Shown: one piece after another, positions 1 through 64,000 of the stretch | Position numbering within the stretch: position 1 is the stretch's first letter | How the letters are laid out: each line of letters begins with the position of its first letter | Assembly: GCA_965637545.1 (NCBI GenBank) | Contig: OZ281495.1 | Location: 22,816,001-22,880,000, forward strand | Direction: 5' to 3' | DNA from: Phallusia mammillata | Lineage: Eukaryota | Length of the DNA stretch: 64,000 nt | Position numbers and translations under genes: made by a program | Notes under the pieces: generated by a model | Told to the model about the DNA's origin: nothing | Databases searched by the model: none | Seen by the model: the letters and a program-made list of their open reading frames with translations, nothing else

Positions 1-2
1 AG

Positions 3-3000
3 CACAAATCTGCAAGAACGGAAAAGTGTAAAGCTTTTTGTAATTTAGGCAAATGTTGCGAAGCGCTTGAGTTGTACGACGAGGCAGTAACAAATCATCA
101 GATTGCTTTAGACATTGCTAACGATCTTCGAAGTTTTCCGCTGATGGAGAAATCGCTTAAAGGCCTTGCGAGCACTCACCGACAGCTACATAAAGTCGAG
201 CAAGCCACACAGTTCTGTCAACAGAGATTGGCGGTATGTGAACGAATGGCACAGCCTTCACTAATTGCATCCGCATGCGGCGATCTCGCAGTCCTGCTAT
301 CTGAAACCCACAAGCATTTGGAAGCTATAGAACACCTAAAACGACAGATGAAGATAGGTGTTGACGCCAGCGACCAGAGCATCACCGCTGATGCAGCATG
401 TGGAATCGGAAGCGTTTATCAGGCCATGAGGGACTTTGATAATGCAGTGAATTTCCATAAGCTGGACCTGGAGATCTCACAGAAGAGCGACAATCAACCA
501 TGCCAGGGCAGAGCTCATGGCAACCTGGCCGCGGTGTATGAGCAAATGGGAAACCATGACGGTGCGATCGCCCATCAGGAACAACATTTGTTCATTGCAA
601 ACGAACAAAACGATGAGGTTGCCAAACAGATTGCTCTTTACGGGATCGGCAGGTATGTACAAATTGTGGCTTAATTTACCCTCTGTAGGAGCCAGAACGT
701 CTAAAACCATTGCAATCATTGTGAGCCTATCGTCGAGCTATTTTTTTCGCTGCTTTGCTTGACCATTTTTTGCATTCGTACAAGTTAAATTCTAAAATGA
801 ACATAAATTCAAAACTGGGATCAGCCCTGAAGCTTCCATATAGACCAGCGATCACGGCACACTCATATATACATCGATATAACGCCTTCAACGAGCCTGA
901 CGACTGCGAATTTAAATTCTGGCAACAAAATATCACACGAAACAAAGCTTGGTTTTGACATACCGAACTAATCATACACTCGTTTTTTTTGCAGAAACAC
1001 ACTTCTTCAAAGCAACGGTGACTATTCCCGGGCTGCTCTTCTCCTCCAGCAAGCAATGTTGCTCCACAACGATTCCACCAGCGTGGACCTCATTGTGAAA
1101 ACCCGTCATTATCTGGGAATTGCCATGCTTGCTTGTGGCAATCAAATATCAGCTACAGAACATCTGAAAAAGGCTGCAACTCTCGCCGAGGACACATGTT
1201 GGCAAATGCTTAGAGACTGGAATCCGCCCGACGATAATCTAAGCGCATATGATACAGAGTTAAACCTGTTTGAGACATTGAACATGTGTTATGCTTCTTT
1301 ACTGCACGTCTTGGTCAAGACTGGGCGACACGACGAAGCGTTGGAAATAGCTGAGAAACTGAAGTCTTTTACGGCAAAAATTTCCAACGCTGATCGGTCT
1401 GAAGTGCTAAAATCTACCACAGTAATGGAAATGAAAGCTTATTGCAAAGAACACAGAACTGTCATGTATTATGCCGCTGTCTGTTCAGGACACTTGTACC
1501 GATGGTTAATTACACCAGAAGGTGAATTGCTGCCTACAGAATGCGAACGTATCCTTAACGAAGATGCCACATGTGGCAACGTAATTCAGGCGCTTATTTT
1601 GGGTTTACGTCAAACACTGGGAGTTGAAAATGAAGAAATCGAAGAATCGAACTTAGAGGATAAAAACCTTGAAGTTAATTGTCTGAGCTTGTTTTCTAAA
1701 CTTCTCCAACTGCGAAGAAAATTCCACTGTTACTGCGATCATATTAAAACAAGCCAAGGTTTATTACTGTCTGATAACAACGCCAAGCAGTTTGATCACA
1801 AGTCTCCATATTACTCACTTTACGAATTGTTGTTCGGGGGATTTGATACCACTCTGCGCAAGTACATGAACGCTCAATCGCCGACTCCACTTAATCTTGT
1901 CATCGATGGCGACCTTATCCTCGTACCTTTCTGCATGATGAAAAAGCGACCAAGCGACCATTTTCTATCCGAAAACTTTCATTTGACCGCTGTTAATTCG
2001 TTCCATGACCTGACAACCGCTTCCTTTCATAACGACAACCTTGCAAACTACCAAAGAGGACTGGTAGTAGGCAATCCAACGTTACCTGCATCACTGCTCG
2101 ATCACGGTTGGATCCCGTCTCAAGCAGCAGACGAAGAGGCGAATCTGATTGGTGGAGTCCTACGGGTCGAGCCAATCACAGGGCGTTCGGCAAACAAGGA
2201 GGAAGTCATGGCTAAATGCGAAAGTGCCGAGGTTGTTCATTTTGCCTGCCACGTCACGTGGGGATGCCCTACTGGCGTAGTGTTGTGCAGCTCAACCCAG
2301 GACGACTCTGCGATCGGTGAAGTTGACGAGTTCTCTCTCGCAACACCAACTGGCGAGAAAACATCTCCAGTGTGTAAAACGATAGACTTATCAGACCACG
2401 TGCTTTCAGATACCGACATCCTGGCTTTAAACTTAAGCAAAGTTAAACTGGTCGTTCTCGGTTCGTCGTACCTATGTAAAACGCAAGGAACCGAAAGTCA
2501 TATCTCGAAACTTGCTTCGTCGGTAACCAGTCTTACCAGCGCTTTCTCCGTGGCGGGTGCGCGCACTTTGCTATTTTCAATGTGGCCGGTACCAGAGACT
2601 GCGTGGAAGTTAATAGCGCAGACGTTCTTTGCAAAGCTGTTGGACGGTATAACCACGTGCGAAGCGCTTGAGGCAGCGATGACAGCACTTCGAGACAGTC
2701 AGCAGTTCGGACACCCTTCCTACTGGGCTGGGTTTGTGCTGCTCGGCCCTGCAGCACGATTAAGTGAGATGGACCTTTCCACTATCAACGCGCTGTACTC
2801 GGTATTACAAGGCAGTGGTGTACATGCTCAGGGGGTGATCAAACTTATGAACCACTTGATCGGAAAGTCGCTAAAACGGGAAGCAGCAAACGACAACAAT
2901 AATTCCGTACCCATGTACACTTCACAGGTTAGTGACACAATATTTGTACAAGAAACTGTTGTGCAGTCTGACAACTTACTGCATAATATGATTATGCTCG

Positions 3001-5958
3001 CAAATACCCATGTGTTGTAACTTTTGTGAGGTTTTAATAGCTGTTATGTTTTGATTAACGCTTGATGTAGCAAAGATTACATGAGCGTAAAATATGTACA
3101 AGAAACTGTTGTGCAGTCTGACAAATAACTCACTTCAGCATAAGATTAGGCTTGCATTTTATGCGTTGTAAATTTTGTCAGGTATTAGTAGCTGCTATAT
3201 TTTGATTAATGCTTCATGTTCCTAAGGTCACTTAAGCGCAAGGTGCTTAGCTGTCCAAGTAATTAAACGTCTTCCTGTTATATGACAGGAAAGCGTAGCA
3301 GAGAAGCTACACGATGCTAAGGGTTGGAGGGAACTTTTCTCTGCTTCAGGTTTTGAACTTCGCGCAAGTTCCAACGGTTTACCGCCCGCCATATTTTTTC
3401 CACAACCTCATAACAACCATAACCTGGAGGTAGGGATAGACTATTTTGATATTTTGTCTGCAATCGATTGCTGGTAGATTGAAACAACAGCTTTGAAAGC
3501 TGTATTGCCGTAGTCTTAAACGTATATTGATTTGCACAGAGTATATCAAGCATGTTGAAGCCATTTCTTGAACTCCCTTCTGAGATATTGACCAGCCTTG
3601 GACAGTTGACGTTGTCACCCGGGGTAGCTAATGCATTGCTTAACTGGCTTCGTGCTGCCGTCTTGGCCCCGCTGAAGGAAAGCACAAAACCACTTACGCT
3701 ACTTAAGCAGATAAATGCCGATCTTCACATCGACCGAAACGTTTGGGAAAGCGACGGATGCAGTCAACTGCTTTCAAACCTTGGTACTTCTTGTGTATAT
3801 TTTTTTCAAGTTGGGATGAGTTGGATATATCATATACTGGTGATTTATTGTTATTGGGATATTTTGTATACGACAGGCATTCACATGACAACCGTACAAG
3901 AAGACACAGTGAACCTTTCAGTAAAACCAAACCTATCACTTGATGTTTTGTCAGCCGTAACTGAAGCGCTTCACATATTGTTCGGTGAGTCCACACAATC
4001 AAACCAGTTGTTTTCATGTCGCTAGTATTGTGCAGCAAATGGAGAACTAAAACTAAAACAAGTAGTTGATTTGTAGCACTATAAACATTTTTGTCTTTCA
4101 GCTTGGTCCCAAAAGTATTTATTTCAAGTTTAGTTTTTGTGTAAGTGGTTTAGCGTTTTTTTCACATTGTAGGAAGTTACTGTTCACGTGAAGGTGCCGA
4201 ATTAGCTGGTTATGAACAAACGAACGGCCACGACGAAAAAGATTCGCATGTTGCATACAAACCAAAGGTAAATATAATGCCCAGAAGCCAAGGCAAACTT
4301 TGTACAACCTGTTGCTTCCCGTGTTGTACTAAGCGCCTCCATTAACTAACCCCAATTTGATTTCAGGTCGCAAAAGTAATGCCACAGACCTCCAGGCCCT
4401 TGAGGCAGCGAATATCTACCACCCGGTTTCCCATCGCAATCGACTTCAATAGTTCGTATCAGTCGATTAGCACCAGTGAAGAAAGTTGGCATCAGCATGA
4501 CGGCATTGACAACAGCGCCTCACGTGGTGACTGTGGTATCCTCACTCTGGAGGAACCGAAAGTTTTTACCCAAGTACCAAGCGGCACTGGTTTAATCGTG
4601 CCCACTCCTGTGATGCCACAGGTATGCAGTGGAGCGTGTTAGCATTTTGGATTTTTCAGTTGTAGTACTGGGGATGGGCTAAAGCAGCAAATGATCTGTT
4701 TGGTCGAACACCGAGCATCTTACGCTAGTCACTAGTGCATGGTGCTCTGGCTGGCATGTTCGGTTTACTGTGACGTCACAAACTTTCCTAATTCTACCCT
4801 AGTTTTGTAGCTTTCCAAGGTCCCTCACGCCACCAACGGTGTATTATGCTGTACCTGCCCCAAAAGTACATTAAAAGCGTCGATGTTCGGTATTGAGTTC
4901 TCAGGTTCTGACTCGGTTCGGCCTATCCCTAGTAACAACCATGTTTTCTCCATGGCGTTTTCTCCCTAAACTGCAGTGTAAATGTTTTTTTCAACTGCAA
5001 ACTATTGCCTTTCTACCTTCAAAATGTACTAAACAACTTGACAGAATATTTTTTGCTTTAGAAATCTCCGCATGTGAGTCCGACCAAACTTTCATCACCC
5101 AGCGCATTTAGTCCGACCCGGAAGTTCCAGCACGCGTCCTCGTTCAACGACATAAACCAAGCATCGTTGCCCTCATTTCTTGCAGTCGCTTCTGATGAAC
5201 AACGCCGCGAGGTGTCGCCAGTCACCCCAAACTCACCTGGCAAAAGCCCGGGAGTCGGGCACTCAAATGTCGGCGCAATGTTCTACCAAGCTTCGAGAGG
5301 TCATGATCCAAAGGTTTGTGTGGTTAACCCAACGCCTGGAGAGCAACAGAAGCAGCCCACTTCGCGTAAGTCTGAAGAAAGATTTATGACGGTCTTCGAG
5401 GATATGCTTGTACGTAAATCCTCGCAATCTTCTTCAGGCCGCAAAGGCTCGCTTACAGAATCTGTCAGCTCTATTAACTCTGTAAACAAGATCCAAAAGC
5501 CTCCTAAACGTGAAACAGAGCATGGATACAAACCGAGTCGAAGCGCAGCCAGCACTCTCAACTCGTACTCGCCACAGCGGGAGTACAGCGATATTGTGGA
5601 TCAGCTTTCCCAAGCCCGCATAACACCCGGTTTAACCCAAGACCTCACACACACTCACACCGCGTACCGTATCGTAAACACACCACACAGTGGCGCTAAA
5701 CAAGCACCAAAAGTGCAAGCTTACAAGGTGGAAACAGTTTTTACTCCGATCTCCACTGAAACATCACTTATAGGGGACCCCAACCGTCTTACTGCCTCTG
5801 CGTCGTTTTCTGGTATTGGAAAGCAACAGGGAGGTGCCAAATCGCCAGCGCGGTCGGTGCCATCGGCTTCATCGCCCTCGTCGAGGTCAGACATTTTTCA
5901 GCATTTATCGACGATGAGTAAAGATGACAACGCCGATGAGAGAGTCGAATTTGTTTGA
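3..5958 (+). CDS. TTC28: TTC28-like TPR-repeat + CHAT-domain protein (5' end outside window; multi-exon)
   Basis: Frame is open from the window start with TPR repeats (e.g. QGRAHGNLAAVYEQMG, AACGIGSVYQAM). Phase-consistent exons: 3-652, 995-2927 (CHAT motifs LVIDGDLILVPF, VHFACH, GARTLLFSMWPV, HPSYWAGFVLLG), about 3290-3430 (GWRELFSASGF..LPPAIFFP), about 3540-3782, about 3875-3985, about 4172-4267, 4368-4621, 5062-5958 (Ser/Pro-rich tail, TGA). The post-CHAT segment ..KSLKR..PMYTSQ|ESV.. matches the TTC28 C-terminal region as I recall it. Confidence 0.85.
2940..3243. repeat. Diverged tandem duplication, unit about 150 bp, intronic in TTC28
   Basis: TGTACAAGAAACTGTTGTGCAGTCTGACAA occurs at about 2945 and about 3096. 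The downstream sequences stay alignable (TGTTGTAACTTTTGTGAGG / CGTTGTAAATTTTGTCAGG; TTTTGATTAACGCTT / TTTTGATTAATGCTT). Confidence 0.85.
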
Positions 5959-7327
5959 GACATTTTTAAGGGAATTTTTTGGAGTGGAACATGCCTGTAT
6001 GTTAAAATTACACTTTTGATTGCAACAGTATTTTTTACCATATTTTAATCCAGTGTATTTATTTTTAGATATCAAAGCAAAAAGCTTGGTGACCTGCTTA
6101 CAATATTATCTAAAACCTATTCGTTGGTCATTGCTTTGAGTTTTGTAGCTTGCATTGCGCGTTTTATCATCACATTGCCGTGGTTATCAGTTTGTAGCAA
6201 CATGCTGTCTACTAACTCCCATATATATCTACCTCTTGTAGGACGTAAATTTAAACCATTGCACTGTGTGGTGCTTCTCCTAAACCTAAGGCTTCATTTT
6301 TTCAGACTTAGGTTTTTATTCGGAACTATTTTGTCACTGTGACGACAATTTGAGAAAAGTAAAAATATCACTGTCTGTGTAACGCTATCACGATTTTAGA
6401 CAATAACCACCTGTAAATGAACAAAGTTTAAATGGGCTTTATTTTTACGTTTGCTGCAATTGCGTTTGTTGCATTGTATTTTCTTGCCTATTAATTTTCG
6501 TACTATATTATTTTTTTAATTTTCTCTTTTTCTTATGCTATGAAAATTTGTACACATAAACTTCAGTTTCACTTCAAGTTTTCCGTTTTAAAGAAATATA
6601 AATATGTTTTATTGTATGTTGTCAGAAGATGATTTTATGATGAACTTGAATTACCAAATCTAGCAGTGTCAAACTTTTAAAATTTTAGCTGAAAAGTTCC
6701 AGCGTAAAAAGTTTCAGTGAAAGGTTTTGCCTTCGAAATATTGCCCTTAAGCTGTCTTTCTGTTTAGGGAATTATGACTTCAAATTCTGTGTGAATAACA
6801 ACATTGTTTTAGATTCCCGCGAACAAGATAAATTATTGTCGCATGGTGGTGCTATGGAGCAATCAGCTGTTCGCCGGCGTTTCTATGACATCACAGTGTC
6901 ATCGACGCGGAACGATAGTTCCCCTAACGTGATACTTGGAGATTTGGCAGAATGTTTACAGTGCAGCGCCAGGGTGTACAAGTAGTTTCGGCAGGTCGAA
7001 GTATTTGGTCATGATTTACATATTCTAAGGTTAAACATGATTTGGGTTGTTATGTGAAAACTGTTCAACTATGTAAATTAATTTAAAATGTTAATGTTGT
7101 TGTTGTGAGGAAAATGCCATGTCAGTAAGACATTAATTTCAGCTACAGTTTATGTGTTTGTTTTTTGTGCCTAAAACTTTGTAATTTACAGCCTATTTGA
7201 TAAAATGTTTAAGACTGTTGTAAATACTGGAATGTCATTTTAGCTCTTGTATTTATTAGATTAGCTTAAAAATTTGACACCACCTTCTTCTCAAGGCAAA
7301 ATAAGATGACTTGTCATAATTCAAGGA

Positions 7328-10300
7328 ATGTCTTATGAAACCAAAATGCCAACAAGCTTTGCTGATATTATTTCTTTTTGCAATGACACTCAATCTGAAA
7401 GAGGTAAGTCATTTTTCATTTAAATTAACTTCACATTATTCAGTTGCATGCTTGATGTTAATATCAAAAAATGATTGTTATAACAAATATATAATATATT
7501 CGTCACTTGTATTTTATTTAATACGTGTTTTAATAAAACATTTTGTGTTGCAATAAAGAACACACAAAATCAGATTATTTTGTGTGTATAAATACAGAAT
7601 TTAGTGAGTTTCTTTACTCTGCAATCTTAATTATATATTCTCACCAACTGACCATATTTTGGAAAATATATTGTGCTAAAACCAAAGTTCGTTCACAAAC
7701 CCTTGCATTGCTCATTTAACACTGTTCATAATTATCAATGTGATAATTGTGCATGTTTTGTATCTACTAACCCATTTGCATGGCTAGGTCATAGTCCCAT
7801 TACTAACCGAAATGAAATTGGTTTGGAAACCATGAGTCTTCGATCAAAAAGTCCAACAAACTATGTGCTTGATAAGCGATATGCTTCACCTATTGACAAA
7901 GAGGCACATGAGCTTTCAGCACGCAAGCGACATGCCATTTTAAACACATCAGGTATGAGTTTAAAAAAGAGCCCGCAAAAATGTTCTTCAAACTTGCAAC
8001 ATAGTTTAAAGTTGTAAACATAAATATATTATTGTGCATGATAATGACACATTTTCGATTACTCAGGTATTTAAGTGAATAACTGAAACATGCATTTTGC
8101 TACATGTTGTGTGTTGGCTACTTCTGAGAGGCAATTCTGTTAGAATTGTGCCTTGACATTAGTCATGTTATGTTTTAAAAATGTGATCCCATTTATTAAG
8201 ATCACATTGTTGAGGTGTGGTTTGTGTCAAGTAACCTCAAATTGTAATGCATTGTTCTGTCCATGGCTTGTTTTATGGTTTATTTTGTTATTTGTTTGCA
8301 GAAAAGAACTGGAAAGTTGACCTCCGAAGTAAAATAGAAACAGACTTAACAGACCAAGTGCAACAGGCATTAGCACCAGTTTTAGGCCCAAAACAGAAAG
8401 AAAGAAAAAAGAACGAACGTCAAAAGAATCTACAGGTGAAATACCTGTTTAGTTACTATGAAGTGCCGAAATTGGTTGATTATAAACTCAATGTGTACAA
8501 GCCACTTGACATGCTATGATTGCTAAGTGCTACCGACCGCACATGGGGTATACTGCTTGATCATACTTTGGCACGTACAGAAACAGCCTAACATGTTTTC
8601 GGTGAAAGAGAATACAGGCACTAGCAGCCATTATTCAATGTAGCCATTCTTCGGCGTAACAAGCTTTGTTCGTTTTTCCACCCCTTTCACCTTATCAATA
8701 GAAGTAGGAGGTGGTGGTGCAGTTTTGTAGCGTGCTCGTCCCTTATTGTGCGCCGGTCCCTGAAAAGCTTAATACACTGTCATCCGAGTAGTCCTGGAGG
8801 TCACTCCAACAACTTTGACGTGCGCAGCGTGACTGCTGTGTCGGACACAATAGAATCACAGCCAATTATGCGGCCTGGACCGGCACCCGTTTATAAATCA
8901 TATGATATGTACCTCTTATATAAACTTTAAACTCTGCCAATGTCAGAAAAAAATACCTGTCTACAGAAAGAAGTAATATAATATATCCGATTTGCTGAAC
9001 AACGTACCTTAGGAAGTAAATTTGTGGAATCGAAGTAAATCCGGTTTCACGGTTTGTCCATATTCGATGCTCAAGCACTTTTAGACCTCCACATGTGTTA
9101 AGACCAACGGGGTTTCTTCTTTTACTCTGTACATAGTGACGTTAGGGGTCTCGACTGGCATAACAAGCAAAAGTCTTACGAAACCAGAATATTATCAAAA
9201 AATACACAATTATGACTTTTTGTGGATTTTATCTAGAAAGATAAAGAGATTCCCAACTGTTTTCACTTCACATTGACAGCAAACTATAGGATCCAACATT
9301 TTCTATTTAACCACAATTCGTCATTGCAGACGATGAAGTTAGGCAACTTCTACCAGCACAAAATTTCTCCACGATTTTCGTTCGAAGCCAACCAATCCGA
9401 AAGCAGCAAGGGCGGAGGCTTCAAATATATTGACGTAAACTATCTGCCCGGAAACCGAATGGTTGGAGGAGGAACCGGCTCATATATGTCTAAGGATTTT
9501 AAAGACATGGTCCCGAGGTCCCTGGCCAATCTCCGGCTTCCGAGGAGGAATGGTCTTCACTCGCATGGTATGTCACGACCAAACAATCTATTTGTGTGTG
9601 TTTTTTGACAAAAGGAGATTTGATATGAAATAAATATGAGAAGACATTTGATTGCGTAGCAGTGAAAAATGTTTAGATTTTGCAGAATCTGAATCATTAC
9701 TATTCACGAACTTTGTGTTGCAATTAACACCACAAAGCATTTTAATTTTTTGTGTATATGCAGAATTTAGTGAGTTTCTTTTTTGCGCAAATTTAACTTT
9801 ATATTCTTGACAGTTCATAATTATTTATCTATTATTTAGCAACCAGGGAATGCATCACATACTCAAAACTGTCATTTTCTACTACTCCAGGGCCTGTGGA
9901 GTACCTACATAATAGTCAAATACAAATATGGCATTTTTAGACAAAATTTCCTACATTATCAAAGGAACTCATATCCAAGATTTGTATGACTATGCTGAAC
10001 ATTTCTTATTTCTCATGTTAAATATATTATATTTATATTTGTACAACGACTTAGTTCGTACTTTTTATATCAGCAATATATGGGTTGGAGGAGTTGGCAA
10101 GAGCTCAAAAACACGCAACCAACATCCGCGGTGGGCTTGACGTCACTCTGCTAGATGGGAACCGATCTAATTTCAATTTCCTTAACCTGCCTAGGCAAGA
10201 TGCTGTAAACGGTCTCAGGTAATATTCGTCAACAGATTGGTCATTTGATAGACATAGAATAGCGTTTACTAAACAACCAACGCGTATGTGATCCGCGTGT

Positions 10301-13300
10301 ATTGGAAGACTTCGTTTTTTATTGTTCTCTGTTTGTCAAAGGTTTTGTAAAAGAAAAGAGTCCGATTCGCAAGAAGGAAATTTTACCGCACTTTGGGTTC
10401 AAAATATAGTTGAGGTTCCTGGCAATACAGTTTTTAATGAGTTTTAAAAACCTTGTATTTGGTCAATGTACTTTGCATTTACATGTAAAGATATTCTACA
10501 GTTTGTAAACCCATTGTACTACACATTTCCAGTATATCTTTAGGCCTATTCTTGATTTATACTCGTGTATAACATATGTGACGCACTGTCAGTTATACTA
10601 TATAGTGTAGATTCTTTGACGAAAATTGACTTGCTTTTTGGTTCGAATGAAATAAAACAACACAGATTACATACGGCAAACCTTTTGTCATTTTATAGGT
10701 GATAAATCTATTTACATTTGCAGACCCTTGCTGCCGAATGCTATTACATACAACGGAATGAGTATGCCAAACTACGGTTTAAACCGGCGCTGTTTTCAGG
10801 TACGGTTGTGTTCTTATTACATTCGTTGTTTTGGTCGCGTTTTCTGTACGAACAATTAGGCTTACACTGTTTGTATATTATGAATGTGCTGCATTATGTA
10901 TCCCGTATATCATAAACCTCTGTTTAAGGTGCATTTACATTTTAGAAAAAGTCGCCCATCTAGTCTTGTCTAATCAAATAGTAAATACCTGTTTAAGTTA
11001 TGCTGCAGGTCGCTACAATCCTTATGTATGTTATTACAAACTGCTGGGCCATCAGCGTACCTTAACACCTACATTTATCATTGAAGTGTGTCCCGTTATC
11101 ATCTGGAATGTTGTAATTTGACTACTTAATATAGCTCAGTGTATTCGCGTTCAGTACGTGCACCTTGAAAAGGGAATCACACACCCTGTGTACCGAACCG
11201 AACCACAACTTTTACACCATGACACTCGTCCCCACTATGTCAACATTCGACAGGCTATTGTAACCATGACTTGTCTCGATTAACGTTGATTTATGGGCTT
11301 GGTGTTGTTAATGTGCAAACCTTTGGAAGGGTGTGACAAGTATCGGCTTTGTTGGAAGCTAATGCTCTTTAAAACTGCTTACGGTACAATTTGTAGCCAA
11401 AAATGTTACTGGAAGAACAACAAAAATACAGAAATGTACAAGTTATAAGCGGGCCAAATATTTTAAACCGAACCTAAATATACTAGCCCGCACACAGCAC
11501 GAAACCGAAAATTTATTTAAGTTAAATTTGCATGTAGATCTACATAAAGAACTGTGCCTGTATGCAGCAAATCAATACATAAGTTGCGTGCAAGCACAGC
11601 ATACGTTCTAAAAAGTGAAATTATGGTTAAAAAATGAACTGATGCAGAGTATGGGTTTGAGCCGAAATCTCCGCTTAGGTAAAAACTCATATAACTTAAA
11701 TAACTAGGTGTAAATGATGTCATAATTAAAGAAACTATTAAAACTGAGAAATTCCTGGGACTGTATGGTATATATGGTAACAAGTTTTTTTGGTATTTTT
11801 TAATAGTTGATGTTATTTTTTAATAGTCGTTATTATCAGTGCTAATTCAAGCAAATATTCAGATATCACACGAATCTTGCGTTTGCAACAAAATGGATTT
11901 GCTGCAAATCAATTTAATTTATTTCCTGTCGAATGGGAAACAATAACAACTCTAGAATCATGGCCATTGTCAAATACATCTTGGCCAAACAAACCAGTTC
12001 CGATGTGAACCGTTTGTCATTTTGTGTGTTTACGTTAAAAAGGATTCTTCATTTTGCATTTGTATCGAGTCTAATGTTTATTGATACACGGCGGCGTTGT
12101 AAGTTCTGGATCGATGTGGGCTCGCCGAGCAGAAGCGGCCTGTTGACGCTCGTGTTGTTACAACGCAACTACGCTCAATAGGATTACGATTATCTGAATA
12201 AACACTGATCCCAATCACTTAACCGGCAAGATTTTGGTCGCCACATTCCACTTTGTCGCTAGGTGGCAATACAGAGACATTTTTAGGGCATTTCTACATT
12301 TGTGAAAACTTCAAATGTATTGTGCTTACCTTATTAGGTAATCTTTGATGTACTTACGTGAAAGTTTTCGTGCATACAGATGTACACCAAGGATGGAATG
12401 AACAGCGTTCTAAACTCCAGGTCGCGAAGATGTAAACTTACACACCTCGGTCATGGCAAGTACATGGACAAGCGCGGAGTGGTAATGAGTCGACTCGGAC
12501 CTTTTTGGCCACAAGGATACGGCCCCGTTTGTCAGTGTCCGGAGTAAGTTACAATTTTCAGAGTAAACAGTCAATATGCTAACCACTATTACTTAGCATG
12601 TGGAAAAAACTTTTCATTGTAAACAGCGTTTTGTGTCTGAGGGAAATACATTAGAGTCGCGTCTGTGCACAAGCCAAACTTTACCTTGCGATTCCCACGG
12701 TTAACTCGTATCGTGTTGCAGGTTAAGGACGACTTGTCCGAAACAAGAAAACCTTGGGACTGAATACGGTAAGCCCCAACACATTTCTTTACTATAAACT
12801 ACTCTTGTATTTCAGTTCGCTCCTGTAATTTTCGGTGTCAATTAGCATCTTTGCTCCCTATCATATAGTACCCCAACCCCAGGCATGTATTCGTCCCAAA
12901 ACGGAAATGTTTATCATCGAAACGTGTTTGTCTTGACATAAAAGCCCCTTTACGCACAATGTATTTCGAGTAAATCAATGAATAATTAATAAGCTATGTG
13001 TTCTGAATTAAGCTCCAAGTAATCTGACATTTATGCGGTATCCGGTTTGACCACCTGTTTAACGCGTCATGGGTTGTACAAGAGAGGTTTTCCACTTTAT
13101 ACGTTGTGTAGAACTGAACGTAACACGCAATGTTAAACCACGAATAGTATTTAAATTCCAAAATTCTGCGAAACTATTGCCCTTTACCAGTCACCGTCAA
13201 GAACTTATTTTTCTGCAATTTTTTGCAACGTTTTGTCGTTGGTTGCTGTACGAAAATGCATTCTCTTTTTCTTTTCGCTCCTCCCCCGTGATTTCTCACT

Positions 13301-13531
13301 TTTCTCTTTATCGTTTGGCGACAAGTGCCACTCGTGTCATCTTGAACCATTCACACCCGCGTTTCGGCAACAGTTGGATCCAAGGGACTACGACAACGGT
13401 TGGGACGCGCTGTGTTTTGCTTTATAACAGAACGCTCCTCGAATCGCAGTGAAACTTTCCAATCTCGGAATCTGGTTACCATGGCGGGCATTGGAGCGTG
13501 TCGATGGCTTGTTATTAACGAGCTCTCGTAG
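7328..13531 (+). CDS. Unrecognised multi-exon protein-coding gene (220 aa if it ends at 9940; about 341 aa if it ends at 13531)
   Basis: Manually chained GT-AG exons keep one open frame: 7328-7403, 7788-7952, 8302-8435, 9330-9567, then either terminal exon 9891-9940, or 10699-10799, 12380-12543, 12722-12768, 13431-13531. Protein begins MSYETKMPTSFADIISF..; later ..KNWKVDLRSKIETDLTDQVQQ.. and ..GVVMSRLGPFWPQGYGPVCQCP... I do not recognise a family. Confidence 0.5.
7562..9825. repeat. Pair of dispersed intronic direct repeats of about 90-100 bp (about 7562-7660 and about 9730-9825)
   Basis: Shared core TTTTGTGT..ATA(AA)T(A/G)CAGAATTTAGTGAGTTTCTTT..GCAA..TTAA..TTATATTCT at both sites. Confidence 0.7.
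10138..10199 (+). promoter_or_regulatory. Candidate internal promoter: CRE (TGACGTCA) plus X-box-like palindrome
   Basis: TGACGTCA at 10138-10145 and CCTGCCTAGGCAAG at 10186-10199, followed by a 5' splice site (ctcag|gtaata, about 10219). Motif match only. Confidence 0.3.
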
Positions 13532-14250
13532 GATTGTCATAACCCATTAGCAGAAATTGTTTTTGGAATTGGGAGTTAGGAGTGGTTGAGGTATCAAGTT
13601 GAAAAGGGCGTTAGATCTCGATGAAGTTAAAAGTGTGTGGTAAAATAAACGCAGTAGCAAGTGACAATTACTATTTATGTGTAACTAGGCCTCAAGCTCC
13701 CCGAAATGTGTTGATCAAAGCTCAGGCGAAAGTTTTTGAAAGAAGTTGCATTTGTCAGACGCTTGTTTTACCTTTTGTACAGACAGCAGGAATAAGGTGC
13801 TTAAAATGTGAAGACAATAGTTTTTTGGGATGCGCAGTAAACATGAATTCTTTGGAAAAGTCGTGCAGAGGACCAGTAAGAGCTTCTCCATGCGGTCACG
13901 TGAACCTCAACCGTTCTGCGCTGCCAAGGCTACATCAGCAAGGAGTTTGCAAGCATATTACTAATGGTAGAAAATCATGTGACCACAGAAAGAAAACTCC
14001 GACGATTTTATACGACGCCCCCATTACCAGATTCCGTGTTATATCAGGCTTCAACCATCAAACAGATCAACATGCAAACAAAAAGCCTTCTCGGTCAAGC
14101 CAGCAGCAACTCAGGGCTCGAACTAACGAGCAGCGCTTAAACGAAGTCCGCTCGCAATGGATTCCCCAGCTGCTAGCAAACCGGGGGATTGGCTTTGACA
14201 AAACTTTTCCCACGAACCATTTGCATCGGCGCAGTCGCTTCTGGCCTACA

Positions 14251-17200
14251 ATGGCTTCATGTCTGCCACGTGACTTTAGGCTACCCAAATGGCCAGGTAG
14301 CCGCAATGTGATGGTAAAACACCCCAAACTAATTGAATCGTCACCGATTTCGACCGAAAATCTTTGGAAGGGGAGTAAGTTTGAATCTGTCAGCTCCGGC
14401 ATAAAACGTAAGATATATAACAACACAAACGGTGTTGAAAATTGTTCATGAAGTTGGTATGGAAATGCTTGGGAGACCCTGATTGGGTATGACGCTTTCA
14501 ATAGGCCTGTTGTACTTTGAAGTTTGTGAAGGGTTTGAGTGATATTTGCAAAAGACTACTGTTATGGGTTTTTTTCCACTCTCCTCTATTTCGTAGCAAA
14601 ATTGCAGCTTTTGACTCAAAAACAAATATGGTTGGTCTGACTTTATTTATTGTATTTGCGACCAGGTTCTAACACACAGAAAAAAATACTCTTAGGGTTT
14701 TTCTTCTAATTAACCCACTTTTTTAAAATAATGTCAAACTTATCCATTTTTACAGTGTCTCGCAGTAGCAACAACAATAACAACAGCAACCCGAGACCAA
14801 CTGAGAGTCGTTCACAAATCAATATTAATAGCAGTAGCAGAATTTCCAGCGACTCCGGTAACTGGGTGACGAAACTGCAGCAGCATACCCGTCCGAATTT
14901 TCGTCCAGAGGCTGTGAATCACAATAACAACAGTAGACCTATTGTCCAGAACCCTGTAAACCATCAACAAGCTGCCAACCTAGGCCTTTCGCCACGGGAA
15001 CAACCCCAACATGGCAAAAGCGAAACTAATGGTACCAATAACCCTAAAGGAATATGGAGGGGTAAACCGGTGATATATGACTGCGAAAGGTCGTCTCGAT
15101 CCCCTATGCCGCACTCTGTACCCGATGGAATGGACGAATCCTTGTTATTCGAATCACGTTTTGAGTCAGGAAACTTGCGCCAAGTGCGCAGAATGTAAGT
15201 GTTACATTTTTGTCAGGCTCTGCTGGGGCTTTACACATATAATCTGGGTTTGCCCTTAACACTTTTACAGAAACAAATGCTTCGCAAGGATTAAGCTTTA
15301 TTGGCATAGCACATAAGTCTGCGTATTGTTAGTATCCATTTAATTGAAACTCAAATTTTAAAATCTATTTTGAATGCGGCTTTCTTCCATTATGTAAATG
15401 TAAATCATTACACTTTGATAAAAAAGCTTGCCTGCTGTTTACTATGCCCTGTATCTTCACCGTGTTTTTGAAACAAAACGTATTTGAGGCAGTTTTTTTG
15501 ACTCATTGTCATCTTACTATTTAAGAATTGAATCTCTTATCGTTACTGCGAAGTCTGTAGTTTTCGTTTTCTTTAGAAAACTGTAAATAAGTCAACTTCA
15601 ATTCCAGATCGGAATTTGAATACGAGTTGGTATTGAGGACGGACATGTACACGAATCGTCACACGCAGTGGTATTACTTTCGTGTACAGAAGGCTAAGAA
15701 AGGTCGAACTTACAAGTTTAACATCATCAATCTGCTCAAGAAAGACAGCTTGTACAACTATGGTAGGTATTTCCACAAGTCGTTTGCAAACTCATAATTT
15801 ATGGTAATTTATATACTCAGTTGTGTACGTCGTTATCTTGTAGGAATCAGCCTGTGTAACAGGATGGTGACCGACAGATCTGTCTCTACTTATCAAATAT
15901 AAATAGTAATTTAGCCCACTTAAAACACATCGCCAGTTTCCGTCCATAAGAAAAGTTCATCAAAATGAAACATAGAAGCTTGTGTTCTTAATGTGTGACA
16001 ATTCTGCCATGTGTTTTTTCAATCCCAACGTAGGTATGAAACCTCTTATCTATTCCGAGCATCTCGCAAACGAACAAGGCGTTGGTTGGCATCGTTCGGG
16101 TGAAAACATAAAATACATGTCATGGAACAACGCCACACGGAACGCCATCCTCTCATTGGACCTCCAGTACTACTGCCTGGAATTCGAGGTATATAAGTTT
16201 ACATCACTAAGTGTCACGTATACCAACTTCATAGCTTGAAGCACAGCCTTTGGACTATTGTTTTACTGTAAGAGTAAGTGTTTGAAATTTCGCAGCATGC
16301 AAATTTACAACGCCAAATCTTCGTTATATCCGACACCTGAACTTTAGCACAGCTATAACGCACCAGAATTTGCTTTTTGTGCGCCAATGCTATTGTGCGT
16401 TCGACGGCCATTCGCGTTCAATGCAAGCCACTCGAAAGTCAATCAACGCGGTCGAGTGGCAGCCGATCGAAGTGTCTTGCGAGTGCTTTTGGCAAATACT
16501 TGACATTCAGCGCTTTCGTACTGAACCCGACGCCCCCATAGTTCCAACGTGGCCATCAACCGCTGTTTGTTTGTTCTGTGAGCCGATTTTGTTGTGGATG
16601 AATGCACTTTAAAGTTGATACCGCTAGGATTAGTGTCCGATGGAACGTTAAGTGGTTTTATTTGAAGAATCGCTGGAAAGGGATGGGTTTGCTGGTCGCT
16701 CGAGTCCATCCTTTTTTTCCTGGGGATGTTGTACGTGCTGTGATGTTACGACGTACATTAGTGTGTGGAATATAGAACTTTCTTTGTTGTCGTAATTTTC
16801 TTTCCTTGATACTTTAGGTGTTTCCCGCTTAGCCAACATCGGCATAACATAAAAGTGTATCATTTTAAGGGATGCTGTGCGGTTCTTGTCTGCCATATAC
16901 ATGAGCGCGTTTCTGGCGATTTCGGCATGCGTATTGTTTAATTAAAAGCGCGGTGTTTCTTGATTGGCTGGCTACATTTATCCTTATTTTGCCGTCAATA
17001 GCAATCCAATATATAACTTTAAACAAAGCTGTACCCCACTGCAGTCATTCTACGTCAAACTTCTACTGCGTACGTAACCCACCACACTATAGTACCACTT
17101 TAAATCCTACTTAAAACGCGTTCAACTGCAGGTCACATTCGATTGGGACGGGGTTGAAGAGGACACAATCTACCTTGCACATTGCTACCCTTACACATAC

Positions 17201-20200
17201 TCCGACCTGCGACGGCATTTGGATTTAATGATGGAAGACCCCGAGGTCGCGCAGCATGTGAAGAAGGAAGTTTTATGCGAGACAACGGCCGGTAACGCCT
17301 GCTTTCTTCTGACCATTACCGAATTCCCAGACAGGGAGAAGGACAAGTATAAGGATTTTCATCAGGTAGACGAGTTGGCATTTAATTTTGGTAAATGTGC
17401 ATCAATATCCCTGGACAGGCTCTAGGCATACTTTTCGTTATGATTTTCCGTCGCCTTTGATACAACTGTACCAATTTATATCGCCTTTTCTTTGTTTTAC
17501 GAGTAGCAAATGTCAAAACGTTAGTTTCATACTGACATACTGGCATGTTTCTTTGCCTAAACATACACAAATATAACTTTTGAACCCACCTTTTCCTAGT
17601 GCTAAGAACACACTTGTGTGCAGGAGAAACAAGGCGTCGTCCTCACTGCAAGAGTGCATCCGGGTGAAACACAAGCAAGTTGGATGATGAAAGGTGTCCT
17701 TGATTTTCTCACCTCAGACCAACCCAACGCCAGAAAACTTAGACAGAAATATGTGTTCAAGGTAGCATTAATGTCTATAAAGTCCTATCTATTGTGGTTG
17801 CTCAACTTCTAATCGTGTTTGTAGAATTAAAATTCTTGCTATCACGACACCTTGCTGCACACCACAATTTTCTTTAGATTGTGCCAATGCTGAATCCCGA
17901 TGGCGTAATTGTCGGCAATTACCGAACGTCACTTGCGGCACGTGACTTGAACCGGAACTACCGTCACCCACGTCAGGGAACATTTCCCACGATTTGGCAT
18001 ACGAAGCAGATGGTCGATCAGTTCAACAAAGACCACCCGGTATAGATTTATCTCATTGCTCAACAGTTGTTTCACTTGAACTAGTTGTTTCTAATCTATG
18101 CGAATATTATGCCGCTTGTAGCGATACCGGTATTATGGAGAAGTGGCTCTAAAATATGTCTAAAATGTTTGCGCCTTTCTGGTCTCGGCCGCTTGTGCAA
18201 TCAGCCCAGTTGAAGTCACAAACTCCAAAAAATTCAAACAATAAAATGTATTGCAGCTTTGACAGTGAACTTATTGTGAGCATAACGCACCATTGTGAAC
18301 ATAACACAAAATAAATCTTACCGGCAATTTTATAGCCATGATAATGTCTTTCAGTTATGGTTTGGGATTTATAACGCGAAAAAAACTACCGTACAAAACT
18401 TTCACCCTAATTTAAATTTACGCGACTTGGCAAACAAAACAAATACTTAAAGGCATGCTGTACAGCTGGAACTGCGTTATGTTACTTTATAAATCATAAT
18501 TAGATTACAATCTGTGTAATGTGACTTTTATATGTTTGTTGATCCTTGATTAAATCATGTTTTGACATGCAGATTATCCTCTACTGCGACCTGCACGGCC
18601 ACAGTCGAAAGCACATGGTGTTTATGTATGGGTGTGAACGGAAAGCACTTTACAATAAGCCTAATGTTCGAAAACCAAGAGGAGATTCTGGAGAAGCAAA
18701 ACCTGCGACTGAAGCTCCACAAGAGGTGCCAGAGAAGCCTCGAAGTTCTTTGGACGACGCACGCGACTTTGTAGAAGAAAGATTGTTTCCATGGCTTATG
18801 TACAGGCTTGCACCCACTAGGTAAAAGTATTTGCAGATTTGTTGCAGGATTATACCTTTGAACAGTAGGAATGCCAAAACTCCTACAATGTAAGAGCGTT
18901 TCATGTCGTACTCGGGTTTATTTGACGGTGTGCAAATTGAGCGTAACGGTAGGTTACTTACCTTCGGTGTTTGTTTTTGTTCAAAATTAAATGTTTCCAA
19001 ATTTACTGTCAAAAAGTAGGTTGTTGAAAGAAACTTGTCAGCTTTAAAGATTACGGTTTTGATCATTTTATGATTGTAACTCGATAATCAGTGCTTGCTT
19101 ACTGATTAGGTGTTTCGATTTTTTGGCCCAAATAACCACATTTAAGTCATCGATTTTTTGAATTTGTGTGATGTGATACTTTGTTTTTAGATTCTCCTTC
19201 CATAGCACAAAATTTGCAGTACGCAGAAGCAAAGAGTCAACCGGTCGTGTCGTGATGTTTCGACAAATGGGAATTTACAACAGTTTTACTATGGAAGCTT
19301 CTTTTTCTGGAACTAAGTTCAACAAAGAGTATGTTTTATGCCTTAAACATCATTTTTTGAATTTATAGTGTTTAGTGTTTTGCACTGAATATGCAACAGT
19401 TGTAAATACATATGTTGTTATTTTTTTGTTATTTTGTCATTTTACACAGCAAGGGTCGTCATTTTAACATCGACGACTTCCAACTCATGGGACGAAAGCT
19501 ATGCGAATGCGTTCTCGAATATTCGCGAGTGTGCAATGATCCAATCGCTAAATCCCGCGCCATTCTTGAAATGACTCGCGAAGTTGCTCAAAAGGTTCGT
19601 ATCGATCCCTTTTATGTCTAACATCAGTCGTTACTCGCTCCATAAGGCGTACTGTAAACTTTGACTGTTAGTTGGGCTATCGATTAGGTTAGGGCCAAAA
19701 CATGAATTTGAAAATGATTGTACCTAAAACCGACTGAAATGTTGCGTTGTATAATTGTGTCATTTGTTACTAGTCGTAAAATTAGTTTATTTTGTAGCTT
19801 CTTCTGGATCGAAAACCATCCACAACTACCTCAATGCCAGTGCTGGCCCCCAAAACCTCCAAGCCGCCCGACAAACAGCTGCAAACGAATTCAACTTCAA
19901 ATCAGCAGATGGGTATGTATTATGGTCACGTTTTACCTTTTTCTTCAGTAATGTTCTAAGACAGTATTTCTGTGAATGGCAAAACAGAAAATATGATTTT
20001 TAAGTTACACTCACCACTATGGGCTTATTTGACGCTAACAACGTGCAAAAATTTTCTCATGTTATTTTACACACCGAACAAAGGAAAAAATCCCCTATTC
20101 ATTTTCAGGTTCACCATAAATTTCCCCCTTTTCTAACCCCAACAAAGTTAAAAAAACGACAAAATTTTCTATTTTTCTTAGGTCCAGCGCCTGAAACACC

Positions 20201-23200
20201 GCGCAATGGTTTGACAGCGGAAATTGGTGTCCAAAACTCAACTGACATCGTAAAGTCAATCAACGAGGAATGCAGGAAGCAGACTCGAAGTAAGCAGCCA
20301 GTGAAAAGCGATGACCAGCAGCGGACATTCGATGACGTGGCATCAGATTGTGACGTAATTGATGACGTAGAGACACTTTCCGAGACTGTAGTCGGTGAAG
20401 AATTAGTAAAGCAACATGAAGAGGAAAACGATCCTGAACTTGATGTGAACTGCTTTAAGTTTTTGCAGCAACTTAATCTACAACAGCTGGAAATGGAATC
20501 AGAGTAAGTTTCATGACATTCTTTATTTATGATAAGTGAAACATTCATTAAATTGGGTTACTCAAGGGCATTGGAACGAGGTCTTTAGCTGTTTTTCGAA
20601 GTTAAACAAAGAACGCTAAACATTACACAGAACCTCGTTTGCTGAAATATGTCAATTCGGTTAAATTCAGAAAAAGGGAGATAAAAACGCAGCGGTTGCT
20701 CCAGAGGCCAGCAAACATACAGGCACTCTAAAGAGTAAAGTAGATGGAAAGCAGTGATTGTGTAAATATAAACAAACCAATAAGATTTGACAGAAATATT
20801 GTTGTATCTTAATAGCATTTAAACACCTTTGTTCGGGAGCAGATCAAGCTCGGAGAGCAACAGTGATTCGGAACCGGAGCTTCCTCCCGATGCTCCATCT
20901 TCTGGTGGTAAGACTCGCTCCTCCCAGCCGGGAAGCGGAGCACGCAAGAAAAAGAAAAAGAAACGTCAACAGAGAATCGGCAAGTCTGTTTCTGCTCCAT
21001 CTAACGTGCAATCGTCAATACCGCAGCAAAGAAAAGTATCAGAGGATACGCTATCAAAGGAGACAGTTATCAAATCTAAGGTATAAGGAAAGGCGCCAGT
21101 TTAAATATATCAGTAGATGTTAAAGATATTTTTTTAAACATTTTTTCGTTTCTTTAGCAACAAGTTAACTACCCAGGTTTTGTGAATAAATATGCGAATC
21201 GAAGCAACGGCGGAATTCCAATTTTTGCGCAGGAACGTATCAAGGAAAGAGCGGCTAGAAGGTTGGTCAAAGTAATCAAATCCATGTGCCACTTCTTTTA
21301 CACTGTGTTACACATATTACGTGCTTGCTATGCAGTATTAAACTCCTGGATTAAAGTTGACTTACCAGCAACCCAGTTCCCGATTCAGACAAATGTAGCT
21401 ATGTGACTAGCCAGATTTGTACACGAAACGAAATCTTAATTATATGAAAATTCATGGCTCTATAGTTTGTTTTTTGAATCTTCAACTATGGTTGCGTTTT
21501 TTGCGCGCTAGACTGGCCGAACTAAAGGTTGCAGAGGAAGACCGAAAGCAGCAGGAACATCAACTTCGACAGCAATTACTTATGGCTGGAATTCAGGACG
21601 GACCGAACGTGCAGTACGAAATACACGTACGTTGGTAATCTTGTTTCGCTGAACTAACATTTCGAGTGCTCTTCATTTGGTGTTCGTAAATTACAGACTG
21701 ACAATCCAGAAGCCCATGACGGGTATTCAGAGATATGTGGTGTTCGATATAAAGTCAGCAATCAAGCAAGAAAGTAAGTAGCAACGGGTTGGTAATTTTT
21801 TGGCGCTTTGTCTACTTGATCGGGCTGTTACAAGGCCATTCATGGAATCAAAAAATACCAGCATATTGACAACATTAATGTGTTTTTTTCTTTGTCCATT
21901 TTTTAAGTTTTTTTTTCATATTTTAAAGATTATGGTCACACAGTTTGTCGTACTGTCATTTATATTCTCGAGTCCTCTTCTTATTGACAACTACTCTCGG
22001 TATAAGTGCAGTGTTCTTTTAATATAATTAGTTAGGTACCGGTTGTTCTTATTTGTTACCTTTGGGGAAATCATTGTACCCAAGTTATTCTGAGGAAACT
22101 AGCTTCGTTAACAACCAAATTTCGATGTTGGTAGCAATTGGTCCTCTATCCAAAATCAGCAATTCGGTACCCAATATATTGTAGTGTATGTAATCTGAAA
22201 AAGCCATACATTATAATATTTTTTCATGCTTGGTTTTATTTGAATTAGGCTTGCACCCATTATAGTAGATTGATTTGTTATGGTGTGATTTTACCGGCCA
22301 GTGGGTGGAGCAAGAGGATTAAAATTTCTTGTGTTGCCAAGGGACTCTTTAAGAAGAAAGTGAAAAAACAAAATTGTCAAAATAACCTGTTTTGTATCAA
22401 ATTAAATCGATTCTGCAATTATTCAAAACTACATCATTATGTGGTTGTACAGGGTACAGTACATGCTTTACAACCCGTACCGATCATCGTCGCCGACATC
22501 TAACGAAGAACCTCGACCAATGGTAACGATGCGATTCTCACCGCCTAATCAGCTGCGCAGACGGGAGGCGGACGAAATTCCTTTTGCAGAACAACGCAAA
22601 AAGTCGGCGGACATTTACACACCCTACCGCGTCCAGGCTCCAGGTAAATTAATTTTACATTAGGTGATCTATGTGCTTCAACCCGTTTAACCTGTATCGA
22701 GAATACGTTATGTTTCAGGAACTATGAAGCGTTGTCTTGCCCATTCTGTGGTCCTTTGAGTACACTAAATATAATCGTAACTTAGATTTTATAGCGAAAA
22801 GAGGCTCCAAGTAATTGGATGTTTTACCCTATTGTCCCCTAAAAACGTGTACAGACTAAGTTATAATTATCCATAAATGTTTATACTGACAGGCATTTGC
22901 GAAAAACAGTACCATAAAATAGACATACATCTTCTTATGGCGTTTAATTTTTTTAGCCGGACGCCTCTCCAATCAACGTGCGTTAAATAGTCTCACAGAG
23001 CTTTCGGATTCGTCTGAAACACGAACCGAACCTTCAAGCAGTCAATCCAGCGATTGCGCAATTCCACCTGACGAGTCAAAACAAGTTGACCAATCAGAAG
23101 CGCTAACAGCCGAAGGCGAAAAATTCGAGCCCAGATCTGTTGTTGTTCCAATTCAGAAGTACAACATGTCATTAAAGTCGCTCAAGAAACCCTGGCATCA

Positions 23201-23963
23201 GAAAACAGCGTTTACTGCGTTTTCGGCTAAATCTGATGTGGATTACGAACATCACTCTGGTTCGCCACATGATTCCACAAGTAGTAAGGACCAACTACAT
23301 ACTACTGTATCAGAACTGGTCCTGCCACCCAACATGGACTTAACAGACGTAATGACGGCGCACATGCGTTACCCTGTGCAAGTACATAGGGTCGAAGCCA
23401 TGAAGCCTCTTCCCAGAGGCAGAACTATATCGCGAGGGCCGCCGATGGTTTTCGGAGAACCCGTAGTAATGGCCCAGAAGGCACAAGACGGTGCACCCCC
23501 ACCAGTTGCAGCTCCCCCGAGCACTGGAAGCCATAAACGCCGCGTAGACCCGCCTTCATTTGTACGTGCAGCAACATTTGCTCATTTCAAAGACAGTCAG
23601 CCTGACTTGTTTATTGAAAATCGACGCGAGCGCACGCTTGACCCTGAGGTAACCGTAAGCCAACCTGAAGCGGAGGATACATACGAACGGCAATTGATAG
23701 CGGAGCAGAAAGCCGTACGCAAAGTCGATACATCTGTGCCTAACGAAGACAATAATACTAGTCTTCTGCAGTCGGACGATAGACCGCGTTTTGTTCCAAG
23801 ATTTGTTGCAGTGGCTCCAAATCGTAAAACCGGGTTCAGCAGCGATGACCAAGTGATTGACACAGGGAGTTTTAGCGCTCGAAGTCGTACACAAGGCTTG
23901 ACTGGAGTTCCTGGTGAACAATCGGACAATGATTCTAGTCGACAACCGTTTACTGTCAGATAA
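14251..23963 (+). CDS. AGBL2: Cytosolic carboxypeptidase 2/3-like (M14D tubulin deglutamylase)
   Basis: Exons encode [12 protein letters not shown] (about 15150), [15 protein letters not shown] (15609-15762), GMKPLIYS (16034-16188), [11 protein letters not shown] (17131-17365), ARVHPGE (Zn ligands, 17624-17761), [26 protein letters not shown] (17878-18040), [10 protein letters not shown] (18572-18820), FTMEASF with the catalytic Glu (19191-19328), then a long low-complexity C-terminus ending at TAA 23963. The start at 14251 ([15 protein letters not shown]) is my best guess. AGBL2 versus AGBL3 cannot be separated. Confidence 0.9.
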
Positions 23964-24832
23964 TACAACCACACAATCTACATCTTGCACTTATTTTTCT
24001 GTATTGAATTTGATGATGAAATTTGCTCAAATTGAGTGTTTGTTTTCTTTAATATCAACAGTATCGTGCCAGAAATGAATTTTATTTTAATAAAACCAAA
24101 ACTCTTACAAGGCGCGATCAGGTTTCTTTAACAACGTTGTACTATGCAAGAGGAATCAAAGTATACAGTTTTTTAGGTGATTTGAGAAAGTGTAACCTTG
24201 CAACCGAGCAGCTGTGTCCAAATATTTGTTTTGTTATATGTAAAAAAAAAATATTCTTAAGATTTCAACAAGGCATGGCAGCCGTCATCCACAGTTCTGT
24301 AACAAATCTTAGTAGGAACACTACATAAGGTTTTAATTAATATTTAATGATAAGTTTTGTCGAAGCTGTCCCACATGAAATCTCACTAGCGTACCAAATA
24401 ACTTTGCAAAACGTTTAGTTTTCCGCTAATGAAAAATAGCAAGCAGAGGTTGTAAAACCAATTTACTTATATGTGTTGAATATTACTTTTCTCACTGTGT
24501 TTCTTAACCCCCGACCAAAACAGTTCATGAAAGGTTTTAAATTTTACGACCTCGAAATACCGATATATTTTCATACCGTTTTCAATATTTTACATTTAGT
24601 TGAATTCGCAATGCATTTGTAGGAAGAAAAATAATCCGTGGTCCGGCCTTGGAACACTGATTTAGCATAGGCCTACTGCATTTTCCTTTAAAAGTATTAT
24701 TTTTTGCAGTTATCAGGTGTTAGTTCAAGTTGTATGATACGACTCGAGTTAAAACCACCAAACAGAAACGCATAAAAAAGTAGTGAAATCCTTTCTCTCA
24801 TTCTAATCAGGATGCTAGGACGCTAGGTCATT

Positions 24833-24848
24833 GTTGTGGCATGGCAAC
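24833..24848 (+). promoter_or_regulatory. RFX X-box-like motif
   Basis: GTTGTGGCATGGCAAC with a perfect CATGGCAAC half-site, about 70 nt upstream of an ATG-containing candidate exon. Confidence 0.35.
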
Positions 24849-24919
24849 GTACCGAATGAAGTTTTTCAAAACGAATATAATTTGTAGTGTTTTGTTTATT
24901 CAGCATAGGTTGCTTTACA

Positions 24920-27152
24920 ATGGATTATTACAATGACCAGGCACAAAGCTGGCTCCGAGGTTTGTTCATTGATTTCTTGCCCTCAAAAATCCTATGCTAA
25001 TAATCCCAAAAGTCAACACACCCTTCAAATCAAAAGGATTTGGATAAGAAAAAGTTCAAACGGACTTCTTTCCTTTATTAAACTAAATGTCGATTTGGCT
25101 TAACAAACCTGGTTAATTTTTAGATCCTTTAGTTACCACAAATTGATATTTATACTTCACACTTTATTAACACCTCAGCCAAAAGTCACAATCAATTACA
25201 TCGAAACGGAAACCGTATGTACAGAGAGTTTGACTATTGTTCCGTCGCAAGTATGACTTTCAAAAACAAACATTGTACTAAATGGCTCGAGCATATACAA
25301 GTGCTTGTAAAAACTAGGCAGAATCGTATGTACATTTTTGATTAATTTTGCCTAAATATTTAAATTACGCTTTTAGCATGGTAATTTGTCAAAGCCCAAG
25401 TTTTTCAACGTAGGTTATGCCAAACAAAAATATCTTAACGCTAAACAAATTTGAAGAACTAAACATCTACAACAACGTGGACATTATGTTGGTGGAAATA
25501 TTAATCTGCACCCAATGAATTACTGCCTGGACTTGTTCATAGCCAATTTATGTATATTCACAGTGAGAGTACCAATGCTGTTCACACAAAACCAACTAAA
25601 GAATTATGTTATACGTACAGACGATTAGGTGTCGCAAAACCTGTACAAATATTGGCAATGAGTGAGCTCAAATCCCTACTGAATGAATCCATTTATCCCG
25701 AACACGTGCGCCGACATGCCTAATCGTAGCCAACGTCCACAATAAGCGGTGTTAGGAACTCAGAATGCCTAATCCCCATCGAAAATGACCTTCCCCTATA
25801 CAACGACTTATACACGCTCTCAGGGCTATGAGCACCAGGGCCAGGCTTCTTTGTACTATCTCCGGGCATGTAGCATCTCCCGCCTAGCGAGTACAAGGGA
25901 GCGCTCCGGCGGTAGCGACTGGGCGGCACCACCTTGTAACCGGCGGGACCCGGTGTTCTCGCCAGGTCCTCAGCAAAGCCGTGACCGCTTGTGCGACCAC
26001 TAAGCGTGTAACATGGACTTGATCTCTTATGGGGCACTCTGTTCCCTAAAGCAGACGGAAGCCTATAGGCGTTGGGCGCAGGATTGGGATCGGTTCTTCT
26101 TAGTCGGGTGCGAGCAGAAAGAGAATAGCTTGGAGCTTTTCGTTCGTTAGGTGGATGCACTCTCTCTGACCTATATGTTCCTGGACCAGGTGTGTTGAAC
26201 AGGTCTGCAACACAGAAATACTTACATTTGATTATAGATCCCTACTGATGGGATGTAAGTTTCCCAAAATTTATTACCATTCTCCTTCTAAGGCGTTCAT
26301 TTGTGAAAAACGTTTTTTAGTCAGCTTGGTCACTCGTTACCTAACAATTTAGGGACTCAACGGTTTCATCATTGTATTCCTATGTGTTAATTGTTGTAGT
26401 CTAACCCACAAACCATAATGATATAATTAGTAAAAAATAATTAACAAACAGGCCACCTGATCGGGCCCATAGTCAACAAAGTTGGATTATCAGGGTACAA
26501 TTTAAGCGTTTGGTTCTACTCTTCTTGCTTTGATTGACAGCGAAGTTGACTTTATTTTTTTCACTGTTTTAGAAATGATAGCACACGTTCTGGCTTTGTT
26601 GTACCCGTTTTGCCTAATCAATCTCACTTACAACTCGTATTTACAACAGCTAAGATACAAATAGTAAATTTCATAATTTGTTGCAACTATAGGCTTATCC
26701 ATAAACCTCCAAGTTTAATTGCAGTAAGCTTGAAGCTTCTTTGCTGAGTTGCGAATTGTTTTTTGCACTTAAGAAGTAGATTATACACCAAACTACATCT
26801 TGAACTATATAGCCTATGCTTTTCGTTAGTGTTTGTTGATGATGTTTTCAGTGAACTAAATATAAGCTATTGATCTACATGTTGATTCGTCTGCCTTTAA
26901 TGCCAGTTGTTATTGAACTTCTGCTTTTTCATGTACTACGTATTAAGGTGGAACAAGTTGATTTCTTGTTCAACTTCACATGTTAAAGTTTTTGTAGCGA
27001 AAAGTATCATTTCATGCAAATCAATGATCAGAGAACAACGATTGGAGTGGAAGAGAAGAGCGTCATGCAAAACGAAACTAAAAGCTTCAAACTATAAACG
27101 CTACAAAACAATTATTCATGACATGAATCATATAGGGATGGCTCAAATGTAA
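24920..27152 (+). CDS. Candidate small spliced ORF (38 aa or 76 aa)
   Basis: Exons 24920-24959 and 25179-25214 have consensus splice sites and are in frame (MDYYNDQAQSWLRAKSHNQLHRNGN). They continue in phase with either 25414-25454 or 26998-27152 (..MIREQRLEWKRRASCKTKLK..). No homology recognised. Confidence 0.25.
25720..26204 (-). CDS. ODF3: ODF3-like duplicated terminal exon (alternative last exon B)
   Basis: Acceptor ttctgtgttgcag|ACCTG at 26204. Encodes LFNTPGPGTY..PNPAPNAY..LARTPGPAGY..KPGPGAHSPE..MGIRHSEFLTPLIVDVGYD*, collinear with exon 27955-27474. Same phase as that exon; no own ATG-bearing 5' exons seen in 26205-27473. Confidence 0.8.
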
Positions 27153-27473
27153 GGTAATCTCTTAAATGGAACTTTTAGGACGGTTCCTCATTACTTTCTA
27201 CATCAATAAATAAATTTCTACAAAAGATTATCTATTTGGTATTACATCAAATATGCATTACGAACGTATGGTGAGACCTCGTTTCTACTGGGACGGAGAA
27301 GTAAAGAATTTCTATGATACAGAGAACAGTTAAAAAGCACAAGAGGACACAAAGAATCTCGAAAATGCTTTACATTTGCACAAAGTAGTAAGGGTGCAGT
27401 CCAAAATCTCGCGACGCAAGCCAGGTCCTATATTACAGAATTCGCATCGGAGACAGTAAAAATGGTCCAGTGA

Positions 27474-29336
27474 TCAGTCGGTGACGTCAATGATAAGTGG
27501 AGTGATGAATTCGGAATGGCGGATTCCCATTGAGTGTGCTGGGGCCTTGCTCTTGTTCATGTAAACCTTCTCTGGAGAATGAGCGCCTGGGCCAGGTTTC
27601 CTCGTGTTGTCGCCAGGCATCACATTTCTGCCTAGCATGGAGTAATGTGGCTGCTTGTTGCGGTAGATGTTTGGACCAGTAACGTTGTATTTGGCCGGAC
27701 CAGGTGTCCTGGCCAGATCCTCGTCGAAGCCTTGGATGGTAGACCTACCAGTCATCGAGTACGCAGCATGGGCTTTCCTGTTAATAATCTTGGGCCCAAT
27801 AAGCGTTGGTAGGGTGTAAGCATTGGCAGCTGGGTTTGAGTCGCGCTTACGGAAACGCGTTCTGGCAGCCATCGAGTATTTTGGAGCGTGGCGTTCACCC
27901 TGGGGGTGGACCTGGTGGTTGTTGTATGTACCGGGGCCGGGAGGGCGAAAGAGGTCTGGTTTTTTTTAAAGTTAACCACAAAGAAGTACACGCAATAAAG
28001 GCAAAAAATGACAAAATAAAACACATACAATCAAACACAAAATCAAAATTTGGAGATGGTAGCAGATGACGGCAGCGAATTCATGGAAAAAAGAAATACA
28101 TTGTTAATGGGATGTTAATGGCTAAGATCAATGTATGCATACTAAAATCAGGGTGCTATTGTGGTTATTTTTATGAACAAGGATATTTGACAAAACGCTT
28201 CATAATTGATTAAAGTTTTTTTTGCATTTCCCCAGGTCGGCAAACACAATAGGTTTTCTTGAAAACAGAGAACAATGAGACTATATTGCCGGCGGACAAA
28301 CATTGACTTGCCACCATATAAAGGTGTGACATGAATGGATTTTCCAAACAACAAGAAAGGTTGGTTTTAATATTTCCTGGGCACCACAACAATGATTCTC
28401 TTTTCATCGCCATAAACAACATAGGATCTACATGATTAATTCGCTAGGCATTTCGACTACTAATGTAACTACGTTGACCTATAAACAGCATCTAATAAAT
28501 GGTACGAATACGCTAAAACTACGGAAAGAGACTACTACAAGTATGGAACAAAATCAGACTGGAGAGTTATAATCTATGCTTGACTATGTACTCACTTAGC
28601 TCTGGTTGTCTGGCAAGCATAGAATATTTTGGTTCTCCCTCAGGACCAACCCTGGTGAATCTGGCATCAACATGGTACTTCGGGCCAGGACTTACATCCT
28701 TTGAGAACACTGGAATAGAGATTGCAATAAAACCAGCTCGTTCGTGGTGGTGGGCAAAAACAAACATAGGCGATACTAAACAAATGGAGGTTTGTTGATG
28801 GTAGCAACTTACTTGAATTGTCGAGCCGTGCCCCAAACGAATACGCTGGTTTCATGTTCTTTGTAAAGTCATGCGACTTAAAACCCACCGTACTGGGCAA
28901 AGCATAGCGTCCGGGTCCGGGACCTTTGGAAAAAATGTCAAATGCTAAAGTCGTACAGACGGTACAAAAAGTTGGTAACTTCTACTGCAGTAATTCATGT
29001 TCTGATACTTTGTGACAAGCAGTGATTACACAACGTCTTTTCCCCACAAACAGCAAGCCTTATGCAAACACACAAAAACAATGGACCAAAGCCTACATAC
29101 AAGCCTGGATAGTACATTTAAAAGATCGCCTGCAAACCATGATATCAGCTTGTTGTACCTTGGGCGTTTAGGTTTTCTTTGACTCCAAGCTAGCGTTTTT
29201 ACTAAACTTAAGTTTTGTTTTGATACATCACACAAAGTCCATTAACCCTTATGTAACACTGGTCAATACACCACACCTTTAACATACCTCTTTCCCTTGC
29301 AGCTATCATCACATTCTTTCTTTCGGTGTCTTCCAT
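27474..29336 (-). CDS. ODF3: Outer dense fiber protein 3 / CIMAP1-like (SHIPPO PGP-repeat protein), 251 aa
   Basis: Four phase-consistent exons: 29336-29288 (MEDTERKNVMIAARER), 28923-28813 (GPGPGRYALPSTVGF..PAYSFG), 28709-28596 (SPGPKY), 27955-27474 (PGPGTY..TPGPAKY..PGPGAHSPE..MGIRHSEFITPLIIDVTD*). Confidence 0.9.
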
Positions 29337-29468
29337 TTTTGATAGAACGACAAAGTATAATACGCAGTTGATATATCGGCGTCAGCGAACAAGCTATACC
29401 TCACACTGGCAGCAGATTTCAACACCCGATAAGCAAGTGGCGCGCCAGTAGGCCACTTTCGCGGACTC

Positions 29469-29667
29469 GTTACCATAGACGCACGCTGCTAGGCAACACG
29501 AGCAAGAGCGGAGGAGCGGAAATCAAATAAGCGCTTGAATCGCTCACACGTTTACTGGCATGATCACCCATCCAATTCGAAGAGCTGGTTGACGAGCACT
29601 TGACGCGAGACGGGAGGAGACTCTGCGCAAACAATACGCTCACTTGCTTGTCGAGAGCAATAAACAA
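29469..29667. promoter_or_regulatory. ODF3 upstream regulatory region with X-box-like and forkhead-like motifs
   Basis: GTTACCATAGAC 29469-29480 and GCTGCTAGGCAAC 29485-29497 (RFX X-box-like); TAAACAA 29661-29667 (forkhead-like). The block is CpG-rich and lies 130-330 bp upstream of the ODF3 ATG. Confidence 0.5.
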
Positions 29668-30675
29668 TAGGCGCGAAGGAGCGGGGGCGCTCGCGGCTTC
29701 TCCCGGCGCTCCACAATCAGTGAAGATGGCTTGGGAATGAATACCCAAAGAATGCTGCCAAAGTTGTCTCTGTTGGTACAATAGCCACGACTTCTTCTTT
29801 TGGAGCTTGTACAGATGGTAACATTATAGCCTGCCTATCAACGAAAATAAAAACTACTGTGCTGCCACAAATATTACACTGATAATAACCACTTGCGCGG
29901 CATCAAATTGTTCTCTGTGTTTATTATATTGTTACAACGTAACCTGCTGTTTACACTTTAGCCTCTGTAGGAGGAAACTTTAGCGGCAAACTTTTGCATC
30001 AAAATTCGCTGTCGCTTAGTCGATTGGTCAAATTACCAGCATTCATACCAGGAAGCAGTTTGTGGTTCAAACGTGGAAAAACACATCTTATCGAACTGTA
30101 TGGCTTCTTATTGGTTTACAACCTGACATTGCCGCTGTTGAATAACAGCGAGAAGCACGATACCTATTGTTTTTAACTGGTCAAGTGATAGGAAATAGTC
30201 TGCACAATAGTCTGCATTTTTAACACAAATATTTCCTGTACGCGCAAATACTTTCGAACAGCCCGGTTTTAAGCGATAAACCGTGAACACAAAACAGCTT
30301 GACACATATATAACTAAATAACTAAGTGATATTTTCCTGGGACAGAAATGGAAACTAGTGGTCGATAAAATGCATGTTTTTGTAGAGGGAGGGTCAAAAA
30401 TATGTGTTGTGTCAGTTCTCATACACAATCAACCCCTTTATTGTGGAGGACATTAATAAGATGGTTAACTGTTCGAAACTACTCACAAATATTTGTGTTT
30501 GGAAAAGCAAATATGTTCCTGCTTGAACTGTCTTTTTTTGCGTGTATGCAAAATATTGTAAAATAAGCACAGATATTGTTTCTATTGTAGGGGATTTTAC
30601 GAAAATTCCCCACAATTAGGACAAACAGCTAAAAATTACTTGTTAGATGTTATCTGCAGAAGTTTCTGATTGACT

Positions 30676-33600
30676 ATGTCTTCGAAGAAAACCAAACTAT
30701 CTCTTAAAAATGCTAAACAAGCTATTCAAGCAAAACAGTTTGAGACGGCACTGGGACATTGCCAAGTGAGAAAAGATGTATTCTAATTAAAAGACAGGAA
30801 TCTATATGCTTCTTTAAATTATGTGTTGCTTTCTACAGGAGGTTTTGGATGATGATTCGATGAATTACAATGGCCTGGTTTTTGCTGGCTTGTGCCATTC
30901 AGAACTTAGGCACCACGATCTTGCCCTAACAACTTACCAAAATGCAATTAAAGCTCAACCAGACATGGCTTTAGCTTATCAGGGAATTGTAAATCTCTTT
31001 CAAAAACACAACATGAAAGGCAATTCTGAACAAATATCTGTGCTTATTTCAGCATACCAATTTCTTATTAACCAACCAAAGTATGATAAATGAGTTAAAT
31101 TTTTTTTTATTTACGTGTAGTAAGGGTTTTATACTGTTCCAGATTGGATTCTGACAAGAAAGTTGAACTACAGCATGGTTTAGGCCAAGCCTATTGTGAA
31201 AATGATCAATATGATCTTGCTTTTGAAATATTGAATGAAGCTTTGCAGCACCTTGAAGAAGGATCCACATCAAACAAAAGATCTTTACAAATGACATTTT
31301 TCCAGTGCTTAAAAAAGTCTTTGGCAGCAGGAAATCAACTACAAATTGATCCTGAAATGGTAAACTTTTCTTTGTATGTTTAGTTTAAGTAGTGTTTGAA
31401 TTTCTGTTTGTTTAAAATGAAAAACCTTTTTAGGTATTTAACACTGCAAGTGATTTTTTACAAAATGATAATGTTTCTGGAAAAAGCAAGGAAGATCCAC
31501 TAAAATATCTAATCTCATTCCTGCAAGTAAGAGAGGGAAGCTTGGTCAAACGTTTGCTGGATTTACAGAACCTTTGTTTGGAACTGGCATTAAAATACAT
31601 GGACATTAATGTTTTTGCTGAGGCACTGCTACAAATATGTTTGCACAAAGGTTAGCATGTGACATTTGATGAATACTCTCATCATGTATGACATTCAAAT
31701 TAGAACTAGGTACATTTTTTAAGTAAATTGTATGATTTCAGATATGATTTATAATAATCAGTCTATAACCAATGTTTGAATTCAAATTTTTCTATTTGTT
31801 GTTCAGATCAATCTTTTCAAACTTCTGATGCAGCATCATCTGTGCTTGAATTCTATAATGGCCCCTACAAGTCAATTTATAAAGGATTTTCTTTTTTTAA
31901 TGAAAATAAATTTGAAGAGTGTTATAAACAAATAAAAGCGAGCCTGCTAAGTGCCAGTGATTTTGTTCCTGGCTGGCTACTTCTTGGTAAGTGCCTGAAC
32001 AAAATGCACAAAGGCCAGGAAGCAGAAAAGACTGTCAAGTAAGTTTTACCTAAACATGTGTGGGGTTGTGTTGGTGCAGATGCTTATATATCAAAACAAA
32101 TACATACTTAACATTTTTGCAGACAGGGGCTCCAGGCTTTAAAAAATATAGATCAATGTAAGACTGGCAGTTGGGTTGTCCACCTCAAACCTTTGCTTGA
32201 CCTAAAATTTGAGTTCACCATGTGTCTGGGTCATGCATACTCTTTGCAACATAATCCTACATCTTTAGCTCTTGCAAGGGCAACCTTTGAGAAAGTGAGT
32301 GCTTTTGTTGTAAAATCTTTAGAAACATGTAACTGTGTGAGTGCTCTGTTTAACAAATTCTGCTTAACAAAGTTATCCAAGATGAGTGAATATTCAACAC
32401 AAGCAACTCTGGGGTTAATTGATGTGGAAATGAAACTCAACAACTTTGACAAAGTGAAGGATATTCTTTCTCAATCAGATGTGGCAGATGATCTACAGGC
32501 CAGATGTTGGAAGTTGCAGTTACAATTCATGGTATATACCAGTTAGCTGTAACAGATTTTGTTTGTGGTATTGCCATTTTTAAAATGTGTTGCATGTTTT
32601 CGGCTTAAACAATGGTTTGAAGTAATATTTTCTCAAATATGCTTACATTTTACTATATTTTTGCTCTACTGACAATTTTTTGTAGCTTATCTGATGTTTT
32701 GATGTCCTGTTTGGGGCATCTTCATCAGGTTATTAGCACACTATTTAACACAATCCTTCCTGATAACACCAAACAGGGTGATAACATGGCACAAACACAT
32801 TGTGTAAATATTGATAAAACTGCATTACAACACTTAAATAAAAATGTTGATAAGTTATATACAGCTGGTAGAAAAGAATGCTTTGTAAAATGGACATGGG
32901 ACAAAAGTAACTATGTATTTAGGATGGTGACAGAGAAGTAGCAATTGCCTCAATAAAATCTTTAGCACAAGACAATCCAACAGAACTTCTACCAGCTTTC
33001 CTATTTGGAAAGCTTATGTGGCAATTAGGTGAACCATACAGAAGAGACAAGACCAAATGCCTGACAGCATTTTTGAAGGTATCAAATCTGTAAACGAAAC
33101 ATTTGCCTGTAAGTATATTTTTTGACTTTTCCTTGTTTATTTAAAGGCAGCTAAATTGGATGTCTACCATGGAGAGACATTCCTATATTTGGGTCATTAC
33201 TATCGAGACATTGGAAGTAATAACTCAAAAGCCAAGAAGTGCTACCAGAAAGCTTACACACTCGATCCTGGAAACGAGGAAGCTGGATCTGCACTTGCTG
33301 ATCAGTTTATTGCAGAAGGTAGGTCTAGATCAGGGGTGGGCAAACTTTTCAATGCACGGGCCGCATTCAAAAGTTCTTAATGTTATCGGGCCGCATAGTA
33401 TTTAACCAACGGCCGCCATTGTTTGCTTGTTTTTGTTTTAAAATAACTGGTGTAAAGAATTTGGTTTATATCATATATATATACCATTTAACTTGGTGCA
33501 CAAGTTCAGCTAAACGAAGCTAACTGTTTATGACGTCATAATCTGTATTGTGACGATTGCGGGGCCTGTTTTTCTCTTTGTTTACACACAATAAGCGGAT

Positions 33601-36600
33601 AAAAAAGCCTGACGCATATAGTTACTAAGCGGGTAATCTTTTTTCCAGTCTCGCGAAATCTGTTTTTAGCAGTTTAAAAATATAAATATTTGGCAAAATA
33701 GTTTTAGTTACGTCACGGCCCAATGCATGTATTTTAAAACGGACCACACAAACTCGTCTCCGCGTCCGCATGTGGCCGTAAGGCCGCATGTTGTGCACGC
33801 CTGATCTAGCCCAAAAATATTTTCAGCTATGTGCAAATACGTTTGTTATCACTTGACTAGGCAAAAATTGGTTAAAACGCTACAATTGTAATTGTTTCAA
33901 AATAAACAAGCATTTTAAGCACGTTTTTTTGTTAATAAATTCCTTGCGCCAACATTAAACAAGGCGAGCCGCTTTTAGTATCCATCCTTAGGTGTTGTGC
34001 GGGTCTGCGTTAACGATTCTGAAGCCGTTTTTTAACAGTTTGCAAAGTACTGCAACGACCTAAACTTGATCCAAAGTGACCAAAGTTTTGGCGTCAACAG
34101 TGCAAAGTGGGCTGTATTTGAAAAAGTAAATTGCTTTTTACTTTTATCGAACGAAGAATTTGTGTCAAGTGACGATTTGCATAATAACGTGGCAGAAACA
34201 ACAGGCAAAGGCACATAAAAAGTATCTATGTTTAGTTCCTATGCTGGTACGGGTACAGATACAGCACATGGTATAGGTATCGGCAAGTCGCACCCTCGGT
34301 ACTTTTTATTATTTTTTAAAAACTCTACGCCTGTGCTTATAATACTATTCAGCGTTGCTCGGTAACTTTCTCTTTAAAGTTTACTAACACTTGGCGGGCC
34401 GCATGAACTCCTTTGCCGGGCCGCATGCGGCCCGCGGGCCGTAGTTTGCCCACCCCTGGTCTAGATGGTGGTACCAAACCAGTATCATATTTTTAGGTGG
34501 TTTTTAAAATAGCAAGATATTGTGAGTTATGGCTCCCAGAAGTAACAAGAAATAATTACCACCTGCAGAAACAAAAGCATGTTCAACCTAAAAAGGTGGT
34601 TTAAATTGATCCCAGGTTCAAACATAGAACCACAAACAACCTATTAAATATGAATCTGTGTGTAAAGTTCTAGATTTTTCATTCACTATATTAGTTTTCA
34701 CATTAAGGTAAATGTAGATCCTTTTTTGTAGATCCTATGTGTTTAGTGCTTACAAACTTAAAGTTTAAACATTTCTTATTTACTTGTTGTGTTTAATGTT
34801 GCTTATCCTGGCCCTATTCCTAGTCTAGCTAATATTTTTGTTACTCTATTTCTTATGCTTGAAAAAACAACTGACTGGGTTATATTCATGTCTAATAAAA
34901 AAGTGTTTTACAGGCAAATTCGAAGATGCAGTGTCATTATATGAAGGTGTTACCAGTGATGCTGCAGCAGGGACATGTAAGTGGGCTTGGCTAAGGCTTG
35001 GACTTTGTCACCTGAAGATTAAGGATGGCACCAAGGCAATCAAGTGCTTCCTGGCTGCCCTAAGAGCTGATGCAAATGACTAGTATGTACAATGTGATTA
35101 CCTTTGTTTAACTGCAGTCTTTCTTGTGCTAAAATTATACACATTATAATTACAGCATATGTTGGGAATGCCTTGGTGAGGGATATATTGGAAGGGGAAG
35201 TTACAATGCAGCATGGAAGGCATTTAACAAAGCCCATGATCTCAATCCAAATTCTGTGTACAGTGTTTATCAAATGGCTGCTGTTAAACAGGTAAAACTA
35301 TAATTACAATGATCAAAACATGTCATTTTTAACTCTGTTGACTTAAAAGATTCTGGGACAGCATGCGGATGCCATTGTAGAATACATGGGTGTGTTAAAA
35401 ATGGTTCCAGATTATGTGCCTGCACTAAAAGGTACTGTCCAAAGAAGTGTATTAAAAGCAATGCTTTACTTTAACAACTCTCTTATGTCAACAAACAACC
35501 ATCTTGTTTTACCTTTTTTGATTATTTTTATGAAGCAACAGCACTAAAAAATCACAAAAGTCTTTTTTTGCTTAGGATTAAGTGAAAGTCACTTGGCTCA
35601 AGCAAAGCAAATGTTGAGTGAAGGTAGAGATCAAACCTGTAATGATCACATTACTGAGGCCATAAAGTGCCTGACATCTGCTGTTAAAACCAGGTATGTT
35701 AATTGATTGTTCATTATTTCATTTGTATTCTTGTTGAAAGAAAAATGTCTGTGATTTTGCTCAGATAAACACAACATGATATGATGTTCCTAAAGAAAAT
35801 CACAGCATGCCAAATTTAGATTAAATCCCATAAGAGCACTAGGCGGTTGTGCTAACCACCAAACCATCTTAGATACAGCTTCTGTGTTACATATTATTGC
35901 CTAAATCTTCGTGTTTAAATATTATGGTTGCATCCTAAAAACATACAATTTTTCTCATGAATCTCTCATGAAAATAACTTCAGTGATTCAATAAATTTAA
36001 AATTATTTGCTGTTCAGTGGCACAATGTCTTGTCTGTGGAAGCTTCTTGGTGAATGTTGCAATGTTATCTACTTTCTTCACCCAAACCAAGTTCAAGTCG
36101 AAGTACCAAGTGTGTTGTATGAACAATCATCGTCAGACAATCAAACAGTAACTTTAAACAAAAAGGAGGTAGGTTATGTAAATGTTTTTTTGTGATTTTG
36201 CAGTGTATGTTTTTCTGCATTGTAAATGGTAACAAAGCTTAACATGATTCCAAACTAAAGTAAGCAATCCAAAACTTCTTATTTGATAAATGGCATAATT
36301 TTGACGATAGAAAACACAAGTATAAATTATTATCTTTTGGCATGTGCTTCAACATTCTTATGTTTATGTTTGGATGTGTTTATTGTATTCAGCTTCTTTC
36401 CCTGGGCACCAAGTGTTTTTCACGAGCTCTGTCATTGAACAACAATCTTTCATCACTATGGCACGATCTTGGTCACAATCTTTTCCATTGTGCCAAAATG
36501 GAATCAGAATTGTCGGTGGCAACTCAACTTGCCGAAAAGTCACAAAACGTATGAGTTTTAACCTGTAGATCTCCCAACAATGTTTCTATGATTCATTTCG

Positions 36601-39600
36601 CACTTTGTTTAATCTAGGTGTTGCAGAAGGCTATATCACTGGAACCAAACAATCATATTTTGTGGAACAGTCTTGGGGTTGTAACATCTTCGAAATACAT
36701 TGAGGTAAAGATAAATCAACAACTATTTTTGTGACGCATAACTTGTTGACCCAGAGTTGAACGTTTGCCAGGATTTTAAGGGCCTGACTTCACATTCTAT
36801 GCCTGTAATTTTTTTAACTGTAATTACCCAGCAAAGTAGCTATTTGCTGGACTAAACCTAATGCCCAAACAGCCCTAAAACGTCTTGTTTACGCCATTAT
36901 CTATTATTGTCTATTGAATATGTCTTTTTTTACAATCCTGTCATTCAAATTTTCGGGCCTAAAACGGGCTTCTTAAAAATGACTCTTCATACCCGCTTAC
37001 AACTCTGCCAACAGTTAATGTAATGTACAAATTTAAAGTTGGGTAACTTATTGTGCATTGGCTGTAATTTTTGCAGAATTGGGGTTTGGCTCAGCATTCG
37101 TTCATCAAGTCAATCGAGGCAGACAGCAACAACTGCTGGGCGTGGAGCAACCTTGGCTTTATGTATTTGCGGCAGATGGAAGTTCAGTTGGCACACAGAG
37201 CGTTCAAAGTTGCCCAAAGCCTGGAACCTTCGTTTCCCAACAGTTGGATCGGACAGGTTTGTGCAAAAGACCACCAGTCCATAGACATATTGGCACTAAA
37301 AATAATTTACCTAAATACAAATGTGATTCTTGTGGACTGTGACACAAACACATAATGATAATGCTATATTTGATGTTATGTGACACACTAAATGATTTTA
37401 TGGCATTTCGATTTCCCGAACCTAATTGCCAAAATTTTAAGAATTCTTGTTTTCGTGGTAAAACGCCTTTCGCTTCAGGAAAATGGTAAAAACTGTACTT
37501 CTGTATTTAGACGTTTTTATTTCTGTATTTTTTTGCATTTAAAAATGTTTTTAGGCGTTGGTTGCTGAAAACATTGAAAGTCATGAAGCGATGGATTTGT
37601 TTCGACATGCTACAGAATTGGGTTTGCACGGACAATCAGGAACGGGTAAAACACGCTTTTGTTTTATAATATCGCTACCAATAGGTTCGAGTGACAAATG
37701 CCGGAACAAGTGGGCCCATGCTGAGTGCACTTGACTGTTTCAATTTAATCTCGCAGGTTATGCTTCATGGGTGGTTAAACTTATTACTGAATGTGACGAC
37801 CGATCAACTTCACGTTACCGAGAAAACATCCACGACATGGATGCTATACAAGCTGCACAAACTCAGCTGTCCAAATTCTGCACTCGACACCCAGACTGGT
37901 GAAAAACATTTTAAAAACATATTTGTTGTTTATCTGCACTGTTGCCATGTATTGGTACGCTCTGAAGAAGACGTCAAAGCTTTTGCCCTAACAAAATATT
38001 TTTCCTAAACCATCAACTATAGTATAAAAACGCCAAAGATTGGGACTGAGAGGCGTTTGAAACTTTTTTCTCAACCGGTTTGGTGCCTAATTTTTTTTTG
38101 TCATATGAATATGCAGATACAAACTAATAAATAAATATTTGTACTTGAAAAATATTTTTTGTATGTTGTGCAATTATTTAAATCCGCGGACTTTGGGTCG
38201 AGAAACACTTCAAAACTTTTTTATTGTTCTTAATGATGCCTAAACAGAGCTTTTTTTCGTTTTTAGTGCGTGGGCTCTCACTTTGCACGGTTTCATACTG
38301 GAGCAATCCAGTTTAAACCGGTCCGCAGAGGAAGCTTACAAAAAGGCGAAGGAAGTTCTCGAGTCAGAAGCTGCGAACTGTGATGAGTCAACCGCCTCTT
38401 CTATTGCACCAAAGCTCGATAAAGCAAAATCTAATTATGCTCGTCTTGTTTGGTATACTTAATGCTAAATTGTATTCCTGTTTTCATATCTCTCGGAACA
38501 ATGCCCACAAATATGAATGTCGATGGGTCCAATCGGACCATTTGGTTGCTTACCTTATATGGTTGTGAATTTCAAAAGTATCAAAATTAATTTTGTTTTA
38601 ATTTTAGCGTTAATGGAAACTTCAACAAGGCTGCAGAAATCTATAAAACCATTACATCGCCAACATTTCACGATCTTTGCGGTTTGGCGTTGTCACTTCG
38701 TCAATCCAACAAATTGAAAGACGCATTAAAAACATACCAAGAGGTATTTACACACAGTTACTGAAACATTTCGATCAACGATTCACTGGCCTCTTGTGAC
38801 TATATCAAGTTACTTTTTAAAGGCTTGCCACATGGTGGCGACAGACGAAGATCAAGCAAATGTGGCAGTTGCCATGGTGACACTATCTCTTCGTATGAAG
38901 AATATTGATAGTGCAAAAGACCTGTTACTGCCATGGATTGAATGTTCAAGGATTGCACGGCAAACACTAGAAGCTATAGGTATGAACGGCTAAACAACTA
39001 TGGTCATTCTTAACAAAGCTGTAAATGTAAAAATTGTTTTCAAGGTCACACAGATCCTTATAATGGTATGTAAATATAAATCGTACGTTTAAAAATATAT
39101 AACTGAAATGGTAAATATTTGTTGGAATTATCTTTTTTCATTACGACATTTCGACAAACGTATGTATATGATGTTGTTCTGTCGCATAATGTATTAATAG
39201 TTTGTTGTGTGTATAGGGCTTGACGGATAACACGGTTATTTTACAGACATCGTCCGGGGCTCTCCCTTAACCGAAAACTTGACATCGGGATCCACACCGC
39301 CTTCATCACGTGACCAACTACGCAATTGTTTGCTCGAGGTTGCGTCATCATTAATGCGCGATCGCCAATCTGCGCATCGCAAAGTGCAAAAATACATACA
39401 TAGGTTTGTTGCGTTTGCTTTACCTTAAATTTACGATGAGTTTTGTAACGCGTTTTGCCTTGGGTACCAATAATGGTTTTGGATACTTGGGAAACGGTTT
39501 TATGGCTTTCGGGATAACGGCAATGACTTGGTAAACAAGAGAAACCCTTTACACGTTAAACAGTAACTAGTATTAGGCTGATAAGTTGTATGATAAATTC

Positions 39601-42600
39601 CTCTCGAAATGTTTACCCCAAGGGTCTCTTTCAGTGAAACTTTTTATCTAGAACAAAGTTTAACTGATTAAACAGAAGTTGTGTTGACACCTGCATGGAA
39701 AAACCCTTGAGAAAAATATTCTTTGTTTTCTCATCAGGTTTCCCCATGAGTGGAGGTTTCGTGTGCTGCTAAGTCACATGATTCAAATTCGGACTGTTAA
39801 CGTACCTTTGTCCCTGGTCATGGCCCGAAACGGATTTCTGTGTTACACCAACGATGTCACGTGCGCGTCAATCAACCGTGACCTTGTGCGCCAAAGCGGA
39901 ACGAGATGTTTGGAAAATCACCGAAAATCAATTACCTCACTTGCTTGTTCCTTACTAAGCAGCGGAAAACACCGCTTCGGGTCAAGTCACTTAAACAAGT
40001 ATGTAAATGAGCTGGATGATAACAAACAGGGACTAGATAGTGGAACGTTAAGAAACATACCAGACAACTATTCCATGACGTCGTGATACACTTAACATTC
40101 CAAATCCTAACTAGACCTGTAAAAGCATATAGAGCCAATAAATGATAAGCTGCAGACAGTGCACACTGTTTCGACCTATAAGGTCTCATCTTATAGGTCG
40201 AAACAGTGTGCACTGTCTGCAGCTTATCAGTTATTGGCTCTATATGCTTTTACATTGATACTGTGACACTGAGCCGACTTCACTGTGGTTCCCAAGCAGT
40301 TGCTTGGCCATTGTGAGCCAGTTTCATCTGTGCTGTATACCCAGTTGTGGCATCGCACAGACTAGGTGATGCATGGGGTTGCACCCTGTTGCTCACCACA
40401 AACTGGAGTGCCGTTGGATGGCTACACTAGCCAATACGGCCGATCTCGTCACCAGCTGCACTGATGAGACCTTATAGGTCGAAACAGTGTGCACTGTCTG
40501 CAGCCTAACTAGACCTCTCATAACAATAATAAGTGCCACTGCCAGCTAAAATCGGAAGGAATGTATTACAGTAAACCTCGGTTAATCTAGGCCCCCTTTT
40601 CGACCGAAAAAAATATCCGGATTTGGCGAGGATCCGAAATAATCGATGTGGATTAGTTCAAGTTTTACCACATTACAAATTATTTTAACCTTCGAGTTTT
40701 GTCCGAATTAGGCGAAGATTTGGTTTAACCTAGGTATACCGTATACTGTTCCTTGATCGTTGATTAGATTGTTATATTCTTAAAATTATATTACTAGGTC
40801 TGGCGACGATGCCTTGAAAAGTGCACAGAGGTTGGTACACTGCCACCCTTACTCAACTGAGTCCTGGTCCGTCCTCTCCGCTTCTTGTTACGCCAATTCC
40901 ATTTATTCAAAGTAAGTACTGTAGTATAATTTATACTGGTTATCTGAATATTTGCAATGTTTTTGTTTTTCGAAGGCTGAAGGAGCAACCAGATAAGTTG
41001 GATTCTATTTGTCGTCGCCTGTGTTCATTCGTTGAGCAAAATTCTAGTTCAGATGAGTTGATTCGTTGGTCAACTAAGCAAAAGTTCTTGTCACTTATCG
41101 CGGGAAGCCATTTCAACGAAGTCATCGATTTGGCTTCGGAGGTAGAATTTTGTTTCAACCCTTTGAGGGCGTTTTGGCTTAGTGCCGTTTTGCCGTTTTT
41201 TTTTTGTACATTAAGGGTTCAAAATGGGGTATTTTTCAGATAACTGACGACTTTGAGGAGACTGACGTTTATGTTACGCTGAGTGAATGTGCTTTGGAGT
41301 TTGAGAAAAATGGAAATATCAGCAAATCTCAAATCAACGAACTTAACAACATCGCAACATCGAAATCGTCGTCCCTACACTCCAAAATAGTAAAAAGCTA
41401 CTAACATGTTGTGCATGCACACCAATAATCGATATTATTTCCTCCAATAACAAGCTTTTTTAGCCCGTGTTGATTTAACTTTCACCAATCTATGGGTTTT
41501 TGCACTTAAAAAGCACACTTGAAAAAAATCTTATGGCGCTCTTGTATGCCACGGTACACAGTTTGAGGATACACTGCTTTATAATGTACTGTTTCCGGGT
41601 ATTTTTAATCTTTTGATCTTTATGTCTATTTTAATATTAAAACATAGTGTTGTTTTTTTCAGATCGCCTCACATGCACTTAAATGCGTGGGAATGTACAA
41701 AGCAGCCCATTCCGCTCTAGCTTCCACTTTGTCCAATAGCCCACCGAGCAGCGACCATCGTACCAGTTTAGCTCTTCGGTCATTTGTGGTCGCTTTTGAA
41801 GCATCACGAAACGCATCCCCGGATGAACTAAACGCCTGGATCTTGTTGTGTTCGGAAGCTGTTAATGCCGCTAAACGTGAAGAAAGTCAAGCTGCAACAA
41901 TTCTGGCTGAAGGCTTATGTCGGTATCTGGAGAAAAATCATAGGTAAATTTATACATTGATTTTAGATTTGTGCTTTTGGGTACGTTTGTTACAAAATTT
42001 GTGCCTTTGGTTACAAAGAGTTGGAGTTTCCGTATTCACCCTGTCGCCTATTACCGGCTTGGTGAATGATAGCCACAACAACAACACATTTGTTTTGTGC
42101 CTTGGTGCTGTCAGAGCATTCAAATTTAGGACGCGAGTGAGCAATCTTATGCCATGACTTCAACTTCACTAATCTCTCTAGACTTGTTAAACCTCTTCCA
42201 ATTGTATGAAAAATGAATTATGCAATGACTGGCGTTGCCGAAGCTCTGCCTAAACCAGCACTTGTCAGGGTGATACAGATCTCTAATCCTGTCCCATTCC
42301 ATGTAGAAAATGTCGAGTGATGTTAAACAGAGCTTTGGACAGCGGCCAGTGGTACAGTGGTGGTAAATTATGCATGGGCCGGAGTATTGCGGCCTGGTAC
42401 CTTTATCGGAACCTCCATGAACGGAACGACGCAATGGAGATGGAGGTAAACTGACATGTTCACTATTTAGACTTTTTGATTTTACTCGATGTATTTGTTT
42501 GTATTTTTTTTTCTTTTTGTTTGGTCCTTCCTTGCAGTTTTTCCATCTCTTTTGCCATGAAATGTTAAATGATTTCGGACAAAACTTTTACAGATGGCAG

Positions 42601-42675
42601 GTACGGTCATGTAGATGTTCTATTTCGTCTGACTTTATAACCCCACTATTTACCCCGCTAGCCCCGAAAAAGTAA
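30676..42675 (+). CDS. TTC37: SKI complex subunit SKI3 / tetratricopeptide repeat protein 37 (many exons; last exons only approximately resolved)
   Basis: N-terminus [138 protein letters not shown]; near the C-terminus SIAAWYLYRNL (42311-42446). These match human TTC37 as recalled. The stop position is uncertain. Confidence 0.88.
33331..34458. mobile_element. Non-autonomous hAT (Charlie/SPIN-like) element, 1128 bp, in a TTC37 intron
   Basis: TIRs CAGGGGTGGGCAAACT (33331) and AGTTTGCCCACCCCTG (ends 34458). Perfect 8-bp TSD GTCTAGAT at 33323-33330 and 34459-34466 (NTCTAGAN target typical of this hAT group). Subterminal GGGCCGCATGCGGCCC palindrome. No transposase ORF. Confidence 0.93.
40119..40504 (+). 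mobile_element. Retrozyme-like insertion (hammerhead-bearing non-autonomous retroelement) with 5' inversion
   Basis: Flanked by the direct repeat CTAACTAGACC(T) at about 40107-40118 and 40505-40516. It contains two GTC cleavage-site copies (40215-17, 40496-98) delimiting a 281-nt monomer, preceded by an inverted copy (40119-40189) of the ribozyme 3' part plus adjacent sequence. Confidence 0.85.
40455..40504 (+). ncRNA. Type I hammerhead ribozyme
   Basis: GCTGCA-CTGATGA-GACCT/TAT/AGGTC-GAAAC-AGTGTGCACT-GTC^TGCAGC. This gives an intact CUGAUGA and GAAAC core, 5-bp stem II with the G10.1-C11.1 pair, stem III ACAGT(G)/(C)ACTGT, a GUC cleavage triplet, and stem I GCTGCA/TGCAGC. Confidence 0.92.
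40569..40741. mobile_element. Tc1/mariner (pogo/Tigger-like) MITE, copy 1
   Basis: TA|CAGTAAACCTCGGTTAATC ... degenerate GTTTAACCTAGGTATACCG|TA. The interior aligns with the copy at 45231. Confidence 0.75.
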
Positions 42676-45062
42676 ATGTTTTATATACGTTAGGTATGCT
42701 GCTGCGCACCACAAACGGAAATTTTCTGTGGCGTAATAGTATGTTAAAGGCAACGGAGTACAGGTTTTTTGTGTTAATGCTCACTTAGCAGCCTCGAGGC
42801 TAGAGTCACATGATTGACTGTGAGAATAGTCGCAATGTCTATGGTGTGCTTATTGTCTCGCAAAGCAACGTGTCCTTATCCATCGTGCACTGCTTAATCT
42901 TTGTACGACCACAAGGCTTTCGTACATACTCTTTTCAAAATTGTTCTTTTTTGTAGCAGTGTAACTATAGGTATGTTCCACATGAAATAAACAGTCAGTA
43001 ACCCATACACTTCATGAGCTTATGTACAAAGAAATGGGAGGTAGGGGACGTGATAACAGCCTTACAAAAGCGTAGTCAAATGTTAATGTTAAACAATGAC
43101 GGATTGTGACCAATTTTAAAGGACTGTTGAATCGGTCATTGTGTTTTGCTATGTTGTTAGTTTTGGTGTAGAACCCCATCAGTTACCCCACTGGCCCCCT
43201 AAAATGGGTAATTTTTTAACAATGCCGCAAAGGATGACAGTTATAGAATTTGCCATTTATAGGTATCAATTGTTGTATTTTACCCTTTAGTCTCACTATT
43301 TACGTTTGTCATATAAAATGGGACAAACTTCAAACAACATCTGAATGGAATGCGATTTGAATAGTTTGTACTGTACAAAGCATGACTATTTCAGCACCTT
43401 ACCAATCTCTATGTTTAACCTTGCAACACCAAATTTGCTCATGGTTATCTTTTTGATATTCATTATTTACAACTTTGCATATATGGGTAGCAATGAGTTT
43501 CTGCCTGCAAAAACAAACTGAGGTTATAAAAAGCAGTGGCTAATAAACAGATTCAAAATAGTGTATGTGCAATGGCAAAATGTGCTAACCCACCCTTCTA
43601 TAGAAGGTTTCAAATGGCACTTTAATACATTAGTTTAGATCATTTTAGTGACGCGTTGACCCTGAAGTGATTATAATATTATGAAACGCGGAATATGCGT
43701 GGTACAAAAAAGTGTTTTATCGTCTGATTTCTTTCTTTCGATTCGTAAGGTCGGTTTGGAGTTTTGCACGATAATCGATATAGTCCCTGTATTCAATAGT
43801 TTTCAGATTAATTATTGAAAACAATGTTTAGATAGGATTTGTGACTTATAACAAACAAATAGTCGTAGACCTACTTGCTGTAGTTGTATTCACTCAACGA
43901 CATTTTTTGTCCTCGCAGTGTTCGCAAACCCACGCATTCCAGATAGCGAGCACTGTCGGGTTATGCGGACGCCTGGCATCCTCGCGCATACACAGTATGT
44001 AAGTTAACATGAGCATAACCTGTGTTTATGGCTAAGCGTAAATATTTCACGTTACCATTCATCTGTGCGACCAGCCGCTTTGTTTGCGTTACACATGAAC
44101 GCCGTATAAGGCCCAGCTGCGAAAATGTCAGTCGGACAAAAAAGATAGCTGATCATTGTTCCCCAAAACGAACAAGTAACAAGCGTTTATCATTGCAGAA
44201 ACTCTTGGGGAAATGTGTTGATGATCCACTGCTGCGCCGTATACGAAAGCTGCTACAGTGAAGTAGAAGTTAGTGGTGCGACACAGGCTTCCGTATTTCG
44301 TGTAGTTTCGTATCCAATAAAAATCACCATATAAAAACACATTTAGATATGTATTCAATGGCTGATGTGAGTGGCTTGAGAAGCGAATCGCCTCTGTTTG
44401 CGCGTGTTTGCCGAGTCAGACCGAGATTTTAGGACCTTTCTTCTTGTGTTTGTTCCCGATTGATGAGCCGTGGCACGCCTTTTTTCCAAGCGTTGTTGCC
44501 CGACTAAGAAGCTGATGCAAAGCAACAGACCGATCAACCGAGCAAGGTTCAGGCAGTATCGATGTCTCTGAGGTTTCAATGAATTAAATTGAACGTTTAG
44601 TTTGTATACAAGCAACTTCGGTCAGGCCGTTTTCGATTAGTTCAATACAACGCCTTGTTTGACAAATTAGCATGGTCAGGATGCGAGTGCCAGTCACTGT
44701 CAGGCGTATGTTTTTCTAAAGGTCCGTAAAGCAGATTGCAGAATATTGCTTCGCGTCTTCAATCCCTATAGTAGCTTGGGACGCGTCCTGTGATTCCATA
44801 TTGCAATATGGCGTGGGTGTCTTGTACAGTTAGCGTTTCCGCCCTGCAAAGCTTCTTTCTATTTAAGTAGACACGTTAACCTAATGGGGATTAATGCATG
44901 TGTATTAAAGAAAGCTGTGAAGCCAAACGTAATTAGTGTTTCTCCTACTCAGAAAAGCTTTAACTATTCAATCGTTAGGGAAACTTTAGATAATACCCTA
45001 GTATGATTTACTTGGAGGTTGAGAACCACTGAAGCATATTTAGGTTGGATTTGATTCATGTC

Positions 45063-46954
45063 ATGGATCCGTTTATGCTCGGATCGTCGTCAAAAGTAAA
45101 AACAGTTAGCAAGCACGTTTTTCACAGCCACAGCTATCAGAAGCCGACTTTCTGCGCCAACTGCAACAAGCTCCTTGTCGGATTGGCCAAGCAGGGATAT
45201 CAGTGCAAAAGTAAGTAGGCCTATATAACTTGGTAAACCTCGGTTAATCCGACCCGTTTGGACGAACAAATTGTCCGGATTAACCGATGTCGATTGGTTC
45301 AAGCCTTGCCACATTACAAATCATTTGTTCCTCGAGTTTTGTCCAAATTAGATCCGGATTAACCGAGGTTTACTGTATTACCAAATTGTATCTCATCCAA
45401 GTCATCATTTAGAAATTGGAAGTGCTTACGATTGCCAATTGTTTTCACTTGTTTGCACGTCTGGCCTTTTTACCTTCTTGCTGATGTAACAGTTGACCGA
45501 ATTAGGCTATATTACACAGACACATGCTTATGACCAACGAAGCAGGAAATGTTTTTAAGATTCAGTTACTTTCTGAAATAACTCACTAGAATTAATTTTC
45601 AAATCGTTCTGCAGGATGTGAAATAAACGTCCACAAGAAATGTCGAAAAGAAGTAGAAGACACTTGCATTGAAGTGGTAAGTTTTGTTGAGCTTGATTTG
45701 TTTGCATACCTCCGCATACCTACTTTACATTTGAAGATTGTTGGACACCATAACTTCCTTGCGAAAACATACACACACCCCACATTTTGTGATTTTTGCA
45801 ACAAACTGCTGGCTGGTGTTTTTCACCAAGGACTGCAATGTTCAGGTGAGCGTAGGAACCTGTCCATAAACGTTGCTTCCAAAAAATATATTCGACTTTG
45901 ATGTAACGACCATAAGCGCTCACAACAGAAAATTGTGTGATTCTAAACAAGTTTTGATTCTACATACTAAAGATTTTTTATACGTCGGTTGTATTACCTT
46001 TGCTAGTACATATTTTTCTTGGCAAAAAATTGCGTTAAGTTTTCATAAAACTTTGTTATGCACCTAAAACCGCAGCAGAAATATGCCTTTATCTGCTGAA
46101 ATGAACGTCTTCCAGGCATGTCAAATTGCAATATTACAATATTACTAAAACGACTTACTGTGTGTACAGAATGCGGATCCAATGTCCACGAAAAATGTCA
46201 AGAGAAAATCGAGGTGCAGTGCGCAATGACAAAGGAGAGACTTGAAACGGAGAAATCAAAACAGTCGCCGGCACAGGAAAGCAAACCCGGGTAAAAAAAT
46301 ACTGCCTGTGCGTTTTTAAATTTACATAACATCCTGCACATTTGAAAGTTACATTTTAAAAGAATCCAACAGCTTTTTATGTATCAGATATTCCAACGAT
46401 GAATTTACGTTCGAGAAGATGTCCTCAAGTCCGAAACTCAAACCCAAAGCTCAAAAAGAAGCCCAACAAGAAACGAAATTTGAAACAAGTAACAGTCCAA
46501 TAATAATATGGATATACCCTTCCTACTAAAATTTTACTGTTTCGTTATCAGTGGATCCAAGCCCTGTATTTAAAAAGCAAGAGATTCCTAATCCATCGGC
46601 CGATCAGGGCCTGTCAACCTCAACTCAGTCAAGTCCTGTGTTAAAGCCTAAACATTCACCAAAGGCTACAAGATATCAGCCACCACCGTCATACACAATG
46701 GTAATCAGGGTCTTATTGTATTCAAATATTACTGTACCGTATATGTTATGTTTGAAAAAAATCTCTCTTGATATTAGGACAGTGAATTAACTGATGATGA
46801 AAGAGCAAGGATCATCGCGGAAGAGATTGATCCACCACAGAAGATGCGTTTTTTAGAGAAGCACAGAAAATATGTTATAGCTTTGAGTGTTGCCATTTTG
46901 CTTTTGGTGGTTGTCCTTGCCACTGTACTAGCAATCGTACTAAAGAAAAAATGA
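45063..46954 (+). CDS. Tail-anchored tandem C1-domain protein (C1-C1-linker-PPxY-TM), 288 aa
   Basis: Exons 45063-45210, 45615-45676, 45737-45845, 46170-46290, 46388-46488, 46552-46700, 46778-46954 are in frame. C1[51 protein letters not shown]; C1[51 protein letters not shown]; QPPPSY; C-terminal [29 protein letters not shown]. Confidence 0.85.
45231..45375. mobile_element. Tc1/mariner (pogo/Tigger-like) MITE, copy 2
   Basis: GGTAAACCTCGGTTAATCCG ... CGGATTAACCGAGGTTTACTG|TA. It shares CCACATTACAAAT and TCGAGTTTTGTCC.AATTAG with copy 1 and lies in intron 1 of the tandem-C1 gene. Confidence 0.8.
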
Positions 46955-48843
46955 TCGACACGAAAAATGTTTCAAAAGTTTCAAACCAAAAAGTACTTCA
47001 AACTTTTCTTACATGTTGTTTACAAACTGTAAAATGGACTTTGATGTTTTCCGGTAGTGTCGTGCCTTTCCTATTTTCACAACGCCTAAAAAAGATTTTG
47101 TGTGGGTCAGTGTAGCATATTTGGTTGGTTGTTGTCGTTTTGTTTCCTTGTTTTGTTACTTATGCCCATAGAGAGCTTGTTGTATTGTCCCTACGCATGT
47201 AAAGTGACTATTGTGCAGTTTTTACCATTGAAATAAATGACAAAAGCATCGCACTTTACTGCCTAAGGTTTATGTACAATGCTCGTTTAAGTTGAAGTGG
47301 GATGGTGCGACTTTCTACGTTTTGTGATGTTATCGTATTGCCTCACGTAATACCAGCATAAGCCAATCTGCCAATTACAACCAGGGGAGGCATAGGGACC
47401 AACAAAATGTGATGAACCGAGTTTACCAAATGAATTTATTTTCGTTTTCGACTGAAGCTCCTGTCTCATTGATTTGGGGTGCAGAAAGGTGATCGAAAAT
47501 GGAACTCACTATCCAGTATCCATCATTGCTTTTGCACACAAAACGCGTTATTTCATTTAGTACATGCTCAAGCAATCGATGTTGTCTGACAAGTTTGGCA
47601 ACGTACTACACATGTCTTTCAAAAGCAAGTTTATTTTATTAAACAATCTACTCTCTTCACAGTGATGAGCCTGGTGCTGGAAAGTTCACCAGCTAAGGAT
47701 TGACCCAGAGATGCAAAACGTGTATGGCAAGATAACAGCAAGCAATATGTACAGGCGCAAAACAAACTGTTTAATCCAAATACCTTCGAAATTATATTAC
47801 TACGAGACAAAACATAATAAACTATTATGTGGGACAAATTTACTCAAACTTATTTTATTGTCAATCTAAGTGATTATCAGGTATTTGGATTTAACAGAAA
47901 ACATTAATATCACTCGAAACTACTCATGCGGAACACATTAGGTAAAGTCATGGATGTGGCTCTCGGTTTGGCTACAACTACGTACAAAATTACCCTAATC
48001 AACGGTTTATGTACATGGAGATTATGCGAATATACACAGATAACCTACAGATCGTTAGGATGCATCTTTGTTTGTTGTAACTCGGTTATAGGATAATTTC
48101 ACAGCAAGCGTCTAAAAACTACTTGAGGATATTGAACTGAAGACTTTTAGGCTTTTAGTTTGGACGAAAAGTGATTCTAACTGCAGTAAACAAACGTCCC
48201 GATCTATGCTAACAAAACTAAAGCGCACACAACACACTATGTACAAAGCGGGCACGTCTAAGTTAAACTTTAACAATGTAATGCAATAGAATAGATCATT
48301 GTTTTTTAACAATGGATAGACCAACGTGATTTAATTCAACTTGCAGTAATTTAGATTCTTACTAGTTGCGAGTTATAGTTACACAATTTAGTTATATTTA
48401 AGGTAAATATTGTAACTAATTAATCACTACTTTTTTCTAAATGGCTTTTGATCCTTTCAAAATACATGCCCAACGAGCAATTGACAAAAAAACAGTGCTT
48501 AGTGACACTCGATCGGTTATGACAACTATCTACATTACAGCTACAAAGCGCGAATATGGCGATTATGTGGAACTCCGTAAGCGAAACAGGACGTTGTGTG
48601 CAAAGGTTTCAATCATGTCATGGATATAAAAAAGGCAAGCCACGCTTCTACATCACAGGCTAATGTATGTATAAACTACTTGTGTAATACTGTGTGGTAA
48701 ATGACAATAAAAGCAAATCACAAGCAAACAGAAATGTACAGAATAATCTCGTTAACGGTGGTGTATATATATGTAAAAATATTTCCTAAAGCAACGTATG
48801 TACAGCGTTCAAATTCAAACCCTTGTGTGCGCGAGGTGCCTCT

Positions 48844-50973
48844 TTACTTGGGGATAAGGTGTTGGATGCTCTGTTTCTTTTCCAACTTCTTCTCCATGTC
48901 CACCAACAAGCTCACACCGTCGATGACTTGTTGTACAAGTTCGACCTGTAAAGTTGGAGCGAAAAAGTCAAATTTTTGTCGTAATTGAACTTTGAGGGCA
49001 AAAACTGAACTTTTTTCTCACTTTGCCATGTCTTAGAGGCACTTTCTTGAACTTAAAGTTAGTAAAGTTATCATATATATAGACGCTTAAAATTCAAGCA
49101 AAGTGCCAGACTTGTGCTATGCTGCATGTTACTTAGTCCTTTTTGGCTAAAACTGACAAATAAATACCTCAGATTTTCCAAGTCGGTCCAAGTTGGAAAT
49201 ATCGAAAGTACCGCCAACGGCAGCAGTGTCCACTCCACCTGTTCCGCGTTTCTGCAGGCGAAGTTTCTCCAAGATATCGTTGAACCGTGGGTCCTGCAAA
49301 CGCAAAGTTTGCTTACTGACTGAAATTGTCAGGGAATGCTGTTACACGTTACCTGAGAGAGCTTAGGCAGCTTGACGTGCACGCCACAACGCAGACCGTT
49401 TCCGACATTTGACGGGCAAGTGAGAATATAACCGAGGTTGTCGCTTTTTTGGAACTCCCAACCTTTGGCTTGGATCAGTTTCTCGACTTCGTTGATTCCG
49501 CGGCAAAATCTCTCAAATACGGACTGCACAAAACAGAAGTTTTTAAGCTATACAACTTTTTTTATCAATACAAAAGTTTTTTCCCAAAATCATACAAGTG
49601 TCTCAAATCACTGTCCGCAGATTAGCTATATCAGTTTGAAGTATCAAGTAGGGCCTATGCTTATCCGAAGAGAATTTGTTTAAAAGAACCAATCACTTTG
49701 TATAATTACCTTCATATTTCCTCCCTGCTCCATAGAGATGATACGGCTATGATCCTCCTCATTGATCCACACGAGGAAGTTCTTCTTGTCGTTGTGAAAG
49801 ATTCCTCGGGCGTCGGGCCAGTCACGTGCCATTCCAGAGGACGTCAGAAGTGGAGACACTGGTTTGTCGAACAGGAAATGGTCCTAAAAACGTTGGGATA
49901 AAAAACGTTTTCTTAATGATCAAAACTGAAATACAACATCCAACTTTATCCAAGGCAAGCAAAAAAAAACAATTGAATTTTAATTGCTAGCAATATAATG
50001 GAACCTAAAGAAAAATACACGTACGTTGATGAGTTGTTCCTGTTCCGCGTCAGTCATGGTGGTAAGCGAGTAATATTTGCCGGCGAGTTCGGTAGGAAGG
50101 CCCTTCAATGCGTCAGTCACAACTCTCTCCACTTCGCGGCGCTCAGCACGGGAACACACTGGTGGATGGGGAATTCCCCGGATTGCGCGACCAGTTCTGA
50201 CGCGGGAAGACAGGACGTATCTAATAGGAAATACAATTTCTGTAATTAATGCGAGTTAACTACAGAAGACACACGAGGTAGGAGTTGTACTTCTCGTCAA
50301 GTTGGCCTCCTTTGATTTTCGACGCGTCCAAATCAATAGGGTGCGTTTGCGTCTCTGGGTCGTAGCCATTGTGTCTTTCCTTGATCACGGGATAAAAAAG
50401 CTCCTTGAAAACCTAAAAAAATCATTTCGTAACCACACGACAACATTATTGGGCTTGCGGTATGTGAATAAAGAATCACCCCCAAAATATATTGATTATT
50501 TAGCTCGTATGATTCAAGGGCTGCGTCAACATGTAGACAGTTCATATTTTAACTGGGCAATCTGGTAGACAGGCGTGAATAAGGTGACACACACGCCGTG
50601 GCGTTTTACACAAAAGAGCTTGATTATCTCAACATTTATCATTCATACCAGCGCTTCCTACTTTTAGGTCACAAACCGGGTTGGCTGATATTGCCAAAAT
50701 GAAACGGATGCTTGTGTACCTCCAGTAAGAATGTCTAATCGAAATCTACAAAGGGTCAGTTATTATTAAATCACCTCGTACGATTCTTCGTCACCAGCAA
50801 CTAGTCCGACAATCTTAATGAAAGGGTGACCCTGGTTGTCCACGCCAGTCTGGATGCACTGATCCAGGGTGATACCGTTTGGTGTAACAACGTCACGCAA
50901 TTTTGCGTACACTCCCGGTGTCAGATGGTTCTTCATGATGTTGTGGTGGTGCGTAAGATCCGGAAAGTCAGCA
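48844..50973 (-). CDS. CKMT: Creatine kinase, mitochondrial-type (N-terminal exon(s) upstream of 50973 not resolved)
   Basis: Exons encode [37 protein letters not shown]|[19 protein letters not shown]..|[11 protein letters not shown]..|[32 protein letters not shown]..|..GYILTCPSN..|[27 protein letters not shown]|[14 protein letters not shown]. The Arg in KERH and the GHPF loop indicate creatine specificity; DQCIQ and HNGYDP resemble mitochondrial CK. Confidence 0.9.
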
Positions 50974-53439
50974 CTATGCAAAACAAGGGGTATAGAGGCG
51001 TTTAATTTGGGAAACATATTGGCTTAACAATAAATAAAGGATGACAAACCTGATGCGGTGGACTATATCGTTAGTGTAAATGGCTCACACAATTTAAACT
51101 TTCAGGGCTGTTAAACCTTTGAAATATTTTAAAGGATGTTGCTAATGGACATTTTGTATATACGCAAGTTATGTTTTACCGGCAGTTCATTAGTATTCCT
51201 AAACAGTTTTGTATTGGTCAAACGCCGTATAGCTGGAAGATGTTGGAAAAACGTATTGTAAAAAAACGTTTGTACCGCAACAGCTTGCATTCAGTGTAAC
51301 GTAGCCAATTTTGCCTTTAAAGTGTAAATGGAAGTTGTATTTGTGATTTTTCAACCGCGCGTTCTTATGCTACTGGCTCTGGTTGACATTATATGAACCT
51401 CAGTTTGCGGCCAATATAATAAACAGAAAATCAACTTTGAGCCGTTTAAACTTTAAAGTACTGCGGAAGTGGAACGCAACCTGTGCATAGAGTGCATTAT
51501 TTCGCCAGCAAAGGTCCAACAAACACATGAAACCGGTAGTTTTAGAAAAACCATTAATTACGTCCACAAAATGTTGACATCCTCTTTACTCCGGGAAGTA
51601 AACTCAATAGCTGCATAGCTACCGCGTTCAGGTTTGCCTTTGAGAGCAGTATTATACAACATACCATACAACTTTATGAACCAGACATTTCATATTGAAG
51701 TAATTTTGCGAGGGAAATCTTTGAAAAAACTTAGCATTTAGGAATGAATAAAGTGCTATATTTTGTAGTGATGACTTGTAGACAAACAAGCAGGTGTTGT
51801 TTTAGCGTTAACCTCTTGAAATATGAAGGGCTGCAGAGAAAACTCACTATCCGGAAGTGCACGAGTGCACTGTAGTGCATTTCGATATCTATTGTATCTG
51901 AGAGATAGTGAAAGATTTGTTGAAAGAAAGATAACAAGGAAAATCAATTTGTAAACGTCACCCTAGTTTTAGTTTCGTTATTGTAAGTGAAAGCTTGCAA
52001 GGAGAGTCATAAAACAATGTCAGCTTTGTTAAATTTAAGTCTGATCGCTGGTATCTGACCTGTCATTATAGACAGCATTAAAGAAATATCGGTAAAAATG
52101 CCGTGTTAAAACAACAGCATTTCGTTTCCAAAGTGCATTAAACCAAATCAGAAACAACCTACACACTAAACCACCTCCTCGGCCTTTTTCGCAAGCTTTG
52201 CCAAAAAATGTACCGCGCCAGTTATTTTGCATGAAGCCACGTTCGATCATCACTGCTTTAGCTTTTCAGCAAAGGTGAACACATTTTTTCAGGTGACGTA
52301 TTAGGGCTCTGACCACATGACTAAGGCAACGCGCTCCCTTATGAGGCCGTAAACAGCTGTGATGTCACCGAAGATATTCGCAGGAAAACTACATCGCATG
52401 TATTCTGGAGCGTTATTTGGAAAGTGCTAAGCAAACAGGTAAGTTCTGGAAATATTTGTTTTGTTCTACGGTGTAACAAAGTTTCTGTTTGAAAACTTCT
52501 CTCTAATATAGCTTTGTGCTGCTTGTTTGCTTACTAGCCATAGACAAACCGCGCTTGTCTGTTTTGAGGTGTCTAAGCCCAACAGATTCGCGAGTACAAG
52601 ATATTTTAGGCTTAAAATCAGCGAAAATCGTGCCCCTTAAGTGTACAACAGTTACAAATTACCTAAATTTGAGTACAATTTCATTTGTGCATAGAATTTG
52701 GTTAAATTCAGAGATTTGGGTTATCAGGCGACTTCTTTTGAGACGTTTCTTTAGCGTGGTGTGACGGTTTGTTGTTAAGGAAGTTAAACACAATGCCCCC
52801 ACTTCTCGTGTTCTGCCAAGGAATGGTTCCGAACGGTTAGACAATACCGAACCGCCTGTAGAAATTATTGGGAAGTAACCATGCACATTTACTGTATTAA
52901 GCTTAGGAGAAACAAATTTGCTTTGTATTCAGAGTGGATGAGAGTATAGTAGTGACGAGTTAGGCTATTTTGGTAAACTTTAAGATACAGCTCGCACAGC
53001 ATGCTGTGACGCCTGCATTATCGTGAACGACATCAACGTTTGTTTAAAGAAGGGTTCGGCAGTAACGGGCTTTTATAATGTCCCCAGGGAATTTATATTC
53101 AGTTGTAGTGATGCTTGTGAAATACCAGTTATTTTTGCAGCTTAACCTGACAGAACAACACTCTATGTTGGACTGTTACCCGTGATATATCTGATTTGCA
53201 TTTGGCATTATAAACAGCGTAGTCTAAACACCACGTACTTTACCAGTGAGATTTTAGTTATATGGAAGGCCCTACACAGATGTGCACTCATGTACTGTTT
53301 TTGAATCAATTTAAGGCCGTAGGCTGACTTTTATATACATTTAGCTACAATTTTCAACTGATATGAAAGGGTATAAAGTTTAAGTCGAAAAATGACGGCC
53401 ACAACTTTGGTTGTATATGCATTAAAAAAGTAGTAAATA

Positions 53440-56400
53440 ATGGTAAGTTAAAAGTTCACATCGTTTTGAATATCCGAAGTGCAAATGGTAGCACCGCTTG
53501 CAGTATTGTTGCGATTTTCAACAGACTGCTCTCTTTTGCAGTCAAATCCCTTTGAGGAGGAAGATACCCAAACAAATCCATTTCTACAAGAACAAACACC
53601 GAAATACGACACATTTGGGACGGATAACCCATTCGTGGACCGTACTGGCAAAGTTATGCAGTCTGTCAGTCAACATAAGTTTCAAGTGCACAACTACAAA
53701 CGACCGACGTTTTGTGAGCACTGCGGTGGACTGCTGGTGGGAGTTATCAAGCAAGGGCTGCGGTGCAAAAGTATGTTATTATGTTCATTTGCCTGTCCTA
53801 GACCGACAACAGTTTTTAATGACCATAGCACGCCAGGCCCAGTGAAGGCGTTATACCGAATCAAGTCAGTTTCCCAAGCATTCCCATATGTGTTCATCTT
53901 CGCAAATTTTAATGCTTGATTATCTGATCAACAGTTTGCTTGCAAAATTAGAATGCCTTCTACTGTTTCGACTCTTACATACATTGTTGCTCAACAGTTA
54001 AACGAATTCTTGCATGTGAGCTTGGTATGTTACAAGGCGTTAATGCCTACTAGAAATTTAGCGCGGTGCACACAGCTTGAAAGGAATTTGTCTTGGGGGC
54101 ATCGAATGTATTTGGTTTGTGCTAAAACATATGAATACGTGGTTATTGAATTGTTGTTGTGACCTCATGAAAAAGCATTTTTCGGCAGCAAGTTTTGTTG
54201 CACAGTTCGATTAACGTTTTCCGCTTCGCAGGGTGCGAGACCGACGTGCACGAAAAATGCCAAGAAGATTTAAAGAAAAATTGCATAGAAGTGGTGAGTA
54301 AGTATGTTTACCGCTAACCTCAAATGAGCAGCAATGGAATTTTTCCTGCAGTTTTTACATTCAATAAGTCCCCAGGGACTAGGGGAATGGAAAATGGGAC
54401 CACATTATTTATAATTTATTAGAAGTTGGTTAAGCACCCACTGTATTTACATGTTTGTTTTGTTAGATCGTTGGTAACCACAACTTTCGGGAGAGAACAT
54501 ACAAACAGCCAACATTCTGCGACTTCTGCGGCAAAATGCTTGTCGGGGTCGTGAACCAGGGAATGAAATGCTCAGGTAAGCAACCACACAAGCATCCACA
54601 ATATTTTTTTCTCCTATTTTTATGTACTGCTTTGTGCAACAATAAAACCTTTGTGTTGGTATGAAACGGTAATACTGCAAACGAGTGGTCAAACCTATAT
54701 AAAACTACATATTTAAGCCACTAATAGCAGTAGTAACAATCCATAACATGCATTTCCGTTGCCAAGTTGTTTGCTTGTAAGCAGAAGGCCAATTAGATGT
54801 TCTGTGTCAAAAAGTTACCTCCACAACTGTGTTAAACAGGAAAGACAAACAAAATCAATGCTCGTCTGTCGCTGGGTGTAAAACCATCCATTAGATTTTC
54901 GTTTTCGTATGTTGGCGGCGTGCCAAGCCTTGTTGATTGGCATAACGGCTACAATAATGGGAAGGAAACGCGTGAGCTCGGTGGCTTGGCATATCAAACG
55001 CACACGGCTTGCGATAAGCAACAAGTCGACTTTAGAAGGCCCCCGGCTACAATAGACAGCGACCGCTTTTGTTATAGTCGTATTAGCACTGTCATATATG
55101 GTCCATGTCGCTTTCTTATTAAAAAACGTTGTCTTGCGAAATATAACTTTAGCGAACGGTTACTGTAGAGATGGGATGAACGTGACAGTGGACTGCTGTG
55201 TTCTATGCTATACAGGCACGACCGTTGCAACTGCGTTGACGGTGCCACAGGAGGTTATTGCGCAGTTTGCGGTAAGCGGGATGAAGCCCTTCCCATGTGC
55301 ACCACGATAACGCGCTGTCACACAAATATAGGCGTTGGTTGCATAATGTTGCCATCGTTGCTGTTTATAAATGACTTCAATCCAGATAAAAGACGTAACT
55401 CGACACATGATCACAAAGCTTTTGGGATGTGGGGCAAAACAACACACAGATGGATTTATGGCAATATATTTGAACCAATAGCATAGTTTAACTTTCTCTT
55501 TGTTTTTCAGAGTGTGGTGCAAACGTTCACGAAAAGTGTCAAGACAAAATCGAACCCGAGTGTAAAAAGTGCAAGGACAAGCACGGAAAGAAACAAAAAA
55601 ATGCTCCAAGCGCACCAGCAAAAGAACTTACACCCGGGTGAGATATTAGTTGATCAATGCAGTAAATGAAAAAACTATATAATGTGCACTGGAGAAATAC
55701 TGAACAAACAAAACAAATTAATTTAAAAGTGACAGCGTGTTTAAACGACCTTAAAAAAGTGAAATGCACTATTATTAACACTTTATTTATTTAAGACTTT
55801 TCAGAAGCCCATTTATAGTTTAATTTCTATTAAACGAGATGACTATGTTAAGACACGTAACTGCAGCAGTACAGACAACCGTGCCGGCGGTGTGTCGGTT
55901 ATAGCATCTAGTTTTTGTGTTAAATAAAACCCACTTAGCCTACTAAATCGTTTTGTTAGAAATGTCATCATGCATATCATAGTTCAGTGAGCTGGCAGTT
56001 TGGCAAGGTGACGCTGCCACTTGTTTAGTCATGCCCCTGTTTCCGTATTCCCATTTCAACTGTGACGCGAGTCACAAACTGTGGTATGACGTTGTACAAC
56101 CGGTCGTCACATTATTTCCAACTATTATGAACCTTCATCAGTAGGATCGATGCCAAAAAATTAATCGATTACCTATTTAGGCCCTAGTTCACCCTAAAGG
56201 CTTGTGGGTAGGCAGAAATAATGTGTAACCATTTGGTTGCTTCCTATATAGTAGTTTTTGTAAAGAAAACCTGAACTTGGCTTAGGCTTTCAAGGGGCCG
56301 CGGATCGCGAAGAACTTTTCGTGGGCGCAACAATCCAAATAAACCTGACGACAAACTATCATTCGCCACTATGGACGAGTTGGAAGAAAGTGAGACAAAA

Positions 56401-57656
56401 GAAAACGAAGGTATTCAACGAGCATTAAAGTATTTCCGTGTAATTGCCAAATTTACATTTGTTTCACTGCTCATATAAGTACTGGTGTAAGTCAGCGCAA
56501 CAAAGATAGGGATTACAACGTTTGTTTGTGTGGATATATGGGCGTGTTGTTTTTCCAATACCTAAAGTTCATGTTAAGGCCAAGGCATTAAAAATGGGAT
56601 TCAAATAAAGCATGTAGCTCCATGCCAAAACCACCCAAATATGTCCCTTTTTCCAATACAGATACCCATTTTGTGCTTGATTTTTTACGATCTTAATAAC
56701 AAAGCGTGTTATATAACTCTATTTGGTTCCCAACCTGGGTTTTACCTTAAGGTTTATTTTACGTGTCCGTTGGGTAAATTTATAAAAGGTTTGTTACTAC
56801 AAAGGGTTGAAAACCACTGTTAAACGATGCTATTACAGATCCCGATGGAACAACGCTGTTTGCGCCAATACACGAAAAAGCAGGAACATCATCGCCTAAA
56901 CGCAGCCTGAGCCCGGTTCCCTCAAACAACCAACCGTCGTCAAGCCAACAAGTATCATCCTCTTCGGGTCAGACTCAAAGCAACGCGAACCTTGAGCAAA
57001 TGGACGCAGCGGTTCGTAATAGTAACTAAACAACCTAAGTCAGGGGTCCGTTATCGTTTTATGCCATTAACTCCTCGGCCTCGTTTTCCGTAACATACTG
57101 TCCCAAGAACTGTTGCAAACACTAAATATATGTAGGTGCCTGTTTGTAAAGAGTATGTCACTGACGTGACATTGTAAACATAATTCAAATCCAAATGCAC
57201 TGTTAATACGGCGCAAATTTTAGCTAAATTTTTTAAACAACTGCTTTCTAGGTGCAAAAAGTTGTGGAAATTATGCACGACAATACAAAGACCTTGGCCG
57301 ATCGAGGAAACAAGCTGGACGACTTACAAGTAGGCAACACTGGTTGTTTTGTATGTTATGTTGTAAATTTTCTCATTCATTTTTTCTCGTGAATCCAACA
57401 AATTGTGTGGTTTTATAGCTTTGTGATTTTTGTTGCGTCTTACATATTTTCAACCTTGCCGATGTTTTTTATTTAGGACAAATCAGAGAAGCTTAAAGAA
57501 AACGCAAGTATTTTTGAGAAAAAAACTACCGAAATCCGTCGAAAGTTCTGGTTAAAAAACAAGAAAATGTGGATTATCCTTGGAGTGGCGCTCGTCTTAC
57601 TTATAATTATCATCGTGGTTGCAGTGGTTTTTGCCAACAAGAAAAAAACACATTGA
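53440..57656 (+). CDS. NPF-C1-C1-synaptobrevin (R-SNARE/VAMP) fusion protein, 361 aa
   Basis: Exons 53440-53442 (ATG|gtaagt), 53542-53770, 54232-54293, 54467-54575, 55511-55637, 56286-56410, 56839-57011, 57252-57329, 57477-57656 form one uninterrupted frame. It encodes 3x NPF, two canonical 50-aa C1 domains, then [74 protein letters not shown] + TM, which aligns without gaps to VAMP2 as recalled. Confidence 0.88.
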
Positions 57657-58660
57657 CCATTTGGAAGGCAATTTTCAACTTGGAACCGCCTCGTAATCAA
57701 ACTTTGGTGACGTGTGCACAAAATCTTTGTTACCAACACGTATCACGTTTTTGTAACGACTAAAAATATTTTATAATTTGCATCGCAAAAATAGCGATAC
57801 GTGATTTTTCAGTGGTTATTGCATGCCCCACTTGCTCCCATATTAAAATTTGGTGATTGTGGGGTTCTATGAATTATACAGCCTCTACTTTTACTTCATT
57901 TTAACTGTTATCCACCTATGTTTAGGACCCTTGTTAACATTTTTTTTGTTTTTGGTCGTTGCAAATTGTTTTTTTTTTTCTATCTTTAGAAACATTTTGT
58001 TCTAGTCGCAAGTTCGCTTTGGGGCAAATGTTTTTAATGAACTAGTCGGTGTGTTATTGCCACGAGCTATTTGCGGTTTTATTGTACTCGATCATTTGTT
58101 GGTATTTTGCTCAAAGCGTTGTTTTTTATTTACTTCTTTGTACATACAACCACACTATAGGCATTGGGTAAGTGACGGGCCAATGACGATTTGGTAACAG
58201 TGCAATAATTGTATTCGGGATGGTTATTTTATACCTTTTAGCGTATTCAGTTTCTCAAGATAAACCGAAATAAAACCAATTCAAAAGAATTTTGTACGAT
58301 TTAAAAAGACCCTTTCCCGAGCAAAGAATATATGGAACTTAGAAGGTGTTAATCACCCAGTTAACACATCATTACAAAAATGCTAGTTTTTCTATTAATT
58401 TTTTTACATTTTTTGAAAACAGGACGTTACTGGTTGATGCTTCCTGCTTTGTTGCACAAAACTTGGTTCAAAACTATGTTGTTTTAGGGTGCAATTTAGG
58501 CCAATATGAACTTCAAACATGTCATACGTTTTCTGCAAAGTTCAAGTCAATATTTTCACAGTATATGCCTTATAAGCCTTCATTAGAAACTAAAATGAGC
58601 CTACATGTAACTTATAAATTAAGAAACTAAGAAACTTGTGAGTAGTTGGACACGACATTG

Positions 58661-58853
58661 GGGCCTAGACCGAACCCGAAATTGTAAACCGACCCGAACC
58701 TGATTTAGTAAAAATAAGCCCAGATGAGACCCCATAGCAAGACAAAATTGCGGTGCAAACGAGGCCAAGTCAGGTCAGGAGTCAAGCCAGTATAATTCTT
58801 ACTGAAGCCCCAACCCGACCCGCAAGGCCTGACTCCATCCACTCTCAACTCTG
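58661..58853. mobile_element. Possible degenerate DNA-transposon end (CCCGACCCG/CCGAACCCG subterminal repeats)
   Basis: Several CCGAACCCGAA / CCGACCCGAACC / CCCAACCCGACCCG motifs ending in CAACTCTG. No partner TIR or TSD found. Confidence 0.3.
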
Positions 58854-59655
58854 AATTGAGGTCCTTAAAACAAGAAACGCACTCACCTTGGAGGAAACTT
58901 AAGTTGACGAGTTGGCGGCAGTCTTGCATGTGCTTCGTTGTTGTGCATGTACGCAGCAGCGCCACCCAGCGCAAGTGCTGCCACAGGAATAGATTTTATC
59001 CATGCAGATGTCATGTTAATACTTGATTATATATCTACTATTTCTACGCTATATACCTAAAAAACTATCAAACACGTTAAAATATAAAATACTGCTGATG
59101 TTGATGTCGCTACCCTGTCTCTAATATTAAATAAAACCCAACTTAACCACCTCCAACATACTCCACTTCATTAAGCCACGAAAAATCAGGTCCTACATAC
59201 ATGCTATTTACCTTTTTGTCTAAAAACGGTAATAGTTGTTTTTTTCTGATTATTATTATCGCGGTTTCAGCTAGGTCCGGTTTGTTGCATTGCTTTTGTT
59301 GCCGTTTGTTCATTTTCAAACGTACATAAATGAAACTAAACTGACCTAGCTAGTCTTGTCTTTCTTGGCTTTCAAAATTACATCTTACTTCGTCCGATTG
59401 GGACGTTGGTTTGACCTCTGAAATCTCCAGACCTCAGCGTTCCAAAACCGTGTAGCGCTTTGTGACAAACTGGTGTAAAGTTACCTTTGTTTTATTGCGC
59501 GGGCAAGCTGTGATTTGCCCTTGGTGCGTTCTCAAGGATATTCGATTGGTCGTCCTTCCCGAAACTTCGACCCCAAGGCTGCATTTACATCTTCTTTTAC
59601 CAGTACACTGCGATTCCTACGGTTGTCCACTTTTATATAAGCCGTCTACATTTAA

Positions 59656-60021
59656 ATGACCCAGACGACGAGGTGGCAACAGCAACCAATAAAAGCAAGG
59701 GGAGTCAAAGGTGTGAATATGTCAGCTGCCAAAAGTAAATCGCTGACAACAGTAGTAGGCTACTTTTAACAGAACATTGCACACAGGATGATGTGAGAAT
59801 TTGCAAGTTTTTTTTTAGGTTTACACCTAAAAACAATTACAGATGTCCTCTGGGAAGGAATAACGCTTGTCCGGACAAGACCCAAAGGCCGCCGTAACTC
59901 TATATCTAGCAACATGCCGTCGAATTGTTATCCCCCGCCATGCGATGCGATACAAGACACCGTTACAGAACCGTACTGCCGAATCGAAAATTTGGCAAAT
60001 ATCTTGTTCACACGTCATTAG
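59656..60021 (+). CDS. Candidate two-exon small ORF (about 85 aa)
   Basis: 59656-59710 spliced to 59819-60021 (poly-T acceptor) stays in frame: MTQTTRWQQQPIKARGVKGLHLKTITDVLWEGITLVRTRPKGRR..NILFTRH*. The donor is weak (gtgtga) and no homology is recognised. Confidence 0.2.
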
Positions 60022-60703
60022 CACACGTCATTATCATTAGATAAAGTATAAGGCTATTGACGCTAAAAAACACTGAATATTGTAAAAAAAAACTGGGACA
60101 AAATGTTGTTGGTTTTGTAATCATCGACTTACGAACTAACAAAAAAATTAGTAGAATTTTCGTCCAACTGGTGTCAAGTTACTGATTATTGCACAACAAT
60201 ACTAAGGACAAAAATTCCACCTTGTATTTCCCATTTTGTACTGATTTCATATAACGTATGTTTTTGTTCGCAAAATATAAATATCGGTAATTAACAATTC
60301 GTCAGAACATATGTACGCTAATCGGGTCAGTTTAAGTACGTGTTTTACTTCTGTGGGATTTGTTTTAGTAGTTTGTTGGAACCACCCGCGTGAACCTGAA
60401 AAACAACAAATAAAAATGCAAAAGAAAGCTGTTTTAAACAAACTGATCTAATCAATTCTCAGAATTAGGTTTCCAAACCGTTTCTTCTAATAAGCTGTAT
60501 AAAAAAGAAATAATTGTTATCCGAATTAAATATGTCTAATGTGAAAGTATTTTACTTTTTTTAGCATGCAACATTTAAAAAACATGTGCTTTGGGAACAA
60601 AATAATTGAGAACAGCTAAATACAGTTTGTTGACACAAACAGTCATTATACTTTTAATGCAGTTGGGTTCCATTGTCTGTGGAACTGCCAAAAGATAACC
60701 GTC

Positions 60704-63700
60704 ATGGCTGGTGTTTACGATTCGGACGACGGAAACGAAGTAGAAAGCTTTAGCTTAAGCAACAGCGATTTGCTCAACGAGTTTAATCCTGATCGCCCCA
60801 CGTTCAAGCAAACACGGGAAGATGCTCTTTATGGAATGTGGGCCACTGAGGAAGAGAGTGGCTGGAGGTAAGATTTATTTTACTAAACTGTATCAAATAT
60901 TGTCTTTTGCTGTAGAATATGGCAGTTTCCCACAAGAAACGGGTGTGGCCACTAAGTCCTGCACGCACATGTGTATGACTTCCAAGGCTGCATGCAAGAC
61001 CATTTTAACCGAGTGCCAATTTTTCATGTGCAGTCCAAAAAAGGTGTCCAAATTTTTTGAAACATAGAGTACAGCTGCCTTACACCGCATACTGGATGTT
61101 TTGTACTTGTACCATACAATCCTGAAAACACATTACTAACAACACAGTTTAATTGTATACTTATCTCATTATATAACATTCATGGCACTGAAAGGTTTAG
61201 CAAACCAGAATATTGTTGTTAGTGCAAATTTACTTAGCCCACTTATCATAAATTTAACAAACAAATTTGTATTTGTGCTTCTAACTGTCTAAAACATTGT
61301 GTTGGTGACAAATATGCAATAAACCACTATGTTAATAAAGTTTAAAAGTATGTGAATGACTATAACTTATTATACTGTTTGTATGACAATGTTTGATTTT
61401 CTGTGTAGTACATTCAAGCAAAAGAAACAGAAATATTCTACACCAGTCAACTTTGTGAGTGGAGGATTGAAACAAACTGAAACACTTCCAGAAGAAGAAG
61501 AAGAACAAGTGAATGAGGAAACAACTAATGAAAATGAAAAGTAGGTTTATTATCGGTTACAGTATTTTTATGCATTTCTTCAATTAATATTTTTTGCACT
61601 GATGATGACAACAGAGATTGTTGAAACGTATGCATGGTATATTCTTTATACACCAGTTCCTTGGCAGCAATGTTCATGATTAAAATATTTTTTTAAATCT
61701 CAGAATTAATGGAAATCGTTTTAAGTCATTTATAGGAATAAAATACCTATTTTAACATGCATTTTTTGTACAGGGGTGAAGCTTTCATTAAGTCAAAGAA
61801 GTCTTTTGCTACAACAAAACCAAAGGCGGCACCATCAAAAGTTACATACAGTTTACAAACTAAGGGTAAAAAGGAGAAAGTGGACCAGAAATTTGCTAGT
61901 TTTGAGAGGCATACAAAAGGAATAGGTAAGAATGATTTTTACTTGATTTAACACTAGGTTGGTCAGTTTGCTATAAAGGTTGTATATTGGTATTTTAGTA
62001 TATAGATTCAGAGTAAGAAGCATATGATTTATGAAGTTGGTACTTTTACATCTGTACCAAATGTATTAAATTTTAGGTATGAAACTGATGCAAAAGATGG
62101 GTTACAAGGTCGGCAAGGGACTTGGAAAGGGAAATCAGGGTATTGTTAATCCCATTGAAGCACACAAACGGGTGAGGAAGGTTGGGCTTGGAGCAGCAGG
62201 CACAGAAAGAACCAAACAGTCTCTTATTCATTTTCCGACACAAGATTCTGAAGATGAGGAGGATGAAGAATTTAAAGTAAGTTTCGTTAACACTTTCAGT
62301 GTGGCCAGCAATCACACAAACATGCGCTCAGTGCAGACTTTTGTTAATTGTTTTAATTATTGCACACAATTGCATTGTCCTGTCTGCTGCAAGGCCTCAA
62401 CACTATCAATAACGAATTACAATGGAAGTAATGTTACAACTTATGCACTGGAAAACTTCTAGACAATAATTTACTGCTTTAAATTTAACTTGTGCGAACA
62501 TTTATACATTATAACTACCTCAAGCCTTTGCAAGTAAAGTTGCCTTTGTTACATTGTAATGAAACAAGACTCCATTCATATAATCAAGTTTAATGCGCGC
62601 CAACCGTTGCCCAAGGCATGCGCCGATCACACATTTTATGGTGTGGGCTGTCTCTACGTACATTAACAGACAGCCGCCTTTTTGATCAAAAACTTTTGAC
62701 TTAAATTTAAGTCAATCCGCACTCTTCGCAAAACGTCTTTGGACATAGATATGGTCAACCGCATTAAAAGTGTTAAAATTATATTTTACCTCCTTTTTAA
62801 AATATCTATTAATGTCCAAAAACACTGTATTCAAAAGGAAATAAAAGGCGTTTGATTTTGGAATTGTTTTGTGCTTGACCTAAAATTATGTTTAGTCGGA
62901 GTTACAACAGTGGAGAAAGGGTGATGAGCCAAAACAAAAGAAACCAAAATACAAATACAAGACAATTGAAGAACTTAAGAAAAGCGGGAAAACAGCAAGA
63001 AAAAGAAAAGAAGCATCCCCTGAGCCCACAACTGCCCCAACCAGTGGTTTAGCAAATGTAAAAGTAATTGATATGACTGGAAAGGAGAAGAAAGTCTTTT
63101 CGGGGTAAGATTAGATAAAGTTAAACTAATAATTTAGGGATAATTGAAAAGTTTTGTTTGTTTGAACAAAGTTTACATTCTTTACAGGCCTGACCAAAAT
63201 AGTATAAATTTTCTCTTACTTCAAGTCTGATGCTTTGTCCGGGGTTGTATAGCTAGTCGTGCTTTGTCTAATGCTTCTAATGGTTAGATTCAAGGTTTCA
63301 TTTGAGAAATGAATACTTTATTTGAATAGTTGAAATACAAAAAATGCATTTAATCAGTATGCCATTTTCAGCATTCATCTATATTTGAATGTTGTGTTCT
63401 ACAATGCTTATTTTACAGTTATCATGCAATTGCTGGAAGAGTTGCTGCAGGATCCGATGTTGAGAGTGATGTGGAAGCAGAGGAAAGAGAGGATCGATCA
63501 GGAATCTTTTCATGTCCTGAGCTCCTTCACAACCTTGATACTTTGATTGAAGAAACTGAACAAAAGATACTATCTGTATTTACCTTCACCTTTTTATTAT
63601 GAATTGCAAACAAGTTAAAGTTTTTGCACCTAATTTCATCTGCTCGTAACTGTGCTTATTTTTCTTACTGTATCAGGTGGATAGACAGAAGCAATATGAA

Positions 63701-63787
63701 GATGATAGATCGGTCGGTCTTGAACATCAGCGCACCAAACTTGAGGAAACTTTGGAGAAAGAGGCAGATGAAATAAATCGTGTTGAG
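60704..63787 (+). CDS. TFIP11: Tuftelin-interacting protein 11 (G-patch spliceosome disassembly factor), 3' end outside window
   Basis: [47 protein letters not shown]; [13 protein letters not shown]; [12 protein letters not shown]|[28 protein letters not shown] (G-patch); [11 protein letters not shown].. downstream. Confidence 0.92.
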
Positions 63788-64000
63788 GTAAAGTTTTTTG
63801 TAATAGTTACTTACAAAAAAATCGCCCAGCTTGTTGCTTGGTAGATAAAGACTATAATATACCTTATGTCTATTTGTTGAAGGTTCATGAAAAACATTAA
63901 GTCATTAATCCTTAAGATTTTAAGATACATATATTTTGCCTTAACAGCATTATCAGTATCTTCTTCGAGTAAAACCTAATGTTTGTCATGAACTTTAATC

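What the first reader, a model, noticed from the sequence alone, without database searches (positions are those of the whole stretch)
40119..40504. Hammerhead retrozyme insertion: intact type I ribozyme, 281-nt monomer and 11-13-bp TSD
Seen: a complete hammerhead at 40455-40504 and a second, 5'-truncated copy at 40190-40223, with GUC sites 281 nt apart. In the monomer, stem I can extend (TATTGGCT 40232-39 with AGCCAATA 40429-36), and the interior is self-complementary (CCAAGCA/TGCTTGG 40292-40307; TCTGTGC/GCACAGA). The insert is flanked by a CTAACTAGACC(T) direct repeat. Established: metazoan non-LTR retrozymes are tandem units of a few hundred nt with type I hammerheads that yield circular RNAs and are linked to Penelope-like elements. 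Inference: a recent TPRT-type copy of a circRNA retrozyme family; I am not aware of such a family being characterised in this lineage.
Basis: partly seen in the sequence, partly recalled or inferred. Interest (0 to 1): 0.85.

Follow-up and report, generated by a model that had tools for sequence, protein, structure and literature searches.

The report
Sea-squirt hammerhead retrozyme insertion
This is a real, fairly young 385-bp copy of a small non-coding jumping element with a complete self-cutting hammerhead ribozyme, inserted with the hallmark scars of Penelope-like retrotransposons; it is a kind already described in other animals, and this scan has met it before in the same sea-squirt genome.

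Summary
Window 40119-40503 is a 385-bp insertion flanked by a perfect 13-bp target-site duplication. It carries one complete type I hammerhead (40455-40504, cut after C40498), one full 281-nt unit (40218-40498) and a partial upstream unit.

The insertion is therefore a head-to-head foldback.

- **Family size:** the 38-nt ribozyme core occurs 326 times exactly and 1062 times with up to 3 mismatches. Sampled units are about 97.7% alike and form tandem arrays of up to 4-5 units.
- **Insertion signature:** 15 of 15 TSD-flanked head-to-head insertions have 10-14-bp TSDs and an inverted 5'-truncated arm. In each, one outer end lies 36-43 nt past the cut site and the other 3-12 nt past it. This is the published "tail at one end" signature of Penelope-like elements (PLEs).
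- **Possible mobilisers:** PLEs with intact RT+GIY-YIG ORFs are abundant in this genome. None examined shares this ribozyme.

Verdict: a non-autonomous, PLE-mobilised non-LTR retrozyme, a new member of a known kind. Self-cleavage, circular RNA and the autonomous partner remain untested. The scan had already found this kind of element elsewhere in this genome (s1-408610, s1-382234, s1-353671).

The parts
40106..40118 (.). Left target-site duplication, CCTAACTAGACCT. The last T is ambiguous with the element end.
40118..40154 (-). Inverted arm, outer part: reverse complement of unit positions 1-37. This is the 'long' 3' end, the PLE-type tail.
   Evidence: (L001 1401-1437)
40155..40190 (-). Inverted arm, inner part: reverse complement of unit positions 246-281, the 3' 36 nt of the hammerhead. 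The motif is incomplete on this strand.
40118..40254 (.). Foldback: 65-nt arms 40118-40182 and 40190-40254, 98% complementary with 7 nt between. The junction lies in the palindromic helix II.
40190..40217 (+). 5'-truncated upstream unit (positions 254-281), ending at the first GUC (40215-40217).
40218..40498 (+). One full 281-nt retrozyme unit, cut site to cut site. It is non-coding (longest stop-free stretch 48 codons read circularly) and 50% GC.
40455..40504 (+). Complete type I hammerhead ribozyme. Predicted cleavage is after C40498.
40499..40503 (+). 'Short' 3' end: the first 5 (or 6) nt of the next unit, TGCAG(C).
40504..40516 (.). Right target-site duplication, CCTAACTAGACCT.

Best explanation
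Window 40119-40503 is one insertion of a non-coding, non-autonomous retroelement of the metazoan non-LTR retrozyme kind, copied into an intron of the SKI3/TTC37 homologue by the machinery of a Penelope-like element (PLE).

Shown:
- a canonical type I hammerhead;
- a 281-282-nt unit present in hundreds to thousands of dispersed and tandem copies;
- TSDs of 10-14 bp;
- variable 5' truncation;
- an inverted 5' arm;
- two alternative 3' ends about 30 nt apart, one at each outer end of every head-to-head insertion sampled;
- many resident PLEs with intact RT+GIY-YIG ORFs.

Inferred:
- Array or read-through transcripts are cut by the hammerhead into 281-nt monomers. The stable 5-bp helix III should let it act as a monomer. 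The monomers are closed into circles by the RtcB-type ligase.
- A PLE protein nicks both strands of the target about 13 bp apart.
- Each 3'-OH primes reverse transcription from one of two internal start zones, 3-12 nt or 36-43 nt downstream of the cut site.
- In this copy the right-hand cDNA started at position 5-6 and ran 1.1 units. The left-hand cDNA started at position 37 and ran 73 nt. The two were joined within the helix II palindrome.

Every copy carries the 281|1 junction next to its 3' end. The template therefore cannot have been a cleaved linear monomer. It was either a re-ligated circle or an uncleaved multimer.
For: - Anatomy of this copy.
- Hammerhead.
- Family size: 2236 first-look candidates and 121 matches from 40 scored; 326 exact cores and 1062 with up to 3 mismatches, control 0.
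- Unit similarity: 32 sampled units are on average 97.7% alike.
- Arrays: TSD-flanked arrays of 2-4 units, often identical to each other.
- Ends: 15 of 15 independent TSD-flanked head-to-head insertions have one long and one short end. Two direct-only insertions show one of each.
- Published PLE behaviour: both strands cut and extended, two adjacent internal RT start sites that define the 30-40-bp tail (PMC11167929); inverted 5'-truncated copy and tail at one end only (PMC8557442; PMC3846280).
- Resident PLEs: an RT+GIY-YIG ORF of 705 aa, 878 candidates, many without stops.
- Non-coding: no ORF and no similarity to the PLE protein.
- Transcripts: pieces of the family are present in contigs of four runs guessed to be RNA, at depths far above the immediately adjacent intron sequence.
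Against: - No autonomous PLE sharing this hammerhead or tail was found. The PLE loci in hand have no similarity to them. No exact-core hit listed on contigs C1 and C2 lies beside a listed PLE ORF.
- Self-cleavage and circularity were not tested. The runs are contigs only and their RNA nature is a guess.
- The thermodynamic MFE of the 50-nt motif is an alternative hairpin 1.7 kcal/mol below the catalytic fold.
- For the one PLE studied in vitro, hammerhead cleavage was not needed for insertion (PMC11167929).
- Unit GC is 50%, slightly above the under-45-50% quoted for retrozymes (PMC7229834).
Confidence: 0.82

Rival explanations
1. It is a PLE-dependent parasite, but the hammerhead and circles play no part in copying. 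The template is an uncleaved multimeric or read-through transcript, as for the anole PLE in vitro, and the ribozyme is only an inherited piece of a pLTR.
For: PMC11167929: catalytic hammerhead mutants did not change insertion, and unprocessed RNA was the dominant substrate. All copies keep the uncleaved 281|1 junction. The MFE of the motif is a non-catalytic hairpin.
Against: The core is kept exactly in 326 copies. In the 32 sampled units the hammerhead region is slightly better kept than the rest (99.6% against 98.0% majority frequency). The stable helix III predicts efficient cleavage, which would leave few uncleaved multimers. Units within single TSD-flanked arrays are often identical, as rolling-circle copying of one circle would give. 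Retrozymes of coral, mussel and axolotl are circular in vivo (PMC7229834).
Confidence: 0.13
2. It is a 5'-truncated copy, or solo pseudo-LTR, of an autonomous PLE rather than a separate non-coding family.
For: PLE insertions are often heavily 5'-truncated and carry hammerheads in their pLTRs (PMC8557442, PMC4209133).
Against: Tandem arrays consist of 282-nt units only. The unit has no ORF and no similarity to PLE protein. No listed PLE ORF adjoins a listed core hit. The PLE family examined carries a different, minimal hammerhead-like motif.
Confidence: 0.04
3. It is a foldback or MITE-type DNA transposon, or a satellite spread by unequal crossing-over, with a chance hammerhead-like motif.
For: There is a 65-nt inverted repeat and a TSD, and tandem arrays exist.
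Against: The inverted repeat is not terminal at both ends. Arm lengths and junctions differ between copies. TSD length varies from 10 to 14 bp. 5' truncation points are variable while 3' ends are fixed. Copies are dispersed over all large contigs. The motif is far beyond chance.
Confidence: 0.01

Closest known systems
Metazoan non-LTR retrozymes (Cervera & de la Pena 2020, PMC7229834; Li, Clavereau & Pollet 2026 preprint, 10.64898/2026.07.22.740005)
   Same: A type I hammerhead sits in a non-coding unit of about 300 bp. Copies are tandem, from dimers to multimers, and also dispersed. TSDs are longer than 4 bp. The elements co-occur with PLEs.
   Different: The host is a tunicate, and none was named in the papers read here. 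Helix III is a stable 5-bp stem with a tetraloop, not the 1-2-bp stem with a palindromic loop typical of animal type I hammerheads (PMC4209133, PMC7229834). GC is 50%. Circular RNA is not shown here.
Penelope-like element insertion structure (Arkhipova 2013, PMC3846280; Craig 2021, PMC8557442; Frangieh 2024, PMC11167929)
   Same: It shares the partial tandem, the adjacent inverted 5'-truncated copy, the 30-40-bp tail at one end only, a TSD of about 9-14 bp, two internal RT start sites, and extension of both target strands.
   Different: There is no ORF. The start zones lie only 3-12 and 36-43 nt downstream of the ribozyme cut, against about 85-90 nt in the anole element. The resident PLE family examined carries a minimal hammerhead-like motif, not this canonical one.
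Newt satellite 2, Schistosoma Sm-alpha and cave-cricket pDo500 hammerhead repeats
   Same: These are tandem units of a few hundred nt with type I hammerheads, now counted as retrozymes (PMC7229834).
   Different: Their hammerheads mostly need dimers because helix III is weak. The comparison rests on the literature; those sequences were not compared here.

Membership tests
Metazoan non-LTR retrozyme | Complete type I hammerhead (conserved core, helices I-III, open helix I) | tested here: met
   all core nucleotides are present and all 16 pairs are Watson-Crick.
Metazoan non-LTR retrozyme | Unit of 150-450 bp in tandem, many copies per genome | tested here: met
   Unit of 281-282 nt, arrays up to 4-5 units, 1062 cores within 3 mismatches.
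Metazoan non-LTR retrozyme | No protein-coding capacity, no LTR/PBS/PPT | tested here: met
   Longest stop-free stretch is 48 codons read circularly, and there is no tblastn hit to PLE protein below E 1. PBS and PPT were not looked for specifically.
Metazoan non-LTR retrozyme | Low GC (below 45-50%) | tested here: inconclusive
   Unit GC is 50.2% and the window is 39%. This is a descriptive rather than a defining trait.
Metazoan non-LTR retrozyme | Transcribed and accumulating as self-cleaved, circular monomers | tested here: inconclusive
   Contigs of four runs guessed to be RNA hold family pieces. Contigs cannot show RNA ends or circles.
Metazoan non-LTR retrozyme | Self-cleavage at the predicted site | not testable with these tools
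   Needs in vitro transcription.
PLE-type (GIY-YIG/RT) insertion | Inverted 5'-truncated copy next to a partial tandem, with a 30-40-bp tail at one end only | tested here: met
   This copy, and 15 of 15 TSD-flanked head-to-head insertions.
PLE-type (GIY-YIG/RT) insertion | Autonomous RT+GIY-YIG elements in the same genome | tested here: met
PLE-type (GIY-YIG/RT) insertion | Sequence shared with the pLTR or 3' end of a resident autonomous PLE | tested here: inconclusive
   No similarity in the 11 GIY-YIG loci held.
Rfam RF00163 Hammerhead_1 | Score at or above the gathering threshold (34 bits) | tested here: not met
   22.8 bits with a full-length alignment. The long helix III is scored as an 8-nt insertion. 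The genome-wide family search also rang nowhere, including in its controls.

The most novel reading that the evidence does not exclude
The family is a natural in vivo record of the PLE integration mechanism. In every head-to-head insertion the two target strands were extended from different RT start zones, one 3-12 nt and one 36-43 nt past the ribozyme cut. This obligate asymmetry was not seen in vitro, where both strands used both sites alike. It would point to a fixed geometry of a dimeric PLE complex on a circular, re-ligated retrozyme template. The family would also be the first characterised tunicate retrozyme, with a hammerhead that is active as a monomer.
Probability: 0.25. Interest if true: 0.5.

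Novelty: new member of a known kind. Interest (0 to 1): 0.3.

Why it matters
It adds tunicates, the sister group of vertebrates, to the animals with an apparently active hammerhead retrozyme family. It also supplies many clean, TSD-flanked insertions that display the two-start-site tail signature of Penelope-like elements at base resolution. That could help test models of PLE integration and of circular-RNA templating. For genome annotation, the family explains hundreds of foldback repeats and intronic ribozyme motifs in this assembly. It does not reveal a new kind of element.

Tried and rejected
- Rfam at gathering thresholds on the window found nothing. The genome-wide RF00163 search found nothing, and its controls did not ring either, so it is uninformative.
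- My first spacing pattern for the core was mistyped and found nothing.
- Two 30-mers taken from low-agreement 'loose end' consensus lines, meant to trace sister families that share the ribozyme module, had no genomic match. Those consensus lines are mixtures.
- The search for the autonomous partner failed. Blastn of the unit and of the ribozyme-plus-tail module against 11 GIY-YIG/PLE loci found only an unrelated nearby retrozyme fragment. A hammerhead descriptor found none in those loci.
- Downstream SKI3 exons could not be confirmed by sequence (one search was a frame error).
- The solo-pLTR, MITE and satellite readings were rejected for the reasons given under the rival explanations.

Full report
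**What is there.**
The sequence shows an insertion at 40119-40503 between two perfect copies of a 13-bp target sequence, at 40106-40118 and 40504-40516. One base at each boundary is ambiguous. Read on the + strand, the insert has four parts:
- an inverted arm at 40118-40190, the reverse complement of unit positions 246-281 followed by 1-37;
- a 5'-truncated unit at 40190-40217 (positions 254-281);
- one full 281-nt unit at 40218-40498;
- the first 5-6 nt of a further unit.

The arms 40118-40182 and 40190-40254 are 65 nt long and 98% complementary.

**The ribozyme.**
Positions 40455-40504 form a textbook type I hammerhead.
- Helix I has 6 bp and is open.
- The core reads CUGAUGA.
- Helix II has 5 bp with a G10.1-C11.1 base pair.
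- GAAA follows, then helix III of 5 bp with a GUGC loop, then GUC with cleavage after C40498.

All 16 pairs are Watson-Crick, and the catalytic fold is worth -15.7 kcal/mol. The thermodynamic optimum of the isolated 50-mer is an alternative hairpin at -17.4 kcal/mol. This model ignores tertiary contacts. Rfam's Hammerhead_1 model aligns over its whole length but scores 22.8 bits, under its 34-bit threshold, because the long helix III counts as an insertion. This explains the blank gathering scan. A much looser descriptor hits 0.05 times per shuffled window.

Most animal type I hammerheads have a 1-2-bp helix III and work as dimers (PMC4209133; PMC7229834). This one should be able to cut as a monomer. 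That is an inference.

**The family.**
The genome is about 240 Mb. Earlier notes of this scan call it a sea squirt, one of them Phallusia mammillata; I did not verify the species.
- The unit gives 2236 first-look candidates. The 40 that were scored yield 121 matches at 91-96% identity over full units, on all large contigs, including arrays of 2-5 units of 282 nt.
- The 38-nt core occurs 326 times exactly and 1062 times with up to 3 mismatches, against 0 for the reversed control.
- Thirty-two sampled full units are 97.7% alike on average.
- The window copy differs from the commonest letter at 11 positions. About three of these are private: G at 40230, A at 40339, and a 2-nt deletion after 40443. 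None is in the ribozyme.
- The unit has no ORF and no similarity to PLE protein. It is 50% GC. As a circle it folds 68% paired, with z = -2.1 against shuffles.

**How the copies were made.**
I mapped the ends of 25 distinct loci. Fifteen independent head-to-head insertions, including this one, have 10-14-bp TSDs that are often AT-rich. In every one of the fifteen, one outer end lies at unit position 36-43 and the other at position 3-12, on opposite strands. Inner junctions and arm lengths vary freely. Two direct-only insertions have random 5' truncation points and show one end of each type.

This matches the published signature of Penelope-like elements:
- partial tandems with an adjacent inverted 5'-truncated copy;
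- a 30-40-bp 'tail' present at one end only (PMC8557442; PMC3846280);
- an in vitro explanation, in which the PLE protein cuts and extends both target strands and starts reverse transcription at two adjacent internal sites that bracket the tail (PMC11167929).

Each copy carries the uncleaved 281|1 junction next to its 3' end, and many exceed one unit. The template must therefore have been a circle or an uncleaved multimer, not a cleaved linear monomer. Units within TSD-flanked arrays are often identical to each other. That fits rolling-circle copying of one molecule but does not prove it.

**Possible mobilisers.**
GIY-YIG hits led to a 705-aa ORF with RT and C-terminal GIY-YIG domains. That protein finds 878 candidates and 65 scored matches at 41-100% identity, many without stops. 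PLEs are therefore diverse here and probably active.

None of the PLE loci I could read shares the retrozyme's ribozyme or tail. The family in L039 instead shows, by eye, a minimal PLE-type hammerhead-like motif with a 1-bp helix III and a palindromic loop. The partner is therefore unidentified. Further loci could not be fetched.

**Expression.**
No listed run is on record as RNA. Fourteen runs are guessed to be RNA. Contigs of four of them, from four studies, hold family pieces with summed word depths of tens to more than a thousand. The intron sequence immediately to the left has none. The ribozyme module 40444-40504 is the deepest part, and in many contigs it continues into unlike sequence. 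One reading is that other families share the module; another is that these are simply other insertion sites. Contigs cannot show RNA ends or circles, so transcription is suggested and circularity is untested.

**Context.**
The insertion lies on the + strand about 120 nt downstream of a GTATGT donor at 39999. A 2799-nt contig of run X1 leaves the genome at that point. The gene's upstream exon at 37071-37280 matches human SKI3/TTC37 residues 867-928 (E 7e-20). The ribozyme is therefore in the sense orientation in a probable intron. The intron assignment is inferred, since downstream exons could not be confirmed by sequence.

**Comparison and verdict.**
The element meets the testable defining features of metazoan non-LTR retrozymes and of PLE-type insertions. 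It fails only Rfam's score threshold and sits at the edge of the quoted GC range.

The papers read name no tunicate retrozyme. One tunicate genome paper merely counts 9 type I hammerhead loci (PMC8704543).

The scan itself has already reported this kind of element in other windows of this genome (s1-408610, s1-382234, s1-353671). My results agree with those notes, but I did not compare sequences with their loci.

It is a new member of a known kind, real and well preserved but not surprising. The one feature that might repay attention is the strict one-long, one-short pairing of ends in head-to-head insertions.

Noticed in passing
L039:2404-7391 (G000:C4:7515000-7524999): A head-to-head pair of Penelope-like elements with arms 98-99% complementary. 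One arm has an intact 705-aa RT+GIY-YIG ORF (2856-4970, minus strand). The pair is inserted inside a dense tRNA gene array. About 90-120 nt from its 3' end (roughly 2470-2515, minus strand) lies a minimal PLE-type hammerhead-like motif, read by eye only.
   Followed up: partly
window 40566-40745: An older dispersed repeat of about 170 bp lies just downstream of the retrozyme. It has 1259 first-look candidates in the genome at about 80% identity, is present in the guessed-RNA contigs, and is unclassified.
   Followed up: partly
L026 (G000:C237:4953-8234) and L030 (G000:C3:6522636-6525917): Both loci are the same insertion site, since their TSDs are reverse complements. They hold one and two retrozyme units respectively. 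This is either a haplotig or allelic difference in unit number, or an assembly collapse.
   Followed up: no
window 37071-37280 (+) and the intron around 39999-40900: The host gene is a SKI3/TTC37 (superkiller complex) homologue. The intact hammerhead sits in the sense orientation about 460-500 nt into a probable intron, so the nascent pre-mRNA may be cut there.
   Followed up: partly
L006, L008, L012, L023, L027, L029 (ends listed): At the 'long' end the target sequence often shares 2-6 nt with unit positions about 37-48. This suggests microhomology at the start of reverse transcription, whereas the in vitro study of an anole PLE reported no homology. It was not tested statistically.
   Followed up: no
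L003/L002 (G000:C6:2902051-2908541) and L020: Retrozyme arrays abut runs of N (assembly gaps), and their left flanks are duplicated. These foldback and tandem structures seem to break the assembly.
   Followed up: no

What the first reader, a model, noticed from the sequence alone, without database searches (positions are those of the whole stretch)
53440..57656. Synaptobrevin fused to tandem typical C1 domains and three NPF motifs: a putative DAG-sensing v-SNARE
Seen in sequence: nine phase-consistent exons give one 361-aa protein with the order NPF x3, C1A, C1B, linker, R-SNARE motif, TM. Both C1 domains have the full HX12CX2CX13CX2CX4HX2CX7C pattern plus Pro11, Gly23 and Gln27 and a hydrophobic rim. 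The SNARE helix keeps the zero-layer Arg (LADRGNKL) and the basic/aromatic juxtamembrane segment ([10 protein letters not shown]). Established: those C1 residues characterise DAG/phorbol-binding C1 domains (PKC, Munc13), NPF binds EH domains (endocytic adaptors), and the R-SNARE N-terminal extensions I know are longin (VAMP7, Sec22, Ykt6) or WD40 (tomosyn). I do not know a C1-bearing VAMP. Inference: lipid second-messenger sensing and endocytic recycling are built directly into a fusion protein, a role Munc13 C1 supplies in trans; possibly for gamete or cortical-granule type exocytosis.
Basis: partly seen in the sequence, partly recalled or inferred. Interest (0 to 1): 0.9.

Follow-up and report, generated by a model that had tools for sequence, protein, structure and literature searches.

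The report
C1-domain synaptobrevin of sea squirts
This is a real, expressed gene for a vesicle-fusion protein (a synaptobrevin-type SNARE) that carries two protein-kinase-C-type lipid-sensor (C1) domains and endocytic NPF motifs; this combination turned up only in sea squirts and their kin, and no paper describing it turned up.

Summary
Nine GT..AG exons (53440-57656, + strand) give a 361-aa protein: three NPF motifs, two full-pattern C1 domains, a 116-aa low-complexity linker, a complete R-SNARE motif (zero-layer Arg294) and a C-terminal membrane anchor. One spliced 1272-nt public contig crosses all eight junctions from 5'UTR to 3'UTR, so the C1 and SNARE exons lie on one assembled transcript.

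It is not unique. The same architecture occurs in Ciona intestinalis, C. savignyi, Clavelina lepadiformis and Styela clava (two copies), and in unnamed transcriptome, metatranscriptome and metagenome contigs. All carry only automatic names ("uncharacterized", "PKC-like"). Searches of 5.8 billion proteins found it in no named non-tunicate, and full-text searches found no paper on it.

The C1 domains are the best conserved part (80-88% identity to Ciona and Styela A) and keep Pro11, Gly23, Gln27 and Gly28. Position 22 is Val across the fusion proteins, where PKC has Trp or Tyr. The SNARE core layers match VAMP2.

DAG sensing and EH-domain binding remain inference. The gamete or cortical-granule idea has no support. 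A SNARE-less tandem paralogue lies at 45063-46954. The scan had not noted this architecture on other DNA.

Verdict: a new variant of a known kind, restricted to tunicates as far as these searches show.

The parts
53394..53442 (+). Exon 1: 5'UTR (at least 49 nt) plus the ATG start codon (53440-53442)
   Evidence: The X10 contig carries 49 letters upstream of the joint 53441>53541. An in-frame TAA lies two codons upstream (53434-53436). The N-terminus MSNPFE matches Styela MSNPFE and Ciona MTNPFE.
53542..53770 (+). Exon 2: three NPF motifs (53545-53553, 53575-53583, 53626-53634) and the N-terminal 32 residues of C1A (from 53674)
   Evidence: C1_1, 37.7 bits. The joints at both ends are seen in X5, X6 and X10.
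54232..54293 (+). Exon 3: C-terminal part of C1A
   Evidence: C1_1 profile positions 34-51; joints.
54467..54575 (+). Exon 4: N-terminal part of C1B (from 54479)
   Evidence: C1_1, 41.6 bits. The best solved match is PKC beta/delta C1B.
55511..55637 (+). Exon 5: C-terminal part of C1B (to 55563) and the lysine-rich start of the linker
56286..56410 (+). Exon 6: linker with the conserved basic patch ([13 protein letters not shown]) and acidic patch (MDELEESE)
   Evidence: Family alignment; joints.
56839..57011 (+). Exon 7: Ser/Pro-rich linker with the conserved LF-x-P/MP-x-K motif, and SNARE layers -7 and -6
   Evidence: The joint 57010>57251 is seen in X6 and X10.
57252..57329 (+). Exon 8 (78 nt, phase 0-0): SNARE layers -5 to +2, including zero-layer Arg294 (57303-57305)
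   Evidence: Synaptobrevin profile 12-37; layer table; joints.
57477..57656 (+). Exon 9: SNARE layers +3 to +8, juxtamembrane [10 protein letters not shown], membrane anchor (57567-57635), 6-residue lumenal tail and stop. The 3'UTR runs on to at least 57795.
   Evidence: Synaptobrevin, 54.4 bits, profile 38-88. The X10 contig reaches 57795.
45063..46954 (+). Tandem paralogue (7 coding exons, 288 aa): C1A-C1B-linker-PPPSY-membrane anchor. The two C1 introns are placed as in the SNARE gene, but there is no equivalent of exon 8 and no SNARE motif.
   Evidence: (no Synaptobrevin hit).

Best explanation
Shown: this is a real, spliced, expressed gene for a tail-anchored, longin-less (brevin-type) R-SNARE. 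Its cytoplasmic N-terminus carries three NPF motifs and a tandem of PKC-C1B-like C1 domains, joined to the SNARE motif by a 116-residue low-complexity linker. Every named member of the gene family is an ascidian.

Inferred mechanism:
- The protein sits in the membrane of an exocytic or recycling carrier and forms four-helix SNARE complexes through an intact VAMP2-like core.
- The C1 pair binds diacylglycerol-containing membrane. This could happen in trans: the long linker would let the pair reach the target membrane, so that carriers are captured and primed where phospholipase C has made DAG. That is the job Munc13's C1 domain does in trans, and its logic resembles the vesicle-anchored tandem C2 domains of synaptotagmin. 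It could instead happen in cis, at DAG-rich donor membrane, for sorting.
- The acid-flanked NPF motifs recruit EH-domain proteins (EHD/RME-1 type, possibly Eps15 or intersectin) to retrieve and recycle the SNARE after fusion.
For: Gene and transcript: the exon model and translation. All eight GT..AG joints are in public spliced contigs, and one 1272-nt contig spans them all.

Domains: Pfam C1_1 twice and Synaptobrevin.

SNARE competence: all 16 layers are hydrophobic or small, as in VAMP2, and the zero-layer Arg is invariant in every fusion protein. The best solved relative is VAMP2, aligned without gaps through the juxtamembrane region and membrane anchor.

C1: both domains have the exact zinc pattern plus Pro11, Gly23, Gln27 and Gly28. 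These are the four non-zinc residues that Katti et al. 2022 (PMC9110374) call strictly conserved in DAG-sensitive C1 domains. The best solved relatives are the phorbol/DAG-binding C1B domains of PKC beta, delta and theta. The C1 domains are the most conserved part of the protein, 80-88% identical to Ciona and Styela A against 36-43% for the SNARE motif.

NPF: NPF1 reads NPFEEED, like the EHD1-binding NPFEEEEED of MICAL-L1. The Qbc-SNARE SNAP29 is a precedent for a SNARE that binds EHD1 through an NPF (review PMC13282721). Three NPFs recur in Ciona intestinalis isoform X1 and in the genomic orthologue on L002, and one recurs in Styela.

Family: the same architecture is found in four named ascidians and in further contigs.
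Against: - No binding or fusion data exist.
- Position 22 of both C1 domains is Val across the fusion proteins (Leu in the C1A of the L002 orthologue), where PKC has Trp or Tyr. That residue completes the hydrophobic cage and sets DAG sensitivity. Position 9 is Lys.
- C1B has lost Pro11 in Clavelina and in the second Styela copy.
- NPF motifs are absent from the Clavelina models, and the X2 isoforms of three species start after them.
- The solvent-exposed residues of the SNARE helix are poorly conserved.
- A SNARE-less paralogue shows that the C1-C1-anchor chassis can persist without a fusion function.
- The AlphaFold model was of low confidence apart from the SNARE/anchor helix.
- Cell type and compartment are unknown.
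Confidence: 0.55

Rival explanations
1. The C1 pair is not a lipid second-messenger sensor. It is a zinc-finger module that works through protein contacts, for example by folding back on the SNARE motif as longin or Habc domains do, or by binding a GTPase or coat. The protein is then a regulated SNARE that is blind to DAG.
For: Val replaces the aromatic residue at position 22 in both domains across the fusion proteins. Lys/Arg or Lys/Gln sit at loop positions 9-10. Pro11 is lost from C1B in two members. Vav1 shows that an intact pocket does not guarantee phorbol binding (PMC2427238). The very high C1 conservation would also fit a conserved protein partner.
Against: All four strictly conserved DAG-contact residues are kept in both domains of the window protein and in every C1A of the family. 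Positions 13, 20, 21, 24 and 25 stay hydrophobic. The nearest solved relatives are genuine phorbol-binding C1B domains, not Raf/KSR/Vav-type atypical ones.
Confidence: 0.27
2. The main job of the family is membrane tethering or sorting through a C1-C1 module on a tail anchor. The SNARE motif is secondary, giving a non-fusogenic, inhibitory or merely targeting helix rather than a dedicated v-SNARE.
For: The tandem paralogue keeps C1A, C1B, the linker and the anchor but has no SNARE motif, and by word share in RNA runs it looks expressed. The C1 domains are far better conserved than the SNARE helix. Exon 8 is a symmetric 78-nt exon, so skipping it would give an in-frame SNARE-dead isoform.
Against: All 16 core layers and the zero-layer Arg are kept in every fusion-type member across deep ascidian divergences, and so is the basic/aromatic juxtamembrane segment. 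This argues for selection on SNARE complex formation. No exon-8-skipped contig was seen.
Confidence: 0.15
3. The fusion is an artefact: two neighbouring genes (a C1 protein and a VAMP) joined by a wrong gene model, by read-through or by a chimeric assembly.
For: Short-read contigs can in principle chain exons of overlapping transcripts. The run with the full contig has no recorded library type.
Against: Every junction between the C1 part and the SNARE part (55637>56286, 56410>56839, 57011>57252, 57329>57477) is seen in two or three independent runs. No start codon or stop interrupts the frame. The same colinear architecture occurs in independent annotations of four species, in intron-free transcript contigs (L001, L006) and in a second genomic locus with the same exon order.
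Confidence: 0.02

Closest known systems
Synaptobrevin-2/VAMP2 and the other short 'brevin' R-SNAREs (VAMP1-4, 8; yeast Snc1)
   Same: It has the Pfam Synaptobrevin domain and 16 layers whose core residues largely match VAMP2, with Arg at the zero layer. The basic/aromatic juxtamembrane segment, single C-terminal anchor and short lumenal tail are also shared. VAMP2 is the best solved match (61.5 bits); VAMP4, VAMP8 and Snc1 follow.
   Different: Brevins have only a short unstructured N-terminus. Here about 270 residues precede the SNARE motif, holding NPF motifs, two C1 domains and a long linker. The exposed helix surface is divergent. The subfamily (VAMP2/3-, 4- or 8-like) could not be resolved.
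C1A-C1B tandem of protein kinase C (the C1B domains of PKC beta, delta and theta in particular)
   Same: The zinc pattern is identical, Pro11/Gly23/Gln27/Gly28 are kept, and the tandem aligns colinearly with PKC beta residues 38-152 (82 bits). Each domain scores best against PKC C1B.
   Different: There is no pseudosubstrate, C2 or kinase domain, so the automatic names 'PKC-like' are wrong. Only 7 residues separate the two domains, against about 15 in PKC beta. Both domains look C1B-like (weakly). Position 22 is Val instead of Trp/Tyr.
Munc13 (C1-C2B-MUN-C2C priming factor)
   Same: It is a functional analogy only: a DAG/phorbol-type C1 domain placed so as to couple PLC signalling to SNARE-dependent fusion. 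Munc13-1 C1 is among the solved matches.
   Different: Munc13 is a large soluble protein that acts on syntaxin through its MUN domain and supplies C1 in trans. Here the C1 domains are part of the membrane-anchored R-SNARE itself, and there is no MUN or C2 domain.
NPF-bearing trafficking proteins that bind EH domains (MICAL-L1, Rabenosyn-5, the Qbc-SNARE SNAP29)
   Same: NPF motifs lie in a disordered N-terminus. NPF1 is followed by an acidic cluster, as in the EHD1-binding motif of MICAL-L1. SNAP29 is a SNARE that uses an NPF to bind EHD1.
   Different: I found no R-SNARE with NPF motifs. The motifs here are untested and are not kept in every family member.
Longin R-SNAREs (VAMP7, Sec22, Ykt6) and tomosyn
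   Same: They show the same general principle: an R-SNARE motif with a folded N-terminal regulatory domain.
   Different: The N-terminal fold is a longin or WD40 domain, not C1. Pfam finds no longin domain here. Tomosyn lacks a membrane anchor.

Membership tests
R-SNARE, synaptobrevin (brevin) type | Match to Pfam Synaptobrevin (PF00957) above the curated cut-off | tested here: met
   Exon 9 alone scores 54.4 bits (cut-off 26.4). Exon 8 adds the adjoining profile positions 12-37. Orthologues score 80-96 bits.
R-SNARE, synaptobrevin (brevin) type | Sixteen heptad layers with Arg at the zero layer | tested here: met
   The layers read L M V V M N L R L L S L A F T I. The Arg is invariant in all fusion-type members, and the alignment to VAMP2 is ungapped.
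R-SNARE, synaptobrevin (brevin) type | C-terminal membrane anchor directly after a basic/aromatic juxtamembrane segment; no longin domain | tested here: met
   [10 protein letters not shown] is followed by 23 hydrophobic residues and a 6-residue tail. There is no longin hit.
R-SNARE, synaptobrevin (brevin) type | Forms a four-helix complex with Qa/Qb/Qc SNAREs and drives fusion | not testable with these tools
   Needs biochemistry.
Typical (DAG/phorbol-ester-responsive) C1 domain | HX12CX2CX13-14CX2CX4HX2CX7C zinc pattern | tested here: met
   Exact matches at aa 46-95 and 103-152.
Typical (DAG/phorbol-ester-responsive) C1 domain | Strictly conserved non-zinc residues Pro11, Gly23, Gln27, Gly28 (Katti et al. 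2022) | tested here: met
   All four are present in both domains of the window protein and in every C1A of the family. Pro11 is Leu in the C1B of Clavelina and Styela B.
Typical (DAG/phorbol-ester-responsive) C1 domain | Hydrophobic cage: positions 13, 20, 22 (Trp/Tyr) and 24 | tested here: inconclusive
   Phe13, Leu/Met20 and Val24 are kept, but position 22 is Val across the fusion proteins. The effect on DAG affinity is unknown.
Typical (DAG/phorbol-ester-responsive) C1 domain | Binds phorbol ester or DAG in a membrane | not testable with these tools
   Needs a PDBu binding or translocation assay.
EH-domain ligands (NPF motif proteins) | NPF tripeptides in an accessible, disordered region, conserved among orthologues; an acidic flank for EHD-type EH domains | tested here: inconclusive
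   There are three NPFs, the first as NPFEEED. Three are also present in Ciona X1 and in the L002 orthologue, one in Styela A, and none in the Clavelina models or in the X2 isoforms. The rule comes from the review read.
Protein kinase C (the automatic name of several orthologues) | Ser/Thr kinase domain C-terminal to the C1 domains | tested here: not met
   The 361-aa protein has no kinase match. Only C1_1 and Synaptobrevin were found.
Munc13/UNC-13 | MUN domain and flanking C2 domains | tested here: not met
   No such Pfam hits. The resemblance is functional only.

The most novel reading that the evidence does not exclude
Tunicates have built a lipid-gated v-SNARE. The vesicle's own R-SNARE carries a tandem DAG sensor that tethers and primes the carrier at sites of phospholipase C signalling, or releases an autoinhibited SNARE motif there. 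It also carries EHD-type recycling signals. One polypeptide would then do what vertebrates split between VAMP, Munc13 C1 and adaptor proteins. The SNARE-less paralogue would be a pure DAG-dependent membrane tether derived from it.
Probability: 0.35. Interest if true: 0.8.

Novelty: new variant of a known kind. Interest (0 to 1): 0.62.

Why it matters
The known regulatory N-terminal domains of SNAREs are few: Habc, longin, PX and WD40. A second-messenger lipid sensor fused directly to an R-SNARE would be a new way to couple receptor signalling to membrane fusion.

It would also be a natural experiment on how much of Munc13-type DAG control can be built into the fusogen itself. The gene occurs in Ciona, an experimentally tractable chordate, so the idea can be tested directly.

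On the practical side, several database entries for this family are misnamed 'protein kinase C-like'.

Tried and rejected
1. Exon 7 ends at 57014 and 57015 were tried and rejected, because the frame or the splice consensus fails. The donor at 57011 is confirmed by the reads.

2. An AlphaFold2 run on the 7-sequence family alignment gave mean pLDDT 49. Only the SNARE/anchor helix (residues 251-340 of the Ciona protein) was confident, so no fold search was run.

3. A word-indexed search with the SNARE part alone returned nothing, so no named short VAMPs were available for a tree.

4. A tree of 101 SNARE motifs (69 columns) was unresolved. The fusion proteins cluster (3 changes against 8.7 in shuffles), but they could not be assigned to VAMP2/3, VAMP4 or VAMP8. 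The Atlas feature search leaned to VAMP8 for the SNARE part and to VAMP3/VAMP4 for the whole protein, both only at lead level.

5. A tree of single C1 domains (50 columns) put both family domains on the PKC-C1B side. This hints that a C1B-like unit was duplicated internally, but support is weak.

6. Seven full-text searches looked for C1 plus synaptobrevin/VAMP/R-SNARE in ascidians or Ciona, for tunicate SNARE domain architecture, and for the accession numbers of the orthologues. None found a description.

7. The whole 361-aa protein has no reference, so it was not sent to the search tools. Exon pieces and the Ciona orthologue P0151 stood in for it. The window's own protein was not in the protein collection.

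8. A fused-gene artefact was considered and rejected (see the rival explanations).
Full report
**1. What is in the sequence**

I read 53000-58200 and assembled the proposed exons with a script. The model that keeps the frame and the GT..AG borders is:
- 53440-53442 (ATG only)
- 53542-53770
- 54232-54293
- 54467-54575
- 55511-55637
- 56286-56410
- 56839-57011
- 57252-57329
- 57477-57656

This gives 1086 nt, that is 361 aa plus a stop. NPF motifs lie at residues 3, 13 and 30. Two exact HX12CX2CX13CX2CX4HX2CX7C patterns lie at residues 46-95 and 103-152. LADRGNKL carries Arg294. [10 protein letters not shown] is followed by a 23-residue hydrophobic anchor and a 6-residue tail.

Pfam confirms the domains on the exon pieces. 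C1_1 hits exons 2, 3, 4 and 5, and the two N-terminal halves alone are above the curated cut-off. Synaptobrevin hits exon 8 (profile 12-37) and exon 9 (profile 38-88, 54.4 bits).

**2. Is it one transcript?**

Public runs of the same organism hold the region. I laid four of them on 52400-58300, which is 5901 letters and within the operators' limit. All eight introns appeared as GT..AG joints. One 1272-nt contig of run X10 runs from 49 nt of 5'UTR in exon 1 through every exon to 57795 in the 3'UTR. Runs X5 and X6 confirm the junctions piecewise, including those that link the C1 part to the SNARE part.

Run X1 covers the introns evenly and shows no joints, so it carries unspliced RNA or DNA and adds nothing either way. 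An in-frame TAA lies two codons upstream of the ATG. The N-terminus MSNPFE recurs in Styela (MSNPFE) and Ciona (MTNPFE), so the ATG-only first coding exon is real.

**3. Relatives**

An exhaustive HMMER search with exon 9 found three long proteins among ordinary short VAMPs. Pfam shows that all three carry both C1_1 and Synaptobrevin. Word-indexed searches with one of them, and then with a 7-sequence profile, found eight clusters with both domains among 5.8 billion proteins:
- Ciona intestinalis, with isoform X1 (344 aa) and X2 (312 aa)
- C. savignyi
- Clavelina lepadiformis
- Styela clava, with two paralogues
- one transcript contig from a Logan assembly
- two contigs from a JGI sample whose organism is unknown

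All source names are automatic: 'uncharacterized protein', 'Phorbol-ester/DAG-type domain-containing protein', or wrongly 'calcium-independent protein kinase C-like' and 'protein kinase C-like 1B'.

The next best hits are true novel-type PKCs that match only through their C1 domains. An 82-aa 'protein' from the first search proved to be the last exon of a further orthologue. It lies on 16-66 kb eukaryotic contigs filed among metagenomes. tblastn found all eight coding exons there, colinear and with three NPFs (SNPFEEE..., NPFLNP, NPFVDA).

The Atlas of large protein clusters has no cluster with the joint architecture. As far as these searches see, the family is small and restricted to tunicates. 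The window protein is 57% identical to Ciona X1, 52% to Styela A and 49% to Clavelina, so the window most probably comes from another ascidian. That last point is inference.

**4. The SNARE part**

All 16 layers are in place in the window protein (L M V V M N L R L L S L A F T I). The zero-layer Arg is invariant in every fusion-type member. The Ciona orthologue aligns with VAMP2 without a gap from layer -6 through the juxtamembrane segment and the anchor. Most core-layer residues are identical: V, V, M, N, R, L, L, A, L, A, F, A, L.

VAMP2 is the best solved match at 61.5 bits. On the soluble motif alone, VAMP2 (about 40 bits), VAMP4 (38) and VAMP8 (30) are close together. A 69-column tree could not place the family within the brevins. 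The Atlas features lean to VAMP8 for the SNARE part and to VAMP3/4 for the whole protein, at lead level only. I therefore file it as a longin-less, brevin-type R-SNARE of unresolved subfamily.

The exposed positions of the helix are poorly conserved, at 36-43% identity to other ascidians. This suggests that it does not face the dense set of partners that constrains neuronal synaptobrevin.

**5. The C1 part**

The tandem aligns colinearly with PKC beta C1A-C1B (82 bits). Taken singly, each domain scores higher against PKC C1B than against PKC C1A: 43.6 against 26.2 bits for C1A, and 36.9 against 23.2 bits for C1B. A 50-column tree puts both domains on the C1B side, though weakly.

Both domains are split by a phase-1 intron after residue 32, and they are 50% identical to each other. 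This fits an internal duplication of a two-exon C1B-like unit, which is inference.

Katti et al. 2022 (PMC9110374) name Pro241, Gly253, Gln257 and Gly258 of PKC delta C1B (positions 11, 23, 27 and 28) as strictly conserved in DAG-sensitive C1 domains. They name Leu250, Trp252 and Leu254 (positions 20, 22 and 24), together with Phe243 (position 13), as the hydrophobic cage. Both domains of the window protein have all four strict residues, plus Phe13, Leu/Met20 and Val24.

There are deviations:
- Position 22 is Val in the fusion proteins (LLVG), with Leu in the C1A of the L002 orthologue and Ala in the C1B of the paralogue. PKC has Trp or Tyr there, the residue whose identity tunes DAG affinity.
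- Position 9 is Lys.
- C1B has lost Pro11 in Clavelina and in Styela B.

From memory, and not tested here: PKD C1b has Lys at position 22 and the phorbol-binding C1A domains of DGK beta and gamma have aliphatic residues there, so Val need not abolish binding.

The C1 domains are by far the most conserved part of the protein (80-88% identity to Ciona and Styela A). Whatever they bind is central to the protein's function.

**6. N-terminus and linker**

The review PMC13282721 states three things:
- All EH domains bind NPF.
- The C-terminal EH domains of EHD proteins prefer NPF followed by acidic residues, such as NPFEEEEED in MICAL-L1.
- The SNARE SNAP29 binds EHD1 through its NPF.

The window's first motif is NPFEEED. 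The Ciona motifs are NPFEQEE, NPFEEDS and NPFEDEN. The reading as an EHD/RME-1-type recycling signal is thus better founded than 'endocytic adaptors' in general. It remains untested, and the motifs are missing from the Clavelina models and from the X2 isoforms that start at the internal Met.

The 116-residue linker is rich in Ser, Lys and Pro. It holds three short blocks conserved across the family:
- a basic block ([13 protein letters not shown])
- an acidic block (MDELEESE)
- a hydrophobic-Phe-x-x-Met/Ile-Pro-x-Lys block, LFAPIHEK here and MFKTMPAK, IFESMPEK, LFAPMPSR or IFEKMPQK elsewhere

I have no explanation for these blocks.

**7. The neighbour**

I assembled it as seven coding exons and 288 aa. 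It has C1A and C1B with the same intron positions, a linker that keeps a weak version of the Phe block and has a PPPSY motif, and a membrane anchor. It has no equivalent of exon 8, a Pro-Pro in what remains of the helix, and no Synaptobrevin hit.

RNA runs hold 0.29-0.41 of its sampled words, about what a spliced mRNA would give. tblastn finds no third copy in the window.

The paralogue shows that the C1-C1-anchor chassis can be kept without a SNARE motif. Exon 8 of the main gene is a symmetric 78-nt exon. Both facts feed the second rival explanation.

**8. Mechanism**

Shown: the protein is tail-anchored, with the whole N-terminal part cytoplasmic, a fusion-competent-looking R-SNARE core, and two strongly conserved PKC-C1B-like domains about 140 residues upstream of the SNARE motif's zero layer.

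Inferred: the C1 pair binds DAG-containing membrane.
- In trans, the long linker would let it reach the target membrane before the SNAREs zipper. This would give DAG-dependent capture or priming, which is functionally what Munc13's C1 contributes and topologically like the vesicle-anchored tandem C2 domains of synaptotagmin.
- In cis, it could concentrate the SNARE in DAG-rich donor membrane.
- The NPFs would hand the used SNARE to EH-domain recycling machinery.

I put about 0.55 on this overall reading. That figure combines near-certainty for the gene and its architecture with roughly even odds for DAG binding. The rivals are a C1 pair that does not sense lipid (0.27), a protein that is mainly a tether or sorter with a secondary SNARE helix (0.15), and an artefact (0.02).

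**9. Novelty**

Seven full-text searches of PubMed Central and bioRxiv found no description of a C1-bearing VAMP or of these accessions. About 1.7 million further PMC articles and the subscription journals are not covered by that search.

The proteins are in public databases with both domains flagged automatically, so the sequences themselves are not new. What appears undescribed is the architecture as a SNARE class. I rate it a new variant of a known kind. It would surprise SNARE specialists and can be tested in Ciona, but it is lineage-restricted and so far without functional data.

Noticed in passing
window 45063-46954 (+): A tandem paralogue of 288 aa with C1A-C1B-linker-PPPSY-membrane anchor and the same C1 intron positions. 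It lacks the exon 8 equivalent and any SNARE motif, and its N-terminus has DPF instead of NPF. RNA runs hold 0.29-0.41 of its sampled words.
   Followed up: partly
window 56286-57011 (linker exons 6-7): Three short blocks are conserved across the family inside an otherwise fast-evolving linker. They are a basic block [13 protein letters not shown] (a Thr flanked like a PKC-type site), an acidic block MDELEESE, and a Phe-x-x-Met/Ile-Pro-x-Lys block (LFAPIHEK here, MFKTMPAK in Ciona). I could not assign any of them to a known motif.
   Followed up: no
window 57252-57329: Exon 8 (SNARE layers -5 to +2, including the zero-layer Arg) is a symmetric phase 0-0 exon of 78 nt. Skipping it would give an in-frame SNARE-dead isoform resembling the paralogue. 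No such contig was seen in the four runs laid.
   Followed up: partly
window 53392-53436: The 5'UTR exon holds two short upstream ORFs, ATG at 53392 (13 codons) and ATG at 53417 (2 codons), ahead of the main ATG. It is uncertain whether the transcript includes the first one, because the contig begins near 53394.
   Followed up: no
window 53663 and 56891: Contig variants. C>T at 53663 in run X5 changes Ser42 to Phe, just before C1A. A>G at 56891 in run X10 is synonymous (Ser236). They are probably alleles.
   Followed up: partly
L002-L005 (ENA ERZ27241799; JGI 3300001463, 3300001539, 3300027611): Contigs of 16-66 kb filed as metagenome carry an intron-containing orthologue of this gene with the same exon order. 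They are therefore host (probably ascidian) genomic DNA, and the gene caller reported only the last exon as an 82-aa 'protein'.
   Followed up: partly
P0155 and P0156: Two unrelated C1 proteins from environmental data, one F-box/TPR/C1 and one kinase/C2/C1, also have LLVG (Val at C1 position 22). This variant is therefore not confined to the SNARE fusion family.
   Followed up: no
runs X1-X4 on window 52400-58300: Runs labelled 'RNA?' hold 50-80% of the sampled words. X1, the only one laid, covers the introns evenly without any splice joint. It contains unspliced RNA or genomic DNA and should not be used as evidence of expression.
   Followed up: partly
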